Shown: positions 1 to 41,551 of the stretch, piece after piece
Layout: every line of letters begins with the position of its first letter
Position numbering within the stretch: the stretch's first letter is position 1
Virus record (IMG/VR): IMGVR_UViG_3300045988_025400
Origin: a virus
Reading direction: 5' to 3' (one strand)
Length of the DNA: 41,551 bases
Notes under the pieces: generated by a model
Told to the model about the DNA's origin: nothing
The model's database searches: none
Seen by the model: the letters and a program-made list of their open reading frames with translations, nothing else
Position numbers and translations under genes: made by a program

Positions 1-119
1 CCCCCTCACAGCTCCGCCGACAGCAGGGACACCGCGCCCGCGTTGAGGGCGGCGGCGGTCATGCCGTGGCTGGCCTTGGCGGCGGAGATCATCACGCCGT
101 TGGCCCGCGCCGCCGTGAC
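1..119. repeat. 119-bp terminal direct repeat (copy 1); identical to 41433..41551, indicating a circularly closed or terminally redundant contig
   Basis: Bases 1-119 (ccccctcacagctccgcc...gcgccgccgtgac) recur verbatim as the last 119 bases of the window. Confidence 0.95.
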
Positions 120-1631
120 GGCGAACGTGAAGCCCGTCTGATCCGTGCCGCCCATAACGCTGCGCACCTTGAAATCATCCACAACGATGGTGGGCTTCGC
201 CCGCATGGTCACGGGCAGCGGCACAAAGAAGAAGATGGTGCCCGTGCCGATGATCACGGCCTGCACCAGATCCGACGCCAGCGGCACCAGATACCGCTGG
301 CACCGCGCCAGCTCCGCGCCGTAGTCGGGCAGCTGGTTCAGCACCCACGCGCCGCCGTACAGATGCGCCAGCGTCTGCACATCGCCCAGCTCCAGCTTGG
401 CGGCGATGAGCTTCGTGCCCGCCGCCGTGACGGTGAAGGTCTTGGTGGTGCTGTCGTAGCCCACGGGAACGACGCCCTCCTCTGTCAGGGCGGTGGCCGT
501 CACCGTACCCACCGGCGCGTCCTCCAGCACCTGCGCCATGGTGCCGTTGAGGGTGATGCCGTCCGCCCCGATGGTCACGGAGCCGCTGACCAGCTTCCAC
601 CCGTCCAAAAAGTACCCGGCGGTGCTGATGGTGCCGCTGACGCCCCGCTGATTCACCGGACGGCCAAAGTACCAGTTCCGCAGCAGGTTGGGGTTACAAG
701 GAAACGCCTTGGTAGCAATGACGCTGCCGCTGATGGAGATGTTCTCCCCGGCTGTCAGCGCCTCTTGCTTGCCCTCCAACACAGCCTGTACGCTTCCGCC
801 GCTGCTGGTTGGGATATCCTCCGCCGACAGGGACACGTTGCCGCTCTCGTCGGGGGATTTTTCGTTGACAGAGCTGACAGACCCCGCACCGTCGATGCCC
901 ATTCGCGTCACGGAGTAGCTGACGGCGGGGCTTCCGGTGTTGAACGTGGTGGTGACTTTCGTCCACAAATATTTGCCCTGCGGTACGGTGGGGATTGTCG
1001 TACTCCAACTGCCACTGGGGACAATCGTCCCGGAATCAGATACCATGTACTCCACCGTTGTACCCGTCACAGTGGCGGCGGCTCCGGTGTCTCCCTTTTC
1101 TCCCTTGATTTGATACCACGTGTATTGCTGCCAGTCATCCGGGGCTTCTGCCGCCGTGCCGGAATACACGCCCATCCACGCATCCGGCAGGTCGCCCATG
1201 CTGTGGCTGTCCGCCGTGGGCTGCTGGCTGGCGTATTTAATCCACACGTGGCTGTCATCACCCTTGTCGCCCTTGGCTCCGTTGTACACGGAGAAGTCAA
1301 AGAAAGTCCCGTCCGTGCGCGTAAAGCGGTAGTTGTCCACCAGCCCCACCGTGGACAGTTTTTCAAAGTTTGTCAGGCCGTTGCCGTTTGTCACGGTAAA
1401 GGTTTTCGTGGTGGTGTCGGCCAGCGTAATGGTGTAGGTGTCCACAAGCCCATCCGTACCGGTTTTGGCAATATTGGAAATACCGCCGTGACCGTCAGCC
1501 GCCGCCGTCAGCCAGTTTAATAGCGTCTGCCCTTGCAGGCGCTTTGCCGTGCCGTCCTGTTCCAGCACGAACATGTCTGTTGACTTGATCTGCTCCGCTG
1601 CTACCAGCTCGGATATCGCTTTATCAGCCAT
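6..1631 (-). CDS. phage tail fibre / receptor-binding protein
   Basis: 541-aa ORF and the last, most distal gene of the tail module. It has short collagen-like triplets (GAKGDKGDD, GEKGDTG) and a G/S/T/V-rich beta-type C-terminal half. Its ATG overlaps the stop of the preceding small ORF. Called by position and composition only. Confidence 0.8.
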   Translation of the reverse strand: MADKAISELVAAEQIKSTDMFVLEQDGTAKRLQGQTLLNWLTAAADGHGGISNIAKTGTDGLVDTYTITLADTTTKTFTVTNGNGLTNFEKLSTVGLVDNYRFTRTDGTFFDFSVYNGAKGDKGDDSHVWIKYASQQPTADSHSMGDLPDAWMGVYSGTAAEAPDDWQQYTWYQIKGEKGDTGAAATVTGTTVEYMVSDSGTIVPSGSWSTTIPTVPQGKYLWTKVTTTFNTGSPAVSYSVTRMGIDGAGSVSSVNEKSPDESGNVSLSAEDIPTSSGGSVQAVLEGKQEALTAGENISISGSVIATKAFPCNPNLLRNWYFGRPVNQRGVSGTISTAGYFLDGWKLVSGSVTIGADGITLNGTMAQVLEDAPVGTVTATALTEEGVVPVGYDSTTKTFTVTAAGTKLIAAKLELGDVQTLAHLYGGAWVLNQLPDYGAELARCQRYLVPLASDLVQAVIIGTGTIFFFVPLPVTMRAKPTIVVDDFKVRSVMGGTDQTGFTFAVTAARANGVMISAAKASHGMTAAALNAGAVSLLSAEL

Positions 1632-1785
1632 TGTCAGCGTCCTCCTTGTTCTCAGTATTCATCGCCGCCGTCAGCGCTTCCAGCGCATTGATACACGCCA
1701 ACAGCCGGTCAAGGTTGCTTTTGCCCCGTACCTCCACACCGTTCAGCGTAGTGATGATGGCAGATAAGGTTTCTTTCATGTGCAT
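1624..1785 (-). CDS. small hypothetical protein (53 aa), translationally coupled between the tail gene and the fibre gene
   Basis: ORF below the track cutoff: MHMKETLSAIITTLNGVEVRGKSNLDRLLACINALEALTAAMNTENKEDADNG. Its ATG overlaps the upstream TAA (TAATG) and its TGA overlaps the fibre start region. Confidence 0.4.
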   Translation of the reverse strand: MHMKETLSAIITTLNGVEVRGKSNLDRLLACINALEALTAAMNTENKEDADNG

Positions 1786-2063
1786 TATTTCTCCCCATCA
1801 TACGGTCGCCGCAGCGCTACACGCACGGCGCTGGAATCGTTGTAGGCGTATTCAACGCCGATAACCTTCGTGTATCCGTCATAGACTGCCGTTTCGCCGC
1901 CCGCAATGTATTCCATGTGCCGAGTGTTGGCGGACGCGCTGAACGCAGTCAAAGCGTCTATCAGAGTCACACCCAGAATATCCACGTACAATATGCCAAC
2001 AGACGCCAAACCGCAAAATGGGCAGTCATACGCAGTGCCATTGGCAATTTTGAATTTTGGCAT
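1785..2063 (-). CDS. hypothetical tail-module protein (92 aa)
   Basis: ORF 1785..2081 trimmed to the ATG (MPKFKIANGTAYD...), which is preceded by GGGAGGGCG 7 nt upstream. It lies between the tail-tip and fibre genes. Confidence 0.55.
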   Translation of the reverse strand: MPKFKIANGTAYDCPFCGLASVGILYVDILGVTLIDALTAFSASANTRHMEYIAGGETAVYDGYTKVIGVEYAYNDSSAVRVALRRPYDGEK

Positions 2064-2067
2064 AGCT

Positions 2068-3327
2068 CTACGCCCTCCCAATCACATAAGTTGCCGCATC
2101 TTTCTTCATCACCATATAACTGTCGCCGTTAATGATAAAATTGTTTCCCGCAACAGTTAGCGAGGATATTTCTGCGATAGCGGCGTACATCCTGTTCGTC
2201 CACAGCTTTTCGGATTGAACTTGCCCGGTTACGACCTTATTTGCATAGATCACATCCGCAAAGTAACCGTTGATTGTGCTATTACATGTGCTCGGGTAGA
2301 CTGACCCGGACGTGATATGCCTGTTCACAATGGCGTCTGTTCCGATCTGGCCGCCGCCAACAGAAAAGCTTGCAAGTCCCGCTCCGTCAAAATACCCAGC
2401 GTTGCCGCCGTAGTCGATGCTCCCAGCCTGCACCGTTCCCAAAAATTTGCCGCTGTAGGCGGTCAGATTGCCGCTGCTGTCAACCGTGAAATACTTGCCA
2501 AGCTGGATACCGTTTGGGCCAAAATAAATGCCGTTGGTATTCGTGCCGCCCCATGTCTGGCCGTTGGTACTCAGATATCCGTTTTTGATCGTCAAGCCAC
2601 CAATAACGCCGCTGGTGGCGGTGATTTTACCCGTAACACTCAGCCCGCTTTTATCGGCTTTCAGCACCGTACCGCCGTTGCTGGTCAGCGTCCATCCGTC
2701 CGCTGTCAGGCTCCATCCGAAACTCGCATTATCTCCGCCCTTGCGGTCTACCTTGGCACTGATTCCCCCGGCCTGAATGTTCAGCGCCGCCGTAAGAGAT
2801 TCGGTATCGCTCTCTCGCGCTTCGACCTCTGCCAGAATCTGATCGGCCATCACCGCGAGGCTTGCTTTTACTTCCTTGTGTTGCCGCTCAATTTTCCGCG
2901 TTGTTGGAGATTTGTACTCGTATTTATAGTTGATTTTTTCGCCGCCCGGCGCGGACAGATTGGCCGTATACAGCGGCCCATGAGAAACGTCTTTCTGGTA
3001 TATGCCACTGTATACGCTGCCCACCGATACGCCGTCCCCGATCTCGGCCGCTGGGTTCAGGTGCGCGTCACTGGCCGTATATGGTTGATATTGCCATCCT
3101 CGGATTTTGGCGAGAATGTCATTTGCCATCTTTTGCGATCCCCACGGGCATTCAAGCGTCAGCGTGCGGCCTGTGTCGCTTCCTGCGGAGTATTCCATCT
3201 CGTCAGAAACAACAATAGTCACGCCGGAATAGCCGTCAAATTCCTCCTGTTTTTCCAGCGAGGAGACAAACTTTCGCACATTCACAATGTCAGACAACGA
3301 TCCTGTCACCTCCAAACGTAATGGCAA
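2068..3327 (-). CDS. tail-tip / minor structural protein
   Basis: Roughly 410-aa ORF downstream of the tape measure with a beta-rich G/S/T repeat C-terminus (GLSVTGKITATSGVIGGLTIKNGYLSTNG...). The start is uncertain: TTG at 3327, or TTG at 3297 after GGAGGTGA. It overlaps the end of the upstream gene. Confidence 0.7.
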   Translation of the reverse strand: MPLRLEVTGSLSDIVNVRKFVSSLEKQEEFDGYSGVTIVVSDEMEYSAGSDTGRTLTLECPWGSQKMANDILAKIRGWQYQPYTASDAHLNPAAEIGDGVSVGSVYSGIYQKDVSHGPLYTANLSAPGGEKINYKYEYKSPTTRKIERQHKEVKASLAVMADQILAEVEARESDTESLTAALNIQAGGISAKVDRKGGDNASFGWSLTADGWTLTSNGGTVLKADKSGLSVTGKITATSGVIGGLTIKNGYLSTNGQTWGGTNTNGIYFGPNGIQLGKYFTVDSSGNLTAYSGKFLGTVQAGSIDYGGNAGYFDGAGLASFSVGGGQIGTDAIVNRHITSGSVYPSTCNSTINGYFADVIYANKVVTGQVQSEKLWTNRMYAAIAEISSLTVAGNNFIINGDSYMVMKKDAATYVIGRA

Positions 3328-4072
3328 ATCCTGCGTTGTCGGTCAGATACCGCGTCTCCTTCGGGATGTCCCAGAAGCAAACCAGCTGCAATTCGCCAGC
3401 TTCGCTCATGATAAAGCTGCCCGCGTACATGGCCGCGATATAGCCCAGATACTCCCGGCAGGAATATGTAGTGTTGTACTGCACAGGATACGCGGCGGTC
3501 ATCATGGCGGTGGTGCGGCGGTCAACTGTGACGTTCAGCGCCGCCGCGATTTCCTTCACAACGTCAATATCCTTCGCGGGCCACGAAAGCTTTGTGTTTG
3601 CCGGATAATCCTGCTCAGAGAACAAAAGCGCGTCATAGCCGTGGATTTGCAGCCACTTCACATCATCCTCGTCCGCGTCCTCATCGATGGAATCGGCAAA
3701 AAATATGCCCTGTTGCAGCCACTCCGAATGCCGCTCACCGTCTGTAAGCCGGGAATAGATGGAGATACGCGAAAGTCCCACGATCGTGCCGACAGGCTTC
3801 AGCATTTTTATATTGCACTCACGGCTGATGCATTCGCCTACCGTTGGCTCGCTGCCGCTAAATATGCCTCCGCTGGTGGACACGTCCGCCAGCATACTTT
3901 CACCATATCCGCCGTCAGCGCCGGAAGCGGACACCAGAATGCGCACGCCGCCGAAGGTGATGTAATCACCGCTCTTGTCGATCAGCAGGCCGCTGTCACC
4001 GATGGAAACTCTCGTTTCTACGGTGTAGTTCCCCGTTAGCAGCTCGCGATACAGGGCAGATGTTGCTTGCAT
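3290..4072 (-). CDS. tail component (baseplate/distal-tail region)
   Basis: ORF 3290..4078 trimmed to ATG 4072, preceded by TAAGGAG 5 nt upstream. It is the second gene after the tape measure. Confidence 0.7.
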   Translation of the reverse strand: MQATSALYRELLTGNYTVETRVSIGDSGLLIDKSGDYITFGGVRILVSASGADGGYGESMLADVSTSGGIFSGSEPTVGECISRECNIKMLKPVGTIVGLSRISIYSRLTDGERHSEWLQQGIFFADSIDEDADEDDVKWLQIHGYDALLFSEQDYPANTKLSWPAKDIDVVKEIAAALNVTVDRRTTAMMTAAYPVQYNTTYSCREYLGYIAAMYAGSFIMSEAGELQLVCFWDIPKETRYLTDNAGFAITFGGDRIVV

Positions 4073-4081
4073 ACGCACTCC

Positions 4082-4459
4082 TTACTGCTCCACTAGCGGG
4101 AAGCTGATGCCCTCCCACAGCATTTCCCCCGTGTCGGGGTCTGCCGTGGCGATAGTGGCCGGTACGTTGTTGGAGTAGTACCGCGCCGAATGTACCGTAT
4201 ACAGCGGGTGCATGTTGGTTTCCACCGTCACAAACTCCGGCAAGATCAGCTGCATTAAAGCCAACTCGTCTTCCCGGTTCATGGGCAGACACTTCACGTT
4301 TGCCTTAAACTTAATGGCCACGCGGCCACGGTGCATGGTGGCGTCCATGGTGCGCCCCGCTTTGGCGCTGTCGATGTCATTGCGAGACCATTCGATTCCG
4401 TTCTGCTCCGTCAGGTGCAGGATGTCCACGCCGTTGATTTTAAAATAAGGCGCCGCCAT
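4082..4459 (-). CDS. small tail component immediately downstream of the tape measure
   Basis: 125-aa ORF. ATG 4459 lies 4 nt after the tape-measure stop and has a GGGGGTG RBS. Confidence 0.7.
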   Translation of the reverse strand: MAAPYFKINGVDILHLTEQNGIEWSRNDIDSAKAGRTMDATMHRGRVAIKFKANVKCLPMNREDELALMQLILPEFVTVETNMHPLYTVHSARYYSNNVPATIATADPDTGEMLWEGISFPLVEQ

Positions 4460-4462
4460 GTA

Positions 4463-6397
4463 TCACACCCCCAATGCCCGCTGATTCCGTCTCTGCTGCC
4501 GCGTGATCTCCGGGGACAGCACCCGCGCCAGCGCCGCAAGATCACCGGTAAACTTGATGGTAATTTCTTCGCCGCCGCTGCCCAGCTCCTCCCGCACGAT
4601 CTGCCGGATCAAATCCGCCGGGGCTTCAATGTTCGTCCCGTGCTTCTGGTCGCCCAGCACCGCCATAAACTCGCGATTTGGCGGGATAATTGCTCCCTTA
4701 GCAAGTCTCGGGATTTGCAGCTCTGCAATGGGTCTAATGTTAAACCCAAAAGAGCCTCCTCCGAGCCAATCTGGGATTTTAATTTGGAGGGAATTTAGCT
4801 TACTAATAAGCCAGTTGATGCCCTTGATGATGAGGTTTACAGCTGCCTCCAAAACGCCGACAATGGTATTCCAAATGCCACGGAAAATTTCTTTGATGCC
4901 TTCCCACGCTTTTTCCCAGTCCAGCGTAAACACGCCGGTCATAAAATCAATAAAGCCACCAAAAATTTGTTTGACGCCGTCAATAACATCGCTGACATAG
5001 GTTTTCGCCAGTTCAATGATTTCGTGGAAACGTCCGTTTGTTTTTCCGTCCAGCCAGTCCAGCAGACTTGTCAGCCCCAGTTTGAACCAGTCCCAAATAC
5101 CAAACACAAAGGTTTTCACGCCGGTAAGCATTTGGATAACCGACTGTTTCATTTTTTCTAAGTCGCCTGTCAGTATGCCGGAAATAATCCCCAGCGCGCC
5201 CTGCACAATGTCCTTAATGCCGGTCAACATATCTCCTACCGGAGTACCCGCAAGACCGCACTTTTCTATGATGGTGTCTATGATCGCTCCAAAGATATAC
5301 CCAACAAAGTCCAGCAAATCGGCCAGCAACATACGGGCGTGGCTTACAAAGTTGATGATGTTGTCCAGAGCCGCGCCCCAATCCCCGGAGAATACGTTGC
5401 CGATAAACCCGGTGACATCCTTAAACAGGTTTACAATGTCCTGCCCTATCTTCTTGAGCTTGTCCGCGATTTTATCAAGAAATGCGAAATTTGCCGCCGT
5501 GCTGAAATCCGGTTGAATAATGCCGGATCCGCCGCCACCTTCGCCACTTAACTTGTTGATCTCATCAAACGACGCAAGCTGCTTACTGGCAGACTTTGCC
5601 GCTCCGCCCACGCCTTTATATGCGTTTTTCTGGTCATTCAGGGACTTTGCCGCGTTTGCGCTTTCTTTTGCCGTTGTTCCAAATAGGGCGGATACAATAT
5701 TTGCGATAAACGAAACCACCGTAGCCAGTACCTTAACCAGCGCAGTAAACGCCGGGATGATGATCTGCACAAGCGGCTGTGCCAGCGTCAGCAGCGCACC
5801 CTTGAGCTGCGCAATAGCGTCTCGTGCTTCACCGTTTACGGCTACCACGTCCGCCAGCCAATCCCGGAGTGCCGACAACGCACGGGCAATGACAGTAAAC
5901 ACCAGCGCCCGCTTTGCCAGCATTTTTACGCGCTTTGTGAACGATTCCATGCCCTGGGATGCTTTGTCTAACCCTTCTTGTATCTTTCCTGCGTTCTTGC
6001 CGGTATTGCCAAGTTGCTTACCTAACTCACCGGCCTTTGCTTTCATTCGGTCAAGCTCCGCTTCGCCCTCGCGGATAGCGGCGTTCTGCTTGTCCAGTTT
6101 GTCATTCATGGCGTTCCATTCTTTTTCCATAGACGCTACAGCGGCCTCCTGCTGCTTGATAGCGTCGCTGGTGAAGAACTCGCCGCCGCCCTTCATCTGC
6201 GCCAGTTTGGCCTTTGCTTGGTCAAGCTGTGCGCCCAGGTTGTTGGCTTGGTTAAACAAAGTATCTCGCGCGGATTTCTTGTTGGTGAGCTTTTCCTGCA
6301 GCGCTTCTATTTTCTTTTCCAGCGCATTGAGTTCTTTCTGCGCCTGCTTATCGTCAATGTCGGCCTTGATGATAACGGAGCCGTCCGCGTTTGCCAT
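4463..6397 (-). CDS. tail tape measure protein
   Basis: 644 aa. N-terminal coiled coil (KELNALEKKIEALQEKL...), a long hydrophobic/Gly-rich helical middle, and canonical placement after the chaperone pair. RBS is GGTGA. Confidence 0.9.
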   Translation of the reverse strand: MANADGSVIIKADIDDKQAQKELNALEKKIEALQEKLTNKKSARDTLFNQANNLGAQLDQAKAKLAQMKGGGEFFTSDAIKQQEAAVASMEKEWNAMNDKLDKQNAAIREGEAELDRMKAKAGELGKQLGNTGKNAGKIQEGLDKASQGMESFTKRVKMLAKRALVFTVIARALSALRDWLADVVAVNGEARDAIAQLKGALLTLAQPLVQIIIPAFTALVKVLATVVSFIANIVSALFGTTAKESANAAKSLNDQKNAYKGVGGAAKSASKQLASFDEINKLSGEGGGGSGIIQPDFSTAANFAFLDKIADKLKKIGQDIVNLFKDVTGFIGNVFSGDWGAALDNIINFVSHARMLLADLLDFVGYIFGAIIDTIIEKCGLAGTPVGDMLTGIKDIVQGALGIISGILTGDLEKMKQSVIQMLTGVKTFVFGIWDWFKLGLTSLLDWLDGKTNGRFHEIIELAKTYVSDVIDGVKQIFGGFIDFMTGVFTLDWEKAWEGIKEIFRGIWNTIVGVLEAAVNLIIKGINWLISKLNSLQIKIPDWLGGGSFGFNIRPIAELQIPRLAKGAIIPPNREFMAVLGDQKHGTNIEAPADLIRQIVREELGSGGEEITIKFTGDLAALARVLSPEITRQQRRNQRALGV

Positions 6398-6409
6398 ATA
6401 ATCACCTAC

Positions 6410-6438
6410 TTGCTTTTATGGTATTTATGTGGTACTAT
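6410..6438 (+). promoter_or_regulatory. sigma-70-like promoter for the plus-strand moron
   Basis: TTGCTT (6410-6415), 17-nt spacer, TACTAT (6433-6438), about 38 nt upstream of ATG 6477. Confidence 0.5.
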
Positions 6439-6476
6439 GAACAAACCACAAAAAACTTCTTGGAGGGCGGAAGAAA

Positions 6477-7091
6477 ATGGGCAAAATGACTAAGTGCAAG
6501 ACCTGCGGCGCAGATATTGCAAAATCTGCGAAAGTTTGCCCTGCCTGCGGGGCCAAACAGAAAAAACCGGTTGTGCTGATCGTTATAGCTGTGTTTATTG
6601 CTATCGGCATTATTGGCACTGCGCTTGGCGGGAACTCCCCAGAAAAGGTTGGGGATACAGGCGCAAAAGGCGGAAACGGATCAACTGCTCCGCAGAAAAC
6701 GGAATTTGCAGTTGGTGACGTTGTCTCCCTTAAAGACATTGAAGTCACATTTGTGTCTTGCACCCAATCAAGCGGAGAAGGTTTTTACACACCAGACAGC
6801 GGCAACGTTTTTCTATTTTGCGAATTTGCCATTGAAAACAAATCCAGCAAAGATATTTCCATAAGCTCTATAATGTCCTTCGAAGCGTATGTCGATGACT
6901 ACTCCACAAACATGAGCATGACCGGCACATTAGCCGCAGACAAAGGCCAAATGGACGGCACTGTTGCAGCCGGGAAAAAGATGTCTGGCGTAATAGGCTA
7001 CGAAGTCCCCGCCGATTGGAAAACGCTTGAAATCCGTTTTACCCCGGACTTTTGGTCTGGCAACGACATTACATTTATTGCAAATCATTGA
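6477..7091 (+). CDS. zinc-ribbon / single-TM / DUF4352-like extracytoplasmic protein (moron)
   Basis: N-terminal CKTCGADIAKSAKVCPACG, TM helix VVLIVIAVFIAIGIIGTAL, and a beta-rich C-terminal domain resembling DUF4352 (recognised by eye). GGAGGG RBS. It is the only plus-strand gene inside the structural operon. Confidence 0.85.
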   Translation: MGKMTKCKTCGADIAKSAKVCPACGAKQKKPVVLIVIAVFIAIGIIGTALGGNSPEKVGDTGAKGGNGSTAPQKTEFAVGDVVSLKDIEVTFVSCTQSSGEGFYTPDSGNVFLFCEFAIENKSSKDISISSIMSFEAYVDDYSTNMSMTGTLAADKGQMDGTVAAGKKMSGVIGYEVPADWKTLEIRFTPDFWSGNDITFIANH

Positions 7092-7101
7092 CCGCCGCGC
7101 A

Positions 7102-7124
7102 GCCGCCCTCCGGGGCGGCTTTTT
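7102..7124 (+). terminator. rho-independent terminator of the moron
   Basis: Stem gccgccc / loop tccg / stem gggcggc, followed by ttttt. Confidence 0.7.
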
Positions 7125-7668
7125 ACGTCCAGCCTTTGATAATTTCTTCCTCCGCCTCCGAGTACCGTCGCTTGATGTCGATAACGTCGCGGTTTCTGCG
7201 GTAAAACTCCCTGTCGGCTTTGTCTTTTAGCTTGCCTTTTGCTTTCAGATCGCGTATGCGCACGATCTGCGCGAAGTAGCAATCCCCGATTTCTCCGTAG
7301 TACGAAAGAAACGTCCACCAGTGCAGATACGGAAGCGCCCGCACCTCTTGCCCCACTATGCGGTTGATTGGGGCGATGAGCAGTCGAAAGTCCTGTTCCC
7401 AGTCCATCAACTTGGTCGATTTTTTTTGCGTTTCCTCATTTCCGCCATTGATAAACCAAAAGCACTGTTTTATCGCTTCTTCCATGTGCTCCCCAGGCAT
7501 AGTGAAAAAACCGGGGTAAAACATTCCCAACACGCCAAAGCACTTTTCTTCGCTCGTTAGTTCCACAGCAGACAGCACCGAGAATATGTCCAGTATCACG
7601 CGAAAGTCCGTTTCTATTGGGTATTCCGTTCCACACACCTCAAGGCTCGTCGGAAGGTCGTACATCAT
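7123..7668 (-). CDS. tail assembly chaperone, Listeria-phage-A118 Gp15-like
   Basis: 181 aa directly upstream of the tape measure. N-terminus YPIETDFRVILDIF... and a basic C-terminus. ATGA overlap with 7665..8081. Confidence 0.75.
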   Translation of the reverse strand: MMYDLPTSLEVCGTEYPIETDFRVILDIFSVLSAVELTSEEKCFGVLGMFYPGFFTMPGEHMEEAIKQCFWFINGGNEETQKKSTKLMDWEQDFRLLIAPINRIVGQEVRALPYLHWWTFLSYYGEIGDCYFAQIVRIRDLKAKGKLKDKADREFYRRNRDVIDIKRRYSEAEEEIIKGWT

Positions 7669-8081
7669 CTGTGGTACTTGGCCGTATACTTTGCAAGCTT
7701 CTCACTGTGAAAAGCCTTTTCACGCTTAATCCCCTCGTCCAGCTCGTCCATGATGGCAACCATCAGGTTCATCCACAGGGGCGCACCGTCAGCGATAGCG
7801 TAAACGCTCACGTTGCCAAACAGCGGCTCACACACCGGCTGCTCAAACACCCCGTCAATAGTCTCGCGCATTTCGGCGTCCATATTTCGGAGCCAGTCAA
7901 ACATTTCGCGGGCGCTCATTTTTTCTACGTTATCGTCTCGCGCATCCTGCTTCTTTTTCAGCGCGTCAAACGCTGTGTAAAGCTTGTCTGCAAACGCCGG
8001 ATCACTGGGGTTAAAATATACCGTGCATTTGTCATTCAGGTTGTATTCCTGTACGCCGGTGGTGATTGTCAATTCCTTCAT
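7665..8081 (-). CDS. tail assembly chaperone (first of the pair)
   Basis: 138-aa acidic protein between the major tail protein and the Gp15-like gene. Confidence 0.7.
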   Translation of the reverse strand: MKELTITTGVQEYNLNDKCTVYFNPSDPAFADKLYTAFDALKKKQDARDDNVEKMSAREMFDWLRNMDAEMRETIDGVFEQPVCEPLFGNVSVYAIADGAPLWMNLMVAIMDELDEGIKREKAFHSEKLAKYTAKYHR

Positions 8082-8090
8082 GTGTTCCCT

Positions 8091-8116
8091 CCAAAACAGG
8101 GGCGGTTGCCCGCCCC
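8091..8116 (-). terminator. intrinsic terminator/attenuator after the major tail gene
   Basis: On the minus strand: GGGGCGG-gcaa-CCGCCCC followed by TGTTTTGG. Confidence 0.6.
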
Positions 8117-8121
8117 TTTAT

Positions 8122-8643
8122 TTAGGCCGCAGTAAACTCAATAGCGCCGCTGCTGCCCTTCTTCACAGTGCCCACAGTGCGGGTGCCGCCATAGGTGATC
8201 TCGCTGGTGATATTCAGGGTGCCGCCGCCCTCGCCGCCGATGCCGGTGATGGCAATAGCGCAAGCGTCGTAGCGCTCCGCAAACATCGCCTCGCCGCTGG
8301 TGGCGTAGAAGTGGCCGATCATCATGTCCTGATTTGCCAGCGCCTGGGCATCCTGGTCTTTTACTGACAGGTTCCACATCTTCACCGCCGCAGCATCGCC
8401 CGCATCCAAGGGGATGGGATCAAAGGTCTGCTTGATGGTGGGCTTTTTCATGGTCGTAAAGGTGTGCCCCAGGATGTCCTGTTTGGTATCGGTGCTCCAG
8501 TCCATTTCCTCGCTGCTGTCCTCAACGCGCTTACCGATAGCGCTCCACACAGGAGCGGATGCGTTGCCGATGTTCAGGTACGCAATAAGCAGTTCGCGGT
8601 CAATGGTCTGGCCTGCGGTTGTGTTGAATTCCAAATCTGCCAT
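8122..8643 (-). CDS. major tail protein
   Basis: 173-aa beta-rich ORF in the canonical position between the head-tail connectors and the chaperones. Confidence 0.8.
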   Translation of the reverse strand: MADLEFNTTAGQTIDRELLIAYLNIGNASAPVWSAIGKRVEDSSEEMDWSTDTKQDILGHTFTTMKKPTIKQTFDPIPLDAGDAAAVKMWNLSVKDQDAQALANQDMMIGHFYATSGEAMFAERYDACAIAITGIGGEGGGTLNITSEITYGGTRTVGTVKKGSSGAIEFTAA

Positions 8644-9089
8644 TATACATTCACCTCGTAATTCAGTTTCATAAGGATTTGGTGATCTTCGTCCCCGTTT
8701 TCATACATGGCAAACAGGGAAGATCGCGTGGTCGGCTCCATGCTGATAACGCGCTTGTCGTCGCCAATGTCGGGCTTCTGACCATTTGCCCAATCCCCGA
8801 TAGCGTTCAACAGTTCGTCAGCCTTGAGCCGTTTGTCGTTGCTGTTCCCCGGCTTCACTCGGTAGATTATCTTGAACTGATAATCCGCCACATAACCGCC
8901 GGTGATATACTTCCGCACGATGTAAGCCGCCTGAATGGTCGACATCGCCATAGCGGAAGTGTCGGCGGGAAGAAACTCAAAGCGGATAAGGTCGACTGGC
9001 AGCTCCGGGTATGTGTTCAGCCACACAAGCAGCTTGCGCGATACCTGATCCTCTTCCGCCGCTGACACGGCCTTTTTAATCTTTTCCAA
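8643..9089 (-). CDS. head-tail joining / tail-completion protein (minor capsid family)
   Basis: 148-aa ORF whose stop overlaps the major-tail ATG. Position is typical of a tail terminator. Confidence 0.7.
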   Translation of the reverse strand: MEKIKKAVSAAEEDQVSRKLLVWLNTYPELPVDLIRFEFLPADTSAMAMSTIQAAYIVRKYITGGYVADYQFKIIYRVKPGNSNDKRLKADELLNAIGDWANGQKPDIGDDKRVISMEPTTRSSLFAMYENGDEDHQILMKLNYEVNV

Positions 9090-9495
9090 ATTTCTTCACC
9101 GCCTTATCTGCCACCCGCACCCACTTCTCCATGTTCTGCGCTTTGGAAGCGTCAAACCAGTGCGCCTGTGCCTGCGGATGCATTGTTGTGTTAAATACAA
9201 GATTTCGGTCTGTGACCACCTTGTGCCCGCCCTTTGGGGCGTATGTGCTGCCGGTCGCCGGGTCTACCATTACCTTACCGTAGTACAGGAAGCGGGCGTA
9301 TGGGCCGGGATAAATGACCTCGTTTCCAACCACCCGTGTTCTCTGCGTCAGAGAGCCTGTAAGCGCAGGCACAAAGGGGATGGTATCTTTCATCACCTGT
9401 TGCGCTAAAACGCTTTCAGCACGGTCACAGGCCCTTGCAAGCTGCCGCTTTACATCGTCCATGCCGGACACGTCAACAGAGAACTTGAGCGACAT
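9076..9495 (-). CDS. head-tail adaptor (HK97 gp10-like / minor capsid family)
   Basis: 139 aa with the motif IPFVPALTGSL...YPGPYARFLYYG, typical of this connector family (recognised by eye). Confidence 0.7.
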   Translation of the reverse strand: MSLKFSVDVSGMDDVKRQLARACDRAESVLAQQVMKDTIPFVPALTGSLTQRTRVVGNEVIYPGPYARFLYYGKVMVDPATGSTYAPKGGHKVVTDRNLVFNTTMHPQAQAHWFDASKAQNMEKWVRVADKAVKKFGKD

Positions 9496-9496
9496 C

Positions 9497-9955
9497 TCAT
9501 GCTCCTCCGACTTCCCAGTGTCTCATGTCCACGCTGCCAAAATCTTTCTCGTCCACTTTTGTCACGTTGTAGCAGCCGTCCTGTGCCATAGCCACGTCCT
9601 CTTTGTCTGTAACAAACTCGCCTTTCACAAAGAACGTCAGCCCGCCGTTACCGTTCACAGACAGCGTCCACAGCCCGGACTTGTCCGCCGTTGCAAGAAA
9701 CGCCTGCGGGGGCGCGTAAGTTTTGGCCTTGCCTGTCGTGCCGTCCACCGCTTTCACGGAAAACGGAATGTACAGGTTTACCGCGTCCGCACTCTCAAGT
9801 CCGCTTTCACGCACGTTGACCGCCTTGCTGGCTTGCAGCATAACACCGCGCAGGATGGTCACATACAGCTTTGTGATTTCATCAAAAGTCGCCGGGTCAG
9901 TCTCCTGCACGGAGTTGTAGACCGTTATAGTGTGGGGCGCGTACAACCACAGCAC
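9497..9955 (-). CDS. head-tail connector component
   Basis: ORF 9497..10003. The likely start is GTG 9955 or TTG 9946, after GGGGAGGGGGG. The exact start is uncertain. Confidence 0.6.
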   Translation of the reverse strand: MLWLYAPHTITVYNSVQETDPATFDEITKLYVTILRGVMLQASKAVNVRESGLESADAVNLYIPFSVKAVDGTTGKAKTYAPPQAFLATADKSGLWTLSVNGNGGLTFFVKGEFVTDKEDVAMAQDGCYNVTKVDEKDFGSVDMRHWEVGGA

Positions 9956-10365
9956 CCCCCTCCCCGATACAGCAACCCGGTATGAGCAAGGTATTCCATG
10001 CACGTTTCCGCAAGCAGTTTCTTTGCCCCGTCCGTCGCATTGAGTGCAGACAAGGCGGATTCCCCGCCCGTTGCAAGTGTTCTGGAATAGCTGCCTACCG
10101 TTTCGCTTTTGACTTCCGCGTCATTTGCCGCAGCGTTTGCAAGGTTCTTCACGGCAAGCGCCTGCGCCGCCTCGATGACCGCATACTTGTCAACCAGCGC
10201 GCAACAGCACATCTTTACCGCATCCAGATCAGCGTTGTCTTGCGCTCTGTTGCGCGTGTAGTAATCGAGGAAGGAGCTGGCGCGGACAACAAGACGCGGG
10301 AAGACATTTTCACTCACAGCGCCCATGTAAGTGCCAGAGTAGTATTCAAAGTCTGCGTAAGTCAT
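9925..10365 (-). CDS. gp6-like head-tail connector protein
   Basis: 146 aa. The N-terminus MTYADFEYYSGTY... is typical of this family. ATG overlaps the stop of the small upstream ORF. Confidence 0.7.
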   Translation of the reverse strand: MTYADFEYYSGTYMGAVSENVFPRLVVRASSFLDYYTRNRAQDNADLDAVKMCCCALVDKYAVIEAAQALAVKNLANAAANDAEVKSETVGSYSRTLATGGESALSALNATDGAKKLLAETCMEYLAHTGLLYRGGGCCGCTRPTL

Positions 10366-10472
10366 CAGTGCCCTCCTTCCAAAACTGCGAGAATTTCAGC
10401 CTTTTTCATCGAACTGCTGACCCCTTTCACCCCGTTTTCATCGGCATACGCAAGCATTTCAGCTTTTGTCAT
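10365..10472 (-). CDS. small HeH/SAP-like (Rho-N-like) protein, 35 aa from the ATG
   Basis: MTKAEMLAYADENGVKGVSSSMKKAEILAVLEGGH. Its TGA overlaps the next ATG. The frame stays open upstream into the capsid stop region (see findings). No clear RBS. Confidence 0.4.
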   Translation of the reverse strand: MTKAEMLAYADENGVKGVSSSMKKAEILAVLEGGH

Positions 10473-10519
10473 GCCGGAGAAAGCCGGGGTGTCAGGGTCA
10501 GGCTCATTCAGCAGTTCAG

Positions 10520-11392
10520 TTAGCCCCCCACTGCCGGAGTGATGGAGCCGACAACCACGCCGTCAATGCGCTCGGCGAACAGCACCATGCCGTTGATAAC
10601 GGTATCGGATGCGGTCATGTTGGTGTAATCGGGTTCCTCGTGGATGCCGATATAACCGGTGGCGTCGGTTGTGAAGTTGAACACCTCGCCCAGATCTGCG
10701 CCGTTCACAGGGATGTAGTACAGGACGATGTTGTCCTTGGCGGTGGCGTAAATCTTGCCCTTGGGGACGCTGGAGTTCAGAATCACAGTGCCCAGACCGA
10801 GAAAGTTCTCGACATAGGTCATGCCAAAAGCGGTCTGCAGGGTGATGTTGGCAGTTGCGAGATAGTCCGCAACGTCCAGCGGGTTCATGAAATACACTGC
10901 GCCGATCTCGTCATCCTCGAACAGCACCTGCAGCTGGCCCCATGCCTGAGCCAAGGTCGCCTGGAAGGTAGCACCGCTGGCCGTGCCAGTACCGGTTGCG
11001 AGGAAGCCGAAGAAATCCTTGCGGATACCTTTCTGCACGTCCTTCAGCATTTCATCGGTGGTCATTTCGACGGCCTGATCGTAGCCGCGATCAGTGATTG
11101 CCTCGGCAGAAGTGGCCTTACGCCACTTCTTCAAGGTGATCTCCTTGTAGTTCACAGCCTCGGTCTTGTACTTGCTCAGAGGGATGGTCTCGCCCTCGGC
11201 CACAGCGCCGTCTTCCAGAGTGCCGGTAGCCTTGTAGCTCTTGAGCACAGTACCGGCCTGCTTGGCGATCTTGCGGGTAACGCCCAGAGCCTCCATCAGC
11301 TTCTTGATGGAATAACCGAACATTTCGGTAAATTCGATTTCGCGCACACGCGCGAGGTCAGCTTTCTTAATGAGCTTAGGATCAGCAGCCAT
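10520..11392 (-). CDS. major capsid protein
   Basis: 290 aa, follows the scaffold gene, with strongly biased codon usage. The sequence resembles A118-type capsid proteins (by eye). Confidence 0.9.
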   Translation of the reverse strand: MAADPKLIKKADLARVREIEFTEMFGYSIKKLMEALGVTRKIAKQAGTVLKSYKATGTLEDGAVAEGETIPLSKYKTEAVNYKEITLKKWRKATSAEAITDRGYDQAVEMTTDEMLKDVQKGIRKDFFGFLATGTGTASGATFQATLAQAWGQLQVLFEDDEIGAVYFMNPLDVADYLATANITLQTAFGMTYVENFLGLGTVILNSSVPKGKIYATAKDNIVLYYIPVNGADLGEVFNFTTDATGYIGIHEEPDYTNMTASDTVINGMVLFAERIDGVVVGSITPAVGG

Positions 11393-11394
11393 TT

Positions 11395-12000
11395 TTATTC
11401 TTCCTTTCTAAACAAATCCATATTTGCGGCGATTGCAGCCCGCCGCTCCGCTCTGTCGGTGATCTTCATGATCTCGTCTTTGGTCATCGGCTTCCCGCCA
11501 TCGTTAAGACGACCGCCCATGTCCACGCGGACGGATGCCTTGGCAACAAGCCCCTTATAGGTGCCATCCACAAGCGCATCAAGGGCCTTAGTGTCCTTGA
11601 TTTTTTCACCGTCCAGCTCCAGCGCCGCCATTTCCTCTCCACATCCGCGCATGGCGAGGTCGAGATTTGCGCCGGTGATGTTTTTGCTCTCAAAGTAAGC
11701 ACGCACGGCCTTTTCTTTCGCCGCCTTGCTTTCCTTTGCCGTGACGCCGGATTTATAAGCTTCAAAGTCCGAGTGTTCCTTCTCGTACTTTTCCTTATAG
11801 CCGCCGTCACCCGCTGCCTTGAGGTCATCCAACTGCTTCTGGACGCTTGGCAGCTTCTCCGCGTCCGCCTTGTACTTCGTGAGATCGTCCTTGAGGGGGT
11901 CGACCACGCCCAGATGCAGCGCAACCAAGCGATTTTCGATCTCTTCTGTGCAAGCGTCGCCGAGAATATTTCTGATTTCCGCTCTCGTAAATTTTGCCAT
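11395..12000 (-). CDS. capsid scaffolding protein
   Basis: ORF trimmed to ATG 12000 (AAGGAGAA RBS). Highly charged helical protein (K/E/D/A-rich) immediately upstream of the capsid gene. Confidence 0.85.
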   Translation of the reverse strand: MAKFTRAEIRNILGDACTEEIENRLVALHLGVVDPLKDDLTKYKADAEKLPSVQKQLDDLKAAGDGGYKEKYEKEHSDFEAYKSGVTAKESKAAKEKAVRAYFESKNITGANLDLAMRGCGEEMAALELDGEKIKDTKALDALVDGTYKGLVAKASVRVDMGGRLNDGGKPMTKDEIMKITDRAERRAAIAANMDLFRKEE

Positions 12001-12080
12001 GTTATTCGTTCTCCTTTTCTTTGGCCCCAATTCTTCGGGGGCGAACGTTGTATAAAAACCGCTGTGCTTCGCGGGTTTTA

Positions 12081-12127
12081 CTTAAAACAAAAGAGCCAAC
12101 CACCGAGGAAAACTCGGTAGTTGGCTC
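12081..12127 (-). terminator. intrinsic terminator upstream of the scaffold-capsid genes
   Basis: On the minus strand: gagccaac..ccgag-ttttc-ctcgg..gttggctc, followed by TTTTGTTTT. Confidence 0.6.
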
Positions 12128-12150
12128 CTATTGCCCTTCCCGGTGCCCGA

Positions 12151-12285
12151 TTACACCGAGGATTGATATTTGATTTTCTTTTGGACTTCCAGAACAATAA
12201 CGCCATCACCCTTTCGCCGCACTTCGGCGTTGTTCCCACGCTTCAAGATGGCTTCGATAGCCTGTACCATTTCATCTCGGCTCAT
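12151..12285 (-). CDS. small hypothetical protein (44 aa)
   Basis: MSRDEMVQAIEAILKRGNNAEVRRKGDGVIVLEVQKKIKYQSSV, with GGTGAAAG before the ATG. Below the ORF-track cutoff. Confidence 0.4.
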   Translation of the reverse strand: MSRDEMVQAIEAILKRGNNAEVRRKGDGVIVLEVQKKIKYQSSV

Positions 12286-12535
12286 CTTTCACCGCCTTTG
12301 TATCAACTTCGATCAATACCCCCGGTGCCGTGTAAAATCTTGCCGTATCTTCGCCGATTGCGCAAGTAACAATACCGCTTTCATTTTTCATAATTGCGCC
12401 ATTTACCCATTTGGGAATACCCCAAATTTTTCTCAATGTTCCAACAGGTATTAAATCGGGATTTACCACAGTAAATACTTCTATGTGGGAAAACGGAATG
12501 TGTTTATCCAGCTCTTTGATATAAGCACTACTCAT
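12272..12535 (-). CDS. hypothetical protein (87 aa), AT-rich insert in the head module
   Basis: ORF from the track. Visibly lower GC than its neighbours. ATG overlaps the end of the upstream gene. Confidence 0.5.
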   Translation of the reverse strand: MSSAYIKELDKHIPFSHIEVFTVVNPDLIPVGTLRKIWGIPKWVNGAIMKNESGIVTCAIGEDTARFYTAPGVLIEVDTKAVKDEPR

Positions 12536-12935
12536 ACAGCACCTTCATCCTTTCCCGCTGCTCCGGCAGCCCCGCCGCCTTGCTGAACGCCTTGTACTTG
12601 GCGTTCAGGCGTCGCAGTTTGATATTCACTGCCTGTTCTTCGTCTGTCAGCCCTGCGGCGTTGTACGCTGTTTTCTCACGCTTGAGCTTGCGTATGGTGC
12701 GCTCCACCTTGCGCTGCTCCTGCGTGGCTTCGTATGCCGTATAGGTCTTGCCCTCAAACGTACAGCCCAGACCATCGTCAATGTGGGCAAGCTGTTCGTC
12801 TGTGTAAGTGCGCTCACTTACGCCCTCAACAAACGGATAAAATGTATGCCGTACATCGACAGTTTGCCCCGCCAATGCCAGTAACGAAACCATATCCGCA
12901 AGTCTTTTCAAAGTCTGGGTAATCTGCCATAACAT
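12528..12935 (-). CDS. C-terminal fragment of the minor capsid / head-morphogenesis protein (Phage_min_cap2 / SPP1 gp7-like)
   Basis: Carries RHTFYPFVEGVSERTYTDEQLAHID...FEGKTYTAYEATQEQRKVERTIRKLKRE, the conserved C-terminal half of this family. Possible own start at ATG 12935 after AGAAAGGA, or TTG 12962. Confidence 0.75.
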   Translation of the reverse strand: MLWQITQTLKRLADMVSLLALAGQTVDVRHTFYPFVEGVSERTYTDEQLAHIDDGLGCTFEGKTYTAYEATQEQRKVERTIRKLKREKTAYNAAGLTDEEQAVNIKLRRLNAKYKAFSKAAGLPEQRERMKVLYE

Positions 12936-12978
12936 CACATCCTTTCTATCGTAAAGTCGCAAGTGGAATACACTTCTG

Positions 12979-13007
12979 TTGACTGTTATTTGATTATATG
13001 GTATAAT
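12979..13007 (+). promoter_or_regulatory. near-consensus sigma-70-type promoter of the homing endonuclease
   Basis: TTGACT (12979-12984), 17-nt spacer, TATAAT (13002-13007), then AAGAGGTGA RBS and ATG 13027. Confidence 0.65.
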
Positions 13008-13026
13008 TACATTAAGAGGTGATTAT

Positions 13027-13683
13027 ATGAGTAAATTAAACGATTTGACTGGAAAAAGATTTGGGAAATGGCAAGTATTACAAAGAGACGGGAATATTTT
13101 GCCAGTACGTTGGATATGCCGTTGTGATTGCGGCACAATTCGTAGTGTTTCAAGCGTTTCTTTGCGTGGTAGTTCGAAGTCATGCGGGTTGTGTTTACCT
13201 TACAGGGCGAAAAACCCGTTATACTTGCGGAAACATTCAAATCGGCTTTATCACGCATGGTCGGAAATGAAGCGCCGTTGCAATGGGAGATGCACCAATC
13301 ACCAATATTATGGTGATAAAGGCATTTCTTATTGTGAGGAATGGGAAGATTTTGACACTTTTGCAAAATGGTCTATCGAGAATGGCTATCACCCTGGTTT
13401 GGAAATTGACAGAATAAACGGCGACCTTGATTATTCCCCCCATAATTGCAGATGGGTATCTCATAAGAAAAATTCCAGAAACAGAAAAGCCAGGAAAAAT
13501 AATACTACTGGTGTTGCTGGTGTTTATCCAAGATTGCGAAAAGATGGCGTTGTTGTTTATCGCGCATCCATTGCAACAGATAACGGGAAAATCTATTTAG
13601 GAACTTTTTACACCATTGCAGATGCCGCTAAAGCCAGGCGAGAAGCAGAGCTAAAATATTGGGGATTTAACATCGGGGAGTAA
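13027..13683 (+). CDS. HNH homing endonuclease with C-terminal AP2 DNA-binding domain
   Basis: HNH_3-type motif LEIDRINGDLDYSPHNCRWVSHKKNSRN, plus an AP2-like region GVAGVYPRLRKDGVVVYRASIATDNGKIYLGTFYTIADAAKARREAELKYWG. Confidence 0.9.
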   Translation: MSKLNDLTGKRFGKWQVLQRDGNILPVRWICRCDCGTIRSVSSVSLRGSSKSCGLCLPYRAKNPLYLRKHSNRLYHAWSEMKRRCNGRCTNHQYYGDKGISYCEEWEDFDTFAKWSIENGYHPGLEIDRINGDLDYSPHNCRWVSHKKNSRNRKARKNNTTGVAGVYPRLRKDGVVVYRASIATDNGKIYLGTFYTIADAAKARREAELKYWGFNIGE

Positions 13684-13692
13684 TCCTCTATG

Positions 13693-14481
13693 TTATTTTT
13701 TATTCCACCGAAATACACGCCCCTGCCACTTCGTATGCGCTTCCCACCCATTTGGGCCATCTTTATCTCGTGCACCCGCGTGTGCCGATACTTCTACAAG
13801 GTCTGAACCAAGGTATTCCATTGACTGCTCCGCATATTTTTGATTAAGGGCATTTACGCCCGTCATGACAGCCCTGCGCACAGCTACGTCTACATGGTCA
13901 CGGTGTCCGCTCTCATAGTCCACTACCCGCAGGCCGCCGCTTGCAAGCTCCCTAACGGCGTCTTTGATGGCTTGCCCATAAGAAATAGCCCCGCTTTCTA
14001 CTTTCAACGTAGCCGCGTCTAACGCCCACTGGTAAGCCTTTGCCGGGGGGAGCATTGTGCGCCCCGCGTCTACCAAAAAGCCCATTGATGCGGTGATGTT
14101 GCGGAACACGTCCTGCGTCTGCCGTCTGATTGCGTCAATGGTGGTCGCATTCACCAGCACGTCAGGCTGTGTTACACGGGCAAGGTCTATGACCTCGGTG
14201 TAATACTTTTGGTTGCGCTTCACCACATCGTCTATCAGCTCATTCAGCTTTTTTTCGCTGATGCCGGTGGTCTGGCGTATGGCCTTTTCAATCTCTTTCA
14301 GATCGATGCCATGTGCCCGCAGCGCCTTGATGTCCTGCACCGTAATTTCGTTCAGCTCATCCCGCAGCTTGAGCCGGGAGCATATCTCCATCAGAAGTGC
14401 GTCCTCAAGACCACGGTACAGCTCTGCCAGTTCTTCCGGCATGGCATCCAGCAGTTCAGGGGGGAATGGATACTTGCTCAT
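13693..14481 (-). CDS. N-terminal fragment of the minor capsid / head-morphogenesis protein
   Basis: MSKYPFPPELLDAMPEELAELYRGLEDALL... through ...EVSAHAGARDKDGPNGWEAHTKWQGRVF, then 5 AT-rich codons (RWNKK) and a stop 10 nt from the endonuclease stop. ATG 14481 was chosen over TTG 14505. Confidence 0.8.
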   Translation of the reverse strand: MSKYPFPPELLDAMPEELAELYRGLEDALLMEICSRLKLRDELNEITVQDIKALRAHGIDLKEIEKAIRQTTGISEKKLNELIDDVVKRNQKYYTEVIDLARVTQPDVLVNATTIDAIRRQTQDVFRNITASMGFLVDAGRTMLPPAKAYQWALDAATLKVESGAISYGQAIKDAVRELASGGLRVVDYESGHRDHVDVAVRRAVMTGVNALNQKYAEQSMEYLGSDLVEVSAHAGARDKDGPNGWEAHTKWQGRVFRWNKK

Positions 14482-14566
14482 CTTACATGGCCCAAAACTA
14501 CCCAATTAGGGTTTTCATCTGTGCCAATGTTTACCCAAAAAGTACCGGGGTTTTCTCCATAGCCCA

Positions 14567-15970
14567 TTACTCCACCTCCTGTTGCTGCTCCGTGGTCATG
14601 TCTTGCATCTTGGGAAGCGCCGCCTTTGCGGTGGCCTCGTCCTCGTTCATCCAGCGCATACGGAACTCCCAGTCGTTCATGATGCCAGCGTTAAGCAACT
14701 GCACATCGCGGTTAAAGTCCTGCCCCTTGTCTTCAATGATACTGTCATCAAAGTCAATGGAAATTTCAACTTCCTCATCCAGCCCGGCGTTCATAAACTT
14801 ATTTCCCATGCGAAGCAGGGTGCGACACAGCCCTGTGATCGCTTGCTCGAGCAAAATCTCATGCTTTTTAATAGTCCGGAACAATGTGCTGTTTTCGCTG
14901 ATGACTTGCGTAGCCGTTGCAATACTGCCTCGGTCAAATTTGTAATGGTTTTCACCGAATCCGCACTTGCTCGACAAGATGTTCAGCATATCTTGCATAC
15001 CGGTGTTAAACTCCGCTGTGCGCAGCGTCATGTCGACCTGTTGGAGGATGCTGCCATCACTTCCTCTGTCTTCCGGCATAACATAGTATATGGTCTCACG
15101 CTTGTCGAACATAGGGCGCCCGTCAACGCTTTTGATGGCCTCCGGCTGCACCACAATGCGCTTCTTGCCAAGGACAAACTCGTTTACATAGCTGTCGTAT
15201 GTAATATCAACGCCCTTTAACTGGTCGATGGCATACGCAAACACTGCAACGCCCATCGGGTTAAACTCATCGGAATTCGCAATGTTCAGGCGGTCGATAA
15301 TAAACTGCGGCTTGTCGCTCCCTGTGTGAACGACAGGCGGGATCGTTTCAAAGCCCCGCACGCTGGCCAGCGGTACCTCATCTGTGCCGTACAGGTGGTT
15401 TTCAATGTCATACTCGCCGCCGTTCAGCCGATGAACCTGGATGTAAGTGTACTCCGTATCATTAACCCTTTTTGTTGACGCAAAAGCGCACTCTCGAATG
15501 ACTCCGTTATCCCACGTCAGCGGATAGATGTTCCCTGCACTGACATAATTGATTCGAATTCGACCGGCGTCCACAATCTCCGATGTGTCCGGATTGATGC
15601 TCATACCCTCGACCGTGGGGACATAGGCAACAGTTCCTACCGCAGCTTTCCGCTCCTGCGCTTCGTTGGCCTTTACCCACCAATTATTATCTGCAAGGAT
15701 TGCGTCTACAAATTCCTGCTCTCGTTTCCCCTCAAGGGTGATGTTCACACGCTCATTCATCAGCAGGTTTGCCCAGTCCTCGCAGACCTTCTTGCACATG
15801 TTGACAGAATATCTATGGCATTCCAGCTCTTCGATGCCGTTCCACACCGTATAGCTGTGGAAGTCCTTAACATCGCCGTCATACCAAGATCGCCATACAC
15901 CGATCAACGAGTAAAACTTGCTGTCGACCGTATCAAAGCCCAATTCTACTAATGCTCTGCGGATATTCAC
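14567..15970 (-). CDS. portal protein
   Basis: 467 aa immediately after terL. Size and sequence are typical of SPP1/A118-type portals. Confidence 0.9.
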   Translation of the reverse strand: MNIRRALVELGFDTVDSKFYSLIGVWRSWYDGDVKDFHSYTVWNGIEELECHRYSVNMCKKVCEDWANLLMNERVNITLEGKREQEFVDAILADNNWWVKANEAQERKAAVGTVAYVPTVEGMSINPDTSEIVDAGRIRINYVSAGNIYPLTWDNGVIRECAFASTKRVNDTEYTYIQVHRLNGGEYDIENHLYGTDEVPLASVRGFETIPPVVHTGSDKPQFIIDRLNIANSDEFNPMGVAVFAYAIDQLKGVDITYDSYVNEFVLGKKRIVVQPEAIKSVDGRPMFDKRETIYYVMPEDRGSDGSILQQVDMTLRTAEFNTGMQDMLNILSSKCGFGENHYKFDRGSIATATQVISENSTLFRTIKKHEILLEQAITGLCRTLLRMGNKFMNAGLDEEVEISIDFDDSIIEDKGQDFNRDVQLLNAGIMNDWEFRMRWMNEDEATAKAALPKMQDMTTEQQQEVE

Positions 15971-15974
15971 TCTC

Positions 15975-17255
15975 TCACCATCCCATCATGTGACCGGCAC
16001 GCTCCAGGTCTTTGTAATATGGCTCAATGCTGTACTCAAAGGCATCCAAACTATCGATATCGGATGTGCCGTCATCCAAGCGCTCATCTTCAAACCTATC
16101 AGGATCATAAATTGCGGTTTGCAGCGCGTCGATCAGATGCGGGCAGCTCCGCGAAACCTTAAAGCGTCCCTGCTTCATCAGCAGCACCACCAGCCTGATT
16201 CTGTCTGTGATTTGCATTTTCAGCGCGTTCTTAACCTGCGTGCCAATGTGCATTTTCTGCGCGGTATGATCTAACCCACGAATCAATACTGTTTCCGCGC
16301 TATCTGCTCGTGTCTGACTGTATCCATACTTAGCCGTCACCATCTGGCAAAATGTGGCAAAACGCCGATTCAGGGCATCAGGGTCAATCTCCTCGTTTTT
16401 GATGTATTCCTCTTCCAACGCAACAACGCGAAAGTCCTTTGTAATACCGGTCGCCTGGAACTTTGTCGCAGACTTTGTGCCGCCGAAGTCAACGCCAATA
16501 GAAATAACGGTAAACCTTGTCCCGTTTTCTTCTGCCCATTTCAAAGGATCGTCAACCAGATACTTCTCCGTGTTATTGGCGAAATCCTTATATACCACTC
16601 CCTCCGCCGCCACCCACAAGCCGCGAACATAGCGGGCATAGAAAATACCGGCATACATATTTGCGTAGCGCTCAAGCGTTCTCGCACTCAAGCCGGGGTT
16701 ATCTGTCATCTCGAAGTGAAGATATAGCGTATTCCGTTCGCGGTGTCGCTTAATCCACTCCTGATAGAACCAGTGATGCGGGCTGCCGGGGTTACAGGAG
16801 AACCACAACCGCGCACCGTCAACGGAACAACGTGCAAGCGCCTGTTCCACAAACGAGCGCGGCATCAGCACCACCTCGTCCAGCAGCACACCCGCCAGCG
16901 TGCGGCCTTGAATCAGCGTATAGCTGGCCTCGTCCTTGCCGCCGAACACCTCAAAGTAATTCGTCACGGCGCCGCGCCGCACTTCCATCACCTTGTCGCC
17001 GCGCCGCCAGCGGATAATATAGCGCTCCTTTGCAAGGCTCATCGCCGTGAACGGAACGATGATGTTCTTGGTGCAGCTGTCCACCGTGCGGCCACACACA
17101 CCGAAGCGCTGACCGCTGAAATTCTCCATCGCCCAGCGGACGAACGCCCACATCATGATGGAGGTCTTGCCGGAACGCACAGCGCCGTCGCAGATCAGCG
17201 CGTCATACTTGGAATAGGGGAAAGCAAGGATCTTCTGCTGCTTCGGGCTAATCAT
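15975..17255 (-). CDS. terL: terminase large subunit (PBSX-type)
   Basis: Walker A motif DGAVRSGKTS, Walker B motif GVLLDEV, and a C-terminal nuclease half. ATG 17255 overlaps the terS stop by 8 nt. Confidence 0.9.
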   Translation of the reverse strand: MISPKQQKILAFPYSKYDALICDGAVRSGKTSIMMWAFVRWAMENFSGQRFGVCGRTVDSCTKNIIVPFTAMSLAKERYIIRWRRGDKVMEVRRGAVTNYFEVFGGKDEASYTLIQGRTLAGVLLDEVVLMPRSFVEQALARCSVDGARLWFSCNPGSPHHWFYQEWIKRHRERNTLYLHFEMTDNPGLSARTLERYANMYAGIFYARYVRGLWVAAEGVVYKDFANNTEKYLVDDPLKWAEENGTRFTVISIGVDFGGTKSATKFQATGITKDFRVVALEEEYIKNEEIDPDALNRRFATFCQMVTAKYGYSQTRADSAETVLIRGLDHTAQKMHIGTQVKNALKMQITDRIRLVVLLMKQGRFKVSRSCPHLIDALQTAIYDPDRFEDERLDDGTSDIDSLDAFEYSIEPYYKDLERAGHMMGW

Positions 17256-17616
17256 CGCTCTCCAACCCTTCTGCCATTTCACGCAGGCTCACGCTCAATG
17301 CGTCATCCTTTGTGTTGTCCGTCGGCAAACCCAGCTCAACAATATCACGCTGCCCAAGGTACTGTTTCCCCAGCCAAATAGCCATGCTTGCGTTCTTTGC
17401 CGCAAGCTGCCACTGGCTCCGACGCAGTGAAATTTTCCCAGCTCCGCGCTTTTGCTTAAATACCTCGGAAAAACTGGCATGATAGGTGCGTTTACACCAG
17501 CTGTCCAATGTTTTATCGGTCACATCAAACCAACCGCAGATTTCTTCAAGCGTGCATTGCAGGCCGCAGAGGTTTTCGAACTGCTTCTGGTCTATTTCCT
17601 TTCTTGGCCTTGCCAT
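17248..17616 (-). CDS. terS: terminase small subunit
   Basis: 122 aa. N-terminal HTH-like MARPRKEIDQKQFENLCGLQCTLEEICGWFDV and the conserved AIWLGKQYLGQRD. AGAAAGGAGGG RBS. Confidence 0.8.
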   Translation of the reverse strand: MARPRKEIDQKQFENLCGLQCTLEEICGWFDVTDKTLDSWCKRTYHASFSEVFKQKRGAGKISLRRSQWQLAAKNASMAIWLGKQYLGQRDIVELGLPTDNTKDDALSVSLREMAEGLESDD

Positions 17617-17711
17617 ACGCGCCCTCCTTTCTATGCTGGCGTTTAATAAACTTCTCCATGTCTTGCTTCAAATACGGGCTGCTGGTTTTGGCAATAATCG
17701 CCTGTGCTTCT

Positions 17712-18905
17712 TCAATCGTCATTCAAAAGCACCGCTTTCTTCCCCGTAAACTTCTCCCACCGGTCAACAATGACATCGGCATACTTCGGATCATACTCCA
17801 TGCAGAAAGCGTGTCTGCCATTCTGCTCCGCTGCCATGATCGTTGTGCCGGACCCAGCGAACAGGTCAAGCACATTCTCGCCCGGCTTACTGGAGCACTG
17901 CATCTGGTAATCAAACAGCTTAATCGGCTTCATGGTCGGATGCTCCGCAGATTTGACAGGCTTATCAAAATTCAACACGGTTGTCTGTCTGCGGTTCTTG
18001 AAGAAATAATGCTTCTTACCTTCCGTCCATCCGTACAGACAAGGCTCGTGCGCTTCCTCTTCAATCTCGCTCTCACCATACAAGCAAGGCTCATGTTTCC
18101 ACTGGAAATCCTGTCTCCCCATCACAAGGGAGTTCTTCACCCAGATCAGGCACTGCCGGACACGCAGCATCGCATCTCTGCACGCGCCTCGGAAGTTATA
18201 CCCCTCGCTGTCTGCGTGCCAAATGTAAAATGGAGCGCCGGGTTTCATAACCATCGCCGCATTGGAAAACGCGTCCGTCAGGAACCGTCTAAATGCCGTA
18301 TCCTCCATATTGTCGTTCTTAATCTTCCCGGCGGTGCCCTGATAGTCCACATTGTACGGAGGGTCTGTGAGCAGCAAATCCATTTGTGCCCCCCCCACGA
18401 GCTTCTGTACGTCTGTCAAAGACGTGCTATCTCCGCACATAAGGCGATGGTCTCCAAGCTGGTACACATCGCCAAGTTTGCTCTTCGGCTCTGCTGGTAA
18501 AACAGGATCGTAGTTGTCCTCTACAACTGACGTGTCGAGTTCATCACGCAGCCCCCAATCAAAGTCAAACGCCGACAAATCCAGCCCAGGCAGTTCATCA
18601 GCCAGCAGGTCAAAGTCCCAATCGCTCTCGTTGCTCTTGTTGTCCACCAGCCGCAGGGCGTTTACCTGCTCCGGTGTCAGATCATCCACACAGACGCACG
18701 GCACTTCTTCCATGCCCAGCTTCTTTGCCGCCATAGCGCGGCAGTGGCCGATGACAATAACACCCTCTCGGTCAATCACAATCGGCTGCACGAACCCGTA
18801 CTGTTTAATGCTTTCGGCCACATTGTTGATTTGCCGTCTGTCGTGCTTCTTGGCATTTGCAGCATACGGCATAATATCCGCCAGCCGCTTGTTTTTTACT
18901 TCCAT
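17712..18905 (-). CDS. ParB-like nuclease domain fused to a beta-class amino (N6-A/N4-C) DNA methyltransferase
   Basis: N-terminal ParB/Srx-like region (...VIGHCRAMAAKKLG...). DPPY (motif IV) precedes FAGSGTT (motif I). Contains an in-frame G8 tract (18389-18396) and a duplicated HEPCLYG segment. Confidence 0.9.
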   Translation of the reverse strand: MEVKNKRLADIMPYAANAKKHDRRQINNVAESIKQYGFVQPIVIDREGVIVIGHCRAMAAKKLGMEEVPCVCVDDLTPEQVNALRLVDNKSNESDWDFDLLADELPGLDLSAFDFDWGLRDELDTSVVEDNYDPVLPAEPKSKLGDVYQLGDHRLMCGDSTSLTDVQKLVGGAQMDLLLTDPPYNVDYQGTAGKIKNDNMEDTAFRRFLTDAFSNAAMVMKPGAPFYIWHADSEGYNFRGACRDAMLRVRQCLIWVKNSLVMGRQDFQWKHEPCLYGESEIEEEAHEPCLYGWTEGKKHYFFKNRRQTTVLNFDKPVKSAEHPTMKPIKLFDYQMQCSSKPGENVLDLFAGSGTTIMAAEQNGRHAFCMEYDPKYADVIVDRWEKFTGKKAVLLNDD

Positions 18906-19401
18906 GTGGCCTCCTTTGCCTGACGCAGCGGCCTCCCACCACTGGCCTTTGTCATTGCCGCGTCCTTCCCCGGCTTTCGCCTCGCCTGTATTCCATGTCT
19001 CCCCTGGGTCACATTTTTAAGAGGTGCGGGAAGTCCTGTTTTATGTAAGCAGACTATTTGGGCCGCATCCCTTACAGCGGTCTGCCAGCGCATCGCCTGT
19101 TGTTTTACACAATCGGTCGGGTGCCACCACGCATCCATACTGTCCTACACAGCGGCTTTGTCCTAAGACAACCGCCACCACACCGCATCCACGCCTCGGA
19201 TTTCTTTCGGCACGCCGGCACCCGAACCAACCACGGACTTTTCAGCCCTGCGCCGGTACGTCGGTCGCATCCGTTTCTTCATTCACAGCCGGAGCCAGCC
19301 AAATAATTATTATTCGTCCTGCCGCTTTCGTACAGCGCACAGGAAAGACCACTTCCGCAGGCTTACGCTCCGTGCGGCTGCGAGGCAAGGGGCCACGCCT
19401 A
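18906..19401 (-). ncRNA. candidate large structured non-coding RNA (class unassigned; ROOL/GOLLD-like context)
   Basis: About 500 nt with no credible ORF, lying downstream (minus strand) of a tRNA-like element. GC-rich short helices with GNRA caps (e.g. GGC-GAAA-GCC at 18972-18981) and four copies of GGATGCG. Boundaries are not determined. Confidence 0.3.
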
Positions 19402-19480
19402 TGGTGCAGACAGCAAGATTTGAACTTGCGAACCCGAAAATTCTTCATATCGGAGCTGTATCCACCCAGCTTCTGCCTGC
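19402..19480 (-). tRNA. tRNA-like gene with encoded CCA and a non-canonical 8-nt anticodon loop
   Basis: Minus strand: GCAGGCA GA AGCT GGGTGGATAC AGCT C CGATA TGAAGAAT TTTCG GGTTC GCAAG TTCAAAT CTTGC TGTCTGC A CCA. The acceptor, D and T arms are canonical. The anticodon stem has a U-U mismatch, the loop is 8 nt, and position 8 is G. Confidence 0.55.
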
Positions 19481-19621
19481 ATATTGCTCCCTCCGGGCGG
19501 AGCCGAAGCCCCGCCCATCAGGAAAAGAAGGGGGAAAAGAAAAAGAATGGAGATGCAGAGTTCGCCCCTGCACCCCCACGTTATCACATCTTTTTTTGTT
19601 GTTGCATTTCGTTGTGCAACA

Positions 19622-19846
19622 TCACCTAATTTCTGCGTTTACATACGGTGCATACTCTTCTTTTATCGCACATTCTTTCAGCGGGCAGTACCGGCAGTTT
19701 TTAGCAAAGGGGCACTCGCGCCGTTCTGCTCTGGATATACAGCGAGATACAGTGGATGTGCTTACACCAAAATGCCGTGCAATCGTGCTCATGCGCCATC
19801 CGCACTCAAAGTATAGTCTCAAGTATTCGACCGTCTGCTCTTTCAC
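19622..19846 (-). CDS. HTH DNA-binding protein with Cys-rich C-terminus (possible late-gene regulator)
   Basis: GTG 19846 after GGAGGAGGTGG, overlapping the upstream stop (GTGA). HTH region: MSTIARHFGVSTSTVSRCISRAERR. Confidence 0.65.
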   Translation of the reverse strand: MKEQTVEYLRLYFECGWRMSTIARHFGVSTSTVSRCISRAERRECPFAKNCRYCPLKECAIKEEYAPYVNAEIR

Positions 19847-20037
19847 CCTACCACCTCCTCCGGGAAGAATGTCTCCCGCACCCCGCCGCACTCCGCCACG
19901 ATGTACCGCCCCTTCGGATGCACGTACACCACCGTGCCCTTGCGGATGGGGAACCGCTTTTCATCGTTGGCGCCGGAGCCGGGGTACTCGCTCGGCAGCG
20001 TCATAAACCGCGCCCGGATCGTGTCACCCTTCTGCAT
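19843..20037 (-). CDS. hypothetical protein (64 aa)
   Basis: ORF from the track, in an overlapping chain with its neighbours. Confidence 0.55.
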   Translation of the reverse strand: MQKGDTIRARFMTLPSEYPGSGANDEKRFPIRKGTVVYVHPKGRYIVAECGGVRETFFPEEVVG

Positions 20038-20347
20038 CGCCGCCGTCCTTTTTCTCGCCGTAGGAGCAGAAGTCGTCCGGCTCTACACACACCGCATCGC
20101 CGGAATACCCGCGGGCATTTGTCTTTGGCTCCGTATGTAGGTAACACAAACCGTTTTGGTAGTTGCGATAGTGCTTGCAGTCCTTGCAGCGCACCACCGG
20201 GGCAACATCAGCGGCAGGCTGTGCGTCTACCTCCCATATCACATCTTCAAGCAGCCCACAGCCTTGTTCGTCATCAACATCCGCATGAGCATCCCGCCAA
20301 TTCTCTAAAACTTTGCGTAACGCTTCCCTGTCAATGTATTCAGCCAT
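20024..20347 (-). CDS. hypothetical Cys-containing phage protein (107 aa)
   Basis: Trimmed to ATG 20347 (MAEYIDREAL...) after GGAGGG. ATG overlaps the upstream stop. Confidence 0.6.
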   Translation of the reverse strand: MAEYIDREALRKVLENWRDAHADVDDEQGCGLLEDVIWEVDAQPAADVAPVVRCKDCKHYRNYQNGLCYLHTEPKTNARGYSGDAVCVEPDDFCSYGEKKDGGDAEG

Positions 20348-20516
20348 TGTCAGCCCTCCTGTTCCACTTTTCGACGATAAATTTGGGTTCGCTATATACG
20401 CCACTTTCAAAATCACACTCTGGACAGTATATATAGCACTCTTCTGGGCTGTTGCCATCTACTGTTTCAAGTATTGCTTCTCCGCCGCAGAACGGGCAAG
20501 GTTTCAGGTCATACAT
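20340..20516 (-). CDS. Lar-like restriction-alleviation family zinc-ribbon protein
   Basis: MYDLKPCPFCGGEAILETV...CPECDFESG...KWNRR is the characteristic Lar-family pattern. ATG 20516 overlaps the upstream stop. Confidence 0.65.
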   Translation of the reverse strand: MYDLKPCPFCGGEAILETVDGNSPEECYIYCPECDFESGVYSEPKFIVEKWNRRADNG

Positions 20517-21060
20517 CCTTCGTCGCCTCCACATAGCACCAGCTCTGGGGCGGGCGGCGAAGCGGCAAAGCCCCATTGTTGCAGATACCGTTGTTGTTGC
20601 TATACATGGCGCAGGCCTCACAGGATAGGTCATTAGGGCAAGCCCGCCGGAACTCCGTCAAGTCCCGCGGCTGGTCATAAATGCACAAGTCGGACATATG
20701 CCAGCCGTAACAACGCCCCTTATCGCCGATATAAGCTATAATTTCTGACTGAGTTAAGCACGTCGCGGGGGAAAAGGCGGCATTTGTTGTACTACTTAAC
20801 TCGCCGCCATCGTATGCAATAAGGGCGATTCTTTCACAGGTAAACTCCCCGATGACCTTGCCGCCGCCGTAAAACTGTGGCATTGGATAGTCCGTCGCGA
20901 TGAAGTCCTCGTGCGGATATTTTGGCAGCGTGCAGTAGATGTAACATTTGAACGGCGTTTTCAACTTCGGCTTGGTCTTGCGGACTTCAATAGTCTTCTC
21001 GCCGCTGGCAATCTTTTCACACCACTTCTGGCGAATGCTTATAAGTACGGCCTTGCTCAT
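20509..21060 (-). CDS. ASCH-domain protein
   Basis: Trimmed to ATG 21060 (GGAAGGAGGAAAAGGC RBS). N-terminus MSKAVLISIRQKWCEKIASGEKTIEVRKTKPK is typical of ASCH. Confidence 0.7.
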   Translation of the reverse strand: MSKAVLISIRQKWCEKIASGEKTIEVRKTKPKLKTPFKCYIYCTLPKYPHEDFIATDYPMPQFYGGGKVIGEFTCERIALIAYDGGELSSTTNAAFSPATCLTQSEIIAYIGDKGRCYGWHMSDLCIYDQPRDLTEFRRACPNDLSCEACAMYSNNNGICNNGALPLRRPPQSWCYVEATKDV

Positions 21061-21088
21061 GCCTTTTCCTCCTTCCACGGCGTATCCA

Positions 21089-21439
21089 TCACTCCACCTC
21101 CTGCATCCAGAACTCGCGGCGACAATCGGAGCACCCCTGGCGCAAACAATCGGCGGTAGCCCGTATATCAGCAACAATACGCTTAGGGCACAGGATCAAA
21201 AGCCCGGTGTTATCAATATCAGCCTGAGGATACTGCTCCAAAAACACGCTCTGCCGCGTCTTGCACGGGTGTGCAGCAGACCACTCCTCGACCAGCTCGA
21301 CAATCTCCTCCGCGCTCTCCTGTGAACGCTCCTTAGCAGGTACAGTACAAAAGTCAGTCTTGTATACAGGGCAATCCTCGCACTCATCAACCTTTGTGCA
21401 CATACGCAGATATTCCTTTACAAACTTCACAGCATCCAT
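21089..21439 (-). CDS. hypothetical Cys-rich protein
   Basis: Trimmed to ATG 21439, which overlaps the upstream TGA. Confidence 0.55.
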   Translation of the reverse strand: MDAVKFVKEYLRMCTKVDECEDCPVYKTDFCTVPAKERSQESAEEIVELVEEWSAAHPCKTRQSVFLEQYPQADIDNTGLLILCPKRIVADIRATADCLRQGCSDCRREFWMQEVE

Positions 21440-21834
21440 CACATTTCCCTCCATTTGCACCCGTCACAGGCGCCCTCGTGTGCTTGTTTGTACTTCCCGC
21501 AGTATTGGCACAGCTCGTTTTTCATGGCGTGCAATTCACTTTGCTCCTCCTCCACCGCTACGGTCTTGGCAAACTGCGCCAGTCCATCACTCATGTCCGC
21601 GATTTGCGCATCCCGCCGCAAAACGGTGTCCCGCAGGGCGGCGTTGGCCTGCAACAGTGCCTCGATGTGCCGCTGCTGGTTCTCGATCAGGTCAGCGGCG
21701 GCAACATTTTTCTTTGTGCAGCAGTCGCCCAGTTCGTCGCTCGTGCTGAAAAACGGGCAATCCTTACTGCACTCAAATTCGCCATTGAAACTGGCACAGC
21801 ACCGCAGCGCGGTCACGATCTCGTCCCTTTTCAT
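21439..21834 (-). CDS. hypothetical Cys-rich / coiled-coil protein
   Basis: 131-aa ORF. GAGGAGGAA RBS lies within the end of the MTase gene. Confidence 0.6.
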   Translation of the reverse strand: MKRDEIVTALRCCASFNGEFECSKDCPFFSTSDELGDCCTKKNVAAADLIENQQRHIEALLQANAALRDTVLRRDAQIADMSDGLAQFAKTVAVEEEQSELHAMKNELCQYCGKYKQAHEGACDGCKWREM

Positions 21835-21835
21835 G

Positions 21836-23664
21836 TCATTCCTCCTCTGGAAAATGTTTCTTCGTCACGGCGATGGGAAACGGCTCGATCTCGCTTGCCC
21901 ACCGCGCCGTGCCTTTACCGTGTATGCGTTCCCAGATCAGCGGGAACCCTGCGATGCCATCAAATAAGCTACCCAGCGTCGCGTCCTCCGGCAAATACCG
22001 CGCCATACGCCGCAGCATCCAGTCCCAGAAGGGCAGGGCGATGGAGTTGCCCAGTGCCTTGTACCGTGGGCTGTCCGCGTCCTTGTGCTTCTTTCCCTTT
22101 TCGTCTGTCCACTCGCCGATGTCCGTCCAGTAGTCAGGGAATCCTTGCAGCCGTTCACATTCCATCGGCGTCAGTCGGCGCACGACCATGTGTGTGATAG
22201 CAAGGTCTGTGCTGTCCTTAAAGTCCCGTTGCTTGCAACTGCTTGCAACCTCGGCGGCGCGGTAATCTCCAAAACCATTCATCTGGTATGTAAGCGGCAC
22301 TTGGTTTCCGCCCGTGCCCATTCTCGCCTGCAATGCTGGGACTTGCTCCCCGCACTCGCGGATGACGTCACAGGCGTGTGTCATGTCCAGCGCCACCACC
22401 GCTATGCCGCCCTGATTTTTGCTTGGGTCTGGATTTGTCGTGTCGAGAGTTTTTGCAATTTCGGTTTCTCGGCAACCACTGTTGGGGTTTTTGCTTTTCA
22501 TGCTGTTGCTGGCGAGACTGTCAAAGCTATACGCGCACAGTACGCTGTCCCGCGCCATACCGCCGTTCTCATTGGCATTCAGACTGTGCCATACGCCATC
22601 CTGATCGTACACTCTTGCGCTCTGCGCGTCCCACGGATTCATGCACATTACCCCGTGGCGGTCGCCGGCGGTCAGCGTGGGGGATGGGTCGCCTTCTTTG
22701 CCGATGCCAAGACCGTTGCCGCTGCCATCGTGGTTGCGGCTCTCTCCGCCGCCCTGCCATCTGGTGGCTTTGTCGTTGATGGGGATAGCCGTTGCAAATA
22801 CGCCATGCGAATGTGCGGCAGAAATGGTGTTCGCCGGGTCACCCGGTTCTCCTACGCCGAATCCTGTTCCGCGCCCTAACGCTTTGCAGCGCGTAGCCAC
22901 CATCAGGTTAATAGGCGTGGGCGTGAAAATCGTCTGATCGTTGCCCGTACCAAGCGTTCCGCTTTTCTCCGTCTGCACTAACGCGCCTTTTCCTCCTCCG
23001 TCACAGCCCCCCCCTGATGCGGACTGCATAAGAAGCACCGCTTTCAGCCGCTCCGGCAGGTCCTTCCCCCGCCGCTCCGCTCTCCGTAATATCCCCAGAC
23101 ACGCTTTCGCGGTCAAACGGTATTTGGGCAGCGGATTCACCTCCAAAATCTGCGACAACCGAGATTCTTCGGCGACGCTGTGGGGTCCCCAGACGGATAA
23201 CATTTCCTGTACGGCTGTCTCGGATGGTTTTTCCCCAGTCTTTAGCGTCGTGAGTTCGCCAAGCGATAGACCACCCATCACCGTCGATGGCTCCTGCTTT
23301 TGTCCATTTCCACTTTTCCGGCAGTCCAGATAGAGAAAATCCTGGTTCTGCGATACGCGCAATTTCTTCCAGCACGGCGTGGAAGTCCCGTCCTCTGTTG
23401 CTGCTGAATGCTCCGACAACGTTCTCCCAAACGAGAAACCGAGGTCGGACCATGTCACCTGTCCGTCCATTCCGTTTTTCCTCCGCTCTCATTTCTTTTA
23501 CGATGCGCACCTGCTCCATAAACAAGCCGCTTCGCGCTCCCGCCAAACCGGCGCGTTTTCCGGCGATGGATAGATCCTGTCTAACAAGGTGAACCACCTG
23601 TAATACACCAAATGGGTTCAATCTCTGCCCCATTTATTTTCGTAATATCGCCTAAATGTTTCAC
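21836..23664 (-). pseudogene. circularly permuted DNA (cytosine-5) methyltransferase interrupted by two frame changes
   Basis: Segment 1 (23584-23664; GTG start after AGGAGGTG): KHLGDITKINGAEIEPIWCITGGSPC, then TAG. Segment 2 (frame +1, from 23579): QDLSIAGKRAGL..FLVWENV..PQRRRRISVVADFGG..RIRGG, ending at the G8 tract. Segment 3 (frame -1, to 21836): CDGGGKGALVQ...RRLTPMECERLQGFPDYW..YKALGNS..., then ATLGSLFDGIAGFPL (motif I) and WASEIEPFPIAVTKKHFPEEE (motif II). Confidence 0.75.
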
Positions 23665-23676
23665 CTAAATCACCTC

Positions 23677-23952
23677 CTAATCTCCAAACACAACGCCGCA
23701 CTCGTCCTTCAGCACGTCCTTGATGTGCTTCCGCTTGATGCGGCCTTCGTTGATCTCCTGCGTGATCTTTTCCAAGCATTCGTACAGATACGCGATACTG
23801 TGGGTGTCCCGGCTGTCCGGCGTCTCCTCCTGGACGTGCCAGCCGCACTTGTCGATCAGCGCCATCGCCACCAGGTCCATGCACTCCTGCGTGCCTCTGC
23901 GCTTGCCGTCCATAAAAATCCGGTCGTCCCGGCTCAAATGCTGCTTGCCCAT
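23677..23952 (-). CDS. hypothetical protein (91 aa)
   Basis: ORF from the track, lying between the two MTase genes. Its stop lies inside the RBS of the C5-MTase start. Confidence 0.6.
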   Translation of the reverse strand: MGKQHLSRDDRIFMDGKRRGTQECMDLVAMALIDKCGWHVQEETPDSRDTHSIAYLYECLEKITQEINEGRIKRKHIKDVLKDECGVVFGD

Positions 23953-23955
23953 GTG

Positions 23956-24563
23956 TCACCACAACCTTTCCTGCGCCGTATGCTCCGCAAACCGCTGCTC
24001 TTGCAGCCGGAAGTATGCCGGATCGATCTCGCATCCAACAAACTCAAAGCCGAGGTTATAGGCCGCTATTCTGCTGCTCCCGCTACCCAGATGCGTGTCC
24101 AAAATGCGCCAGCCTTCTTTGGCGTACTTCATCAGCAGCCACTCGTACAATGCCACGGGCTTTTGCGTTGGATGTATTCTTTTCCCCTTTTCTTGCAACG
24201 GCGAGTAATAAAAAGTTCTCGCGGATGTATCGAAAGAAGTCCATGCAAATTCGCAAGATGCAAAAGAAATATCTTCCGGCTGCTTTTTGTCCCAAATAAC
24301 AAATCCCCTACAAGGCGGAAGATCGTAATAATTCCCCCCCATATTATTTGGTTTTTGCTGCATCTTTTTAATTCGCTAAAATACACATCACCCGGAGTCG
24401 CATCGTCCCATCTTGTTTCAGTGGCATTGTATTTTTTCAATCGACCACTATCATGAATGCTAATTCCATACGGCGGGTCTACGATGGCAAGGTCAAACGC
24501 CTTGTCCGGCAGCGTCCGCATATACTCCATGCAGTCGGTGTTTATCGCAATCTGCTTGCCCAT
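23956..24563 (-). pseudogene. beta-class N6-adenine/N4-cytosine DNA methyltransferase, frame broken at a G7 tract
   Basis: Frame 1: MGKQIAINTDCMEYMRTLPDKAFDLAIVDPPYG...NQIIWGG. Frame 2: (GG)NYYDLPPCRGFVIWDKK...HPTQKPVALYEWLL...DTHLGSGSS. The junction is TGGGGGGGAAT (7 G; plus-strand C7 at 24334-24340). One extra G would give ...IIWGGNYYDLPP... in frame. Confidence 0.8.
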
Positions 24564-24757
24564 CACTCGCCCTCCTCCAGACGCACCACCTCATAGCATC
24601 CGTAGCTGCCGACGTGCCGGAACGCCTTGCAGATACCCACACGGACATTCTGATATTTCCGACCGGACAACTGCGCCAGCTCCGCCGTGGTCGTACCCCA
24701 CCAGCGGGGCAGGCGGTACTTATCGCGGGTGACTATCATGTAGACTGTCATGCTCAC
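24563..24757 (-). CDS. hypothetical small protein, possibly HTH
   Basis: 64-aa ORF. Its TGA overlaps the MTase ATG. Confidence 0.5.
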   Translation of the reverse strand: MSMTVYMIVTRDKYRLPRWWGTTTAELAQLSGRKYQNVRVGICKAFRHVGSYGCYEVVRLEEGE

Positions 24758-25179
24758 ACCTCCCGGATGGCGAATCCGTACCGATTGCGGAACAGCTTTG
24801 CTTTCATGGCATACTCGCGGGTACGCATCCCTTTCACGTCCTCCACCACCGGCAACCAGTGCCGCTGTCCGTAGCTGTCAGGCGCCGTTCTGCGCTCGTA
24901 CACGAAGTCCGCAACGTAGTCGATACTTTTCACCCGGTCGCCCTCAAACGTCGTGTACGCCTCTTGCAAGCAGTATCTTACCTGCAATTTCAGCCCCCGT
25001 ATCTCCCCGGCCTTTTGCAGCAGCATCAGCGCGTCGTAGCGCTCCGCCTCCTTCTTGCTGTCGAAGGTCAGTTTTCCGCGCCGCGTCTTTTGCGCCTTGT
25101 ACTTGCTTGGCTTGCGCATCTTCTCCATGACCTGCTTCTGCGCCGCAGGCCCCAGCCGCATCAGATCCTCACTGTTCAT
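24754..25179 (-). CDS. DUF1064-family protein (putative PD-(D/E)xK nuclease / resolvase-like)
   Basis: FDSKKEAERYDALMLLQKAGEIRGLKLQ...IDYVADFVY...VEDVKG...KAKLF matches the DUF1064 pattern as recalled. Confidence 0.7.
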   Translation of the reverse strand: MNSEDLMRLGPAAQKQVMEKMRKPSKYKAQKTRRGKLTFDSKKEAERYDALMLLQKAGEIRGLKLQVRYCLQEAYTTFEGDRVKSIDYVADFVYERRTAPDSYGQRHWLPVVEDVKGMRTREYAMKAKLFRNRYGFAIREV

Positions 25180-25381
25180 CCAACAACCCTCTTTTCTCCA
25201 GTCCGCGCCTGCTCATGGTGTAGCGCTTGACCGTCGTCATTTTCTGCTCTTTTCCGCAGCGCTGGCACACGCCCTGCGCCCAGCCGTGGAACGCTGGCTC
25301 GATGATGTAATCCGCCGCCATCTCCTGCAAACAGGCCACGCACAGCCGCGCTCTGGCCACGCGCCAGATGCCTTTATCCAT
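25169..25381 (-). CDS. hypothetical zinc-ribbon protein
   Basis: 70-aa ORF with CVAC...CQRC pairs. Confidence 0.5.
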   Translation of the reverse strand: MDKGIWRVARARLCVACLQEMAADYIIEPAFHGWAQGVCQRCGKEQKMTTVKRYTMSRRGLEKRGLLDEQ

Positions 25382-25772
25382 CCAGCGCCTCCTTGGCCTC
25401 CTGCCACGTCATCCCGTGTTCTCGTGCATAGCGGGAGATACGGCCCAGCTTGCGCTCCTTGTGGACGTAGTCCCGCATCCATGCGGTCTTTTTGTCACAC
25501 ACCTGCTGCACAGTGCCGGGAAGCGCAGCCGTGTGGCTTGCAAGCTCCGCCACGCGCTGTTTTATCTGCCCGACAACAGGGGGAAACCCTTTACTGTCAG
25601 ACGCGATAAACGCCCTCACAGCCGCAGCAACGGTGTTGTAGCTGTCCTCGGCGAACATATCCGCCCAAAGCGCCACCACACCCTCCGCGTCCTGCCGCGT
25701 CATGCTTCGGTAGAAGTTCGGGTATGTCGCCTGCAAAACGGCCATGATCTTCAACGTCTCGCCCTGTGTCAT
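25374..25772 (-). CDS. replicative helicase loader/inhibitor-like protein (SPP1 G39P family)
   Basis: ILKIMAVLQATYPNFY...VALWADMF...GFPPVVGQIKQ resembles G39P-type loaders. It follows the replisome organiser. Confidence 0.6.
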   Translation of the reverse strand: MTQGETLKIMAVLQATYPNFYRSMTRQDAEGVVALWADMFAEDSYNTVAAAVRAFIASDSKGFPPVVGQIKQRVAELASHTAALPGTVQQVCDKKTAWMRDYVHKERKLGRISRYAREHGMTWQEAKEALDG

Positions 25773-26404
25773 TGCCTCTCCTCCAGCATTTCCAGAAACA
25801 CGTTGCCGCTTGCCTTGCTCACCGCGCCGTGGTCATCCTTCCAGCGCGTTTCCCAGTTCCGCACGGCGGCTTTCCAGTCCTTCATGCGGTTTTTGCCTAC
25901 CATCCAGCCCTTCTGCTGGTAGAACGACACAAAGCGCTCTGCATTGACGTGATAGCCTTTCTCGCTGACATACACTGCCACGGCTTCAACGGTCGGCGGT
26001 GTGAAGCGCGCCGCGCGTGTATCTCTCTTGCCATCGTCAGATGGCAGAGTATCGGTTTCGGTTTCGGTATTGGTTTCGGTATTGCCATTTTTGCCATTGG
26101 CAGGAATGGCTGTGCTATCTTTGCCATTAGCAAAAATGCCTTTGCCATTTTGCCATCTTGCAGCAGCGCCTGCTTTACCTGCTTCGCTTCTCACAGCGGA
26201 TACATCCTCGTAACTTGCCTTAAACCGATCTTCCTGTGCCATCACGCGCTTGGCATAAAATCTCTCATTGCCACAGAGCGCTATCTTCTCTCCCGTCATG
26301 CTGTATGCCAGCAATGCCCGCGTTAGACGACCGAACTCTGCATCGTTGAGCGCTTCCATCTCCTCTAAATAATCATAGGGGAGGGCAGCATAGTTTCTTG
26401 CCAT
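25769..26404 (-). CDS. phage replisome organiser / replication initiator (conserved phage C-terminal domain)
   Basis: N-terminus MARNYAALPYDYLEEMEALNDAEFGRLTRALLAY and C-terminus FTPPTVEAVAVYVSEKGYHVNAERFVSFYQQKGWMVGKNRMKDWKAAVRNWE. The middle linker is encoded by direct repeats. Confidence 0.8.
   Translation of the reverse strand: MARNYAALPYDYLEEMEALNDAEFGRLTRALLAYSMTGEKIALCGNERFYAKRVMAQEDRFKASYEDVSAVRSEAGKAGAAARWQNGKGIFANGKDSTAIPANGKNGNTETNTETETDTLPSDDGKRDTRAARFTPPTVEAVAVYVSEKGYHVNAERFVSFYQQKGWMVGKNRMKDWKAAVRNWETRWKDDHGAVSKASGNVFLEMLEERQ
26053..26156. repeat. iteron-like direct repeats inside the replisome-organiser gene (candidate origin)
   Basis: TTGCCAT occurs 5 times (26083, 26091, 26121, 26142, 26150). 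GGTTTCGGTATT-type repeats lie at 26053-26082. Confidence 0.5.
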
Positions 26405-26415
26405 TGCGCCACCCC

Positions 26416-26556
26416 TTAGTCCATAAGGGGGGGATCCTTCTTCATCGCCCCGATGACGTAAACGCCGCGCTCCTTGTCCAGCGCCACCTGTACGATGTTT
26501 TCCAGGTGCCGATTCTGCCGCCGCAGACCCTTGATCTCATCCTGCATCTTTCCCAT
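26416..26556 (-). CDS. small coiled-coil protein (46 aa)
   Basis: MGKMQDEIKGLRRQNRHLENIVQVALDKERGVYVIGAMKKDPPLMD. Contains an in-frame homopolymer (plus-strand G7 at 26427-26433). Below the track cutoff. Confidence 0.4.
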   Translation of the reverse strand: MGKMQDEIKGLRRQNRHLENIVQVALDKERGVYVIGAMKKDPPLMD

Positions 26557-26760
26557 TCTTTTCTTCCTTTCTCTCGTACTCGTCCGTCAGGTGCCGTGCG
26601 ATGGTGCAATGCTCCCACGCACCGGCACAGGATTGATTCATGAAGCGGAATGCCGCGCCGCCCGTCTCGAAGCTGACGCGGCTTCCGCCCTCGCAGCAGA
26701 CCGCCATTTCTCGCTGCTGGTGAAGTAGGGGCAGGTGTACCGCTTGTGCCAGTAATCCAT
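26537..26760 (-). pseudogene. small Cys-rich phage protein, apparently frame-shifted (or two tiny ORFs)
   Basis: MDYWHKRYTCPYFTSSEK (ATG 26760, GGGAGGGG RBS) continues sensibly only in the -1 frame from 26707: MAVCCEGGSRVSFETGGAAFRFMNQSCAGAWEHCTIARHLTDEYERKEEKNGKDAG. Confidence 0.4.
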
Positions 26761-26777
26761 GCCGCTTACCCCTCCCA

Positions 26778-27200
26778 TCAGAACGGCAGGTCGCCGTCGT
26801 CCTCGTCGATCTCCAGGAAGTCGGGTCCGGGAACACTGACGCCGCCTGCGGCAGGCTGGGCGAAGCCGTCCTGCGCGTCCTTCCGGCTGTCGCCAAAGTA
26901 GATGTTGTCCGCCAGCACCTCGGCGTTCCGGCGCTTGTTCCCGTCCTTGTCCGTCCAGTCCCGCAGCTGCAAGCGCCCCTCCACCACGGCCATGCGGCCC
27001 TTGGAGAAATACTTGGACACGAACTCGGCGGTGTTGCGCCACGCCACAACGTCAATAAAATCCGTGTCCTTGGTGCCGTCCGCGTTCTTAAAGTCCCGGT
27101 CTACCGCCAGCGTGAAGCTGGTGACGGCGGTGCCGTTCTGCGTCCTGCGCAGCTCCGGATCGCGGGTCAGCCGACCCATGATAAAAATCTTGTTCAGCAT
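26778..27200 (-). CDS. ssb: single-stranded DNA-binding protein
   Basis: OB-fold N-terminus MLNKIFIMGRLTRDPELRRTQNGTAVTSFTLAV and an acidic tail ending DEDDGDLPF. Confidence 0.9.
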   Translation of the reverse strand: MLNKIFIMGRLTRDPELRRTQNGTAVTSFTLAVDRDFKNADGTKDTDFIDVVAWRNTAEFVSKYFSKGRMAVVEGRLQLRDWTDKDGNKRRNAEVLADNIYFGDSRKDAQDGFAQPAAGGVSVPGPDFLEIDEDDGDLPF

Positions 27201-27213
27201 TTCTTATCTCCTC

Positions 27214-27486
27214 TCATAAATAACTTTTGCCGAACTCGCGGCGGAAGTCCTCCTCCGTCCAGCCCTGCTCCTGCATAGCCTTCAGCTGGCCGTAGCGCCG
27301 CAGCCTACGCATCTGGTCGCCGCTCCGGTGTACGGCACTCTTGCCGTTCCGGTGGCACCTGTTGCCGCAGAGCCACACTACCAGGCCGTACTTTTCGCTT
27401 TTCTTGCGGTTCGTCCCGCCAAAAATGTGGTGGCATTCCAACGGGTCGTTTGGGTCACGCCGTCCGCACAGGAAGCACCGTATCAT
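27214..27486 (-). CDS. small HNH-like zinc-finger protein
   Basis: MIRCFLCGRRDPNDPLECHHIFGGTNRKKSEKYGLVVWLCGNRCH.... ATG 27486 overlaps the upstream TGA. The long upstream extension in the ORF track is rejected. Confidence 0.65.
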   Translation of the reverse strand: MIRCFLCGRRDPNDPLECHHIFGGTNRKKSEKYGLVVWLCGNRCHRNGKSAVHRSGDQMRRLRRYGQLKAMQEQGWTEEDFRREFGKSYL

Positions 27487-28022
27487 ACGCTCACCTCTCC
27501 CCACCGGCTCACAAGGGCATCCAGCTCTCGCGGCGTCATAGTCTCGATGCCGACATCCCGGCAATCCTGCACGATGGCGTCTATCAGCCGCGCCATCTGC
27601 TCCGTGTCGTATACGGAGCTGCCGTACCAGACGGTCACGTTCACGCAGCCCTTGATTTTGCTGGGGCCGGTATCGGTCATCCAGCCGATACCGTTCCGTT
27701 CCCAGCTCCGGCAGAACGCCTCCGCCGCCTTTTCCCGCAGGCACAGCACCTCGCTGACGCCGCCGATGCTCTGTATCTCCTGCCGGTATACCTTCTCTCT
27801 TGCAACGCCGTAGTGCGCCGCCAGCTTGTCCAGCAGCACCCACGCATACCCGTTGGCATCGAGGCTCCGTCCCTTGCCCTTGATGGTGGCGGTGTACGCC
27901 TTGCCCGGCTTCAGCGCATCACAGACCTCCATCGCCGCCTCCGGTGACTTCACCCGCAGGCAGAGCCACGCGCCCTCGCTGTCCTGCGACCACCGCGCCG
28001 CGTTAACCGTTACCTGCCGCAT
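27483..28022 (-). CDS. hypothetical recombination-module protein
   Basis: 179-aa ORF with normal composition, in an overlapping chain. Confidence 0.6.
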   Translation of the reverse strand: MRQVTVNAARWSQDSEGAWLCLRVKSPEAAMEVCDALKPGKAYTATIKGKGRSLDANGYAWVLLDKLAAHYGVAREKVYRQEIQSIGGVSEVLCLREKAAEAFCRSWERNGIGWMTDTGPSKIKGCVNVTVWYGSSVYDTEQMARLIDAIVQDCRDVGIETMTPRELDALVSRWGEVSV

Positions 28023-28620
28023 GGTTGGTCTCCGCTCTCATGCAGCCCCAGCAGAGCCGCTTGCCGTACTTCTTTACCGCGTTCTCTACGATCTCGTTGG
28101 TGGGATACACACGATCCCCGCACTTTACCGCCTTGATGGGCAGTCCGCAGAACTCACACAGCACCGGCGCCTCCTGCTTGCTCTCCGGATTGTCATACTT
28201 GCTCCTATCCGCGTCCCAGTACACGTCCGCGCCGAAGCCCAGCGCCTTACACGCTACGGAGATAGCATCCGTCAGCGCCATCTTAAAACACTCGTCGGAG
28301 GTATACAGGCCGTTCTTCTCCTTCGCCACAAATGCGCTGCCGCCCGTGCCGGGGATCGCGTCAGACCACACGCCGTCGGCCTTTACAAACAGGTCAATGT
28401 CCAGAAATGCGGCTACTTCGCCGTTCGCGCCCTGCTCAAGCCGCTTGTCAGTGATGACGTATTTCCATCCAAAGCCGCAGGGGCCGAACGTCTCTGTCAG
28501 CGCCTTAATGCGCCACATGGGGTTGATGTCGGTCTTGCCCTTCAAGCGGCCCGCCTCGATGCGCCTTTTTGCGCTGTCCGGCACACTGCGCACCGCGTTA
28601 TAGATAGCCAGGTTATCCAT
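28003..28620 (-). CDS. Rad52/Sak-like single-strand annealing protein with C-terminal zinc ribbon
   Basis: GRLKGKTDINPMWRIKALTETFGPCGFGW...GTGGSAF...YTSDECFKMALTDAISVACKALGFGADVY resembles Rad52-family phage annealases. C-terminal CEFCG...CWGC. Confidence 0.7.
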   Translation of the reverse strand: MDNLAIYNAVRSVPDSAKRRIEAGRLKGKTDINPMWRIKALTETFGPCGFGWKYVITDKRLEQGANGEVAAFLDIDLFVKADGVWSDAIPGTGGSAFVAKEKNGLYTSDECFKMALTDAISVACKALGFGADVYWDADRSKYDNPESKQEAPVLCEFCGLPIKAVKCGDRVYPTNEIVENAVKKYGKRLCWGCMRAETNHAAGNG

Positions 28621-29111
28621 CACTTCACCCCCATGTTCATCCGCGTCACCAGCTCCGCGCCGTCAATGGCCGTCCCGGCTTTCAGCAGCGACGTGATGTC
28701 GCTCTTGGCTACCGTGGGCGCGGCGTAGGTCACCTTGCCGCCGTATCCGTTGTCCATGCACCATTTCACAAGAGCCTCCATGCTGGTGATCTCCACCTCC
28801 GTGCTCTTGCGGTACGTCACGGAGCATCTTGCCGTCTGGAACGGCGCACCGTCCAGCGCCCGGTCAACGTAGCCCAGCAGCTTGTCCCGCTTGGCTTCCA
28901 GCGCCCTGCGCCGCTCCGCCAGCTCCTTTTCCTCCTCCCGGATGGCCTTGGCCTCCGCCGCCAGATTCTTCGTCCAGCACACGATGCCCTCGATCTTGGC
29001 GTCCCTCGCCATCTGGAGTTCCTCAAAGGCGTCAAAGTCAAGGACTTCGCCGGTCTCGTGGTCGACCAGGTTCTCCAGCGCCTGGTCGATGTGATACAGG
29101 CTCATACCCAT
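28620..29111 (-). CDS. Siphovirus Gp157-family protein
   Basis: Trimmed to ATG 29111 (GGAGGAAAG RBS). MSLYHIDQALENL... with a central coiled coil is typical of Gp157. Confidence 0.7.
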   Translation of the reverse strand: MGMSLYHIDQALENLVDHETGEVLDFDAFEELQMARDAKIEGIVCWTKNLAAEAKAIREEEKELAERRRALEAKRDKLLGYVDRALDGAPFQTARCSVTYRKSTEVEITSMEALVKWCMDNGYGGKVTYAAPTVAKSDITSLLKAGTAIDGAELVTRMNMGVK

Positions 29112-29287
29112 TTTCTTTCCTCCCATGCGTCCACCGCCGTGATGCAGTTGTCGCACCCGACGATCTCGCCGTTCTCGTTTTTGTAGTAGGTGTCCGTCTC
29201 CTCCCCGCACACGGGGCAGACGGGCAGATCGTAGTCCTTCGGCTCTAAGGGCCGCTCCGGTTCCCAATACTGCATCACGCTCCTCAT
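29102..29287 (-). CDS. small zinc-ribbon protein
   Basis: 61 aa with CPVCG...CDNC. ATGA overlap with the upstream gene. Confidence 0.5.
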   Translation of the reverse strand: MRSVMQYWEPERPLEPKDYDLPVCPVCGEETDTYYKNENGEIVGCDNCITAVDAWEERKWV

Positions 29288-29802
29288 ACCGGTCGACCCG
29301 CCGCTTTCAGCACATCCCGCATCGGCTTTCGTGCCTTGAGGATGGACATGGCCCGCGCCGTGTCACGTCTGTACTGCCGGTACAGGTCTCCCAGCTCCTC
29401 CGTCTGGTAGTATCCCTCGCCGTCGTTGCAGATCATCACGCCCTGCCGCTTGGCTTCGCTGACGGCCTTTCGCATCATCCGGTCGGAGGTCTGCATCGCC
29501 GCCGCCAGCTCCGCACGGCTGATGGCGTTTCGCCGCCCGTGGGGGATCAGCGCTGCGATGCGCTCCGTTTCCGCCGTCCGCTGGGGGATTTCGGCCTTGT
29601 CCTCGTCGCCGTACAGATATGCCCGGCTGGTACGCAACGCCGCCTCCAGCGCCGCCAGCACCTCCTCTGTGGGCAGACACACGCCGTTTTCAAACCGGCT
29701 CACCATGCAGGTGTCTATACGGGGATCCACCAGCTTCAGCACACCGCTGACCGCCTCCTGCGTCAGGCCCAGCTCCAGCCGCCGTTCCTTCAATCGGTTC
29801 AT
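29284..29802 (-). CDS. XRE-family HTH regulator with additional C-terminal domain
   Basis: MNRLKERRLELGLTQEAVSGVL...SRFENG is a classic XRE HTH. Confidence 0.7.
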   Translation of the reverse strand: MNRLKERRLELGLTQEAVSGVLKLVDPRIDTCMVSRFENGVCLPTEEVLAALEAALRTSRAYLYGDEDKAEIPQRTAETERIAALIPHGRRNAISRAELAAAMQTSDRMMRKAVSEAKRQGVMICNDGEGYYQTEELGDLYRQYRRDTARAMSILKARKPMRDVLKAAGRPV

Positions 29803-30029
29803 CGTCCTTCCCTCTTTCTTTTTATCACCATTTTGGCCCTCTCGCGCCTTGCGTTGTTCATGCTGTAAAAGTCGATCTCGCTGTACGCCGCGTAGCGCTT
29901 GGCCTTGTCAGCCTTGATGGTCTCCAGATACGCCGCGTACTCCTCGCACTGTCCGTGGCACTTCGGGTGTCTGCTCCGGCAGTCCTTGCAGGGCGTGCCC
30001 ACTCTGTTCGTCAGCCCTACCATTCCCAC
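29799..30029 (-). CDS. small Cys-rich protein
   Basis: 76 aa with CKDCRSRHPKCHGQC. Confidence 0.5.
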   Translation of the reverse strand: MGMVGLTNRVGTPCKDCRSRHPKCHGQCEEYAAYLETIKADKAKRYAAYSEIDFYSMNNARRERAKMVIKRKREGR

Positions 30030-30532
30030 TGCACCATTGCTTTCACCACACCAGCCTGCGCCGCCTCCTCGTGGGTCATCAGCACGTCCACCGTGTAGCC
30101 GTACACTCCGGTGTCGGCTGCTATGTACTCCTTGCCTCCGATAGTCACGGTGCTGCCCAGCGGGATAATGTCCGGGTCAACCGCCACCGCCTCGCCGATG
30201 CAGACCCACCGTCCGGAGGCCGTCAGCACCTGCCCTGCCTCGTTGCGGTTGATGTCCGCATAGGGCGTGCAGCAGGCGCAATATCCGGTGATGTCGCATA
30301 CCAGCAGATTCTCCGGCGGCTTCGCGGCGGACAGCACCGCCGCCTGCACCGCAGTGGGCAGGGGAGGGGGGACGTCCTCCGGCTCCTGTGCCTCCGGCAG
30401 CGTCAGCGCCCAGAGGAGGATGCCGATGATCAGCAGGATCATCAAAGCGTTGAGGATCCAGAGCCGCCTGTTCCACCGCCGCTCACAGCAGCGCTGGGAA
30501 TACTCCCGCGCCCGCCTGTTCCGCTCTCTCAT
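30017..30532 (-). CDS. membrane-anchored 3D-domain protein (putative cell-wall-active)
   Basis: From ATG 30532: basic N-terminus, TM helix LWILNALMILLIIGILLWAL, then ITGYCACC...ASGRW...VAVDPDIIPLGSTVTIGGKEYIAADTG (3D-domain pattern). Confidence 0.7.
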   Translation of the reverse strand: MRERNRRAREYSQRCCERRWNRRLWILNALMILLIIGILLWALTLPEAQEPEDVPPPLPTAVQAAVLSAAKPPENLLVCDITGYCACCTPYADINRNEAGQVLTASGRWVCIGEAVAVDPDIIPLGSTVTIGGKEYIAADTGVYGYTVDVLMTHEEAAQAGVVKAMVQWEW

Positions 30533-30618
30533 CGTCCCAGCGCCTCCACGCCCTTGACGATGGCCCAGCTCAGCCACGCCGCGCCGATAAACGCCAGCGC
30601 CCATGCAAACCAACTCAT
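30529..30618 (-). CDS. 29-aa hydrophobic peptide translationally coupled to the 3D-domain gene
   Basis: MSWFAWALAFIGAAWLSWAIVKGVEALGR. GGAGGAAAC RBS 4 nt upstream. ATGA overlap with the next gene. Confidence 0.4.
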   Translation of the reverse strand: MSWFAWALAFIGAAWLSWAIVKGVEALGR

Positions 30619-30797
30619 GTCGTTTCCTCCTTATGCCTCTGCGTATCATCACAAATCTTTGCTACTCTTTGCCGTTGCAACGCGCTACTTATCTGTCCTG
30701 TGCATATCCCCTGCAATTCTAATCAAGGCGTATCCATGCATCGCCATTGCGTCACCCCGCTAAGCCACGATGTTCTATTCCTTGCATTTCCGTCGCG

Positions 30798-31391
30798 TTA
30801 CGAAATTTCCTCCCAGCGAAAACGCCCTTTCCCGCTGTTTCGCCACTGGCCGATGCCGGAAAACCGTCCATAGTCCAGCCACTCCCGCACGACCTTCTCG
30901 TGGTCATCGCACAGACACACTACGGTGAACTCGCACGCTGCCCCTGCGGGTATCTGCTCGGACAGTGCAAGGCTCACGCGCTCACCCTGCATCGTCTGCG
31001 CCCGCAGCGGGCGGCAGCACTCGCCCATCTCGCCGTCAAACAGAATTGGGATGTTGCGCGGCTCCACAAAAATCAGTTTGTCGATCTCTTTTTTGAACGC
31101 CTTGATGCCACTGGACTTAGTCCCCTTTACCTTTCGCAGTCCGCCGCAGGTGTCCTTGAAGAACCCCTTGATCTGATAGTCGTAGAAAAACGGCGTCCCA
31201 TCGTCCAGTTTCGGGAAGATAGTCTTGCCCTTCTCCACCACGCCATCCACGCCGATGGCAGCCACTTCGTCCTCCATAGTGGCCGCATCCGGGGAATTGC
31301 TTGCCACGAATGCACGATAGATGTCAGGATCGCCAGGGCAAGTGCCCCAAACCGGCTCGGTAAACGTCAGCTTTACTTTAATCTCTTTCAT
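30798..31391 (-). CDS. hypothetical early protein (197 aa)
   Basis: Trimmed to ATG 31391 (CAGGAGGAAAAAGA RBS). Normal globular composition; family not recognised. Confidence 0.65.
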   Translation of the reverse strand: MKEIKVKLTFTEPVWGTCPGDPDIYRAFVASNSPDAATMEDEVAAIGVDGVVEKGKTIFPKLDDGTPFFYDYQIKGFFKDTCGGLRKVKGTKSSGIKAFKKEIDKLIFVEPRNIPILFDGEMGECCRPLRAQTMQGERVSLALSEQIPAGAACEFTVVCLCDDHEKVVREWLDYGRFSGIGQWRNSGKGRFRWEEIS

Positions 31392-31489
31392 TCTTTTTCC
31401 TCCTGTCGAATGTACTCGACCTCGATAATTTCCATTCCGTTCTGCCGTGCCCATAACATCACGGCAATTTCAGCACATGTCATAATCTC

Positions 31490-31518
31490 TTGCCTTTCCT
31501 CTGCGGTCGTGGTATACT
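31490..31518 (+). promoter_or_regulatory. extended -10 promoter reading antisense through the cro-like gene toward the repressor gene
   Basis: TTGCCT (31490-31495), 17-nt spacer ending in TGg, then TATACT (31513-31518). Embedded in the inverted repeat CTGCGG...CCGCAG. Confidence 0.45.
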
Positions 31519-31590
31519 ATCCGCAGAACATTTTGGTAGATGTTTCGGAGATGCCTCGTTCGGTGTGCCAGCACCGGGCGGGGCTTTTTC

Positions 31591-31791
31591 TTACCCATTC
31601 TCAGCGCGTCTGGCGATAATGCTGTCAATCGCCATTTCAATACGCTTCTTTGCGTCCGGTGGCTTTCGATGCCCATTCAGCAGCATACTCACATAAGGCC
31701 GGGAAACGCCAAGCTCTGCCGCTACCTCGTCGTATGTGATTTCGTGAACGTGCATCTTGCCGACCAGCTTGCCTGTCCAACTCTCCAGCAA
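31591..31791 (-). CDS. Cro-like small HTH protein (first gene of the leftward early operon)
   Basis: TTG start 31791, 6 nt after AAAGGAGGG. HTH region: ITYDEVAAELGVSRPYVSMLLNGHRKP. Confidence 0.7.
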   Translation of the reverse strand: MLESWTGKLVGKMHVHEITYDEVAAELGVSRPYVSMLLNGHRKPPDAKKRIEMAIDSIIARRAENG

Positions 31792-31869
31792 ATTTAGCCC
31801 TCCTTTGTTTTTTTGGTGCGCCGCAGGCGAGAATAGTTGCGGTATTCCCGCCTGCGGCTAAATTTGTGG

Positions 31870-31898
31870 TTGCAAAAGTTAACAAAGTATGCTACTAT
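31870..31898 (+). promoter_or_regulatory. rightward promoter candidate (toward the CI-like gene)
   Basis: TTGCAA, 17-nt spacer, TACTAT. The spacer contains the operator-like motif GTTAACAAAGT (31878-31888). Confidence 0.45.
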
Positions 31899-32062
31899 GT
31901 GCTTGCAGGTGACGTCACGACGTCCCTGCCGGGGCTCCGGTGTCCGTTGCGGGAGCATCGGAGCCTCGTTAACTACCGTACCTTCAAGCAATAAAGTAGC
32001 GTTGACACGGATACAATGTATCGGGGTCTGGTTTTTTGTAACGTTTTTCAAGCCACAAGCCC

Positions 32063-32091
32063 ATTATAAACCTAACAAAGTTAACAGTCAA
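32063..32091 (-). promoter_or_regulatory. leftward near-consensus promoter (toward the cro-like gene)
   Basis: Minus strand: TTGACT (32086-32091), 17-nt spacer, TATAAT (32063-32068). The spacer contains TAACAAAGT (32073-32081). A third, inverted copy TTAACAAACT lies at 32104-32113. Confidence 0.55.
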
Positions 32092-32133
32092 GCCAAATTG
32101 TAAAGTTTGTTAAGTTTTGTCGTGTTGCACAAA

Positions 32134-32478
32134 ATGGAGGGCTTATTTTTGTTCTATTCTAACTATGTGAAACTATGCAGCAAACTTAACAAGTCTCCGT
32201 CTGCCGTGGGCGAAGAATTGGGTTTTACCAGAGCGTCTGTAACCGGATGGGGAAACGGTGCAACTCCACGGAAATCGTCTCTTATAAAAATTGCCGATTA
32301 TTTTGGCGTTACCGTCGCAGAACTGATGTCCGGAGTAGGCGAACAAGAAAAAGCCCCCGCCGCAAAGGGCGAGGGCTCAAAAGAAGCTGCATCAAACTTT
32401 ATTAAAGCTACAAATGATCGTGCGGCGTTGTTGGCTCTTATCAACGAAGCCACGAAGAAACTACAGGAGCTGGAATAA
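32134..32478 (+). CDS. CI-like XRE-family repressor (no peptidase domain)
   Basis: YSNYVKLCSKLNKSPSAVGEELGFTRASVTGWGNGATPRKSSLIKIADYFGVTVAEL. Start is ATG 32134 or TTG 32149 (after TGGAGGG). Confidence 0.75.
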   Translation: MEGLFLFYSNYVKLCSKLNKSPSAVGEELGFTRASVTGWGNGATPRKSSLIKIADYFGVTVAELMSGVGEQEKAPAAKGEGSKEAASNFIKATNDRAALLALINEATKKLQELE

Positions 32479-32669
32479 TGCCTACACTATATCCTACCGA
32501 TCCGCAAGACTGGCTGCGAACGGAAGCGGAACGGAAAGACAAAGAACAGGAGCGCAAAGAAAAAGCCGACAAGGAGCGCCGTGAGAAAACACGGTTTATT
32601 ATTACAACTGTTCTTTTGGCTGTTGCGGCAATCGCTGCTGTTGCAGGAGTGATAATTCAACTTGCTTGA
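32478..32669 (+). CDS. small tail-anchored membrane protein co-translated with the repressor
   Basis: TAATG overlap with the repressor stop and an AGGAG RBS. Charged K/E/R N-terminus, then TM helix FIITTVLLAVAAIAAVAGVIIQLA. Confidence 0.6.
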   Translation: MPTLYPTDPQDWLRTEAERKDKEQERKEKADKERREKTRFIITTVLLAVAAIAAVAGVIIQLA

Positions 32670-32796
32670 GCGCGATCAGCGTATCAAGTTTGTCTGTAAT
32701 CCCTTTTAGGCCAAACACAACATCGTTGATCTGGCCTTTCATGATAATGCTGTTTTCAGCCAGCCTATCAATGTAAATCTCGTAGTCTTTGCTCAT
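32602..32796 (-). CDS. hypothetical small protein (64 aa), AT-rich
   Basis: ORF from the track. ATG overlaps the stop of 32793..32960. Its 3' end overlaps the convergent plus-strand gene by 68 nt. Confidence 0.4.
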   Translation of the reverse strand: MSKDYEIYIDRLAENSIIMKGQINDVVFGLKGITDKLDTLIALKQVELSLLQQQRLPQQPKEQL

Positions 32797-32960
32797 AGCA
32801 CACCTCTTTCTTTTAACGTACTCATAATATCAGCGCAGTCCTCATCGGAAAGCTGGTCGATTTTTCTAAGGGCTATTCTCCGCAACGTTTCAATATCACA
32901 TTGCGCCAATGCATCTGTTTTTATTATACCCCAGGCGTTGGCATTTGTGCAAGAACTCAT
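32793..32960 (-). CDS. hypothetical small protein (55 aa), AT-rich
   Basis: MSSCTNANAWGIIKTDALAQCDIETLRRIALRKIDQLSDEDCADIMSTLKERGVL. GGGGAGAGAA RBS. Below the track cutoff. Confidence 0.4.
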   Translation of the reverse strand: MSSCTNANAWGIIKTDALAQCDIETLRRIALRKIDQLSDEDCADIMSTLKERGVL

Positions 32961-33090
32961 TTCTCTCCCCTTTCTTAATTTGACATATTATTTTCTCGGT
33001 GTACAACTAAGTTAGTACACTTATAGTTACGCACAAGCTGTTTGTTGCCCACAAATGGGCAACACATTGAAAATTTTTTGGGGGTCTAAA

Positions 33091-33987
33091 ATGAAAAGGC
33101 ATCGTAAACTAAAGGCTGTAGCTATTTTTGTTCTCACTTTGTTTTTTACCATTATAGCGTTGTTGCTTATTCCTTCCGCAAGTGTTCCACAAGCAGACGG
33201 AACGGCAATGCTTACTTATGGCGCGGCCGTAGCTCTTATTATTGTCCCGTCCGCGTTTACAGCACTGTTTGTGTGGCTTGATAAGCGCGTTGAAAAAGCA
33301 AGCTTGCCGCAAGAGCCTTTTATTACTGCCAATGGCGAAGCCCACGATCCGATTATACCGGATGCAATAAAAGTGGTCATGGAAACCGGGCAAGCGTCCG
33401 TTTCTATGCTGCAGCGTAAGCTCAATCTTGGGTATTCTCAAGCCTTACGATTGATCGACGAGATGGAAACGCTGGGTATTGTCGGCCCGTTCAAAGGTTC
33501 TCGGCCTCGGCAAATATTGCTTACGCGGTCACAATGCGAAGCGCTTATTCCAACGCTTAAAATTGCTCGCGCAAATTCATGTTTCGCGCCTTGTGAAGCA
33601 AGCAATCCGGAAGCAGAGCTATACAAAGTAGATGGAATGGAAGGGCACGATTTTGAGTATTGGTGTGCAGACCTTCTAAAGAAAAACGGTTTCTCCAATG
33701 TTGAAGTCACACGTGGCAGCGGAGATCAGGGCGTTGACGTCCTTGCTAAATTTGGCGATGCCAAATATGCCATTCAATGTAAGTGCTATTCTTTCGATTT
33801 AGGAAACAAGCCGGTGCAGGAAGTAAATGCTGGAAAAGCATTTTACCGTTGTCATATTGGGGTTGTAATGACAAATAGGTATTTTACAGCAGGCGCGAAA
33901 GAAATTGCGGAAGCAACCGGCGTTTTGCTGTGGGATAGGGATACGCTTAAGCGCTTGATTAAAAATGGGGGGCGTAATGATGATTAA
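33091..33987 (+). CDS. membrane-anchored FtsK-gamma winged-helix / Mrr-type (PD-(D/E)xK) restriction endonuclease fusion
   Basis: Two TM helices (AVAIFVLTLFFTIIALLLIP and AAVALIIVPSAFTALFVWL). FtsK-gamma pattern ASVSMLQRKLNLGYSQALRLIDEMETLGIVGPFKGSRPRQIL. Mrr_cat pattern GHDFEYWCADLLKKNGF..GSGDQGVDVLA..YAIQCKCY. Start is ATG 33091 (GGGGG RBS) rather than 33055. Confidence 0.85.
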   Translation: MKRHRKLKAVAIFVLTLFFTIIALLLIPSASVPQADGTAMLTYGAAVALIIVPSAFTALFVWLDKRVEKASLPQEPFITANGEAHDPIIPDAIKVVMETGQASVSMLQRKLNLGYSQALRLIDEMETLGIVGPFKGSRPRQILLTRSQCEALIPTLKIARANSCFAPCEASNPEAELYKVDGMEGHDFEYWCADLLKKNGFSNVEVTRGSGDQGVDVLAKFGDAKYAIQCKCYSFDLGNKPVQEVNAGKAFYRCHIGVVMTNRYFTAGAKEIAEATGVLLWDRDTLKRLIKNGGRNDD

Positions 33988-33995
33988 AGTAAGCA

Positions 33996-34034
33996 AATAG
34001 CCCCGCTGCTCCCGCAACGGACAGCGGGGCTATT
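33996..34034 (+). terminator. strong hairpin after the nuclease gene (terminator candidate without a U-tract)
   Basis: 13-bp perfect stem aatagccccgctg / cagcggggctatt with a 13-nt loop. No T-run follows. Confidence 0.35.
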
Positions 34035-34089
34035 CTCGCCGGTGGCCTCCCGGCTTTCCGGCTGCACGTTCACACTAACAAATTAGGGT

Positions 34090-34118
34090 TTGGCAGGGCA
34101 ATACCAAATTCGGATAAT
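34090..34118 (+). promoter_or_regulatory. promoter candidate for the XRE-TM / integrase operon
   Basis: TTGGCA, 17-nt spacer, GATAAT, about 60 nt upstream of ATG 34180. Confidence 0.4.
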
Positions 34119-34179
34119 TACCGTTTGCGGCAAAACAGAATTGGGATTCTCCTGCCCGAAAAAGGAGTAAAAGGGGAAA

Positions 34180-34791
34180 ATGGTAAAAACATTGCAGGAT
34201 TTGTGCAGGGATGCAAAAGACCGACAGAATTTAACTATACAAGATTTGTCCGACATGACGGACATTTCAGCATCAACCATAAGCAATTTTTTCTCCGCAT
34301 CATCAAAGGAGCCGAGCGTATACAAAATGGGTTTAATTTGTGCCGCGCTTGGCGTTTCAATAGATGAATATTTCGGGATTGAAAAAGAAGTGACAACGGA
34401 AGATCAATTGACGAAAGCCAATGAACAGTTGAAGCACCAAAAGCAGCTGCATGATGCCGATGTGCAAATAGCCCATCTTGAGGGAAGCATGGAGCAGATG
34501 GCAAAAACCATTAACTACCACCGCAAGAAATCGCGGGACACAAAATTTGCTATTTATGGCCTTACGTTTTTGTGCGCCATATTTATGGCTGTTATCGTGG
34601 GCTATATCTTTTTTGACTACCGTATCCCCCACCAGGGGCTTATTCAGGGCGGAGAGGCCAGCATATTCGCATGGATCGTCTTTTTGCTGCTTGCAGTCGG
34701 TATTGGCTTTTTTGCCGCTATTTTGATGATGTATTTTCGCTATGCAAAAAAGTATACATTGTCGCCAGATAAGGGAGGAGATAAACAATGA
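34180..34791 (+). CDS. membrane-anchored XRE-family HTH protein
   Basis: N-terminal HTH (LTIQDLSDMTDISASTISNFFS), a coiled-coil linker, and two C-terminal TM helices (FAIYGLTFLCAIFMAVIVGYIFF and IFAWIVFLLLAVGIGFFAAILMMYF). Its stop overlaps the integrase ATG. Confidence 0.8.
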   Translation: MVKTLQDLCRDAKDRQNLTIQDLSDMTDISASTISNFFSASSKEPSVYKMGLICAALGVSIDEYFGIEKEVTTEDQLTKANEQLKHQKQLHDADVQIAHLEGSMEQMAKTINYHRKKSRDTKFAIYGLTFLCAIFMAVIVGYIFFDYRIPHQGLIQGGEASIFAWIVFLLLAVGIGFFAAILMMYFRYAKKYTLSPDKGGDKQ

Positions 34792-36110
34792 GTGTAGTAT
34801 TGCGGGCAGCATTATACCCGCGTGTGTCCACAGAAGAGCAGAAAAAGTTTGGCTTGTCTATTCACGATCAGCAGAACGACCTCGAAAAATACGCCAAAGC
34901 CCACAATATGAAGGTGGTAGGCGTTTTCCAGGATGCCGGGTTTTCCGCCAGAAAGAAGATTGAAAAGCGTCCCGCCATGCTTCAACTGCTGGAAGCCGTA
35001 AAGCATGATGAGGTAGACATTATTCTTGTCACAAAGCTGGACAGGTGGTTTCGTAACATCGGTGAATATTACAAGGTGCAGGAAATTCTTGAAGCCCACA
35101 ACGTGTCGTGGAAAACGATTTATGAGGACTATGACACGTCTACAGCCGCAGGCCGGTTGAAGATCAACATCATGCTTGCCGTAGCACAGGACGAAGCTGA
35201 CCGCGCCAGTGAACGCATAAAAAAAGTGCTTGATGCAAAAAAAGATCGAAATGAGGTTTGCACCGGTCATCTGCCAAAAGGCTACAAAATCGAAGGAAAA
35301 TTTGCTGTTATAGACAAAGAAGCGGAGCCGGTTATACGGAGATATTTTTCTACATTTTTGGAAACCGGCTCCATAACAAAAGCGATGGACGCAGTACCGG
35401 AATTAAAACTTAAATACCAAACGGCCAGCCAAATGTTGGACAACACAGGATACATGGGAGACTGGCACGGGATAAAATTACCCCCGTATTTAACACCGCA
35501 GGAATTTCAGCGTGTGCAAGACTTACGCACGAGGGTGACGCGAAAATCCCCTTACAATCGAACGTATATTTTCTCGGGGGTAATAGTCTGCGGGGAATGC
35601 GGACGCAGAATGACAGGGCATCCGTCTCCACGCCCAAGCGGGGCGTGCTCTTACTCTTACTATTGTCAAGGGTCTGCCCAGAGAAAAGGATGCAACAACG
35701 GTAATTTTACTGTCGAATGGAAAATCGAAGATTATCTCTTGTCGACAATAGACGAGCAGATACAGATCAAATTGCAAGCCAAGCCGCGGCAAGAACCCAA
35801 AGTAAACCAAGATGTGCAATTAAAGACTTTACAAAAAAAACTATCCAAGTTGTCAGAGTTATATATAGACGACATGATTTCAAAGTCGGACTACTCAAAA
35901 AAGTATGCAGAACTGACATCACAAATGGATGAGATTACACAAGTAAAATCACAAAGCCGCGCACCAGAAGAAATTGCAACCTTATTTTCCGCAGGATGGC
36001 AAGAAATATACAAACAACTTAACAAAGAAAATAAACAAGCATTTTGGAAACTCAAAATAAAAGAAATCCGGCTATACAAAGACCGCCGGATTGAATTTGA
36101 TTTTCTGTAA
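34788..36110 (+). CDS. int: large serine recombinase (phage integrase)
   Basis: Resolvase catalytic domain AALYPRVSTEEQ...DRWFRN, a recombinase domain, a zinc ribbon CGECGRRM...C, and a C-terminal coiled coil. Confidence 0.92.
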   Translation: MSVVLRAALYPRVSTEEQKKFGLSIHDQQNDLEKYAKAHNMKVVGVFQDAGFSARKKIEKRPAMLQLLEAVKHDEVDIILVTKLDRWFRNIGEYYKVQEILEAHNVSWKTIYEDYDTSTAAGRLKINIMLAVAQDEADRASERIKKVLDAKKDRNEVCTGHLPKGYKIEGKFAVIDKEAEPVIRRYFSTFLETGSITKAMDAVPELKLKYQTASQMLDNTGYMGDWHGIKLPPYLTPQEFQRVQDLRTRVTRKSPYNRTYIFSGVIVCGECGRRMTGHPSPRPSGACSYSYYCQGSAQRKGCNNGNFTVEWKIEDYLLSTIDEQIQIKLQAKPRQEPKVNQDVQLKTLQKKLSKLSELYIDDMISKSDYSKKYAELTSQMDEITQVKSQSRAPEEIATLFSAGWQEIYKQLNKENKQAFWKLKIKEIRLYKDRRIEFDFL

Positions 36111-36154
36111 GTACTTAGTTTATATAACCCGTTAGGTTACACAAAACTAAGTAC
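36111..36154. other. candidate attP for the serine integrase
   Basis: Starts immediately after the int stop. 11-bp perfect inverted arms GTACTTAGTTT (36111-36121) and AAACTAAGTAC (36144-36154), enclosing the nested repeat TAACC-cgtta-GGTTA. Confidence 0.5.
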
Positions 36155-36160
36155 ACAAGA

Positions 36161-36195
36161 GTATCCCCCGCCAAAACAGGCGGGGGATACTTTAT
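36161..36195. terminator. bidirectional intrinsic terminator between int and the minus-strand cargo block
   Basis: 12-bp stem GTATCCCCCGCC-aaaaca-GGCGGGGGATAC followed by TTTAT. A-rich on the other side. Confidence 0.7.
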
Positions 36196-36506
36196 CCTCG
36201 CATCTTTCGCATCACGTTATCATACATTCGCGCATTGGTTACTTTCAGCGCATCCATCAACTCGTCCACTATGGCCCACGCCTGTTCCGGCGCGCGGGAT
36301 GATACCGCTTGCATAAAGTCACTGTCACCGTCCACCACATCAGGAGCTGGTGCGCTGGAATACATAGCCACCGGGGCAGGGTTTCTCTGCCCTTCGTGCT
36401 GGTTTTGTATAATGTACAGCGCGGCCAACTTCTCGTAGTTCGGCCAGCTTGACTGTTCCGTTTCCAGTCTGGCTATCCAGGCTTTAAGTTCCTTTTCGTC
36501 GATCAA
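36192..36506 (-). CDS. hypothetical protein (104 aa), last gene of the cargo block
   Basis: ORF from the track with plausible composition. Confidence 0.6.
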   Translation of the reverse strand: MIDEKELKAWIARLETEQSSWPNYEKLAALYIIQNQHEGQRNPAPVAMYSSAPAPDVVDGDSDFMQAVSSRAPEQAWAIVDELMDALKVTNARMYDNVMRKMRG

Positions 36507-36522
36507 GGGGAATTACCCCCTT

Positions 36523-36939
36523 TCAGCCCTCCACGGCATCCATACACCGCTGAATGGCGTTGCGGATAGTATCATCATCCGCATTGTCCAGCATCTCTTG
36601 CAGCTGGCGCTTCATGTCATCCTTTGCGCCATCACGGCTGTAATGGCCGCGCACATAATGGGTGCCGCGCCGTGCGTAAGAGCTGCCGCCGCCGTAGCTG
36701 TCGCGGGAATATCCGCGCTGGGAATGATCGCCGTCACGAGAATAGCGCCGCTGCGAGTAATCGCCGTCGCGGCTGTATCCTTCGCCCTCCATCATCTCGA
36801 TTTTGTCGATGTTCTTGATGGTGCTTACCAGCTTATGCGCGATGTCCAGATCCCCGGCGCCCAGTTCTCCTTTGTGGGCGATCTCGTCAAGCTCCTTGCA
36901 AAGCATATCGCGCAAATCGTACATTGCTTTCATACTCAT
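36523..36939 (-). CDS. hypothetical protein with YSRDG/RGG-type low-complexity repeats
   Basis: Start ATG 36939 after GAGAGGAGAA. The central region GYSRDGDYSQRRYSRDGDHSQRGYSRDSYGGGSSYARRG is flanked by helical ends. Confidence 0.6.
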   Translation of the reverse strand: MSMKAMYDLRDMLCKELDEIAHKGELGAGDLDIAHKLVSTIKNIDKIEMMEGEGYSRDGDYSQRRYSRDGDHSQRGYSRDSYGGGSSYARRGTHYVRGHYSRDGAKDDMKRQLQEMLDNADDDTIRNAIQRCMDAVEG

Positions 36940-36952
36940 GTTAATTCTCCTC

Positions 36953-37375
36953 TCACGCAATTCTCTCAACGGTCAGATTGCTGTTGGCAAAGTTGACCGC
37001 CTGCGTACTGGTGTTCTTCATGGCGACCGTCAGGCAGCAGCCCTTTGGTACGCACACCTGCGCGGAAACGTAGATATTGAAATAGTTTTCCACGGCAGCA
37101 GGCGTCACCGTCGCTGTGGCGCTGGTCAGCGCCTCGCCGTTGACGGCCAGCGCAGCGGTGATGGCTCCCACGGCGCCGCCGGTGGGAATGGCGATGTTGC
37201 CGCCGTAAGTGACTTTGTACAGCGCTCTGCACTGGTTCGTCAGCCCGCGCAGCGTCACCACCCCGGCACCCTCACGGTGTACGATGCACGGCTTGCTGTT
37301 GACCGCAGTTTCCGTCAGGGGAACGTTCTGCCCAGCAGCAACGGTCTGAATTGCCGCAGAAGTAAATTCTGCCAT
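36953..37375 (-). CDS. beta-rich hypothetical protein (140 aa)
   Basis: Start ATG 37375 (GAAAGGAA RBS). All-beta-looking sequence with CC motifs (PKGCCLTVAMKNTS). Confidence 0.65.
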   Translation of the reverse strand: MAEFTSAAIQTVAAGQNVPLTETAVNSKPCIVHREGAGVVTLRGLTNQCRALYKVTYGGNIAIPTGGAVGAITAALAVNGEALTSATATVTPAAVENYFNIYVSAQVCVPKGCCLTVAMKNTSTQAVNFANSNLTVERIA

Positions 37376-37395
37376 TAAAATCATTCCTTTCTCAG

Positions 37396-37428
37396 TTAAA
37401 ATAAGCGGCGGAGCTATTGCCCCGCCGC
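37396..37428 (-). terminator. intrinsic terminator inside the cargo block
   Basis: Minus strand: GCGGCGG-ggcaatagct-CCGCCGC followed by TTATTTT. Confidence 0.6.
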
Positions 37429-37509
37429 GTTGGTGTCAGTATCAGCACGGGGCTGACCATCTCAGTAAGATCACCGATATGGTGACCGAGAAGCTATGCT
37501 ATGCAGTTG

Positions 37510-38295
37510 TCAGCAGCCGCAGCCCTGATTGCAGCCGCAGCCGCACCCAGTATACTGATACGGGGCCGGAACGGAAAACGAAGGAACGGGACGCGGATTG
37601 TAATACGCGAACTGTGCGCTAACATAGTTGCGCATATCAAGCGTCTGAGCAGACTGAGAGGCCGCGAGGTCAGCAGCAAAAAGACGCTGGTTCTGTTCAG
37701 CAATCTTCGCGTCCTTCGCAGCGATCTCCTGCGCAGTGAGACGCTGATCGATGCTACGGAAGCCGCAGTTCATTGCATCAATGATGTCCCGCGTCGTGTT
37801 CTGCACGGTGTTGCGAGTATCGCAAGCCTGCGTCGCCATGTCGTACCGCACCTGGGCGATAGCCGCCCGGTTCTCGCAGCAGCACTCCTGGTTCTGCATC
37901 TGCATGGCGGTGAGCTGCTGCATCAAAGCGGCCTGCTGATTGCAGCGCGCCAGTTCCGCAGCGGAGAAGCCGCTGGTCACAGCCTGCGTCACGCCGGCAA
38001 ACCCATTCAGCATACCGGTATTCATGGCGTAGAAGCCGTCACAGATGCCGTTATTCACCGCGTCCAGCTTGCGCTCGATATTGGCAAAGTCAGAGGTCAG
38101 AACATAACCGTCCATCACGCCGTTGCCGCCGCCACCGAAGCCGAAGCCGTTACCCCAGCCGCCAAACGCGGCGAAAATGAGGAACAGCACGATCCACCAC
38201 GCGCCATCTCCGCCCCAGCCGAAGCCGTTACCGTTGCCGGTGTTGGCAGGAGCCACAGGCATAGTCATCATGGGGGTGCCATCGGAAAGAGACAT
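37510..38295 (-). CDS. Gly-rich / single-TM / Cys-studded hypothetical protein
   Basis: N-terminus GNGNGFGWGGDGAWWIVLFLIFAAFGGWGNGFGFGGGGNG, a Q/A-rich helical middle with ECCCENR, and a C-terminus ending TGCGCGCNQGCGC. Confidence 0.7.
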   Translation of the reverse strand: MSLSDGTPMMTMPVAPANTGNGNGFGWGGDGAWWIVLFLIFAAFGGWGNGFGFGGGGNGVMDGYVLTSDFANIERKLDAVNNGICDGFYAMNTGMLNGFAGVTQAVTSGFSAAELARCNQQAALMQQLTAMQMQNQECCCENRAAIAQVRYDMATQACDTRNTVQNTTRDIIDAMNCGFRSIDQRLTAQEIAAKDAKIAEQNQRLFAADLAASQSAQTLDMRNYVSAQFAYYNPRPVPSFSVPAPYQYTGCGCGCNQGCGC

Positions 38296-38348
38296 AGTAT
38301 CACTCCTTTTGAAAATTTTTTATATCAAACCGTGGCCACGATTTTGAT

Positions 38349-38570
38349 TTACTTGAAAAGCCCCTGAAATTGGTTTGCCATTGACTGTATCTTGTTCAAC
38401 TGGTCTTGTGAAATCCTGCCGCTTTGCAGCATCTTCTCCACTTCCGCTTTTGGGTCGCCTTTAAAACTTGCCTTGAACTGCTTGAACTGCTGTAAAAGCT
38501 GGGGAAAGTTGTTCATCGGCATCTGTCCGCCACCTAACGCATTGAAAAACGGATTGTTACTCATCGTCAT
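38349..38570 (-). CDS. small Q/N/F-rich hypothetical protein
   Basis: 73-aa ORF. It overlaps the upstream gene's end by 14 nt. Confidence 0.5.
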   Translation of the reverse strand: MTMSNNPFFNALGGGQMPMNNFPQLLQQFKQFKASFKGDPKAEVEKMLQSGRISQDQLNKIQSMANQFQGLFK

Positions 38571-38997
38571 CTTCCTCCTCCACTTTGCGCTTCTTCTTGC
38601 CCTTCATTTCGCCCACAAGCGCCGCCAGCGCGTCAAACTCCTTACGGGTCACATATTCCGGGGCGGGAGCTTTCTGCGCGTCAGGAGCGCTTGCAAGGCG
38701 TTCTACAAGGTCATACGTCTTGAGGGTCGGCTTGCCGCTTGCGTCGGCCTGTTTTAGGTACACAACGGGAGCCGTGCTGTCCCACAGCGCAATGGCGGAG
38801 TTGGGAGCAATCAGCCAATTCTCCGCCTCCGGCCTACCAGCCACCCACTGTACGCCGCCCTGCGGCACCGGGTTCTGCATGGGTGGCATTTGCGGCATCT
38901 GCGGCGGCATGGTCTGCATCTGCTGCTGCCGAAGCTGGGCAAGGTTGTCCTGCATTGGCTGCGGGTAATAAGGGTTGAAATACGGGTTAAATGCCAT
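38557..38997 (-). CDS. hypothetical protein with P/Q/M-rich N-terminus and acidic/basic tail
   Basis: MAFNPYFNPYYPQPMQ...QMPQMPPMQNPVPQ, then a globular segment, then KGKKKRKVEEEDDDE. Confidence 0.6.
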   Translation of the reverse strand: MAFNPYFNPYYPQPMQDNLAQLRQQQMQTMPPQMPQMPPMQNPVPQGGVQWVAGRPEAENWLIAPNSAIALWDSTAPVVYLKQADASGKPTLKTYDLVERLASAPDAQKAPAPEYVTRKEFDALAALVGEMKGKKKRKVEEEDDDE

Positions 38998-38999
38998 AG

Positions 39000-39383
39000 T
39001 TACGCCTCACTTTCTTTTTGCCAGTAATACAAAACAATTTCGTTTTCGCTGTTCCAGCTGTCGTAGATCACGCCGTCCTGCACACACACGACGTGCCCGG
39101 ATAGCGCAAGGACAAATGTCCCTTCCGGGTGCTCGTCGGCGAACTTACCAACCGTGTAGCAATCTGGGCACGTGTCCGGCACAATGTACCTCCGGTAGCC
39201 TATACGCCGAAGATACGCGCCCCACACAGCGTTAGCCGACGGCATATCCCCTTCCAAATACCCCTGCACCGCCATAGCAAGATACGTTTCGCCCCACTCT
39301 TTCCCGGTGGCTTTTGAAATAGCCCGAACGGTGCAGTCTCCCACGTTTTTCCCGTGGGGGTTTTCGTTGAAGTAGCTATACAT
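39000..39383 (-). CDS. hypothetical protein, possible Cys/His (papain-like) fold
   Basis: 127 aa with GKNVGDCTVRAIS near the N-terminus and LSGHVVCVQDGVIYDSWN near the C-terminus. The fold assignment is speculative. Confidence 0.6.
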   Translation of the reverse strand: MYSYFNENPHGKNVGDCTVRAISKATGKEWGETYLAMAVQGYLEGDMPSANAVWGAYLRRIGYRRYIVPDTCPDCYTVGKFADEHPEGTFVLALSGHVVCVQDGVIYDSWNSENEIVLYYWQKESEA

Positions 39384-39507
39384 GCGCCGACACCATTTCT
39401 ATCACCTGCACATAGGCTTTTAGCCCAGGAAGATCATCTTGATACGCCCAAATGATGTCCTCTGCCATCTGCTGGGTAAATCCCAGCGACACCAGCTTTT
39501 CGGCCAT
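39376..39507 (-). CDS. small hypothetical protein (43 aa)
   Basis: ATG 39507 after GGAGGTG. The longer ORF-track version would run through a terminator hairpin. Confidence 0.45.
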   Translation of the reverse strand: MAEKLVSLGFTQQMAEDIIWAYQDDLPGLKAYVQVIEMVSAHV

Positions 39508-39540
39508 GCAAGCACCTCCGTTTCTTGCAATAAGCGTAAC

Positions 39541-39565
39541 AAAAAACTGCCCCCGCAAAGGGGCA
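39541..39565 (-). terminator. intrinsic terminator in the leader of the cargo block
   Basis: Minus strand: CTGCCCC-tttgc-GGGGCAG followed by TTTTTT. It lies about 35 nt upstream of the first cargo gene. Confidence 0.65.
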
Positions 39566-39716
39566 GTTAAAGGTCACAAAGAGGTCGTTAATTGGCGAAA
39601 TATTTACTTGTACAAATCCGCAATTACAATGTATAATAAATTAGCCCTTCCGGAATGCCCCCCGGATGGCATCTTCCCCATTCATTTGCCCGGTTCTCCC
39701 CCTGCCGGGCGTAAAC

Positions 39717-39749
39717 AGAGAAACCGCACCGTTTAGGTGCGGTTTCTCT
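39717..39749 (-). terminator. 14-bp hairpin spanning the stop codon of the sigma-like gene
   Basis: agagaaaccgcacc-gttta-ggtgcggtttctct, with weak U-tracts on both strands. Confidence 0.4.
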
Positions 39750-39975
39750 CTTCGTCTGCAAACTTTTGGTACGCTCTCCGGCGGCATCGCTTTACTGTTT
39801 CTGGTGAAACATTCAGCATAAGCGCTGTCTCACAATAGCTTTTCCGTTTCACATCGCACTCAATTACGCACACCGCTTCATCTGGTGGAAGCTGTACGCT
39901 CATGATGTATGCAATCGCTCTTTTGGGGGACATCGTTTGCAATTTGCGCCGTATCTGCTTGTGGTAATTGTCCAT
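39733..39975 (-). CDS. sigma-70 region-4-like / ArpU-RinA-type small transcriptional regulator
   Basis: 80 aa with YCETALMLNVSPETVKRCRRRAYQKF (HTH of region-4 type). It follows the lysis genes. Confidence 0.65.
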   Translation of the reverse strand: MDNYHKQIRRKLQTMSPKRAIAYIMSVQLPPDEAVCVIECDVKRKSYCETALMLNVSPETVKRCRRRAYQKFADEERNRT

Positions 39976-40083
39976 AACACGGTAATAAGCCGTGAGCTTG
40001 CGGGACTTTACGCCGGGGAAAGAGACGGCTTGTCGTAGCTCTTTCCCGCCCAGCAGATTGATTTTACATTTTAATGTGTTGCC

Positions 40084-40884
40084 TTACCGCCCCAGCAGCT
40101 TGCCCCAAGTTCCCTTTCCAGCGATACCGTCAGCGCCGAGGCCGTACTTGGTCTGGAACTTCTTCAGCGCCGTCTCCGTGCCGCCGCCAAAGTCGCCGTC
40201 CGCACCGGCAGCTCCGCAGGAAAAGCCGTAGGCGATCAGCGCCGCCTGCAACGTCTTGACATCCGCGCCCTTCATGCCGTGTTTGAGCATCCGTACCTGC
40301 ATGGGCAGCGTCGTGTCCTTCTCCGCAGGCACCGGCACCGGCGCGTTTGCGCTCTCCACAAAGGGTACGCCCAGCGCCGCGCAGAGGCCCTTGGCGATGG
40401 TCTCGCCGATCAGGGTGGTGTTGTCGATGATCCACTGCGCGATGCGGGGGACATCGTGGAAGTCCGTCTCGATATACACCGTCGTGGCGGCAGGGTGCTT
40501 CACCTCGTACAGTGCGGGATACGCCCGGATGACATCCGGCGCACCCGGCGTAATCGGGCCAAGTACGTCCATTACCGCCTGACACGCCTTGTACCCTGCG
40601 CTGTTCCGGTCGCCGCTGTAACAGAACAGATGCGTACCGCTGGCCTTTCCGTTGCAGGCGTTGGAGTGGATGGGCACATGCAGGTCGGCCTTGAAGCGGT
40701 TGGACGCCGCCACACGGTTCTGCATGGTGTCGTACTGCCCCAGCATCACCTCCACGCCGGAGCGCTCAAGAGCGGCCTTACACGCCCATGCAATGCGCCC
40801 GCACTGCACGTCCTCGGTGGTATTGCCCACCGCGTAGGTGTTGCGCCGCTGGTCGCTGGGGGAAAGATATACCTTCTTAGTCAT
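40084..40884 (-). CDS. endolysin: N-acetylmuramoyl-L-alanine amidase with C-terminal PG_binding_1 domain
   Basis: KVYLSPSDQRRNTY...HVPIHSNA...VYIETDFHD amidase pattern. C-terminus LKHGMKGADVKTLQAALIAYGF...DGDFGGGTETALKKFQTKYGLGADGIAGKGTW. Start is ATG 40884 or 40890. Confidence 0.9.
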   Translation of the reverse strand: MTKKVYLSPSDQRRNTYAVGNTTEDVQCGRIAWACKAALERSGVEVMLGQYDTMQNRVAASNRFKADLHVPIHSNACNGKASGTHLFCYSGDRNSAGYKACQAVMDVLGPITPGAPDVIRAYPALYEVKHPAATTVYIETDFHDVPRIAQWIIDNTTLIGETIAKGLCAALGVPFVESANAPVPVPAEKDTTLPMQVRMLKHGMKGADVKTLQAALIAYGFSCGAAGADGDFGGGTETALKKFQTKYGLGADGIAGKGTWGKLLGR

Positions 40885-41092
40885 TGGCATTGACCCCTTT
40901 CCTGTACTGCGCCGTGCTGATGCCCAACAGCGCACCCAGCAGTGCCGTTACGGCAGAGATGGTCATAGCTACCTGCTCCGCGTAGGGCCAGCCCCACACC
41001 GGGGCCAGCGCCACATAGAAGGCGCTGAGCGCGGGCAGCACGATCATCACGATCCACTTCATCACATCGTAGACTTTATTATTCAGCTTCAT
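40877..41092 (-). CDS. holin (LL-H / phage_holin_1-like)
   Basis: 71 aa with two TM segments (KWIVMIVLPALSAFYVALAPVW and AMTISAVTALLGALLGIS), directly upstream of the endolysin. Confidence 0.8.
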   Translation of the reverse strand: MKLNNKVYDVMKWIVMIVLPALSAFYVALAPVWGWPYAEQVAMTISAVTALLGALLGISTAQYRKGVNAND

Positions 41093-41121
41093 ATTACTTT
41101 CCTTTCCGGCCTTCCGGCCTG

Positions 41122-41424
41122 TTACATCTTATGCATCGGCAGCCTCCGCACTTCCTCCATGACGCGCTTCGCACTGCCGTTGCCGCCCATTTTTTCGTAG
41201 GGCGCGTACAGATAGTCGTTGAGATTCTCGTACTCGTCCTGCGTAATGTATCCGCGGTCGACGTACACCATACCAAGATGTACAATGCGGTCGTGGGCGA
41301 GGCCCACCAGCATCTTGCGCTGGGCGTCACCCTTGTCAACGCGCTTAGCCACCACGGCCCACAGGCCGCTGCTGGTCAGCACCGCCACTACGAGAGGCAC
41401 TGCCACCTGTGTCCAAACATCCAT
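41122..41424 (-). CDS. N-terminally membrane-anchored protein between the fibre and the holin
   Basis: ATG 41424, 9 nt after GAGGGGG. That RBS directly follows the fibre stop once the circle is closed. TM helix VAVPLVVAVLTSSGLWAVV. Confidence 0.6.
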   Translation of the reverse strand: MDVWTQVAVPLVVAVLTSSGLWAVVAKRVDKGDAQRKMLVGLAHDRIVHLGMVYVDRGYITQDEYENLNDYLYAPYEKMGGNGSAKRVMEEVRRLPMHKM

Positions 41425-41432
41425 CCTTGTCA

Positions 41433-41551
41433 CCCCCTCACAGCTCCGCCGACAGCAGGGACACCGCGCCCGCGTTGAGGGCGGCGGCGGTCATGCCGTG
41501 GCTGGCCTTGGCGGCGGAGATCATCACGCCGTTGGCCCGCGCCGCCGTGAC
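41433..41551. repeat. 119-bp terminal direct repeat (copy 2)
   Basis: Identical to 1..119. It duplicates the 3' end of the fibre gene. Confidence 0.95.

What the first reader, a model, noticed from the sequence alone, without database searches (positions are those of the whole stretch)
12528..14481. Minor-capsid (head-morphogenesis) gene split in two by an antisense, self-promoted HNH-AP2 homing endonuclease cassette
The N-terminal fragment ends ...HAGARDKDGPNGWEAHTKWQGRVF plus five AT-rich codons and a stop at 13693. The C-terminal fragment resumes with ...LALAGQTVDVRHTFYPFVEGVSERTYTDEQL... and has its own AGAAAGGA RBS and start near 12935. Together the two fragments reconstitute one Phage_min_cap2 / SPP1-gp7-like protein. 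Between them lies a visibly AT-rich 730-bp block on the opposite strand, carrying a TTGACT-17-TATAAT promoter, an RBS and a 218-aa HNH-AP2 endonuclease. The layout resembles the endonuclease-split genes of T-even phages, which are expressed as two polypeptides, rather than an intron or intein.
Basis: partly seen in the sequence, partly recalled or inferred. Interest (0 to 1): 0.62.

Follow-up and report, generated by a model that had tools for sequence, protein, structure and literature searches.

The report
Homing-endonuclease cassette with 7-base coding gap
A gut-phage head-protein gene is split by a mobile nuclease gene, and its second half also carries a conserved 7-base interruption inside its most conserved motif. 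Ribosomes most likely skip this gap, which would make it a miniature relative of the phage T4 gene 60 bypass.

Summary
The PF06152 minor-capsid gene is cut into a 262/270-aa N ORF (13693-14481/14505, minus) and a C part. An antisense, self-promoted, AT-rich HNH gene (13027-13683, plus) lies between them. Most close relatives carry one uninterrupted gene.

The C-terminal ORF as drawn (start about 12935/12962) is in the wrong frame for its first 26-35 residues. The conserved segment MADYPDFEKTCGYGFVTGIGGANCR (ATG 12930) lies in another frame. It is separated from HTFYPFVEGV... by 7 extra bases (CGA|TGTA CGG|CAT, 12858-12846).

Related phages and Oscillospiraceae prophages carry 16 different 4-8-nt inserts at this spot, mostly codon-TAG-synonymous codon (CGA TAG CGC, CAT TAG CAC, GCT TA GCA). 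Every locus with an HNH gene in the junction has an insert; no unsplit allele does. Both flanks evolve under purifying selection in their own frames.

The roughly 1.05-kb cassette (12829-13876) is 97-100% identical across phage backgrounds that are otherwise diverged.

Best reading: a MobA/gene 60-like mobile element whose short coding gap protects the target site and is hopped by ribosomes. The hop is inferred, not shown.

This scan had already noted the same family on another genome (e1-3459607).

The parts
13693..14481 (-). N-terminal half of the minor capsid (head morphogenesis) protein. The ATG is at 14481, and the longest ORF starts at a TTG at 14505. It ends ...WQGRVF-RWNKK-TAA.
   Evidence: PF06152 positions 3-245 of 366, E=1e-51; PHROG 581 minor head protein, E=6e-55
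12829..13876 (-). The whole mobile cassette (co-converted tract). It comprises the last ~184 nt of the N ORF, the HNH gene, the restart signals, the replacement conserved segment, the 7-nt gap and about 7 codons beyond it.
   Evidence: This tract is not alignable at high identity to any of the 73 intact-allele loci compared, whereas the flanks are 98-100% identical to intact alleles. The tract is 97-100% identical in L005, L006, L008 and L018, whose portal genes are 68-77% identical, N bodies 83-92% and C cores 81-99%.
13693..13710 (-). Tail of the N ORF (RWNKK plus stop). It corresponds to the native linker ...YRW(A/S)AK... of unsplit alleles of the donor clade.
   Evidence: Tails RWNKK, RWNKQV, HWNKHV, RWKR and EWKK occur in all split alleles. 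Unsplit L196 and L231 read WQGKIYHWSAKGNKNRGK-YPDFE and WQGKVYRWAAKPKASNGK-YPDFE.
13027..13683 (+). 218-aa HNH-family homing endonuclease gene, antisense to the capsid operon.
   Evidence: PHROG 374 E=4e-63. Pfam HNH_3 E=0.017, below the cut-off. Weak match to I-HmuI 1u3e over the HNH motif, E=0.28, where I-HmuI's DH aligns with DR in this protein. Copies 97-100% identical lie at the same site in other contigs.
12979..13007 (+). Sigma-70-type promoter of the HNH gene (TTGACT-17-TATAAT, with TG before the -10), followed by the RBS AGAGGTGA.
   Evidence: 11 of 12 positions match; sequence
12967..12973 (.). 7-bp direct repeat (AATACAC, which is GTGTATT on the coding strand) flanking the HNH module. 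The second copy is at 13712-13718. The right copy lies in a 13-nt remnant AAGTGTATTCCAC that is identical to intact alleles (codons K-V-Y-S-T).
12940..12947 (-). Ribosome-binding site AGAAAGGA for the C half. It lies 9 nt before the ATG at 12930 and 4 nt before the ATG at 12935.
12856..12930 (-). First coding segment of the C half: MADYPDFEKTCGYGFVTGIGGANCR. It ends with the proposed take-off codon CGA (12858-12856). This is the cassette's replacement copy of the family's most conserved block.
   Evidence: tblastn to intact proteins in a frame other than the annotated ORF. pN/pS is 0.145 in this frame and above 2.6 in the other two. It is 0.15 among 11 alleles sharing the same gap. The columns YP..G.G.V.G..G.NC.H are invariant.
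12849..12855 (-). 7-nt coding gap: TGTA (12855-12852) plus the proposed landing codon CGG (12851-12849). If it is read through, the zero frame ends at TGA 12828-12826, giving a 34-aa product.
   Evidence: Net +7 nt against all intact homologues. The string CGATGTACGG is identical in 14 loci and 11 distinct alleles, in several genetic contexts. Sister forms are CGATGTCCGG (+7) and CGATGTAACGG (+8).
12528..12848 (-). Second coding segment of the C half: HTFYPFVEGVSERTY...MKVLYE, 106 aa plus stop.
   Evidence: PF06152 positions 276-364, E=3e-21. 98-100% identical to intact alleles from about 12815 downstream. pN/pS 0.26 within the same-gap class.
12847..12861 (-). Small hairpin UGUCG-AUGUA-CGGCA that joins the take-off and landing codons. 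The stem is a perfect UGCCG/CGGCA in sister alleles.
   Evidence: flagged as a 5-bp stem; it appears in the minimum-free-energy fold for L197, L211 and L192, with z-scores of -1.5 to -2.2. It is not in the minimum-free-energy fold for the window's own G-U version.
12528..12962 (-). Its first 35 codons (26 counted from the ATG at 12935) are an overlapping out-of-frame reading of the previous segment.
   Evidence: In six other +7/+8 alleles this frame is closed 0-10 codons upstream of the gap.

Best explanation
Window 12829-13876 is a mobile homing-endonuclease cassette of the phage T4 MobA/gene 39-gene 60 type, sitting in the PF06152 minor-capsid gene of a siphophage of gut Oscillospiraceae.

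The cassette brings six things:
- the end of the N half, with a short tail and a stop codon;
- an antisense HNH endonuclease gene with its own promoter;
- a new ribosome-binding site and an ATG at 12930;
- its own diverged copy of the gene's most conserved block (YPDFEK..GGANCR);
- a 7-nt coding gap placed inside the invariant NC(R)H codons;
- a few further codons beyond the gap.

Shown:
- the split;
- the presence/absence polymorphism of the cassette;
- horizontal spread of the cassette;
- conservation of the gap and its strict association with junction endonucleases;
- purifying selection on both sides of the gap, in two different frames.

Inferred:
- The gap (and the TAG-containing 4-6-nt versions in relatives) alters the endonuclease's recognition or cleavage site, so carriers are immune to their own nuclease.
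- Ribosomes that start at 12930 take off from CGA (12858-12856). The next codon is the rare UGU, and a small hairpin may help. They land on CGG (12851-12849) and resume at CAT.
- The result would be a 131-aa C-terminal polypeptide, MADYPDFEK...GGANCR-HTFYPF...MKVLYE, which assembles with the separately made N half.
- A low hop efficiency could suffice for a minor head protein.
For: - Split and empty sites.
- Frame break: the conserved block and the rest of the C half lie in different frames, +7 nt apart.
- Comparative series: 16 different inserts at the same motif.
  - Six forms at the Arg codon, with pattern CGN TAG CGN (one has TGG as its second codon).
  - CAT TAG CAC at the His codon.
  - Five forms at the Ala codon: GCN TA GCN in three and GCN TA GTT in two.
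  - A +4 form, CGA T with TAG in frame.
  - Stop-free forms: CGA TGTA CGG and CGA TGTC CGG (+7), and CGA TGTAA CGG (+8).
  - Lengths of 4, 5, 6, 7 and 8 nt give three different frame relations. Deleting exactly the insert restores a full open C half ending MKVLY in the 15 alleles (7 insert forms) tested.
  - 13 of 15 forms (leaving aside the +4 form, which has no such pair) have take-off and landing codons sharing their first two bases; the other two share two of three.
- Association: all 34 loci with an HNH gene in the junction carry an insert. The 7 unsplit alleles carry none. Inserts persist in three endonuclease-less split allele types (L178, L185, L187).
- Selection: pN/pS is 0.145 for the segment before the gap in its own frame and above 2.6 in the other frames. 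It is 0.27 for the 11 codons just after the gap. Among 11 alleles with the identical CGATGTACGG it is 0.15 before and 0.26 after, with pS of 0.29 and 0.54.
- Frame closure: in six other +7/+8 alleles the landing frame is closed 0-10 codons upstream with no usable start. Independent initiation is therefore not a general solution.
- Mobility: the cassette is 97-100% identical across backgrounds whose flanks are 68-92% identical. Outside the tract the window is 98-100% identical to intact alleles.
- Codon usage: UGU is used 5 times and CGA 9 times in 1670 late-gene codons.
- Position: the split falls in an indel-rich linker, and the gap falls in the invariant NC.H block.
- Precedent: the MobA element combines an HNH gene, tails, a homologous replacement region and a bypass cassette that blocks self-nicking. 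Variants exist with the endonuclease lost or replaced, or with the bypass lost (10.1101/2022.08.31.505936). Synthetic 'stop-hops' use matched codons flanking a stop, and no natural occurrence was known as of 2016 (PMC5009743).
Against: - No expression data.
- The window's own +7 form has no stop codon after the take-off codon.
- CGA to CGG is a wobble mismatch for an inosine-bearing tRNA-Arg.
- The hairpin has only 5 pairs, one of them G-U, and is not in the predicted minimum-free-energy fold of the window's own sequence.
- In the window's subgroup, the other frame is open for 57 codons with an ATG 4 nt after the ribosome-binding site. A C-terminal protein lacking the conserved block could therefore be made without any recoding.
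- Alleles recombine freely. Part of the purifying-selection signal could have been acquired in uninterrupted alleles.
- Grouping alleles by identical insert is partly circular as evidence that the insert is conserved.
- The endonuclease's target site is unknown.
- Its canonical first His aligns with Arg, so activity is unproven.
- Some split alleles have no insert (L181, L190, L191, L204, L208, L214).
Confidence: 0.55

Rival explanations
1. One reading: a plain two-polypeptide split with no recoding. The C half is translated from the ATG at 12935 (or the TTG at 12962) in the long open frame. This gives a 135-144-aa protein whose N-terminus is unrelated sequence and which lacks the YP..G.G.V.G..G.NC block.
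For: The frame is open for 57 codons upstream of the gap in the window and in L167, with an ATG 4 nt after AGAAAGGA. The single substitution in this segment between the window and L018 is synonymous in this frame.
Against: The overlapped segment evolves with pN/pS of 0.145 in the other frame and above 2.6 in this one. Within the same-gap class the value is 0.15. Six other +7/+8 alleles close this frame 0-10 codons upstream. The protein would lack the only block that is invariant across 32-96% identical homologues.
Confidence: 0.15
2. No recoding and no function. The gap is a repair scar or an immunity mutation that truncates the C half after 34 aa. The downstream domain is dispensable or dead in cassette carriers. 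Its apparent conservation would come from recent recombination with intact alleles.
For: Alleles are mosaic, and the window's C core is 98-100% identical to intact alleles. Truncated or deleted remnants exist in prophages (L184, L188). From my own knowledge, the analogous SPP1 gp7 is not strictly essential.
Against: The identical 10-nt string persists in 11 distinct alleles, while flanking synonymous sites differ by 29-54%. There are sixteen insert forms, and those of 5-8 nt follow the same codon-(TAG)-synonymous-codon design. They occur at three different codons, which random scars would not produce. The 11 codons immediately after the gap are specific to the cassette and are constrained, with pN/pS of 0.27. 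CheckV rates the genome as complete, and the same allele occurs in several independent assemblies.
Confidence: 0.15
3. Recoding occurs, but it is not a hop. One option is a +1 frameshift at CGA UGU A|CGG, giving ...NCRC-RHTF... with two extra residues. Another is quadruplet decoding of UGUA. In relatives the equivalents would be TAG read-through or +1/-1 shifts.
For: +7 nt equals two codons plus 1 nt. The +4 form (L183: CAC CGA T AGC, with TAG in the zero frame) looks like a prfB-type shifty stop rather than a matched-codon hop. The same genome carries a TAGA 4-nt insert in the PCQ motif of its C5-methyltransferase.
Against: No single shift direction fits inserts of 4, 5, 6, 7 and 8 nt. Shifts would add one or two residues inside an invariant motif. 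There is no slippery P-site codon. ARAGORN finds no tRNA gene. The loop of the tRNA-like element at 19402-19480 (AUGAAGAA) is not complementary to UAG or UGUA.
Confidence: 0.1
4. The intervening sequence is removed at the RNA or protein level, as a group I or group II intron or as an intein.
For: Homing endonucleases often ride in introns or inteins. Phage structural genes of Firmicutes are known to carry group I introns (my own knowledge).
Against: The Rfam E-value scan of 12300-14700 gives only a chance snoRNA hit, E=2.7. Only about 30 nt and 90 nt lie outside the HNH ORF, too little for an intron core. The nuclease is antisense, which excludes an intein. The two halves have their own stop, ribosome-binding site and ATG. 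Relatives are split with nothing, or with unrelated cargo, between the halves.
Confidence: 0.02

Closest known systems
Phage T4 MobA element, gene 39/gene 60 (HNH homing endonuclease plus 50-nt translational bypass). Sources: Huang 1988; Bonocora 2011, as cited in PMC5009743; Manning & Atkins 2022, bioRxiv 10.1101/2022.08.31.505936.
   Same: - An HNH endonuclease splits a conserved gene into two ORFs.
- The element supplies a diverged replacement copy of the deleted conserved region.
- A non-coding insert lies a short way into the downstream ORF, inside highly conserved sequence.
- Take-off and landing codons are matched, with a stop or rare codon after take-off.
- The insert is present wherever the endonuclease is present.
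- Variants exist with the endonuclease lost, replaced by another endonuclease, or with the insert lost.
- The cassette is much more conserved than its flanks.
   Different: - The gap is 4-8 nt rather than 50 nt.
- The target is a minor-capsid gene of siphophages of Clostridia, not the topoisomerase of T4-like myophages.
- The tails are minimal (5 aa and 2-3 aa, against about 44 aa each).
- In the window the endonuclease is antisense and has its own promoter.
- I found no sequence similarity to MobA or to the gene 60 cassette.
- I see no evidence of a nascent-peptide signal or an internal Shine-Dalgarno element.
- Bypass is unproven here.
Synthetic 'stop-hops' and +5/+6 hops in E. coli (Weiss, Dunn, Atkins & Gesteland 1987; summarised in PMC5009743).
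   Same: Matched codons flank a stop codon, so 9 nt specify one amino acid. CGA TAG CGA and CAT TAG CAC have this layout. GCT TA GCA matches the +5 hop geometry.
   Different: Those were engineered constructs with low efficiency. The review states that no natural occurrence was known. The window's own form has no stop codon and spans 7 nt.
Aeromonas phage Aeh1 nrdA split by mobE (a genes-in-pieces ribonucleotide reductase), as described in 10.1101/2022.08.31.505936.
   Same: A free-standing HNH endonuclease is inserted inside an ORF, and the two halves are made as separate polypeptides that reassemble.
   Different: No coding gap is described in the downstream half. Here the downstream half needs either recoding or an alternative start.
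Earlier notes of this scan on other genomes: e1-3459607 (minor capsid gene, 5-nt GCT...GCT hop beside an endonuclease), e1-1935420, e1-3669908, e1-3290497, e1-965032.
   Same: The design is the same: a short, usually TAG-containing insert in a conserved motif next to a homing endonuclease. e1-3459607 appears to concern the same gene family.
   Different: Those are AI notes and not publications. The window carries the stop-free +7 form with an antisense endonuclease.

Membership tests
PF06152 Phage_min_cap2 (minor capsid / head morphogenesis protein) | Significant match to the family profile. | tested here: met
   The N ORF matches at E=1e-51 (positions 3-245) and the C ORF at E=3e-21 (positions 276-364). 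PHROG 581 agrees.
Free-standing HNH homing endonuclease | HNH (beta-beta-alpha-metal) nuclease domain. | tested here: inconclusive
   PHROG 374 'HNH endonuclease' E=4e-63. However, Pfam HNH_3 is only E=0.01-0.017, below the cut-off. There is no NCBIfam hit. The I-HmuI alignment places Arg where I-HmuI has the catalytic His.
Free-standing HNH homing endonuclease | Presence/absence polymorphism at one site among close relatives, and a cassette more conserved than its flanks. | tested here: met
Free-standing HNH homing endonuclease | Cleaves the endonuclease-free allele and is copied into it. | not testable with these tools
   This needs purified protein or mixed infection.
   No AP2 hit for the whole protein or for residues 152-218 alone at E up to 10. 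The resemblance is by eye only.
T4 MobA/gene 60-type endonuclease plus bypass cassette | The endonuclease splits the host gene, and the element carries a diverged replacement of the conserved region. | tested here: met
T4 MobA/gene 60-type endonuclease plus bypass cassette | A non-coding gap in the downstream ORF with matched take-off and landing codons. | tested here: met
   In the window the pair is CGA...CGG, which shares two of three bases. Of the 15 forms in relatives that have such a pair, 13 share the first two bases.
T4 MobA/gene 60-type endonuclease plus bypass cassette | A stop or slow-to-decode codon immediately after the take-off codon. | tested here: inconclusive
   TAG is present in 13 of 16 forms. 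In the window the next codon is UGU, the rarest sense codon of those counted (5 of 1670). Rarity in phage genes is only a proxy for slow decoding.
T4 MobA/gene 60-type endonuclease plus bypass cassette | A stem-loop at the take-off site. | tested here: inconclusive
   A 5-bp hairpin is conserved in the +7/+8 forms. It appears in the minimum-free-energy fold of three sister sequences but not of the window's own. Z-scores are -0.75 to -2.2.
T4 MobA/gene 60-type endonuclease plus bypass cassette | The gap protects the carrier from its own endonuclease. | not testable with these tools
   The only evidence is the association: 34 of 34 junction-HNH loci have an insert and 0 of 7 unsplit alleles do.
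T4 MobA/gene 60-type endonuclease plus bypass cassette | Ribosomes demonstrably bypass the gap. | not testable with these tools
T4 MobA/gene 60-type endonuclease plus bypass cassette | Homology to MobA or to the gene 60 cassette (common descent). | not tested
   No direct comparison was made. The target gene, gap length and host group all differ, so I file this as working like that element, not as a member of it.
Group I / group II intron | Conserved catalytic RNA core. | tested here: not met
   The Rfam scan at E up to 5 found no intron family.

The most novel reading that the evidence does not exclude
The window belongs to a natural family of very short (4-8 nt) programmed translational hops. 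These include true 'stop-hops' (codon-UAG-synonymous codon) and a stop-free, hairpin-assisted 7-8-nt form. They would have evolved repeatedly as self-immunity devices of homing-endonuclease cassettes in phages of Clostridia. The same phage would use the trick a second time, in the catalytic PCQ motif of its C5-methyltransferase (TGT TAG A CAG, 23577-23586). If so, gene 60-type bypassing would be a general but overlooked decoding strategy rather than a T4 curiosity.
Probability: 0.5. Interest if true: 0.9.

Novelty: new variant of a known kind. Interest (0 to 1): 0.8.

Why it matters
Programmed translational bypassing has rested for decades on essentially one bacterial or phage example, T4 gene 60 and its homologues in topoisomerase genes. 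The 2022 preprint still calls that cassette unique. The 2016 review states that no natural stop-hop is known.

This locus and its relatives offer a compact, experimentally tractable series:
- 16 natural variants at one motif;
- five gap lengths;
- forms with and without a stop codon;
- forms with and without the endonuclease.

The series could test:
- what a ribosome needs in order to hop a few nucleotides;
- whether homing endonucleases generally protect their carriers with untranslated mini-inserts;
- how often 'frameshifted' or 'pseudogene' calls in phage and metagenome annotation are in fact recoded genes.

There is also a practical consequence.

Tried and rejected
- Intron: rejected. The Rfam scan was empty and the non-ORF flanks are too short.
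- Intein: rejected, because the nuclease gene is antisense.
- Assembly or sequencing error for the +7 nt: rejected. The identical string occurs in 14 loci from IMG/VR, GTDB metagenome-assembled genomes and ENA assemblies.
- Amber-suppressor or quadruplet tRNA encoded by the phage: ARAGORN finds no tRNA gene. The 8-nt loop of the tRNA-like element at 19402-19480 reads AUGAAGAA, which has no complement to UAG or UGUA.
- TAG reassignment: it does not fit the +4, +5, +7 and +8 forms, and the other ORFs are intact under table 11.
- Larger element at the NCRH site in L188: this turned out to be a truncated prophage remnant.
- Structure prediction of an intact homologue from a 12-sequence alignment gave pLDDT 58 and pTM 0.31, with the split and gap region below 50. 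It was unusable, and no fold search was run.
- PDB sequence search with the intact protein: no hit.
- Search for the methyltransferase TAGA insert among the fetched loci: found only in the window.
- My first selection estimate for the C core (pN/pS 0.68) was inflated by unaligned indels. I replaced it with aligned within-class estimates.

Full report
**1. Observation**

- A 270-aa ORF lies at 13693..14505 on the minus strand, with a likely ATG at 14481. It matches Pfam PF06152 (Phage_min_cap2) positions 3-245 of 366 (E=1e-51).
- A 144-aa ORF lies at 12528..12962 on the minus strand. It matches positions 276-364 (E=3e-21).
- A 218-aa ORF lies between them at 13027..13683 on the plus strand. It matches PHROG 374 'HNH endonuclease' (E=4e-63).
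- The block between the halves has 40% GC, against 53-54% on either side.
- A TTGACT-17-TATAAT promoter with an extended -10 lies at 12979-13007.
- The AP2 label could not be confirmed. Pfam and NCBIfam give nothing beyond a sub-threshold HNH_3 hit.
- In the only structural match, I-HmuI at E=0.28, the catalytic DH aligns with DR.
- The window is an IMG/VR viral contig of 41.7 kb, rated 100% complete by CheckV.

**2. Empty sites**

- Three GenBank gut-phage contigs carry one uninterrupted gene of 392-508 aa, about 70% identical.
- In IMG/VR, about 72 of the 80 best relatives of the N half have the N part, middle part and C part contiguous in one frame.
- Five other contigs (L005-L008, L018) carry the same antisense HNH gene, 97-99% identical, at the same place. 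So does contig 007021.

The gene is therefore normally intact in the window's nearest relatives, and the interruption is a presence/absence polymorphism.

**3.

- tblastn of the intact proteins against the window gives three segments, not two.
- The third segment, YPDFEKTCGYGFVTGIGGANCR, lies in a different frame from the annotated C ORF.
- Read from the ATG at 12930, 9 nt after the AGAAAGGA ribosome-binding site, the sequence gives MADYPDFEKTCGYGFVTGIGGANCR. It then runs on as CTAYILSVC to a TGA at 12828-12826.
- The rest of the protein, HTFYPFVEGVSERTY...MKVLYE, resumes at 12848 in the +1 frame.
- Compared with every intact homologue, the window has a net 7 extra bases between the NCR codons and the codons encoding VEG: TGT CGA|TGTA CGG|CAT.
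- In an alignment of unsplit homologues down to 32% identity, this block (YP..G.G.V.G..G.NC.H) is the most conserved part of the family.
- The split point falls in an indel-rich linker between WQGK(V/I)(Y/F) and YP.

**4. The gap belongs to a family of gaps**

A degenerate DNA pattern for the YPDFE-type block was scanned over three collections. It returned 16 loci from viral contigs, 11 from species-representative genomes and 45 from metagenome contigs. The genome hits are metagenome-assembled genomes labelled mostly Oscillospiraceae, Oscillibacter or Clostridia, from rabbit, mouse and other gut samples.

I found 16 different insertions at the same motif:

| Position and size | Forms |
|---|---|
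| +6 at the Arg codon | CGA TAG CGA; CGA TAG CGC; CGA TAG CGT; CGC TAG CGT; CGG TAG CGT; CGG TAG TGG |
| +6 at the His codon | CAT TAG CAC |
| +5 at the Ala codon | GCT TA GCA; GCA TA GCT; GCC TA GCT; GCA TA GTT; GCT TA GTT |
| +4 | CAC CGA T AGC, with TAG in frame |
| Stop-free, at the Arg codon | CGA TGTA CGG (the window's form, 14 loci); CGA TGTC CGG; CGA TGTAA CGG (+8) |

- Deleting exactly the insert restores a complete open C half in the 15 alleles (7 of the insert forms) tested.
- The shared design of the 5-8-nt forms is a codon, then usually TAG, then a synonymous copy of the same codon.
- For Ala, the G of TAG doubles as the first base of the landing codon.
- This is the geometry of the synthetic 'stop-hops' and +5/+6 hops of Weiss et al. 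1987. The Atkins et al. 2016 review says no natural occurrence of these was known (PMC5009743).

**5. Association with the endonuclease**

- All 34 loci in which an HNH gene lies in the junction carry an insert. The HNH genes belong to at least five lineages, 37-100% identical, and lie in sense or antisense orientation.
- All 7 unsplit alleles lack an insert.
- The insert persists in split alleles that have lost the endonuclease (L178/L213/L217, L185, L187).
- A few split alleles have no insert (L181, L190/L204, L191, L208, L214). Several of these use AGG for the Arg codon.
- In other relatives the junction holds unrelated cargo, such as a DNA methyltransferase in L230 and small unknown ORFs.
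- These loci are not phylogenetically independent, so the association is suggestive and is not a statistical test.
- The pattern mirrors what Manning & Atkins describe for the T4 MobA element: bypass wherever the endonuclease is present, endonuclease lost with bypass kept, endonuclease replaced, and split kept with bypass lost.

**6. Selection**

- Among nine diverse gap-bearing alleles, the segment before the gap has pN/pS of 0.145 in the MADYPDFE frame and above 2.6 in the other two frames.
- The 11 cassette-specific codons right after the gap have pN/pS of 0.27 in the resumed frame.
- Within groups that share an identical insert, both sides are also constrained. For the window's CGATGTACGG class (11 distinct alleles), the values are 0.15 before the gap (pS 0.29) and 0.26 after it (pS 0.54). 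Other classes range from 0.00 to 0.46.
- Both sides are therefore translated, in frames that are joined only by skipping the insert.
- Caveats: alleles recombine, and grouping by identical insert is partly circular.

**7. Can the window's C half be made without recoding?**

- In six other +7/+8 alleles (L185, L189, L192, L197, L211, L229) that frame is closed 0-10 codons upstream with no usable start.
- Independent initiation is therefore not the conserved solution, although it cannot be excluded for this particular phage.

**8. Mobility**

- Outside 12829-13876 the window is 98-100% identical to intact alleles. Inside that tract it cannot be aligned to them at high identity.
- The tract is 97-100% identical in L005, L006, L008 and L018. 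Their portal genes are only 68-77% identical, their N bodies 83-92% and their C cores 81-99%.
- The unit that moves therefore includes the last ~184 nt of the N half, the HNH gene, the restart signals, the replacement conserved block, the gap and about 7 further codons.
- The HNH module proper is flanked by a 7-bp direct repeat, GTGTATT. The right copy sits in a 13-nt remnant identical to intact alleles.

**9. Mechanism proposed**

Shown:
- the split;
- cassette mobility;
- conservation of the gap and its association with the endonuclease;
- coding constraint in two frames.

Inferred:
- The gap alters the nuclease's target, so carriers are immune, as reported for MobA and the gene 60 insert.
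- Peptidyl-tRNA-Arg takes off from CGA (12858-12856) and re-pairs at CGG (12851-12849).

Features that might favour take-off in the stop-free form:
- The following codon is UGU, the rarest sense codon among those counted in five late genes (5 of 1670). CGA is used 9 times.
- A 5-bp hairpin, UG(U/C)CG-loop-CGGCA, bridges the take-off and landing codons. It is conserved in all +7/+8 forms, and the landing codon is always CGG as the stem requires. It is predicted in the minimum-free-energy fold for three sister sequences but not for the window's own G-U version.

A low efficiency could be tolerated for a minor head protein. I put about 0.55 on bypassing for this allele, and somewhat more for the TAG-bearing relatives.

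**10. Rivals**

- A plain two-polypeptide split using the ATG at 12935: 0.15.
- A dead or dispensable C half, with the gap as a scar: 0.15.
- Recoding by frameshift or quadruplet decoding rather than a hop: 0.10.
- An intron or intein: 0.02, given the empty Rfam scan.

No tRNA gene is found. The loop of the tRNA-like element at 19402-19480 is not complementary to UAG or UGUA.

**11. Comparison and novelty**

- The system works like the T4 MobA/gene 39-gene 60 element.
- It differs in target gene, host group, gap length (4-8 nt against 50 nt), size of the tails and, in the window, endonuclease orientation.
- I did not test homology to MobA, and I do not file the cassette as a member of that family.
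- Full-text searches found no report of natural short stop-hops linked to homing endonucleases.
- Within this scan the phenomenon has been noted before on other DNA. This includes what appears to be the same gene family (e1-3459607), as well as hydrolase, terminase, methyltransferase and RusA genes. Those are AI notes, and I reached my reading before consulting them.
- The same genome has a second candidate: a TAGA insert between the Cys and Gln codons of the C5-methyltransferase PCQ motif (note e1-3722015; I confirmed the sequence).

**12. Limits**

- The structure model was too poor to use.
- The endonuclease's activity and target site are unknown.

Noticed in passing
window 23577-23586 (minus strand): The C5-methyltransferase reads ...GGT GGT TCA CCT TGT TAG A CAG GAT CTA TCC.... 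This is a 4-nt TAGA insert between the catalytic Cys and Gln codons of the PCQ motif, with TAG in frame and QDLSIAG resuming in the +1 frame. It follows the same design as the capsid-gene inserts, so it is a second candidate recoding site in the same phage (noted earlier as e1-3722015).
   Followed up: partly
L230 (252-aa ORF ending 10 nt before the C half), L194, L190, L207, L191: In relatives, the junction between the two halves holds cargo other than HNH genes. Examples are a DPPY-motif DNA methyltransferase (L230) and small unknown ORFs of 124-182 aa. The split junction behaves as an insertion hotspot.
   Followed up: partly
L198:811-2601 (+): An HNH endonuclease ORF is fused in frame to the start of an unsplit, gap-free minor-capsid gene, giving one 597-aa ORF. 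Here the endonuclease sits upstream of the gene rather than inside it.
   Followed up: no
L003 2631-4157 (-), L020/L170, L191, L231: Some alleles carry long extra C-terminal domains (508-597 aa in total). This is reminiscent of MuF-type polymorphic-toxin fusions. I did not examine them.
   Followed up: no
L184/L193/L200/L203 and L188: These are prophage remnants in Oscillibacter and Oscillospiraceae genomes. The C half is deleted from just after VTG, or truncated exactly at AAATTGCC|, which falls within the NC|R codons.
   Followed up: partly
window 13370-13480 (HNH residues about 115-151) and the L170 and L176 HNH genes: All the cassette endonucleases read (E/S)IDRI(N/D).. where I-HmuI and Pfam HNH_3 have DH. 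The canonical first histidine is Arg, so catalysis may be atypical or nicking only.
   Followed up: partly
window 19402-19480 (minus strand): This tRNA-like element (noted earlier as e1-3722012) has an 8-nt anticodon loop, AUGAAGAA. ARAGORN does not call it. I saw no complementarity to UAG or UGUA, so I found no link to the coding gaps.
   Followed up: partly
L181, L190/L204, L231, L180: Gap-free alleles often encode the motif's Arg as AGG instead of CGN. This two-base synonymous change might be an alternative way to escape an endonuclease.
   Followed up: no

Follow-up and report, generated by a model that had tools for sequence, protein, structure and literature searches.

In a temperate phage of Oscillospiraceae from the gut, very common in human gut metagenomes, all three DNA methyltransferase (MTase) genes carry a poly-G tract in their coding region, and the length of each tract differs between relatives that are otherwise nearly identical. 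The DNA analysed here, a stretch of 41,551 nucleotides from IMG/VR record IMGVR_UViG_3300045988_025400 (hereafter the window), contains one in-frame and two out-of-frame tracts (Table 1). Taken together, it is probable that the tracts are genuinely prone to slippage, that those in the ParB-MTase and N6-MTase genes work as truncation switches and the one in the C5-MTase gene as a frame selector, and that the phage population holds mixed methylase states.

Table 1. Coordinates of the MTase loci, their parts and the G/C tracts in the window.
Feature	Position	Strand	Basis or remark
ParB-MTase: ParB_N + N6/N4 DNA methyltransferase gene, 397 aa, in frame	17712..18905	-	Pfam PF02195 + PF01555
ParB-MTase tract (C8 on + strand, G8 on coding minus strand)	18389-18396		homopolymer scan
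ORF-B + C-terminal half, 544 aa: +1 'shadow' region, f1 domain, TRD modules, motifs IX, X, I, II	21836..23470	-	ORF list
Motifs I (LFDGIAGF) and II (ASEIEPF), C-terminal end of C5-MTase	21839..21990	-	
ORF-A remainder, frame f0: QDLS.., ENV (motif VI), QRRRR (motif VIII), linker	23001..23579	-	Pfam PF00145
C5-MTase tract (C8 on + strand, G8 on coding minus strand)	23007-23014		homopolymer scan
f1 domain, GExP..SRLSQILE..PxKYxLxAKACxGILRRAERRGKDLPxxLKxVL, +1 frame of ORF-A	23018..23272	-	
GGAGG ribosome-binding site (RBS) of ORF-B	23480..23484	-	9 nt upstream of ATG at 23468-23470
4-nt insertion TAGA (TAGC in some relatives), directly past catalytic Cys codon	23580..23583	-	
ORF-A first piece: GTG start, motif III (KHLGDIT), motif IV to catalytic Cys (GGSPC)	23584..23664	-	
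N6-MTase: adenine-type N6/N4 gene, in the window two ORFs (24132-24566, 23956-24363); intact form 202 aa	23956..24566	-	Pfam PF01555, repaired protein
N6-MTase tract (C7 on + strand, G7 on coding minus strand)	24334-24340		homopolymer scan
Sole other G/C run of at least 7 (non-MTase)	26427-26433		homopolymer scan

The preliminary description had reported tracts of G8, G8 and G7 in the ParB-, C5- and N6-MTase genes together with their reading frames, which a homopolymer scan and the translations confirmed, and the scan also returned the same single further G/C run of seven or more. Among the A/T runs listed in that description, the A8 run exists but lies at 35833-35840 rather than 35834-35841, and additional runs of seven are present at 19591-97, 31808-14 and 35237-43. 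The number of G7+ runs as such is close to chance (6 overlapping matches versus 6.8 ± 3.1 in shuffled sequences). MTase-coding DNA makes up only ~8.7% of the window, yet it holds three of the four G7+ runs (binomial P about 0.0025, post hoc). Each of the three MTase ORFs has the repeat in its coding region that characterises an SSR-mediated phase-variable locus.

Among close relatives, length polymorphism is found at all three tracts, with the frame broken precisely at the tract. These relatives are IMG/VR contigs, i.e. consensus sequences that do not constitute independent samples of evolution, and among them are near-identical pairs (flanks of 600-800 nt, 99.3-100% identity) that differ in tract length alone, with a change of frame. 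Such pairs exist for the ParB tract (window/L127, 100% identical over 800 nt of flank, with G9 in L127; L132/L103, 100%; L134/L099, 99.9%), for the C5 tract (L081/L222, 100%; L034/L010, 99.8%; L079/L018, 99.3%; L041/L007, 99.3%) and for the N6 tract (window/L058, 99.7%; L205/L183, 99.8%; L204/L170, 100%). The comparison with related phage genomes that had been proposed at the outset therefore gave variation at all three MTase tracts and none in the control runs, T runs being constant in relatives (T6 in 44/44 and in 6/6, T7 in 5/5), as is the non-MTase G7 run (8/8). Comparative phasome studies accept such differences between relatives as evidence for SSR-mediated variation.

It could be that the out-of-frame lengths are artefacts of sequencing or assembly at G/C homopolymers and that the real genes are all in frame, since the window is a contig (k119_278373) assembled from short metagenomic reads and homopolymers are classic sites of error. 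This alternative, already raised in the preliminary description, is answered by the near-identical pairs, by the constant controls (including the G7 run outside the MTase genes) and by tract states that recur in independent samples. In fact, the C5 G8 product of 544 aa recurs identically in an independent sample (L334), the G8 tract combined with the TAGA insertion recurs in another genome (L341), at least 15 contigs of independent samples and different runs encode exactly the frameshifted N6 product of 143 aa, and the ParB G9 tract is found in 7 contigs of several backgrounds. Moreover, junctions that keep the +1 register of the C5 gene exist without a slippery run (G5, GGGGTGGG), and the structural genes are intact. 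Error as an explanation is thus already largely refuted and must be considered very improbable; the C5 G8 and N6 G7 states of the window are not assembly errors. A generally unreliable assembly, or a decaying prophage, was likewise considered and rejected, because the genes for portal, TerL and MCP are undamaged (99-100% identity), and the split minor-capsid gene results from a 0.8-kb insertion, not from a homopolymer frameshift. A scan of genome contigs for isolate genomes returned only MAGs, the closest being a Dysosmobacter MAG (88%).

What stands of the phase variation suggested earlier is that the tracts are heritable hot spots of length change in this phage lineage. For the ParB-MTase and N6-MTase genes an ON/OFF reading also fits. 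The ParB-MTase, of which an identical protein occurs in 159 blocks of the assembly collection, matches PF01555 (E=2e-23) and has the DPPY motif and AdoMet-binding region of an N6/N4 MTase. Its G8 tract lies at the junction between the ParB and MTase domains, where it reads LVGGAQ in frame, and is followed 5 nt downstream by an in-frame ATG. Among 50 loci the tract is in frame in 36 (G8 or aG7) and out of frame in about 10 (G9, G6 and others), the break lying exactly at the tract; about 9 insertions versus 1 deletion account for the changes. The repaired N6-MTase matches PF01555 as well (E=8e-15), its DPPY motif and AdoMet-binding region agreeing with the family model, and clusters of the intact 202-aa form have 204 and 301 members. 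Its G7 tract is in the -1 state, and one additional G gives ..NQIIWGGNYYDLPP.. in frame. In-frame alleles in relatives are G8+aat or G7+aaat, about 5 of 50 IMG/VR loci are out of frame, and the nearest neighbours of the window at this locus (99.7% identity over 600 nt flanks) have G8. In both genes a tract change of ±1 would lead to a truncated enzyme, the ParB-MTase being predicted ON in the window and the N6-MTase OFF.

The C5-MTase gene is organised differently. Its motifs follow the order III-IV-VI-VIII, TRDs, IX-X, I-II, and the PF00145 motifs I, IV (PCQ), VI (ENV), VIII (QRR), IX and X are all present (Pfam, M.HhaI alignment and translations), while the de-permuted sequence aligns with M.HhaI in a single stretch (residues 17-113) that spans the join. 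The enzyme is a natural circular permutant that starts at motif III, i.e. with its break between motifs II and III (Type B). A circularly permuted motif order is shared with the Type H enzymes (M.BssHII, M.Alw26I, M2.Eco31I, M.Esp3I and M2.BsaI; PMC5944983), but the phage enzyme ends in motifs I-II, which is the Type B and not the Type H topology (PMC5944983). The first piece of ORF-A, the catalytic chain, lies within a near-invariant AT-rich module, and the catalytic frame (f0) is enriched in synonymous changes from 0 to 420 nt past PCQ (75:23 and 50:38, synonymous to nonsynonymous). It ends as RIRGGL followed by a stop, 2 codons past the G8 tract, and removal of one G gives ..RIRGGCDGGGKGALVQ.. 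in frame.

In the G8 state this locus contains a second long frame that the preliminary description had missed. ORF-B shares about 450 nt with ORF-A, read in the +1 frame (f1), and, because the tract is G8, its fusion with the C-terminal half forms an intact ORF of 544 aa. In 62/77 relatives the ATG has a perfect GGAGG ahead of it, across two different ORF-A codon contexts, and in every locus (77/77) f1 runs through 125 or more codons without a stop, compared to a median of 8 stops in the third frame (f2). According to periodicity and synonymous/nonsynonymous counts, f0 is the selected frame up to about 440 nt past PCQ and f1 thereafter: between 440 and 560 nt purifying selection is found in f1 and not in f0 (42:40 versus 15:62), i.e. 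over the ~120 nt upstream of the tract it acts on the +1 frame and is absent in the catalytic frame. Together, the RBS, the ATG and the signature of selection suggest that ORF-B is translated. A profile of the 80-aa f1 domain matched 4,345 representative clusters (2,952 with E<=1e-10), many being proteins of 260-630 aa in which residues ~65-145 form the domain and PF00145 motifs IX-X come next. For the 544-aa protein, dozens of database clusters in the size range of 480-600 aa give full coverage (100%). Searches of the f1 peptide against Pfam and PHROGs returned no family, and the f1 profile gave only chance-level matches to PDB sequences. AlphaFold, run on the 544-aa ORF with 54 homologs, gave a poor model (mean pLDDT 33), in which the f1 domain, modelled as helical, is the only part to reach a pLDDT of 54-66 and which lends no structural support to an f1 fold or to a split enzyme. 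As a separate matter, gene callers treat the C5 locus inconsistently, as a result of which thousands of 'proteins' in databases represent this single locus translated in alternative frames.

The tract is located where f0 and f1 meet the C-terminal half, and its length ranges from G5 to G9 in IMG/VR relatives. Of 82 unique loci, 58 have the C-terminal half fused to f0 (25 of these without a tract), 16 to f1 and 1 to the third frame, a scarcity that could also reflect an insertion bias of G7-G8 tracts instead of selection. The f1 register is kept by the junctions SASGGCD, SASGGGCD, SASGGGGCD, SASGVGCD and SASGGEGCD, as well as by G5, G11-type and interrupted junctions, and in some lineages the f1-fused form is fixed with a non-slippery junction. 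The earlier reading of the C5 tract as simply OFF is not supported as it stands, since at G8 a conserved overlapping ORF is in frame; the tract is predicted to act as a frame selector rather than a plain ON/OFF switch. A G7 tract would connect the C-terminal half (TRDs, IX, X, I and II) to the catalytic frame and give a single-chain enzyme, and with G8, as in the window, the catalytic frame would stop and the same half would be joined to ORF-B, giving the 544-aa protein and a separate catalytic fragment.

The catalytic frame has, however, a second break that had also escaped the preliminary description. The TAGA insertion introduces a stop and a +1 shift within the PCQ motif, so that the window has no uninterrupted catalytic frame through Pro-Cys-Gln. 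The earlier statement that one G fewer restores the C5 frame is correct as far as the frame is rejoined, but no canonical C5 enzyme results, because the catalytic frame also contains this conserved insertion. With the catalytic fragment broken in this way, the C5 locus by itself probably makes no 5-methylcytosine in the window. The insertion is found at the same position in 33/80 aligned relatives (about 40%), and one locus (L036) retains it with diverged upstream sequence. Reassignment of TAG to Gln at TGT-TAG was considered and rejected, as the frame past TAG discontinues and other genes end normally at TAG, and a consensus scan found no promoter-like site at the TAGA module that would make it a promoter insertion.

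Alternatively, the MTases could simply be dispensable prophage cargo in plain decay, homopolymers being the first landing sites of neutral inactivation and neither the tracts nor the alternative frames having an adaptive role; similarly, the tract polymorphism could reflect slower mutation and drift in dispensable genes. The catalytic frame of the C5 gene is indeed compromised in many relatives (33 with TAGA and 14 loci with ATA in place of the start codon), constraint on ORF-A is somewhat weaker in TAGA lineages (32:19 versus 98:25), the OFF allele of the N6 gene is stable and occurs widely, and the chance-level count of G runs also agrees with decay. Against this, in more than 20 diverged loci the frame past TAGA continues for 460-650 codons without a stop, the +1 ORF, with its constant openness and its conserved RBS and ATG, is under purifying selection that is still clearer in TAGA lineages (31:16), breaks are nearly confined to the tracts and TAGA with other degradation being rare, and intact N6- and ParB-MTase forms predominate. 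Decay is therefore regarded as unlikely. Considerably more doubtful still is recoding, whereby ribosome or RNA polymerase would slip on the G run (perhaps with a +1 shift at TGT-TAG-A), the full-length enzyme would still be made and the overlapping frame would be a programmed frameshift product. The turn of the selected frame from f0 to f1 within one gene is as seen in programmed frameshifting, the TAGA allele is conserved with coding-type conservation on both flanks, and the upstream substitutions of L036 are mostly synonymous in the first frame. Yet CCU-UGU-UAG-A is no recognisable +1 slippery site, no canonical slippery sequence was found at the f0/f1 switch zone or at TAGA, and a +1 shift would separate the catalytic Cys from Gln by an inserted Arg or Ser. 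In addition, translation of ORF-B can start from its own RBS and ATG and needs no frameshift, the length differences are demonstrable at the DNA level, and Rfam and tRNA scans of the window returned nothing.

Slippage at the DNA level thus remains the preferred reading. Slipped-strand mispairing would cause the tracts to change length often on evolutionary time scales, which would leave the phage population with mixed methylase states. Phage methylases are a main counter-defence against restriction-modification (R-M) and a liability towards methylation-dependent nucleases, and the benefit of such a mixture may be bet-hedging against restriction systems, some of which require DNA methylation while others attack it. 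The phage also has an Mrr-like nuclease gene, for which an association with MTase states was sought in 2 informative contigs only. A more far-reaching version, which can be put forward only tentatively, is that gut phages carry a widespread Type B permuted C5 family with two overlapping frames, in which a hypermutable poly-G tract at the junction reversibly toggles between a single-chain and a two-chain enzyme (or a non-catalytic TRD/AdoMet-binding protein), with the ParB and N6 ON/OFF switches added, by which the population hedges its methylation.

The two-chain form has precedents. Complementing fragments [TRD-IX-X-I-II] and [III-VIII] regain activity in engineered split C5-MTases (PMC5944983), and in its make-up the pair Mpe[192-61] + Mpe[62-279] corresponds to ORF-A together with the C-terminal half fused to ORF-B. 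The division in the variable region past motif VIII is shared with M.AquI (alpha/beta) and with fragments of M.MpeI, M.SssI and M.BspRI, whereas in the phage a mutable G tract determines whether the chains are split or fused, and the second chain overlaps the first in the +1 frame. As regards an M.AquI-like two-subunit form, the G8 state offers two ORFs of fitting composition, ORF-B with RBS and ATG, while ORF-A of the window is broken. Poly-G tracts in Type I hsdS genes yield alternative specificity proteins via phase-variable truncation or fusion. There, too, a homopolymer alters which protein segments are joined without abolishing expression, but hsdS belongs to a different enzyme class and lacks a second conserved overlapping ORF with its own start.

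Phase-variable MTases and phasevarions of bacteria have been reviewed (PMC12707154), and in Salmonella mod a +1 shift at poly-G inactivates the gene (PMC3152355). The bacterial loci (Type III mod, Type I hsd) share with the phage genes a homopolymer in the MTase coding region and frame-shifting length differences among close relatives. The phage MTases, on the other hand, are orphans on a phage genome, located in the replication/packaging module with no adjoining cognate restriction gene, and are thus neither part of a chromosomal R-M system, as the host MTases of phasevarions are, nor suggestive of a regulon; moreover, the C5 tract chooses between two coding frames, unlike a bacterial ON/OFF locus. 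Known phage contingency loci (receptor-binding genes of Fletchervirus; T2/T4; BPP-1) likewise have phage-borne hypermutable homopolymers that create subpopulations, but concern host range or anti-defence genes. In one preprint, G7-11 tracts are cited for receptor-binding protein genes of Campylobacter phages, and a poly-G in the methylase gene of Bordetella phage BPP-1 is noted as 'not studied further' (10.1101/2025.10.21.683753). Tracts in all three MTases of one phage, with polymorphism in gut metagenomes, were not described in the literature searched. If true, slippery tracts in every methylase gene could mean that the phage enters each new host as a standing mixture of methylation states, and the contingency-locus idea would extend from bacterial surface and R-M genes and phage receptor-binding proteins to the epigenetic armour of a phage. 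The C5 locus, for its part, is a natural example of the Type B permutation, which enzyme engineers found most active and had not seen in nature, and holds a long conserved overlapping ORF within a methylase gene. Given the abundance of the phage group, as judged from the 159 blocks with the ParB-MTase, the hypothesis is testable in existing read sets and long-read methylomes.

A homopolymer scan of the window gave four G/C runs of at least 7 nt, three of which lie inside the three DNA-methyltransferase (MTase) genes, with G on the coding strand (see table). In number such runs are not above chance (6 overlapping G7+ matches versus 6.8 ± 3.1 in shuffles), whereas their placement is unusual, three of the four falling within ~ 8.7% of the window sequence (P about 0.0025, post hoc). 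It is the clustering in MTase genes and the behaviour in relatives that sets the tracts apart, not the number of runs. Pfam confirmed the identities of the three genes and re-translation reproduced the readings of the preliminary description, so that the tracts and their frames stand as described there.

Features of the window with their coordinates
Feature	Position	Strand	Description
ParB tract	18389-18396	minus	G8, in ParB_N+N6/N4 MTase gene 17712-18905
C5 tract	23007-23014	minus	G8, in C5-MTase gene
N6 tract	24334-24340	minus	G7, in N6/N4 MTase gene
C5-MTase gene	21836-23664	minus	permutant gene
ORF-B fusion	21836-23470	minus	544 aa, f1-fused
TAGA insertion	23580-23583		directly past catalytic Cys codon (GGSPC)
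Mrr-like gene	33055-33987	plus	310 aa, FtsK_gamma winged-helix + Mrr_cat nuclease
Minor-capsid gene	12534-14481		Phage_min_cap2, split by ~0.8-kb insertion
ORF in insertion	13027-13683	plus	218 aa
ORF-poor stretch	18906-19620		~700 nt without convincing ORF

Among relatives from IMG/VR (loci with L-numbers), which are consensus contigs that are not mutually independent and that hide within-population heterogeneity and switching rates, the ParB tract is in frame in 36 loci (cgtG8cac or gtaG7cac) and out of frame in about 10 (G9 in seven, and gtaG8, gttG8 and gtaG6), with the break exactly at the tract. The N6 tract is in frame as G8+aat (10 loci) or G7+aaat (31 loci), and out of frame as G7+aat (the window), G8+aaat, G9+aat and, twice, GCG7, while the C5 tract ranges from G5 to G9 inside the conserved context atgcagtccgcatcaG(n)ctgtgacgg. 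In more remote homologs of the N6 and ParB enzymes, mixed codons specify the same Gly-Gly pair and no tract is present. Backgrounds that differ only in tract length were found for all three genes: for ParB, the window (G8) and L127 (G9), with 800 nt of flanks 100% identical, as well as L132/L103 (100%) and L134/L099 (99.9%); for C5, L081/L222 (100%), L034/L010/L055 (99.8%), L079/L018 (99.3%) and L041/L007 (99.3%); and for N6, the window with L058 and L165-167 (99.7%), L205/L183 (99.8%) and L204/L170 (100%). Control runs in the same loci were constant (T6 in 44/44 and 6/6, T7 in 5/5), as was the window's only non-MTase G7 run (8/8 relatives). An additional G7 run occurs in L015, L018, L049, L058 and L079, about 1.74-1.89 kb past the catalytic PCQ motif, in or just past the C-terminal half (C-half) of the C5-MTase.

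Sequencing error, which had earlier been kept as an alternative source of the out-of-frame lengths, is largely excluded by the recurrence of the same C5 G8 and N6 G7 products in independent samples and runs. The identical 544-aa product of the C5 G8 state is encoded by L334, from an independent sample, and L341, which has different TRD modules, shows the same combination of TAGA and G8 as the window, while at least 15 contigs, assembled from different runs, carry the exact frameshifted N6 product beside differently configured C5 genes. Logan/ENA runs in which the window's alleles recur include SRR2231821, ERR11564102 and SRR17813493. The portal, TerL and MCP genes are intact, with 99-100% identity to relatives, and the contig as a whole is neither error-ridden nor decaying.

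The architecture of the C5 locus, which lay beyond the sight of the preliminary description, is the most interesting element. In all relatives M-(K/V)-HLGDI (motif III) opens the protein and LFDGIxGF..ASEIExFPIAVTK (motifs I-II) closes it, and when the last 47 residues of the window's protein are placed before its first 173, the resulting sequence aligns to M.HhaI 17-113 as a single segment that spans the join. Judged by its sequence, the C5-MTase is naturally circularly permuted, motifs II and III flanking the break. This topology corresponds to Type B in PMC5944983, which that paper found to be the most active when engineered but did not find among natural enzymes, all of them Type H. The permuted motif order is shared by all relatives L004-L083. 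In L047 (IMGVR_UViG_3300030250_000015, 2990-4000) an intein (C-FAGNTLV.., the LAGLIDADG-like LGRYIADGS, ..VVAHN/C) directly follows the ENV motif within a single 927-aa ORF, and in the database protein P0176 (605 aa) an HNH_3 endonuclease and an HTH domain are inserted within the C-half of an f1-fused homolog.

The catalytic frame (f0, ORF-A) is overlapped by a +1 frame (f1, ORF-B), which is open across the motif V-VIII region for at least 125 codons in 77/77 loci, compared to a median of 8 stops in frame +2 over the same span and ~ 1 stop per 20 codons in the +1 frames of other genes. In 75/77 loci, an ATG is located 88-107 codons 5' of SQILE in f1, and in 62/77 an exact GGAGG stands before it, retained across two different catalytic-frame codon contexts. 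Over the first ~ 420 nt past PCQ, the third codon position of f0 is the most variable, and most single-nucleotide variants leave the f0 protein unchanged (synonymous to nonsynonymous 75:23, 50:38, 24:14); between +440 nt and the tract, it is f1 that shows this pattern (42:40 in f1 versus 15:62 in f0). The selected frame therefore changes from f0 to f1 within the gene. A profile of the f1 peptide (GExP..SRLSQILE..PxKYxLxAKACxGILRRAERRGKDLP..) matched 4,345 representative clusters (2,952 at E<=1e-10), many of them proteins of 260-630 aa in which the domain occupies residues ~ 65-145 and precedes TRD modules and PF00145 motifs IX-X, which is also the architecture of the window's fused ORF. The predicted structure of this fusion was of too low quality to be informative (mean pLDDT 33): moderate confidence is limited to the selected f1 part (residues ~ 104-151), which is helical, and the N-terminal 'shadow' part is predicted to be disordered. 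ORF-B is presumably translated.

For loci of the window's sequence class, a G7 tract puts the C-half (TRDs, motifs IX and X, then I and II) in frame with f0, leaving f1 to terminate at ..AVTEEEKAR; with G8 the C-half continues f1 instead, and f0 terminates at RIRGGL. The earlier claim that the C5 gene is out of frame consequently holds for f0, but G8 is in frame with f1 and gives an intact ORF. Over 82 unique loci, the C-half was f0-fused in 58 (25 of them without a tract), f1-fused in 16, in the third frame in one (L051) and broken elsewhere in three, with motif IX not located in four. The f1 register also occurs at non-slippery junctions (G5 in L041, GGGGtGGG in L072; the protein junctions are SASGGCD, SASGGGCD, SASGGGGCD, SASGVGCD and SASGGEGCD) and most of the best 120 database clusters cover 100% of the 544-aa ORF, from which it follows that the G8 state is no broken gene, but an arrangement that is common and heritable, and in some lineages fixed. 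That the third frame is so scarce may be due to an insertion bias of G7-G8 tracts, which the ParB tract shows as well.

At G8 the locus has two ORFs, namely ORF-A with motifs III-VIII and an ORF-B fusion with the f1 domain, TRDs and motifs IX, X, I and II. In composition the two match the mutually complementing M.MpeI fragments [62-279] and [192-61] (PMC5944983), and the pair also resembles the natural two-subunit M.AquI cited there. By this analogy, the tract would toggle the enzyme between a single chain and a split pair.

In the window, ORF-A is also broken by TAGA, a second and previously overlooked lesion that causes a stop and a +1 shift, and the locus therefore probably makes no m5C by itself. 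TAGA or TAGC (the latter in three) is found at the same position in 33/80 aligned relatives, TAGA sitting within a nearly invariant AT-rich module of ~ 95 nt; it could have spread by recombination as a null allele, act on ORF-B by way of an upstream ORF, or mark a recoding site. For recoding, a +1 shift at TGT-TAG-A is conceivable, but there is no recognisable slippery site and the shift would insert a residue into PCQ. In TAGA lineages ORF-A is synonymous-enriched yet relaxed (32:19 versus 98:25), purifying selection on the f1 segment is clear (31:16), and the frame past TAGA is open for 460-650 codons in more than 20 loci, which together suggest that the ORF-B protein has its own function, or acts with a catalytic fragment supplied in trans. 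In 14 loci (including L004, L018, L037, L041, L051, L072, L074, L079, L084, L032, L040 and L081) ATA occupies the expected ORF-A start position, ideally spaced from GGAGG, being either a very weak non-canonical start or another silencing of the catalytic frame. Between ENV and motif VII lies another G-rich run, TGGGGAGGG(G); a 1-nt difference there in L066, L069 and the database protein P0132 fuses the catalytic frame directly to the f1 domain, bypassing motif VIII.

The N6 tract lies inside a single catalytic domain (..IIWGGNYY..), and at the window's G7 length the product is 143 aa long and ends in an out-of-frame tail, so that its predicted state is most naturally read as OFF. Intact forms are in the majority (clusters of 204 and 301 members). 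Plain neutral decay is a real rival explanation for the lesions in N6 and ORF-A. The ParB tract is located at the ParB_N/MTase domain junction, and because an in-frame ATG follows 5 nt downstream, one may speculate that the +1 state separates the domains rather than abolishing the MTase; roughly one in four close relatives has ATC in place of this ATG.

The proposed phase-variable methylation is supported in part: the tracts are real and length-polymorphic in near-identical backgrounds, but a plain ON/OFF switch is too simple for C5. The activity of every tract state is a prediction from sequence, and the tracts could, hypothetically, be read as adaptive bet-hedging. Homopolymers that switch MTases are long familiar from bacteria (phasevarions). 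In phages, hypermutable poly-G tracts are an established feature of receptor-binding genes in Campylobacter phages, contingency loci were recently reported in T-even phages, and a methylase gene of Bordetella phage BPP-1 was noted to contain poly-G, which was left unstudied (10.1101/2025.10.21.683753). A full-text literature search found no phage with such tracts in all its methylases, no frame-selecting tract in a C5-MTase and no natural Type B permutant. The phage's Mrr-like nuclease, of a family that includes methylation-dependent restriction enzymes, could bear on why its own methylases are switchable; for its relation to MTase state there are just two informative relatives, both with the TAGA allele.

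A 5,606-nt rotation of the 41,551-nt ENA gut-metagenome contig ERZ27229875 k119_278373 gives the window, which probably represents an entire phage genome, either circular or terminally redundant. As the closest genomic relative of the ParB-MTase is found in a Dysosmobacter MAG (88%), the host is probably a gut Oscillospiraceae, and the listing of an identical ParB-MTase in 159 blocks of the assembly collection indicates that the phage group is very common. The minor-capsid gene is one 577-aa ORF in relatives; the C-terminal third of their protein has no match in the window, and the ORF in the insertion, on the opposite strand, has no Pfam match. The ORF-poor stretch upstream of the ParB-MTase and terminase genes, which has no Rfam or tRNA match, may serve in packaging or regulation; a GC-rich hairpin (gggcggggcttcggctccgccc) lies within it.

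Follow-up and report, generated by a model that had tools for sequence, protein, structure and literature searches.

Few bacterial RNAs without a known function are as striking as the large structured phage RNAs of the ROOL and GOLLD type, found by tRNA genes. Both are encoded by phages or prophages near tRNA islands, with a length of about 580–660 nt for ROOL and more than 800 nt for GOLLD. ROOL (RF03087) has a multi-helix fold with tertiary loop contacts, while GOLLD (RF01998) occurs in phage tRNA arrays, is conserved in its 3′ part but variable in its 5′ part, and can have tRNAs covalently linked to it (PMC12286853). Theta ribozymes, found in human-gut Caudoviricetes, begin a few nucleotides from the 3′ ends of phage tRNAs of many identities (PMC10879173). 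Phages of the phi29 family encode a packaging RNA, pRNA (RF00044). It has a junction core and two loops that stay complementary by covarying from phage to phage and that pair between molecules into a ring. The tRNA cluster of phage T4 includes two stable RNAs, species 1 and 2 (rnaC/rnaD, about 120–140 nt), which are co-transcribed with the tRNAs and excised by tRNA-processing enzymes. Finally, mascRNA, located 3′ of the MALAT1 RNA, is a tRNA-shaped RNase P/RNase Z processing signal for the neighbouring non-coding RNA.

We analysed a 41,551-nt stretch of viral DNA (IMG/VR record IMGVR_UViG_3300045988_025400), hereafter called the window. A preliminary description, made from the sequence alone, had proposed that the gene-free gap at 18906–19621 holds a large structured RNA, possibly of the ROOL or GOLLD class. 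The features that it named were all found in place, and its interpretation was supported in part: the minus strand of this phage gap encodes a structured non-coding RNA of considerable size, which is linked to a tRNA-like element. However, the gap is a string of modules and not a single 716-nt RNA (Table 1). Contrary to the preliminary description, it is also not unusually GC-rich, with a GC content of 0.55–0.56 versus about 0.54 nearby. In comparison with shuffled sequences, the folding z-score was −3.05 for the minus strand and −2.12 for the plus strand.

The non-coding nature of the gap was supported by ORF, Pfam, frame and periodicity evidence. In many homologues, a stop-free frame crosses most of the region, so that an antisense ORF (19024–19629, plus strand) or small minus-strand ORFs could be considered. 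However, a Pfam search of the ORFs inside the gap gave no match. The antisense ORF passes through the tRNA-like element and, in comparison with the homologous locus L001, shifts its reading frame across nucleotide-invariant blocks. The variable columns of the homologue alignment were free of 3-nt periodicity (34/32/30), and the majority of the internal gap runs (540 of 739) had a length other than a multiple of 3. We consider the protein-coding reading effectively refuted.

Table 1. Coordinates of the features in and around the gap (positions in the window)
Feature	Position	Strand	Basis or remark
HTH/sigma70-region-4 ORF	19622–19891	minus	one border of the gap
-10-like element TGTGATAAC	directly upstream of the hairpin at 19547–19579	minus	
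Terminator-like leader hairpin GUGGGGGUGCAGGGGCGAACUCUGCAUCUCCAU	19547–19579	minus	terminator scan
28-nt pyrimidine tract, U-rich tail of the leader hairpin	19520–19547	minus	sequence, conservation in relatives
9-bp GC hairpin with UUCG tetraloop	19495–19516	minus	part of the conserved upstream cassette
tRNA-like handle, unable to decode	19402–19480	minus	sequence, alignment to the Rfam tRNA model
Conserved structured "tRNA-trailing" RNA, about 300 nt	19102–19401	minus	homologues and covariation
Variable 5′ domain with hairpins P1 and P2 (tentative)	19356–19400	minus	alignment inspection
P1, AGGC/GCCU, loop GUGGCCCCUU	19400–19383	minus	alignment inspection
P2, CGCAG/CUGCG, GCGUAAG loop motif	19382–19356	minus	alignment inspection
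Hairpin Pa, CCUG-UG-CGCU/AGCG-G-CAGG	19318–19343	minus	double-sided changes
Pa loop La, GUACGAA (7 nt)	19333–19327	minus	
Hairpin Pb, GGCUG-GCUC-CGGCU	19287–19300	minus	covariation alignment
Near-invariant core with Pc, Pd and Pe	19233–19274	minus	
Pc, ACGGA/UCCGU; Pe, GCU-GAAA-AGU	within the core, 19233–19274	minus	
Pd, UGCG-A-CC/GG-CGCA, with 8-nt loop Ld GACGUACC	Ld 19262–19255	minus	
3′ domain	19111–19232	minus	Px energies, RNAalifold
Long closing helix Px (15–22 bp in the family)	19232–19210 with 19132–19111	minus	encloses the rest of the 3′ domain
CGAGGCG motif	19198–19192	minus	inside Px
Hairpin Pz, GGCGG/CCGCU	19176–19151	minus	RNAalifold, several stem versions
GUGUAGG motif	19150–19144	minus	inside Px
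Conserved single-stranded tail GUGUAAAAC, consensus GUG-A/U-AAA	19102–19110	minus	
Three independently shuffled leader modules, outside the RNA family	18906–19101	minus	module-wise BLAST distribution
Module M1	19101–19037	minus	module-wise BLAST distribution
Module M2	19046–18995	minus	module-wise BLAST distribution
Module M3	18988–18910	minus	carries the ribosome-binding site of the methylase gene and the GAAA-capped hairpin 18972–18981
ParB_N + N6/N4 methylase gene	17712–18905	minus	other border of the gap, followed by terS and terL

A polypyrimidine tract and a 9-bp helix with a UUCG loop, both listed earlier for the region, are present but belong to an upstream cassette. The tract is the tail of the terminator-like hairpin, which is kept in relatives whose upstream genes differ. 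The UUCG hairpin has an invariant stem in the relatives, and its loop is either UUCG or GGCG. The structured stretch of about 500 nt described after the cloverleaf was only partly confirmed: 19401–19102 represents one conserved RNA, whereas the last 200 nt are a mosaic of modules. The GGC-GAAA-GCC hairpin given as an example of that stretch does exist, but it is located in M3, which is shuffled independently of the RNA.

The handle is the cloverleaf with a CCA end that had been noticed before, although as a tRNA it falls below the threshold. It scores 24.2 bits (E = 0.025) with the Rfam tRNA model (RF00005), for which the cut-off is 29 bits, and ARAGORN reported 0 tRNA and 0 tmRNA genes in the window. 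It includes a 7-bp acceptor stem, a D arm and a T arm with a UUCAAAU loop, followed by a discriminator A and an encoded CCA. A tRNA has a 5-bp anticodon stem and a 7-nt loop with U33, whereas the handle contains a U·U mismatch in the anticodon stem and an 8-nt loop (UGAAGAAU) with G instead of U at position 33. A U at −1 and a G at +1 form an RNase-P-type junction. Between the window and the homologous locus L002, the acceptor pairs covary (A-U to G-C and G·U to A-U). In other loci, the same position is occupied by true tRNAs or by other tRNA-likes of non-canonical form, each of which ends in NCCA. The handles of the window and of many relatives no longer have a usable anticodon arm, whereas ACCA, the minihelix of acceptor and T arm and the U(−1)/G(+1) junction are retained. 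Since these are the features recognised by bacterial RNase P and tRNA 3′-end enzymes, the handle may serve as a processing or stability module, with the RNA at 19401–19102 as its payload.

At least 120 phage or prophage loci carry homologues of this RNA, and an exact 17-mer of its core is present in more than 118 IMG/VR contigs. The contig IMGVR_UViG_3300045988_001826 is nearly identical to the window. According to the covariance model R1, there is exactly one copy per locus, scoring 72–148 bits (132 bits for the window copy at 19226–19355, minus strand), while chance pattern matches reached 22 bits at most. A search for a second, divergent copy in 1.7 Mb of family loci found none. All the homologues were gathered via core sequence patterns, and the diversity of the family is consequently under-sampled. 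When a genome collection was scanned with a gapped core pattern, the matches were mostly chance ones in GC-rich genomes, the real ones being L145, L167 and L201. The carriers are gut phages or prophages, and the named ones found were only MAGs labelled Oscillospiraceae and Lawsonibacter.

In every case, the RNA is on the strand of the tRNAs. It begins 0–1 nt past the NCCA that ends a tRNA or tRNA-like handle, with a longer spacing of about 25 nt in subfamily D. In 43 loci, the 3′ end of a same-strand ARAGORN tRNA lies 142–176 nt before the 17-mer; the remaining loci contain non-canonical tRNA-likes ending in NCCA. A downstream tRNA begins 153–228 nt after the 17-mer in 24 loci. The RNA is often found inside tRNA arrays, where the next tRNA lies about 9 nt beyond the tail. 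The ends of the RNA were defined by these neighbours, the 5′ end by the 3′ end of the upstream tRNA and the 3′ end by the downstream tRNAs. The length between flanking tRNAs is 301–375 nt, and the window copy is 300 nt long (about 380 nt with the handle) rather than the 716 nt initially suggested.

From 5′ to 3′, the fold comprises the variable 5′ domain, Pa, Pb, the near-invariant core of about 45 nt and the 3′ domain, which is enclosed by a long helix. The assignment of P1 and P2 is tentative; their stems appear to differ in subfamilies A, B, C and F and yet to pair in each. Pairing of the P1 loop with the stretch preceding Pa, as a pseudoknot, is also tentative, the changes there being mostly compatible and not compensatory. 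In Pa, double-sided changes were observed at 7 of the 8 stem pairs. In Pb, every aligned sequence (32/32 and 71/71) has the same U·G pair, and the only double-sided change in the MAFFT alignment is G-C to U·G. Further compensatory changes in Pb were read by eye in the raw sequences of L107 and L145 and were not captured by the scored alignment. The putative helices Pc, Pd and Pe are invariant, so covariation speaks neither for nor against them, and L145 hints at an alternative GGG:CCC pairing for the core helices. A single real core variant was found (L242, C to U at C112), which keeps a U·G pair; scans for variants at the 17th base and at U113 gave no real ones. Px occurs in 13 unrelated helix versions, with a duplex energy of −29.2 kcal/mol for cognate and −13.7 kcal/mol for non-cognate strands. 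In tRNA arrays, the next tRNA begins immediately after the single-stranded tail.

It should be noted that positions 1–5 of La are complementary to positions 3–7 of Ld (GUACG:CGUAC), which corresponds to a 5-bp kissing contact. Based on an explicit loop-motif association test, this complementarity is kept in 77 of 77 distinct sequences representing 9 loop classes. Of the cells of the contact, 99.4% are paired, and double-sided changes occur at 4 of the 5 pairs; duplexfold energies of Ld against the 52-nt Pa region were noisy. Both the complementarity and the covariation are compatible with pairing in cis or in trans. For the structure, the paired cells amounted to 94.6–98.6%, versus 29–43% in slid controls, and the covariation score was 0.203 or 0.160, versus 0.105 or 0.080 in shuffles, none of 500 shuffles scoring as high. 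The covariation check proposed at the outset was thus carried out on homologues and revealed strong compensatory change, leaving the structured RNA unrefuted. The invariant U·G pair of Pb, the G·U pairs in other helices and the constant location on the tRNA strand indicate strand specificity.

This strand specificity bears on a DNA-level explanation, namely a cos/pac site, an attP core at a tRNA 3′ end, an origin or a small mobile insertion targeting tRNA 3′ ends. The position upstream of terS, the mosaic flanks and, in some comparisons, the onset of identity at the tRNA T-arm/CCA would fit such an element. However, compensatory changes keep RNA pairs, including G·U, which is A·C on the opposite strand, the orientation is always that of the tRNAs, and a long-range loop-loop complementarity has no rationale in DNA. 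Neither terminal repeats nor target duplications were seen. We regard a DNA-level element as very unlikely.

Among known RNA families, no relative was identified. A search of the window with Rfam 15 at gathering thresholds gave no family match, ROOL, GOLLD, HEARO, raiA, tmRNA, RNase P and pRNA included, and none of these seven was found in the 1.3 kb at 18600–19900 with permissive filters at E ≤ 10. In 14 homologous loci from five subfamilies, no family matched the RNA at E ≤ 1, and for the window with 29 homologous loci, gathering and permissive E-values alike returned only tRNAs. The suggested membership in the ROOL/GOLLD class (as well as in HEARO, raiA, tmRNA or RNase P) was therefore not upheld by any covariance-model match. 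The niche is nevertheless the same as that of ROOL and GOLLD, a structured phage RNA by a tRNA-like element, and the conserved core and 3′ part, the variable 5′ part and the loop-loop contacts could suggest a divergent member. The pattern of a conserved core and a variable 5′ part shared with GOLLD is, however, only an analogy. In addition to lacking a model match, the new RNA is about half as long as ROOL, with other helices and conserved motifs, and its roughly 300 nt also contrast with the more than 800 nt of GOLLD. The tRNA or tRNA-like stands immediately before the new RNA, whereas in GOLLD there is an internal linker, and we know of no report of ROOL fused at a fixed 0–1 nt to a tRNA CCA. 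A divergent ROOL or GOLLD RNA is thus hardly credible, and in our best reading the family would be a previously uncatalogued class, unrelated to both and smaller.

The two complementary loops that covary between phages, and the location of the window copy directly upstream of packaging genes, also resemble pRNA. However, there was no Rfam match to pRNA in the window, the new RNA is twice as large, and, unlike pRNA, it occurs in tailed phages with terS and terL, many copies lying far from the packaging genes.

The same location raises the possibility of a cis-regulatory leader of the packaging/late operon, either a put- or EAR-like antitermination RNA or an attenuator acting with the upstream HTH/sigma-like protein. 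In the window, the RNA is placed between the sigma70-region-4/HTH ORF with its terminator-like hairpin and the ParB-methylase/terS/terL genes, and ParB-methylase, terS or terL lies about 1–2 kb downstream in 10 of the 20 inspected loci. However, other members are located in tRNA arrays with tRNAs on both sides, followed by unrelated genes (HU, helicase, PAPS-reductase-like). Moreover, shuffled modules, one of them with a -10-like element, separate the RNA from the methylase gene, and a fixed tRNA-like handle would have no obvious role in a leader. A leader function is unlikely.

Another explanation concerns the junction itself. An RNA with a new fold could cleave itself in cis at the CCA, which would mature the preceding tRNA at its 3′ end and the RNA at its 5′ end. 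The strict 0–1 nt NCCA junction in most subfamilies, irrespective of tRNA identity, and the near-invariant core with its tertiary contact are in line with this, and the theta ribozymes, which likewise abut the 3′ ends of phage tRNAs of many identities in gut phages, provide a precedent (PMC10879173). A permissive HDV-like descriptor (nested double pseudoknot of P1, P1.1, P2, P3 and P4 with a catalytic C in J4/2), with a cleavage site at most 5 nt from the tRNA 3′ end as in theta ribozymes, gave no consistent fit in 16 representatives: 13 had no junction match and 3 had only inconsistent internal matches. No match was obtained with the Rfam ribozyme models, including those of the HDV family (window region and 14 loci). 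An HDV-like/theta identity was rejected on the descriptor result. Theta ribozymes are minimal HDV-like RNAs of about 50–60 nt with the family fold and the catalytic cytosine, whereas the new RNA has about 300 nt and fails the descriptor. In addition, the 5′ domain between the junction and the core is the least conserved part, and many upstream partners are decoding-incompetent tRNA-likes, so tRNA maturation cannot be the selected function there. We consider self-cleavage of this kind improbable. The same degree of doubt applies to an alternative in which the RNA would be a new catalytic or self-processing class with a non-HDV fold acting on the NCCA junction, or in which the loops would pair between molecules of a homo-oligomer. 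In the catalytic version, the kissing contact would position the core for cleaving the NCCA junction or otherwise acting on that end; the homo-oligomer would be pRNA-, ROOL- or GOLLD-like, with tRNA-shaped appendages.

We think it rather probable that 19401–19102 (minus strand) represents an uncatalogued phage tRNA-island RNA family, matured via tRNA-processing enzymes through the handle, with the RNA as the payload. Under this preferred reading, the transcript probably starts near 19590 and reads through the leader hairpin and U-tract, and RNase P would then cut 5′ of G19480. The product would be a stable RNA of about 300 nt, or one of about 380 nt should the handle remain on it. Within arrays, RNase P may define the 3′ end by cutting at the following tRNA. 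The most likely role of the invariant core is binding to a conserved partner in trans. We infer the RNase P processing and the mature RNA ends from sequence features. The encoded CCA, as an anti-determinant for RNase Z, was counted against the preferred reading with regard to the release of the RNA from the handle. In contrast to the tRNA-like element of MALAT1, the handle is located 5′ of the RNA, and there is no sequence relation to the T4 RNAs or to mascRNA.

As for earlier descriptions, the core sequence was not found printed in the literature searched, nor was it matched in 200 of the 408 supplementary files of bulk candidate-RNA work, the part that was covered. The bulk candidate lists of PMC10690425 and PMC8040213, whose supplements are searchable in part at most, could contain the RNA. 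The Minerva preprint was considered as a prior description and set aside, as it concerns unrelated arrays.

If the preferred reading is true, a third, unrelated and smaller RNA class occupies the niche of ROOL and GOLLD and is abundant in human-gut phages. Two of its features are experimentally tractable: the covarying loop-loop contact, which can be broken and restored by mutation, and the fixed fusion to a tRNA-shaped handle, which persists after the loss of decoding. Pull-downs of partners, ribozyme assays and structural studies would have a defined target in the near-invariant core. That the fusion outlasts decoding points to a functional link with the tRNA-processing or tRNA-binding machinery, and such a link may help to explain why these RNAs cluster with tRNAs.

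The gap at 18906-19621 was confirmed to be free of genes on the minus strand, between an 89-aa ORF and a gene for a ParB_N + N6/N4 DNA methylase. No ORF inside it gave a Pfam match. A 201-aa antisense ORF (19024-19629) was considered as a gene and rejected as an artefact. Compared with its equivalent in the homologous locus L001, it has identical residues in two blocks and a different frame across the nucleotide-invariant core. In the homologue alignment, codon periodicity was absent (variable columns 34/32/30), and most internal gap runs (540/739) were not multiples of three. Against shuffled sequences, the minus strand folded better (z = -3.05) than the plus strand (z = -2.12). The preliminary description presented the gap as GC-rich and as a candidate large structured RNA. 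Its GC content is, however, no higher than in the surroundings, and the minus strand does carry a structured RNA, but the gap is a chain of separate modules.

Features of the gap and its neighbourhood
Feature	Coordinates	Strand	Remark
89-aa ORF	19622-19891	minus	HTH/sigma-70 region 4 signatures
Conserved leader cassette	19481-19600	minus	-10-like TGTGATAAC, hairpin, pyrimidine tract, GC hairpin, linker
Terminator-like hairpin	19579-19547	minus	
28-nt pyrimidine tract	19547-19520	minus	directly after terminator-like hairpin
9-bp GC hairpin	19516-19495	minus	UUCG loop
tRNA-like cloverleaf	19480-19402	minus	7-bp acceptor stem, D arm, T arm
Conserved ~300-nt RNA	19401-19102	minus	
Shuffled block 1	19101-19037	minus	
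Shuffled block 2 (middle)	19046-18995	minus	
Shuffled block 3	18988-18910	minus	
ParB_N + N6/N4 DNA methylase gene	17712-18905	minus	
terS	17248-17616		after methylase gene
terL	15975-17282		after methylase gene, with terS

In a BLAST search of GenBank phages, segment 19431-19138 was shared by two human-faecal phage records, both unannotated. More than 118 IMG/VR contigs among the matches listed contain the exact core 17-mer (GGCGCAGGGCTGAAAAG) of the ~300-nt RNA. The covariance model R1, spanning 132 positions from hairpin Pa to the core, recovered a single copy from each true locus, with scores of 72-148 bits (132 bits for the window copy, 19226-19355, minus strand), and chance pattern matches in bacterial genomes scored at most 22 bits. 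A pattern scan of a genome collection returned mostly chance matches and three real members, namely L167 (an uncultured Oscillospiraceae MAG), L145 (a Lawsonibacter MAG) and L201. Region 18788-19584 is 99.7% identical to locus L005 (IMGVR_UViG_3300045988_001826); both probably belong to one lineage of human-gut phages.

At least seven subfamilies were distinguished, whose 5′ domains and helix sequences differ greatly, while the architecture is common to all. It comprises, in order, the variable P1 and P2; hairpin Pa with a 7-nt loop (La) and an AU-rich linker; hairpin Pb, whose U.G pair is invariant in the aligned sequences, and a purine-rich linker; the core ACGGA-UGCGACC-(8-nt loop Ld)-GGCGCA-GG-GCUGAAAAGU-UCCGU; a 120-170-nt 3′ domain closed by the long helix Px and containing the motifs CGAGGCG and GUGUAGG and hairpin Pz; and a single-stranded tail, GUG(A/U)AAA. 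The P1 and P2 helices are tentative, as is a pseudoknot between the P1 loop and the segment preceding Pa. In the copy at L021:3046-3177, the 5′ part and core are kept and the entire 3′ domain is replaced by unrelated sequence; this copy may be recombinant or decayed.

The decisive structural signal is a kissing (loop-loop) contact of La positions 1-5 with Ld positions 3-7. The paired sequences are GUACG:CGUAC in subfamily A, including the window, GUAUG:CAUAC in B and F, GUGCA:UGCAC in C, D and G, and CGCACA:UGUGCG in E, with GCGCG:UGCGC in L026, CUGCAU:AUGCAG in L008, CCGAA:UUCGG in L145 and AACUC:GAGUU in L201. All 77 distinct sequences contain the complement of their own core loop in the Pa region. 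In the model-based alignment (72 distinct rows), this helix is 99.4% paired, with double-sided changes in four of its five pairs (e.g., C-G 42/U-A 28 and A-U 55/G-C 16). Thus, the compensatory covariation that the preliminary description had proposed seeking among homologues proved to be strong, both in this contact and in the structure as a whole. Paired cells made up 94.6% of the scored structure in the MAFFT alignment (slid controls, 33-43%) and 98.6% in the model-based alignment (29-40%); the respective covariation scores were 0.203 against 0.105 for shuffled alignments and 0.160 against 0.080, with none of 500 shuffles as high in either case. Px exists in 13 unrelated sequence versions. 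The duplex energy of its two arms is -29.2 ± 4.3 kcal/mol when both come from one RNA and -13.7 ± 5.4 kcal/mol when they are drawn from RNAs whose helices are dissimilar. Pz was recovered by RNAalifold, with stems GGCGG/CCGCU, AACGG/CCGUU, ACCGG/CCGGU, GACGC/GCGUC and ACGCC/GGCGU. Such G.U-containing, strand-specific covariation is at odds with a DNA-level or mobile element, which we regard as very improbable. The kissing contact could be intermolecular, like the contacts between molecules in phi29 pRNA and in the ROOL and GOLLD cages (PMC12286853).

Covariation is uninformative on Pc, Pd and Pe because these core helices never vary. The L145 core has one extra C, and an alternative GGG:CCC pairing is possible there. 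Judged from the sequence scans, the invariance of the core goes beyond ascertainment. The 17-mer scan made no demand on the 5′ half of the core, and ACGGATGCGA(C/T)C was found there in 114 of about 117 true matches. Demanding a different base at the 17th position gave no matches; at C112 it gave two, one by chance and one real (L242, C112 to U, retaining a U.G pair), and at U113 one chance match and zero real variants. This near-invariance suggests that the core recognises a conserved partner in a sequence-specific way.

The RNA had been likened to the ROOL and GOLLD classes. A structured RNA does occupy their niche, but it belongs to neither family: the element matched no Rfam 15 family, whether in the window or in the homologues searched, which came from five subfamilies. 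Besides ROOL and GOLLD, this negative result covers HEARO, raiA, tmRNA and RNase P, together with pRNA, introns of groups I and II, HDV-family ribozymes and riboswitches. Because theta ribozymes, which are HDV-like, lie directly against the 3′ ends of gut-phage tRNAs (PMC10879173), a permissive HDV-like descriptor was applied at the CCA junction; no consistent fit was obtained, and this candidate was rejected. A new self-cleaving RNA cutting at that junction is also quite unlikely, as the stretch from junction to core is the least conserved part of the RNA. The core sequence is printed in no paper found by literature search. The searched part of the supplement to two bulk candidate-RNA surveys held no match, and an unnamed candidate there may equal this family.

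The tRNA-like cloverleaf directly 5′ of the RNA has the T arm GCAAG-UUCAAAU-CUUGC and ends in discriminator A and a CCA that is encoded. It does not qualify as a decoder: its Rfam tRNA score (24.2 bits) is below the cut-off of 29, ARAGORN called no tRNA, the anticodon loop has 8 nt (UGAAGAAU) and lacks U at position 33, and its stem contains a U.U mismatch. Its acceptor pairs nevertheless covary between the window and the L002 homologue (A-U to G-C; G.U to A-U). An Rfam Plastid-ycf2 match at 19404-19476 (plus strand, E ~1e-3) was dismissed as a model artefact; at such E-values this model repeatedly matches the antisense strand of tRNAs and tRNA-like elements, including the tRNAs in L003, L024, L070 and L106.

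At 43 loci, ARAGORN calls a tRNA whose end precedes the 17-mer by 142-176 nt, in every case on the 17-mer's own strand, and this spacing places the first RNA hairpin 0-1 nt after the CCA (~25 nt in subfamily D). The identity of this tRNA varies (Gly, Trp, Met, Ser, Thr, Phe and Cys were all seen). A further tRNA starts 153-228 nt after the 17-mer in 24 loci. In subfamily E, the entire element is the 301-304 nt separating tRNA-Gly from tRNA-Gln, with 9 nt from the closing helix to the next tRNA. At loci without an ARAGORN tRNA, a structured module with an NCCA end takes the upstream position instead. These modules, without ARAGORN or Rfam calls, form several families that all keep the acceptor stem: window-type cloverleaves, a 72-nt tRNA-like element without an anticodon stem, variants with a long arm replacing the anticodon arm, and a ~93-nt four-way junction ending in GCCGUACCA. 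Non-canonical tRNA-like modules lie ~95 nt upstream of the RNA in L004, L053, L076 and L078, and also occur in L022/L024/L044/L069 and L001/L009/L041.

In relatives, the leader cassette is joined to different tRNA-like handles on its 3′ side and to different upstream genes on its 5′ side. The loop of its GC hairpin is UUCG or GGCG, and the short linker that follows ends in ...AAUAU. The -10-like TGTGATAAC lies just upstream of the leader hairpin, with TATCAT at the same spot in relatives. The cassette looks like a promoter-proximal terminator or attenuator heading its transcription unit. It is possible to read the RNA itself as a cis-acting antitermination/attenuation leader of the packaging operon, which fits the window and 10 of 20 inspected loci but not the members deep in tRNA arrays beside unrelated genes; we consider this unlikely.

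The three downstream blocks, ~200 nt in total, recombine or occur independently of one another in different phages. The GGC-GAAA-GCC hairpin noted earlier is present, but outside the conserved RNA, in block 18988-18910 by the methylase ribosome-binding site. The middle block contains a -10-like TAAAAAT and a weak abiF-motif match (E=0.97), and it might serve as a late promoter or as a site related to packaging. Many B- and F-type loci (e.g., L002, L004, L019 and L033) carry a module, GCCCUUCGGGGCGGGUAAAGUCUGCUAUGUAAGGCCAAGGGGCGGGGGC, directly 3′ of the RNA tail, which has AGUCUGCU in common with block 19101-19037. A gene for an HU/IHF-like small DNA-binding protein lies 0.3-1.2 kb downstream of the RNA in L001, L036 and L058; such a gene after the RNA or tRNA array was seen in three different subfamilies and may be a coincidence or a recurrent neighbour. 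Elsewhere in the window, at 32000-36000, GC falls to about 0.44-0.46 and the GC skew flips sign relative to the rest, which suggests a module of different origin or opposite coding strand.

Taken across homologues, the comparisons show a conserved, strand-specific, tertiary-structured RNA that always lies behind a tRNA-shaped, NCCA-ended module. We suggest that the ~300-nt RNA would be the selected payload, with the handle in its service. The handle of the window, like that of many relatives, no longer has an anticodon arm but retains the acceptor/T minihelix, U(-1)/G(+1) and ACCA, which are determinants for bacterial RNase P and tRNA 3′-end enzymes. RNase Z is not expected to cut where CCA is encoded, so the handle may stay attached to the RNA. 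Since the array RNAs are flanked by tRNAs, tRNA processing would free them as discrete species. For the window, the probable transcription start lies a short way 5′ of the leader hairpin, and the polymerase would then need to pass this hairpin and the U-tract. This is apparently an abundant class of ~300-nt gut-phage RNAs that has not been catalogued. Its members combine an obligatory handle of tRNA-like form with a core that hardly varies and a tertiary contact backed by covariation.

Follow-up and report, generated by a model that had tools for sequence, protein, structure and literature searches.

A phage DNA (cytosine-5) methyltransferase locus of a natural circularly permuted family with an overlapping reading frame

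The window, a stretch of 41,551 nucleotides of viral DNA (IMG/VR record IMGVR_UViG_3300045988_025400), carries the motifs of a DNA methyltransferase of the cytosine-5 type (C5-MTase) on its minus strand between positions 21,836 and 23,664; all coordinates below are those of the window. An earlier note, made from the letters alone, proposed that the N-terminal AdoMet-binding module of this enzyme had been moved to the C-terminus. The locus raises the question whether the permuted order is a genuine property of the gene and its relatives, and what a copy whose motifs are scattered over three reading frames can encode. The reading preferred here, held at a probability of roughly 0.85 on the strength of sequence comparisons, is that the locus contains a phage gene for a DNA (cytosine-5) methyltransferase whose family is naturally circularly permuted and has a dual-coding segment at its core; the activity and folding of the enzyme are predicted.

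Motif order and position of the break

All of the motifs listed in the earlier note were present on the minus strand, as were the proposed ribosome binding site and the GTG start at 23664. The Shine-Dalgarno sequence AGGAGGTG (23671..23678) was read 6 nt before the start codon (23664-23662), and the start region, GGTGATTTAG-GTG, was common to all loci with the TAG cassette described below. The start frame, F0, consisted of 27 codons (VKHLGDITKINGAEIEPIWCITGGSPC, 23584..23664) with motif III, HLGDI (23658-23644), and motif IV as far as the catalytic Cys, its first half, GGSPC (23598-23584). The rest of the catalytic half was found in frame A, an ORF of 210 aa (23001..23633) with QDLSIAG (23579-23559), motif VI, WENV (23429-23418), motif VIII, PQRRRR (23183-23166), and the strand ISVVADFGG (23165-23139), ending in ...YAVRIRGGL-TGA (stop 23003-23001). 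The remainder lay in ORF beta, 544 aa (21836..23470), with an ATG at 23470 and GGAGG 9 nt upstream. ORF beta opened with about 100 aa that read through the motif VI-VIII region in the +1 frame; the module designated F3, the target-recognition region (TRD) and motifs IX, X, I and II followed. The TRD was long (CDGGGKGALVQTEK to just before motif IX, 22181..23005) and mosaic among relatives, its modules differing between otherwise nearly identical proteins. Motif IX, RRLTPMECERLQGFPD (22180-22133), and motif X, YKALGNSIALP (22063-22031), were followed by the permutation junction YLPED|ATLGS (21997-21968), which opens the 21839..21997 segment, and by the AdoMet-binding features, the FxGxG of motif I, LFDGIAGF (21967-21944), and the acidic residue of motif II, WASEIEPFP (21901-21875; WASEIE). 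The ORF then ran through ...KKHFPEEE to its stop (21838-21836), after which came an unrelated ORF of 131 aa.

The order of motifs in the window gene was therefore III-IV-VI-VIII-TRD-IX-X-I-II and not the canonical I to X. In blastp comparisons, the N-terminus aligned from residue 49/50 of canonical enzymes onward (63-68% identity), while the C-terminal 48 aa matched two canonical phage enzymes at residues 6-48 and 7-49 (60% identity, E ~3e-12). The break was placed exactly at ...FPE|VKHLGD, between motifs II and III, an arrangement known as Type B, and motifs X, I and II were contiguous in ORF beta and in all relatives. An ORF of 91 aa upstream of 23664 had no methyltransferase match, so that no normal motif I/II precedes the start. 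On the evidence of these alignments the circular permutation is real, as the earlier note had proposed for motifs I-II. Neither finding that the note had named as refuting its proposal, a C-terminus without motifs I/II or a normal pair of them before the start, was made. Its statement that motif X runs in frame into motifs I and II also stood, while the gene as one continuous frame did not, since three frames are used; a "frame-corrected translation" had been mentioned only in passing. The three-frame split, the stop within the catalytic motif and the conservation of the +1 frame had escaped it.

Profile searches gave the same picture. Matches to PF00145 (cut-off 22 bits) occurred in the permuted order predicted by the earlier note: frame A at profile positions 72-131 (37.7 bits) and motifs IX and X of ORF beta (22031..22180) at 252-314 (33.3 bits), both exceeding the cut-off, and the C-terminal I-II segment at 4-43. 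When the pieces were re-joined in canonical order, a single contiguous match was obtained (profile positions 4-131, 111 bits). A natural single-chain relative, P0344, scored 90.6 bits with a match beginning at profile position 46; with TIGR00675 it reached 86.5 bits against a cut-off of 100.65, because the match is split. AlphaFold2 models were too low in confidence for the fold to be judged, with a mean pLDDT of 32 for single-chain P0344 (34 aligned sequences, shallow over the N-terminal half) and of 33 for ORF beta (148 sequences), the latter confident for the helices of F3 only.

The X-to-I junction (116 aa) was matched by 763 cluster representatives at 50% identity (E<=1e-30), and in the best 150 of these each match was one stretch at the C-terminus of the protein. 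The carriers were Faecalibacterium phages, among them the isolated phages Toutatis and Lelie, and prophages of Oscillospiraceae and Lachnospiraceae; the junction was also present in 12 GTDB genomes, including that of the isolate Faecalibacterium tardum CLA-AA-H175. Intact permuted genes in a single ORF were found in L014 (514 aa, ORF at 2817-4361), L006, L007, L009 and many IMG/VR loci. Six further single-ORF proteins of 595-598 aa (P0344, P0340, P0354, P0355, P0358 and P0359) were about 90% identical to the window gene. Relatives of 514-598 aa thus carry all of the motifs on one polypeptide, which the window copy, in its three frames, does not. ORF beta was 100% identical to P0241, and its architecture recurred in 110 of the best 120 database matches, these 110 representing distinct clusters with varied TRDs. 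To judge from these matches, the Type B permutation is a trait of the family and not a peculiarity of the window gene.

The earlier note had suggested tandem duplication followed by loss of both ends. This origin is plausible, although the expected tandem intermediates, with motifs I-II at both ends, were not found among the approximately 180 loci examined. The "fossil RBS" that the note had seen in GGAGGA at the junction did not hold: it was restricted to the YLPE[DG]A subclade, where it represents the P-E-G/D codons, and was absent from other junction subclades (YLKDKP, QYLRPV, YLVKNA). In a rough neighbor-joining tree of the III-VIII region the permuted genes were not cleanly monophyletic, and the tree left a single versus a multiple origin of the permutation undecided. 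The junction was equal in length and similar in sequence across both permuted clades, including the Toutatis-like genes, which favors a single origin.

An overlapping module in the +1 frame

The +1 frame encodes the F3 module (SRLSQILEVNPLPKYRLTAKACLGILRRAERRGKDLPERLKAVLLMQ, 23024..23164) where frame A has the motif VIII strand and the linker. The module comprises about 47 codons with the pattern LSQILE..KACxGILRRAxxRGKxLP, and nucleotide variability tracked its codon phase: over ACQGILRRAxRRGKxLP the entropy at the three F3-frame codon positions ranged from 0.40/0.42/1.27 to 0.57/0.30/1.24, and in a set of canonical sequences only, including phage P1 and a Mycobacterium phage, it was 0.58/0.46/1.27. 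Along the gene, the codon phase passed from frame A to F3. Across the F3 region, 100 of 103 sequences kept frame A open (0.36 expected) and F3 was open upstream in 90 of 101 (0.41 expected), while the third frame was open in just 2/103 and 4/101; the sequences behind these counts and entropies are mostly from human-gut metagenomes and phylogenetically related, and are not independent observations. Both frames are under selection, the alternative one being open with a substitution pattern in its own codon phase across relatives. Judged by this pattern, purifying selection acts on F3 in all of the family members examined, the Dmt protein of phage P1 among them. Besides P1 Dmt, the module was found in genes of Vibrio, Streptococcus and Mycobacterium phages and was matched by more than 6000 database proteins; annotation pipelines skip the segment or call it an unexplained "hypothetical protein".

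Most loci had an ATG with a Shine-Dalgarno-like motif 29-56 nt upstream of ENV from which F3 could start (in the window, ATG 23470 after GGAGG); in some, the only ATGs were nearer, at -62 or -20 relative to motif VIII. The explanation that two compensating frameshifts place F3 inside the main chain was rejected, because frame A stays open through F3 and the motif VIII strand and LSQILE use the same nucleotides.

AlphaFold2 predicted three helices for F3 (pLDDT 65-83). Searches with F3 returned no match among PDB sequences or in NCBIfam and nothing in Pfam past a chance-level match to AbiEi_4; PHROG gave one weak match, annotated "DNA methyltransferase". An hhalign comparison with E. coli Dcm placed F3 exactly after motif VIII, at residues 294-337, the match being weak (P=0.007, probability 5%). 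A correspondence between F3 and the post-motif-VIII segment of Dcm is a lead only.

The two frame breaks

F0 ends at a TAG codon (23583-23581) directly after the codon for the catalytic Cys. The TAG and the following A (23580) are four inserted nucleotides that separate the Cys codon from the CAG of PCQ, and are part of a conserved cassette, GGTGGTTCACCTTGTTAG plus one base (23580..23598). The 18-nt cassette was identical in 21 loci across three diverged sequence backgrounds; alleles lacking the insertion showed free synonymous variation in the same five codons. As PCQ is split in the window copy, the catalytic Cys is not on the same chain as motifs VI and VIII; in the relatives P0344, L014, L006 and L007, motif IV is intact and on that chain. 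A candidate in which TAG is read as Gln, as in a recoded phage, was rejected, the frame past the TAG being nonsense (CQTGSIHRR...).

The second break is a G8 tract (23007..23014) that decides the frame of entry into the TRD; from CDGGGKG onward the sequence is in the third frame, that of ORF beta, entered across the tract. The homologous tract in relatives was G5, G6, G7, G8, G9 or G11, with the downstream frame shifted to match. With G7, frame A continues to give a single-chain enzyme, and with G8, G5 or G11 the +1 frame continues, giving a two-ORF state. Phages Toutatis (G9) and Lelie (G14) differed in tract length and nothing else, the sequence being otherwise identical. Tract length therefore differs among near-identical sequences and sets the frame. 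A tract-interrupted variant (SASGRGCD) formed a cluster of 102 member sequences.

The adjacent N6/N4 methyltransferase gene was also out of frame, at a G7 tract, and a G tract was present in all three methyltransferase genes of the window phage, at 18389-18396, 23007-23014 and 24335-24341. Among the loci of relatives that were compared, no comparable copies of the N6 methyltransferase tract were found. The occurrence of poly-G in all three genes of one temperate phage suggests that gut phages may vary their own methylation state, which would bear on host range and on the interpretation of gut methylome data.

With TAG plus one base straight after the catalytic Cys, an active enzyme is impossible by standard decoding, and the window copy is either switched off or reliant on +1 recoding. 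The stop in motif IV and the frameshifted neighboring N6 methyltransferase fit decay as well as regulation. One must consider, then, that a permuted methyltransferase gene is decaying here as a pseudogene, inactivated by the TAG insertion and the extra G and giving no functional product. The in-frame stop, the second frame change and the frameshifted neighbor at its G7 tract agree with decay, as does the circumstance that no known decoding mechanism gives back PCQ exactly. Several observations speak against it, 1) the configuration was base-for-base identical in an independent sample, the metagenome contig L181 (SRR2231821), which matched the window gene at 1829 of 1829 nt, so that the three-frame arrangement is not an assembly error, 2) a sister allele, P0247, occurred on at least 22 contigs, 3) further stops have not accumulated, 4) the 544-aa ORF is intact in the 110 database clusters with varied TRDs and 5) the cassette is invariant over its three backgrounds while adjoining codons vary. 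The invariant cassette, the intact ORFs and the repeated allele form a pattern unlike neutral decay, and decay of the window copy is considered possible, if somewhat unlikely.

Alternatively, both breaks could be sites of programmed +1 recoding, by ribosomes or by RNA polymerase slipping at G8, giving a regulated, low level of full-length enzyme beside short products. A +1 shift is what both breaks require, and each presents an A-site stop after a Shine-Dalgarno-like purine run: AGGUGGU-UCA-CCU-UGU-UAG-A at the cassette, which is conserved at the nucleotide level, and AGGGGG-GGG-CUG-UGA-C at the tract, where the interrupted variant reads AGGGAGGGG-CUG-UGA-C. The RF2 frameshift site has a 5' Shine-Dalgarno stimulator (GG_GGG, sometimes GG_AGG), the shift codon CUU_U and the stop UGA(C) (review PMC5009743). 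The second site (23015-23000) shares this layout, with the Shine-Dalgarno-like element 3 nt before the shift codon and UGA followed by C. However, it has CUG then U in place of the RF2-type shift codon CUU_U or UUU_U, and the P-site codons UGU and CUG, unlike CUU, cannot re-pair after a +1 shift. Moreover, the spacing from the Shine-Dalgarno-like run to the shift site at the cassette is 7 nt, not 3, and a shift there would separate the Cys of PCQ from its Gln by an Arg or a Ser. The case for recoding is one of pattern resemblance, and programmed shifting at both breaks appears decidedly improbable.

That the permuted order is an artefact, in which mis-assembly or a chimeric join placed the 5' end of a second gene copy behind the 3' end of a first methyltransferase gene, is hardly credible: tandem repeats can be collapsed or mis-joined in metagenome assemblies and the presumed evolutionary intermediate is a tandem duplicate, but the same junction and linker length occur in two isolated, sequenced phages, one isolate bacterial genome and hundreds of independent contigs, the ORF stops after motif II before an unrelated ORF, and motifs I-II are at both ends in no locus examined.

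Proposed mode of action and comparison with known systems

In the permuted gene, the codons for canonical residues 1 to about 48 (strand beta1, the FxGxG loop and the acidic residue of motif II) follow those of the motif X helix. The N- and C-termini of C5-MTases are close and motif X is packed beside motif I, so the same AdoMet pocket and catalytic site should form despite the permutation. The enzyme would probably methylate phage DNA against host restriction, as other phage orphan methyltransferases do. In the G7 state, a single chain of about 595 aa would be made, with F3 as a separate short ORF; in the G8 state of the window, a catalytic piece with motifs III-VIII and a 544-aa piece with F3-TRD-IX-X-I-II would be made as overlapping ORFs and would have to assemble.

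A more speculative and on balance unlikely proposal joins these elements. F3, which every phage C5-MTase of the family from P1 to the mycobacteriophages would carry, may be what the DNA-recognition (small) domain lacks as its first element, provided either as a small protein in trans or, through poly-G fusion to TRD-IX-X-I-II, in cis, with the TAG+1 cassette and AGGGGG-NNN-CUG-UGA-C serving as programmed +1 recoding signals. The phage would then set the ratio of the catalytic piece, the recognition/AdoMet piece and the full-length enzyme, and the Type B order would place AdoMet binding and DNA recognition on one exchangeable polypeptide. If true, one locus would encode a modular enzyme system not described before.

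The presence of a conserved dual-coding segment in so widely distributed a phage gene, with P1 Dmt and its C5 domain included, has a practical side: should F3 be a subunit or a regulator, it will have been missing from the study or cloning of many phage methyltransferases. Searches of the literature found neither natural Type B enzymes nor the overlapping F3 module nor these G tracts reported.

The closest counterparts in topology are the engineered Type B permutants cp62M.MpeI and cp58M.SssI, which were about as active as the wild type, together with the split fragments of these enzymes (Slaska-Kiss et al. 2018, PMC5944983). Like the window gene, the permutants have the new N-terminus between motifs II and III and the order III...X-I-II. 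They are laboratory constructs of CG-specific enzymes, whereas the window family is natural and phage-borne and differs from them in its TRD, which is mosaic and very long, in its poly-G tracts and in the module that overlaps it in the +1 frame. The same authors stated that REBASE held no natural Type B example, with which the remark of the earlier note that the break point is unusual agrees, and proposed weaker AdoMet binding as a possible reason (PMC5944983). Natural enzymes on which to examine this explanation are now available. The topology that fared best in the laboratory, and was reported to be apparently absent from nature, is here abundant in human-gut phages.

Other natural C5-MTases with circularly permuted motifs are the Type H enzymes M.BssHII, M.Alw26I, M2.Eco31I, M.Esp3I and M2.BsaI, and plant DRM2, all thought to stem from tandem duplication and truncation. 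They break elsewhere, motifs VI-X preceding I-V in DRM2, whereas only motifs I-II are moved in the window family. The model of permutation by duplication thereby gains a second natural break point.

The canonical phage orphan C5-MTases (the C5 domain of P1 Dmt and the enzymes of Streptococcus phage Javan112, phage NatCom_9291 and Vibrio phage K453) belong to the same sequence family, with 60-68% identity to the window gene over motifs I-VI, and share the QRRRRIxxVADF...ILFE region and the conserved +1-frame F3. They differ in that motifs I-II are N-terminal, and the examples checked are single ORFs.

In M.EcoHK31I, the alpha gene also encodes the beta chain, wholly in a different frame, and the enzyme needs both chains (PMC2836561). 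The beta chain carries motif IX, whereas F3 carries none of the ten motifs and overlies motif VIII and the linker; F3 is conserved over a very broad phage family, the beta chain in a single enzyme. M.AquI is another example of a split C5-MTase.

The Mod phasevarions are, for the most part, adenine methyltransferases of Type III or Type I that undergo ON/OFF switching in pathogens adapted to a host. As in the window family, close relatives differ in the length of a homopolymer tract within the coding sequence, and the frame changes with it. Unlike the Mod tracts, the tract in the window belongs to a phage C5 enzyme and picks between two open frames, one leading to a single chain and the other to two overlapping ORFs.

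Motif order and break point

The C5-methyltransferase gene lay on the minus strand (23664-21836), and every motif listed in the earlier note was found there. A strong RBS, AGGAGGTG (23678-23671), preceded a GTG start at 23664 that opened VKHLGDITKINGAEIEPIWCITGGSPC, comprising motif III and the first half of motif IV. QDLSIAG, WENV (motif VI) and PQRRRR (motif VIII) followed downstream and, past a long variable region, RRLTPMECERLQGFPD (motif IX) and YKALGNSIALP (motif X). In frame with motif X, past a 21-residue helix/linker, were ATLGSLFDGIAGF (motif I) and WASEIEPFPIAVTKKHFPEEE-stop (motif II).

The C-terminal 48 residues aligned at 60% identity with two canonical enzymes, that of Streptococcus phage Javan112 (residues 6-48) and that of phage NatCom_9291 (residues 7-49); the N-terminus aligned with canonical enzymes starting at residue 49/50 (63-68% identity). 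Consequently, the canonical ...KRMPE|VKHLGD... is cut precisely at the bar. When the pieces were re-joined in canonical order, they gave a single contiguous match to Pfam PF00145 (profile positions 4-131, 111 bits); in the natural, permuted order the match began at profile position 46. The end alignments and the re-joined match support the circular permutation that the earlier note had proposed, with motifs I and II at the C-terminus and no methyltransferase similarity in the 91-aa ORF upstream of 23664. Judged by these alignments, the permutation is real and exact, and neither of the two findings that the earlier note named as refuting it was made.

However, the gene was not one continuous reading but was spread over three frames. 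The start frame was closed by TAG (23583-23581) directly past the Cys codon, the rest of the catalytic half occupied a second frame (210-aa ORF, 23633-23001), and the third frame ran from CDGGGKG to the gene end (544-aa ORF, 23470-21836). The second frame switch was located at a G8 tract (23014-23007). The flanking minus-strand ORFs, one of 131 aa that is Cys-rich/coiled-coil (21439-21834) and the 91-aa ORF (23677-23952), were kept beside the gene in relatives (L002, L182-L187) and matched none of the Pfam and NCBIfam families searched.

Occurrence of the permuted family

The permutation is shared across a family and is not peculiar to this phage. By tblastn against phage records, the continuation from motif X into I and II was also carried by the Faecalibacterium phages FP_Toutatis and Lelie and by several contigs from faecal viromes. 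The order III-IV-VI-VIII-IX-X-I-II occurred in about 56 of 80 IMG/VR loci, in many of them in a single frame, with an intact 514-aa permuted ORF in locus L014. Six database proteins of 595-598 aa (P0344, P0340, P0354, P0355, P0358, P0359) were single-chain permuted enzymes with PCQ intact, about 90% identical to the window gene. When 1.84 billion cluster representatives were scanned in full by HMMER with a 116-aa IX-X-I-II query, 763 reached E<=1e-30, and each of the best 150 was a one-stretch match at the protein C-terminus. Among GTDB species genomes, only 12 of 80 matches contained the whole X-I junction (Oscillospiraceae, an isolate of Faecalibacterium tardum, Faecousia, Dysosmobacter, Flemingiibacterium and Lachnospiraceae); the remainder covered the canonical C-terminal or N-terminal half only.

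Between the window-like and Toutatis-like clades, the junction was equal in length and similar in sequence. This favours a single origin, although a rough NJ tree could not decide between one origin and several. The nr entry 'Cytosine specific methyltransferase [Caudoviricetes sp.]' (P0124) was chimeric, joining a PAPS-reductase-like N-terminus (...FSGGKDS) to a IX-X-I-II tail, and in relatives (L182-L187, locus 1-717) a PAPS_reduct gene stood at the place of the window's N6 methyltransferase. Together these arrangements point to frequent recombination in the methyltransferase module. In L014-L016, metagenome gene callers had called a 140-aa +1-frame ORF and a 3' fragment and missed the intact 514-aa ORF, so that many database entries of the family are fragments.

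Dual coding and frame choice

Where it overlaps motif VIII and the linker behind it, the +1 frame encoded a conserved module, F3, that reads SRLSQILE...KYxLxAKACxGILRRAxRRGKxLPxxLKxxL. The peptide matched 125 phage records by tblastn, and in every case checked (Javan112, NatCom_9291, Vibrio K453, P1 Dmt, Mycobacterium phage Porcelain and all 83 loci anchored by motif VIII) the match was in frame +1 relative to the annotated methyltransferase ORF. The C5 domain of P1 Dmt held F3 (LLSQVLEQTSIPQRYFLSSKACAGILRRAEARGRKLPDIL) at about 2501-2653 of its locus (L097, MH445380, dmt CDS 1885-3903), where the record leaves it unannotated.

Between motif VI and QRRRR, nucleotide variability followed the codon phase of the main frame; it was nearly frozen at all three codon positions in ISVVADFGG/SRLSQILE, and followed the F3 phase from there to the G tract. 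The entropy per F3 codon position was about 0.4/0.4/1.3 in ACQGILRRAxRRGKxLP and 0.58/0.46/1.27 in a canonical-only set (n=19, genomes of 37-60% GC). The main frame was open across the F3 region in 100/103 sequences (0.36 expected from synonymous resampling) and F3 was open for 85 codons upstream in 90/101 (0.41 expected), with the third frame open in 2/103 and 4/101, counts that are not independent because the sequences are related. Both frames are kept open.

An F3 profile matched 6186 database proteins, the best of which (63-144 aa, no Pfam domain) were gene-caller predictions of this very ORF; nothing in Pfam, NCBIfam or the PDB matched. AF2 predicted three helices for F3 (pLDDT 65-83) and disorder for the N-terminal ~90 residues of the 544-aa ORF, and hhalign placed F3 weakly (P=0.007) on residues 294-337 of E. 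coli Dcm, directly past motif VIII. In the reading preferred here, F3 would make up the recognition domain's first element. It would be supplied in trans where all motifs share one ORF (the single-chain state), and in cis where a catalytic piece accompanies a 544-aa ORF carrying F3, the target-recognition region (TRD), IX, X, I and II (the two-ORF state).

Poly-G tracts recurred at two sites across loci, ~77-90 nt ahead of motif VIII and ~169 nt past it (or 239 nt in loci with a 70-nt inserted segment), and at both the reading frame followed tract length. At the window's site, G7 continued the catalytic frame into the TRD as a single chain, while G8, G5 or G11 joined the +1 frame to it. The isolated phages Toutatis (L001) and Lelie (L003) were identical over ~630 nt apart from the length of one tract between motifs VI and VIII (G9 versus G14), ~90 nt before VIII; neither length puts motifs IV-VI in frame with VIII, and in Toutatis G9 fused IV-VI to the F3 frame (the annotated 201-aa gp14). 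Several observations indicate that the two-ORF state is natural and not an error, 1) 110 of the 120 best database relatives of the 544-aa ORF had this architecture, 2) one variant with an interrupted tract (SASGRGCD) belonged to a cluster of 102 member sequences and 3) an independent contig from another sample was identical to the window across all 1829 nt. The two-ORF state is a common, stable configuration.

The TAG belonged to a cassette of 18 nt, GGTGGTTCACCTTGTTAG (23598-23581), which, together with one further base, interrupted PCQ by a stop and a +1 shift between its Cys and Gln codons. Under normal decoding, therefore, the catalytic Cys cannot end up in one chain with motifs VI and VIII. 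The cassette was identical in 21 loci on three diverged backgrounds, with a GTG start each time, and synonymous sites in the same codons varied freely in alleles lacking it. It was found with both tract states and on every contig of the abundant window-like haplotype. It may be a null allele spreading by gene conversion or else a 'shifty stop' +1 site for programmed recoding. The latter is improbable. At the G8 tract, too, the catalytic frame ends in a stop, AGGGGG-GGG-CUG-UGA-C, a layout as in the RF2 frameshift site (PMC5009743), but the shift codon is unable to re-pair.

The window, whose genes include those for tail fibre, tape measure, portal, large terminase and serine integrase, is a siphovirus-like temperate genome; it corresponds to the reverse complement of ENA contig k119_278373. 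Its three genes for DNA methyltransferases all contain a coding-strand G7 or G8 tract; together they made up 8.7% of the 41.5 kb but held 3 of the 4 G/C runs of at least 7 bases. The ParB-like/methyltransferase fusion (phrog_498; 17712-18905, minus strand) carried an in-frame G8 (18396-18389). The N6/N4 methyltransferase adjoining the C5 gene (DPPYGI...HPTQKP; 23956-24566, minus strand) was split in two ORFs exactly at an out-of-frame G7 (24341-24335; IIWGG|NYYDLPP), where G8 would give back a single ORF.

Comparison with known enzymes

The adjacent 'DNA methylase' CDSs gp116 and gp117 of Mycobacterium phage Porcelain (L098) were one family member split at G9 just past F3; gp117 (IX-X), in the F3 frame, parallels the two-ORF state in a distant host group. 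The nearest precedent for F3 is M.EcoHK31I, whose beta chain, with motif IX, is encoded inside the alpha gene in another frame (PMC2836561). The family-wide dual-coding module F3, with a G-tract switch fusing it to the recognition half, is the most interesting by-product of the analysis.

In the study of Slaska-Kiss et al. (PLoS One 2018, PMC5944983), ten permutation topologies were constructed for M.MpeI and M.SssI; Type B, in which the chain newly starts between motifs II and III, had the highest activity, comparable to wild type. The literature searched held no report of a natural Type B enzyme after that study, whose REBASE search had found 27 natural permuted C5-methyltransferases, every one of them cut within the variable region (Type H, e.g. 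M.BssHII). The break point is new among natural enzymes. In contrast to Type H, the window family is cut between motifs II and III and thus adds a new topology to the natural members of a known enzyme class.
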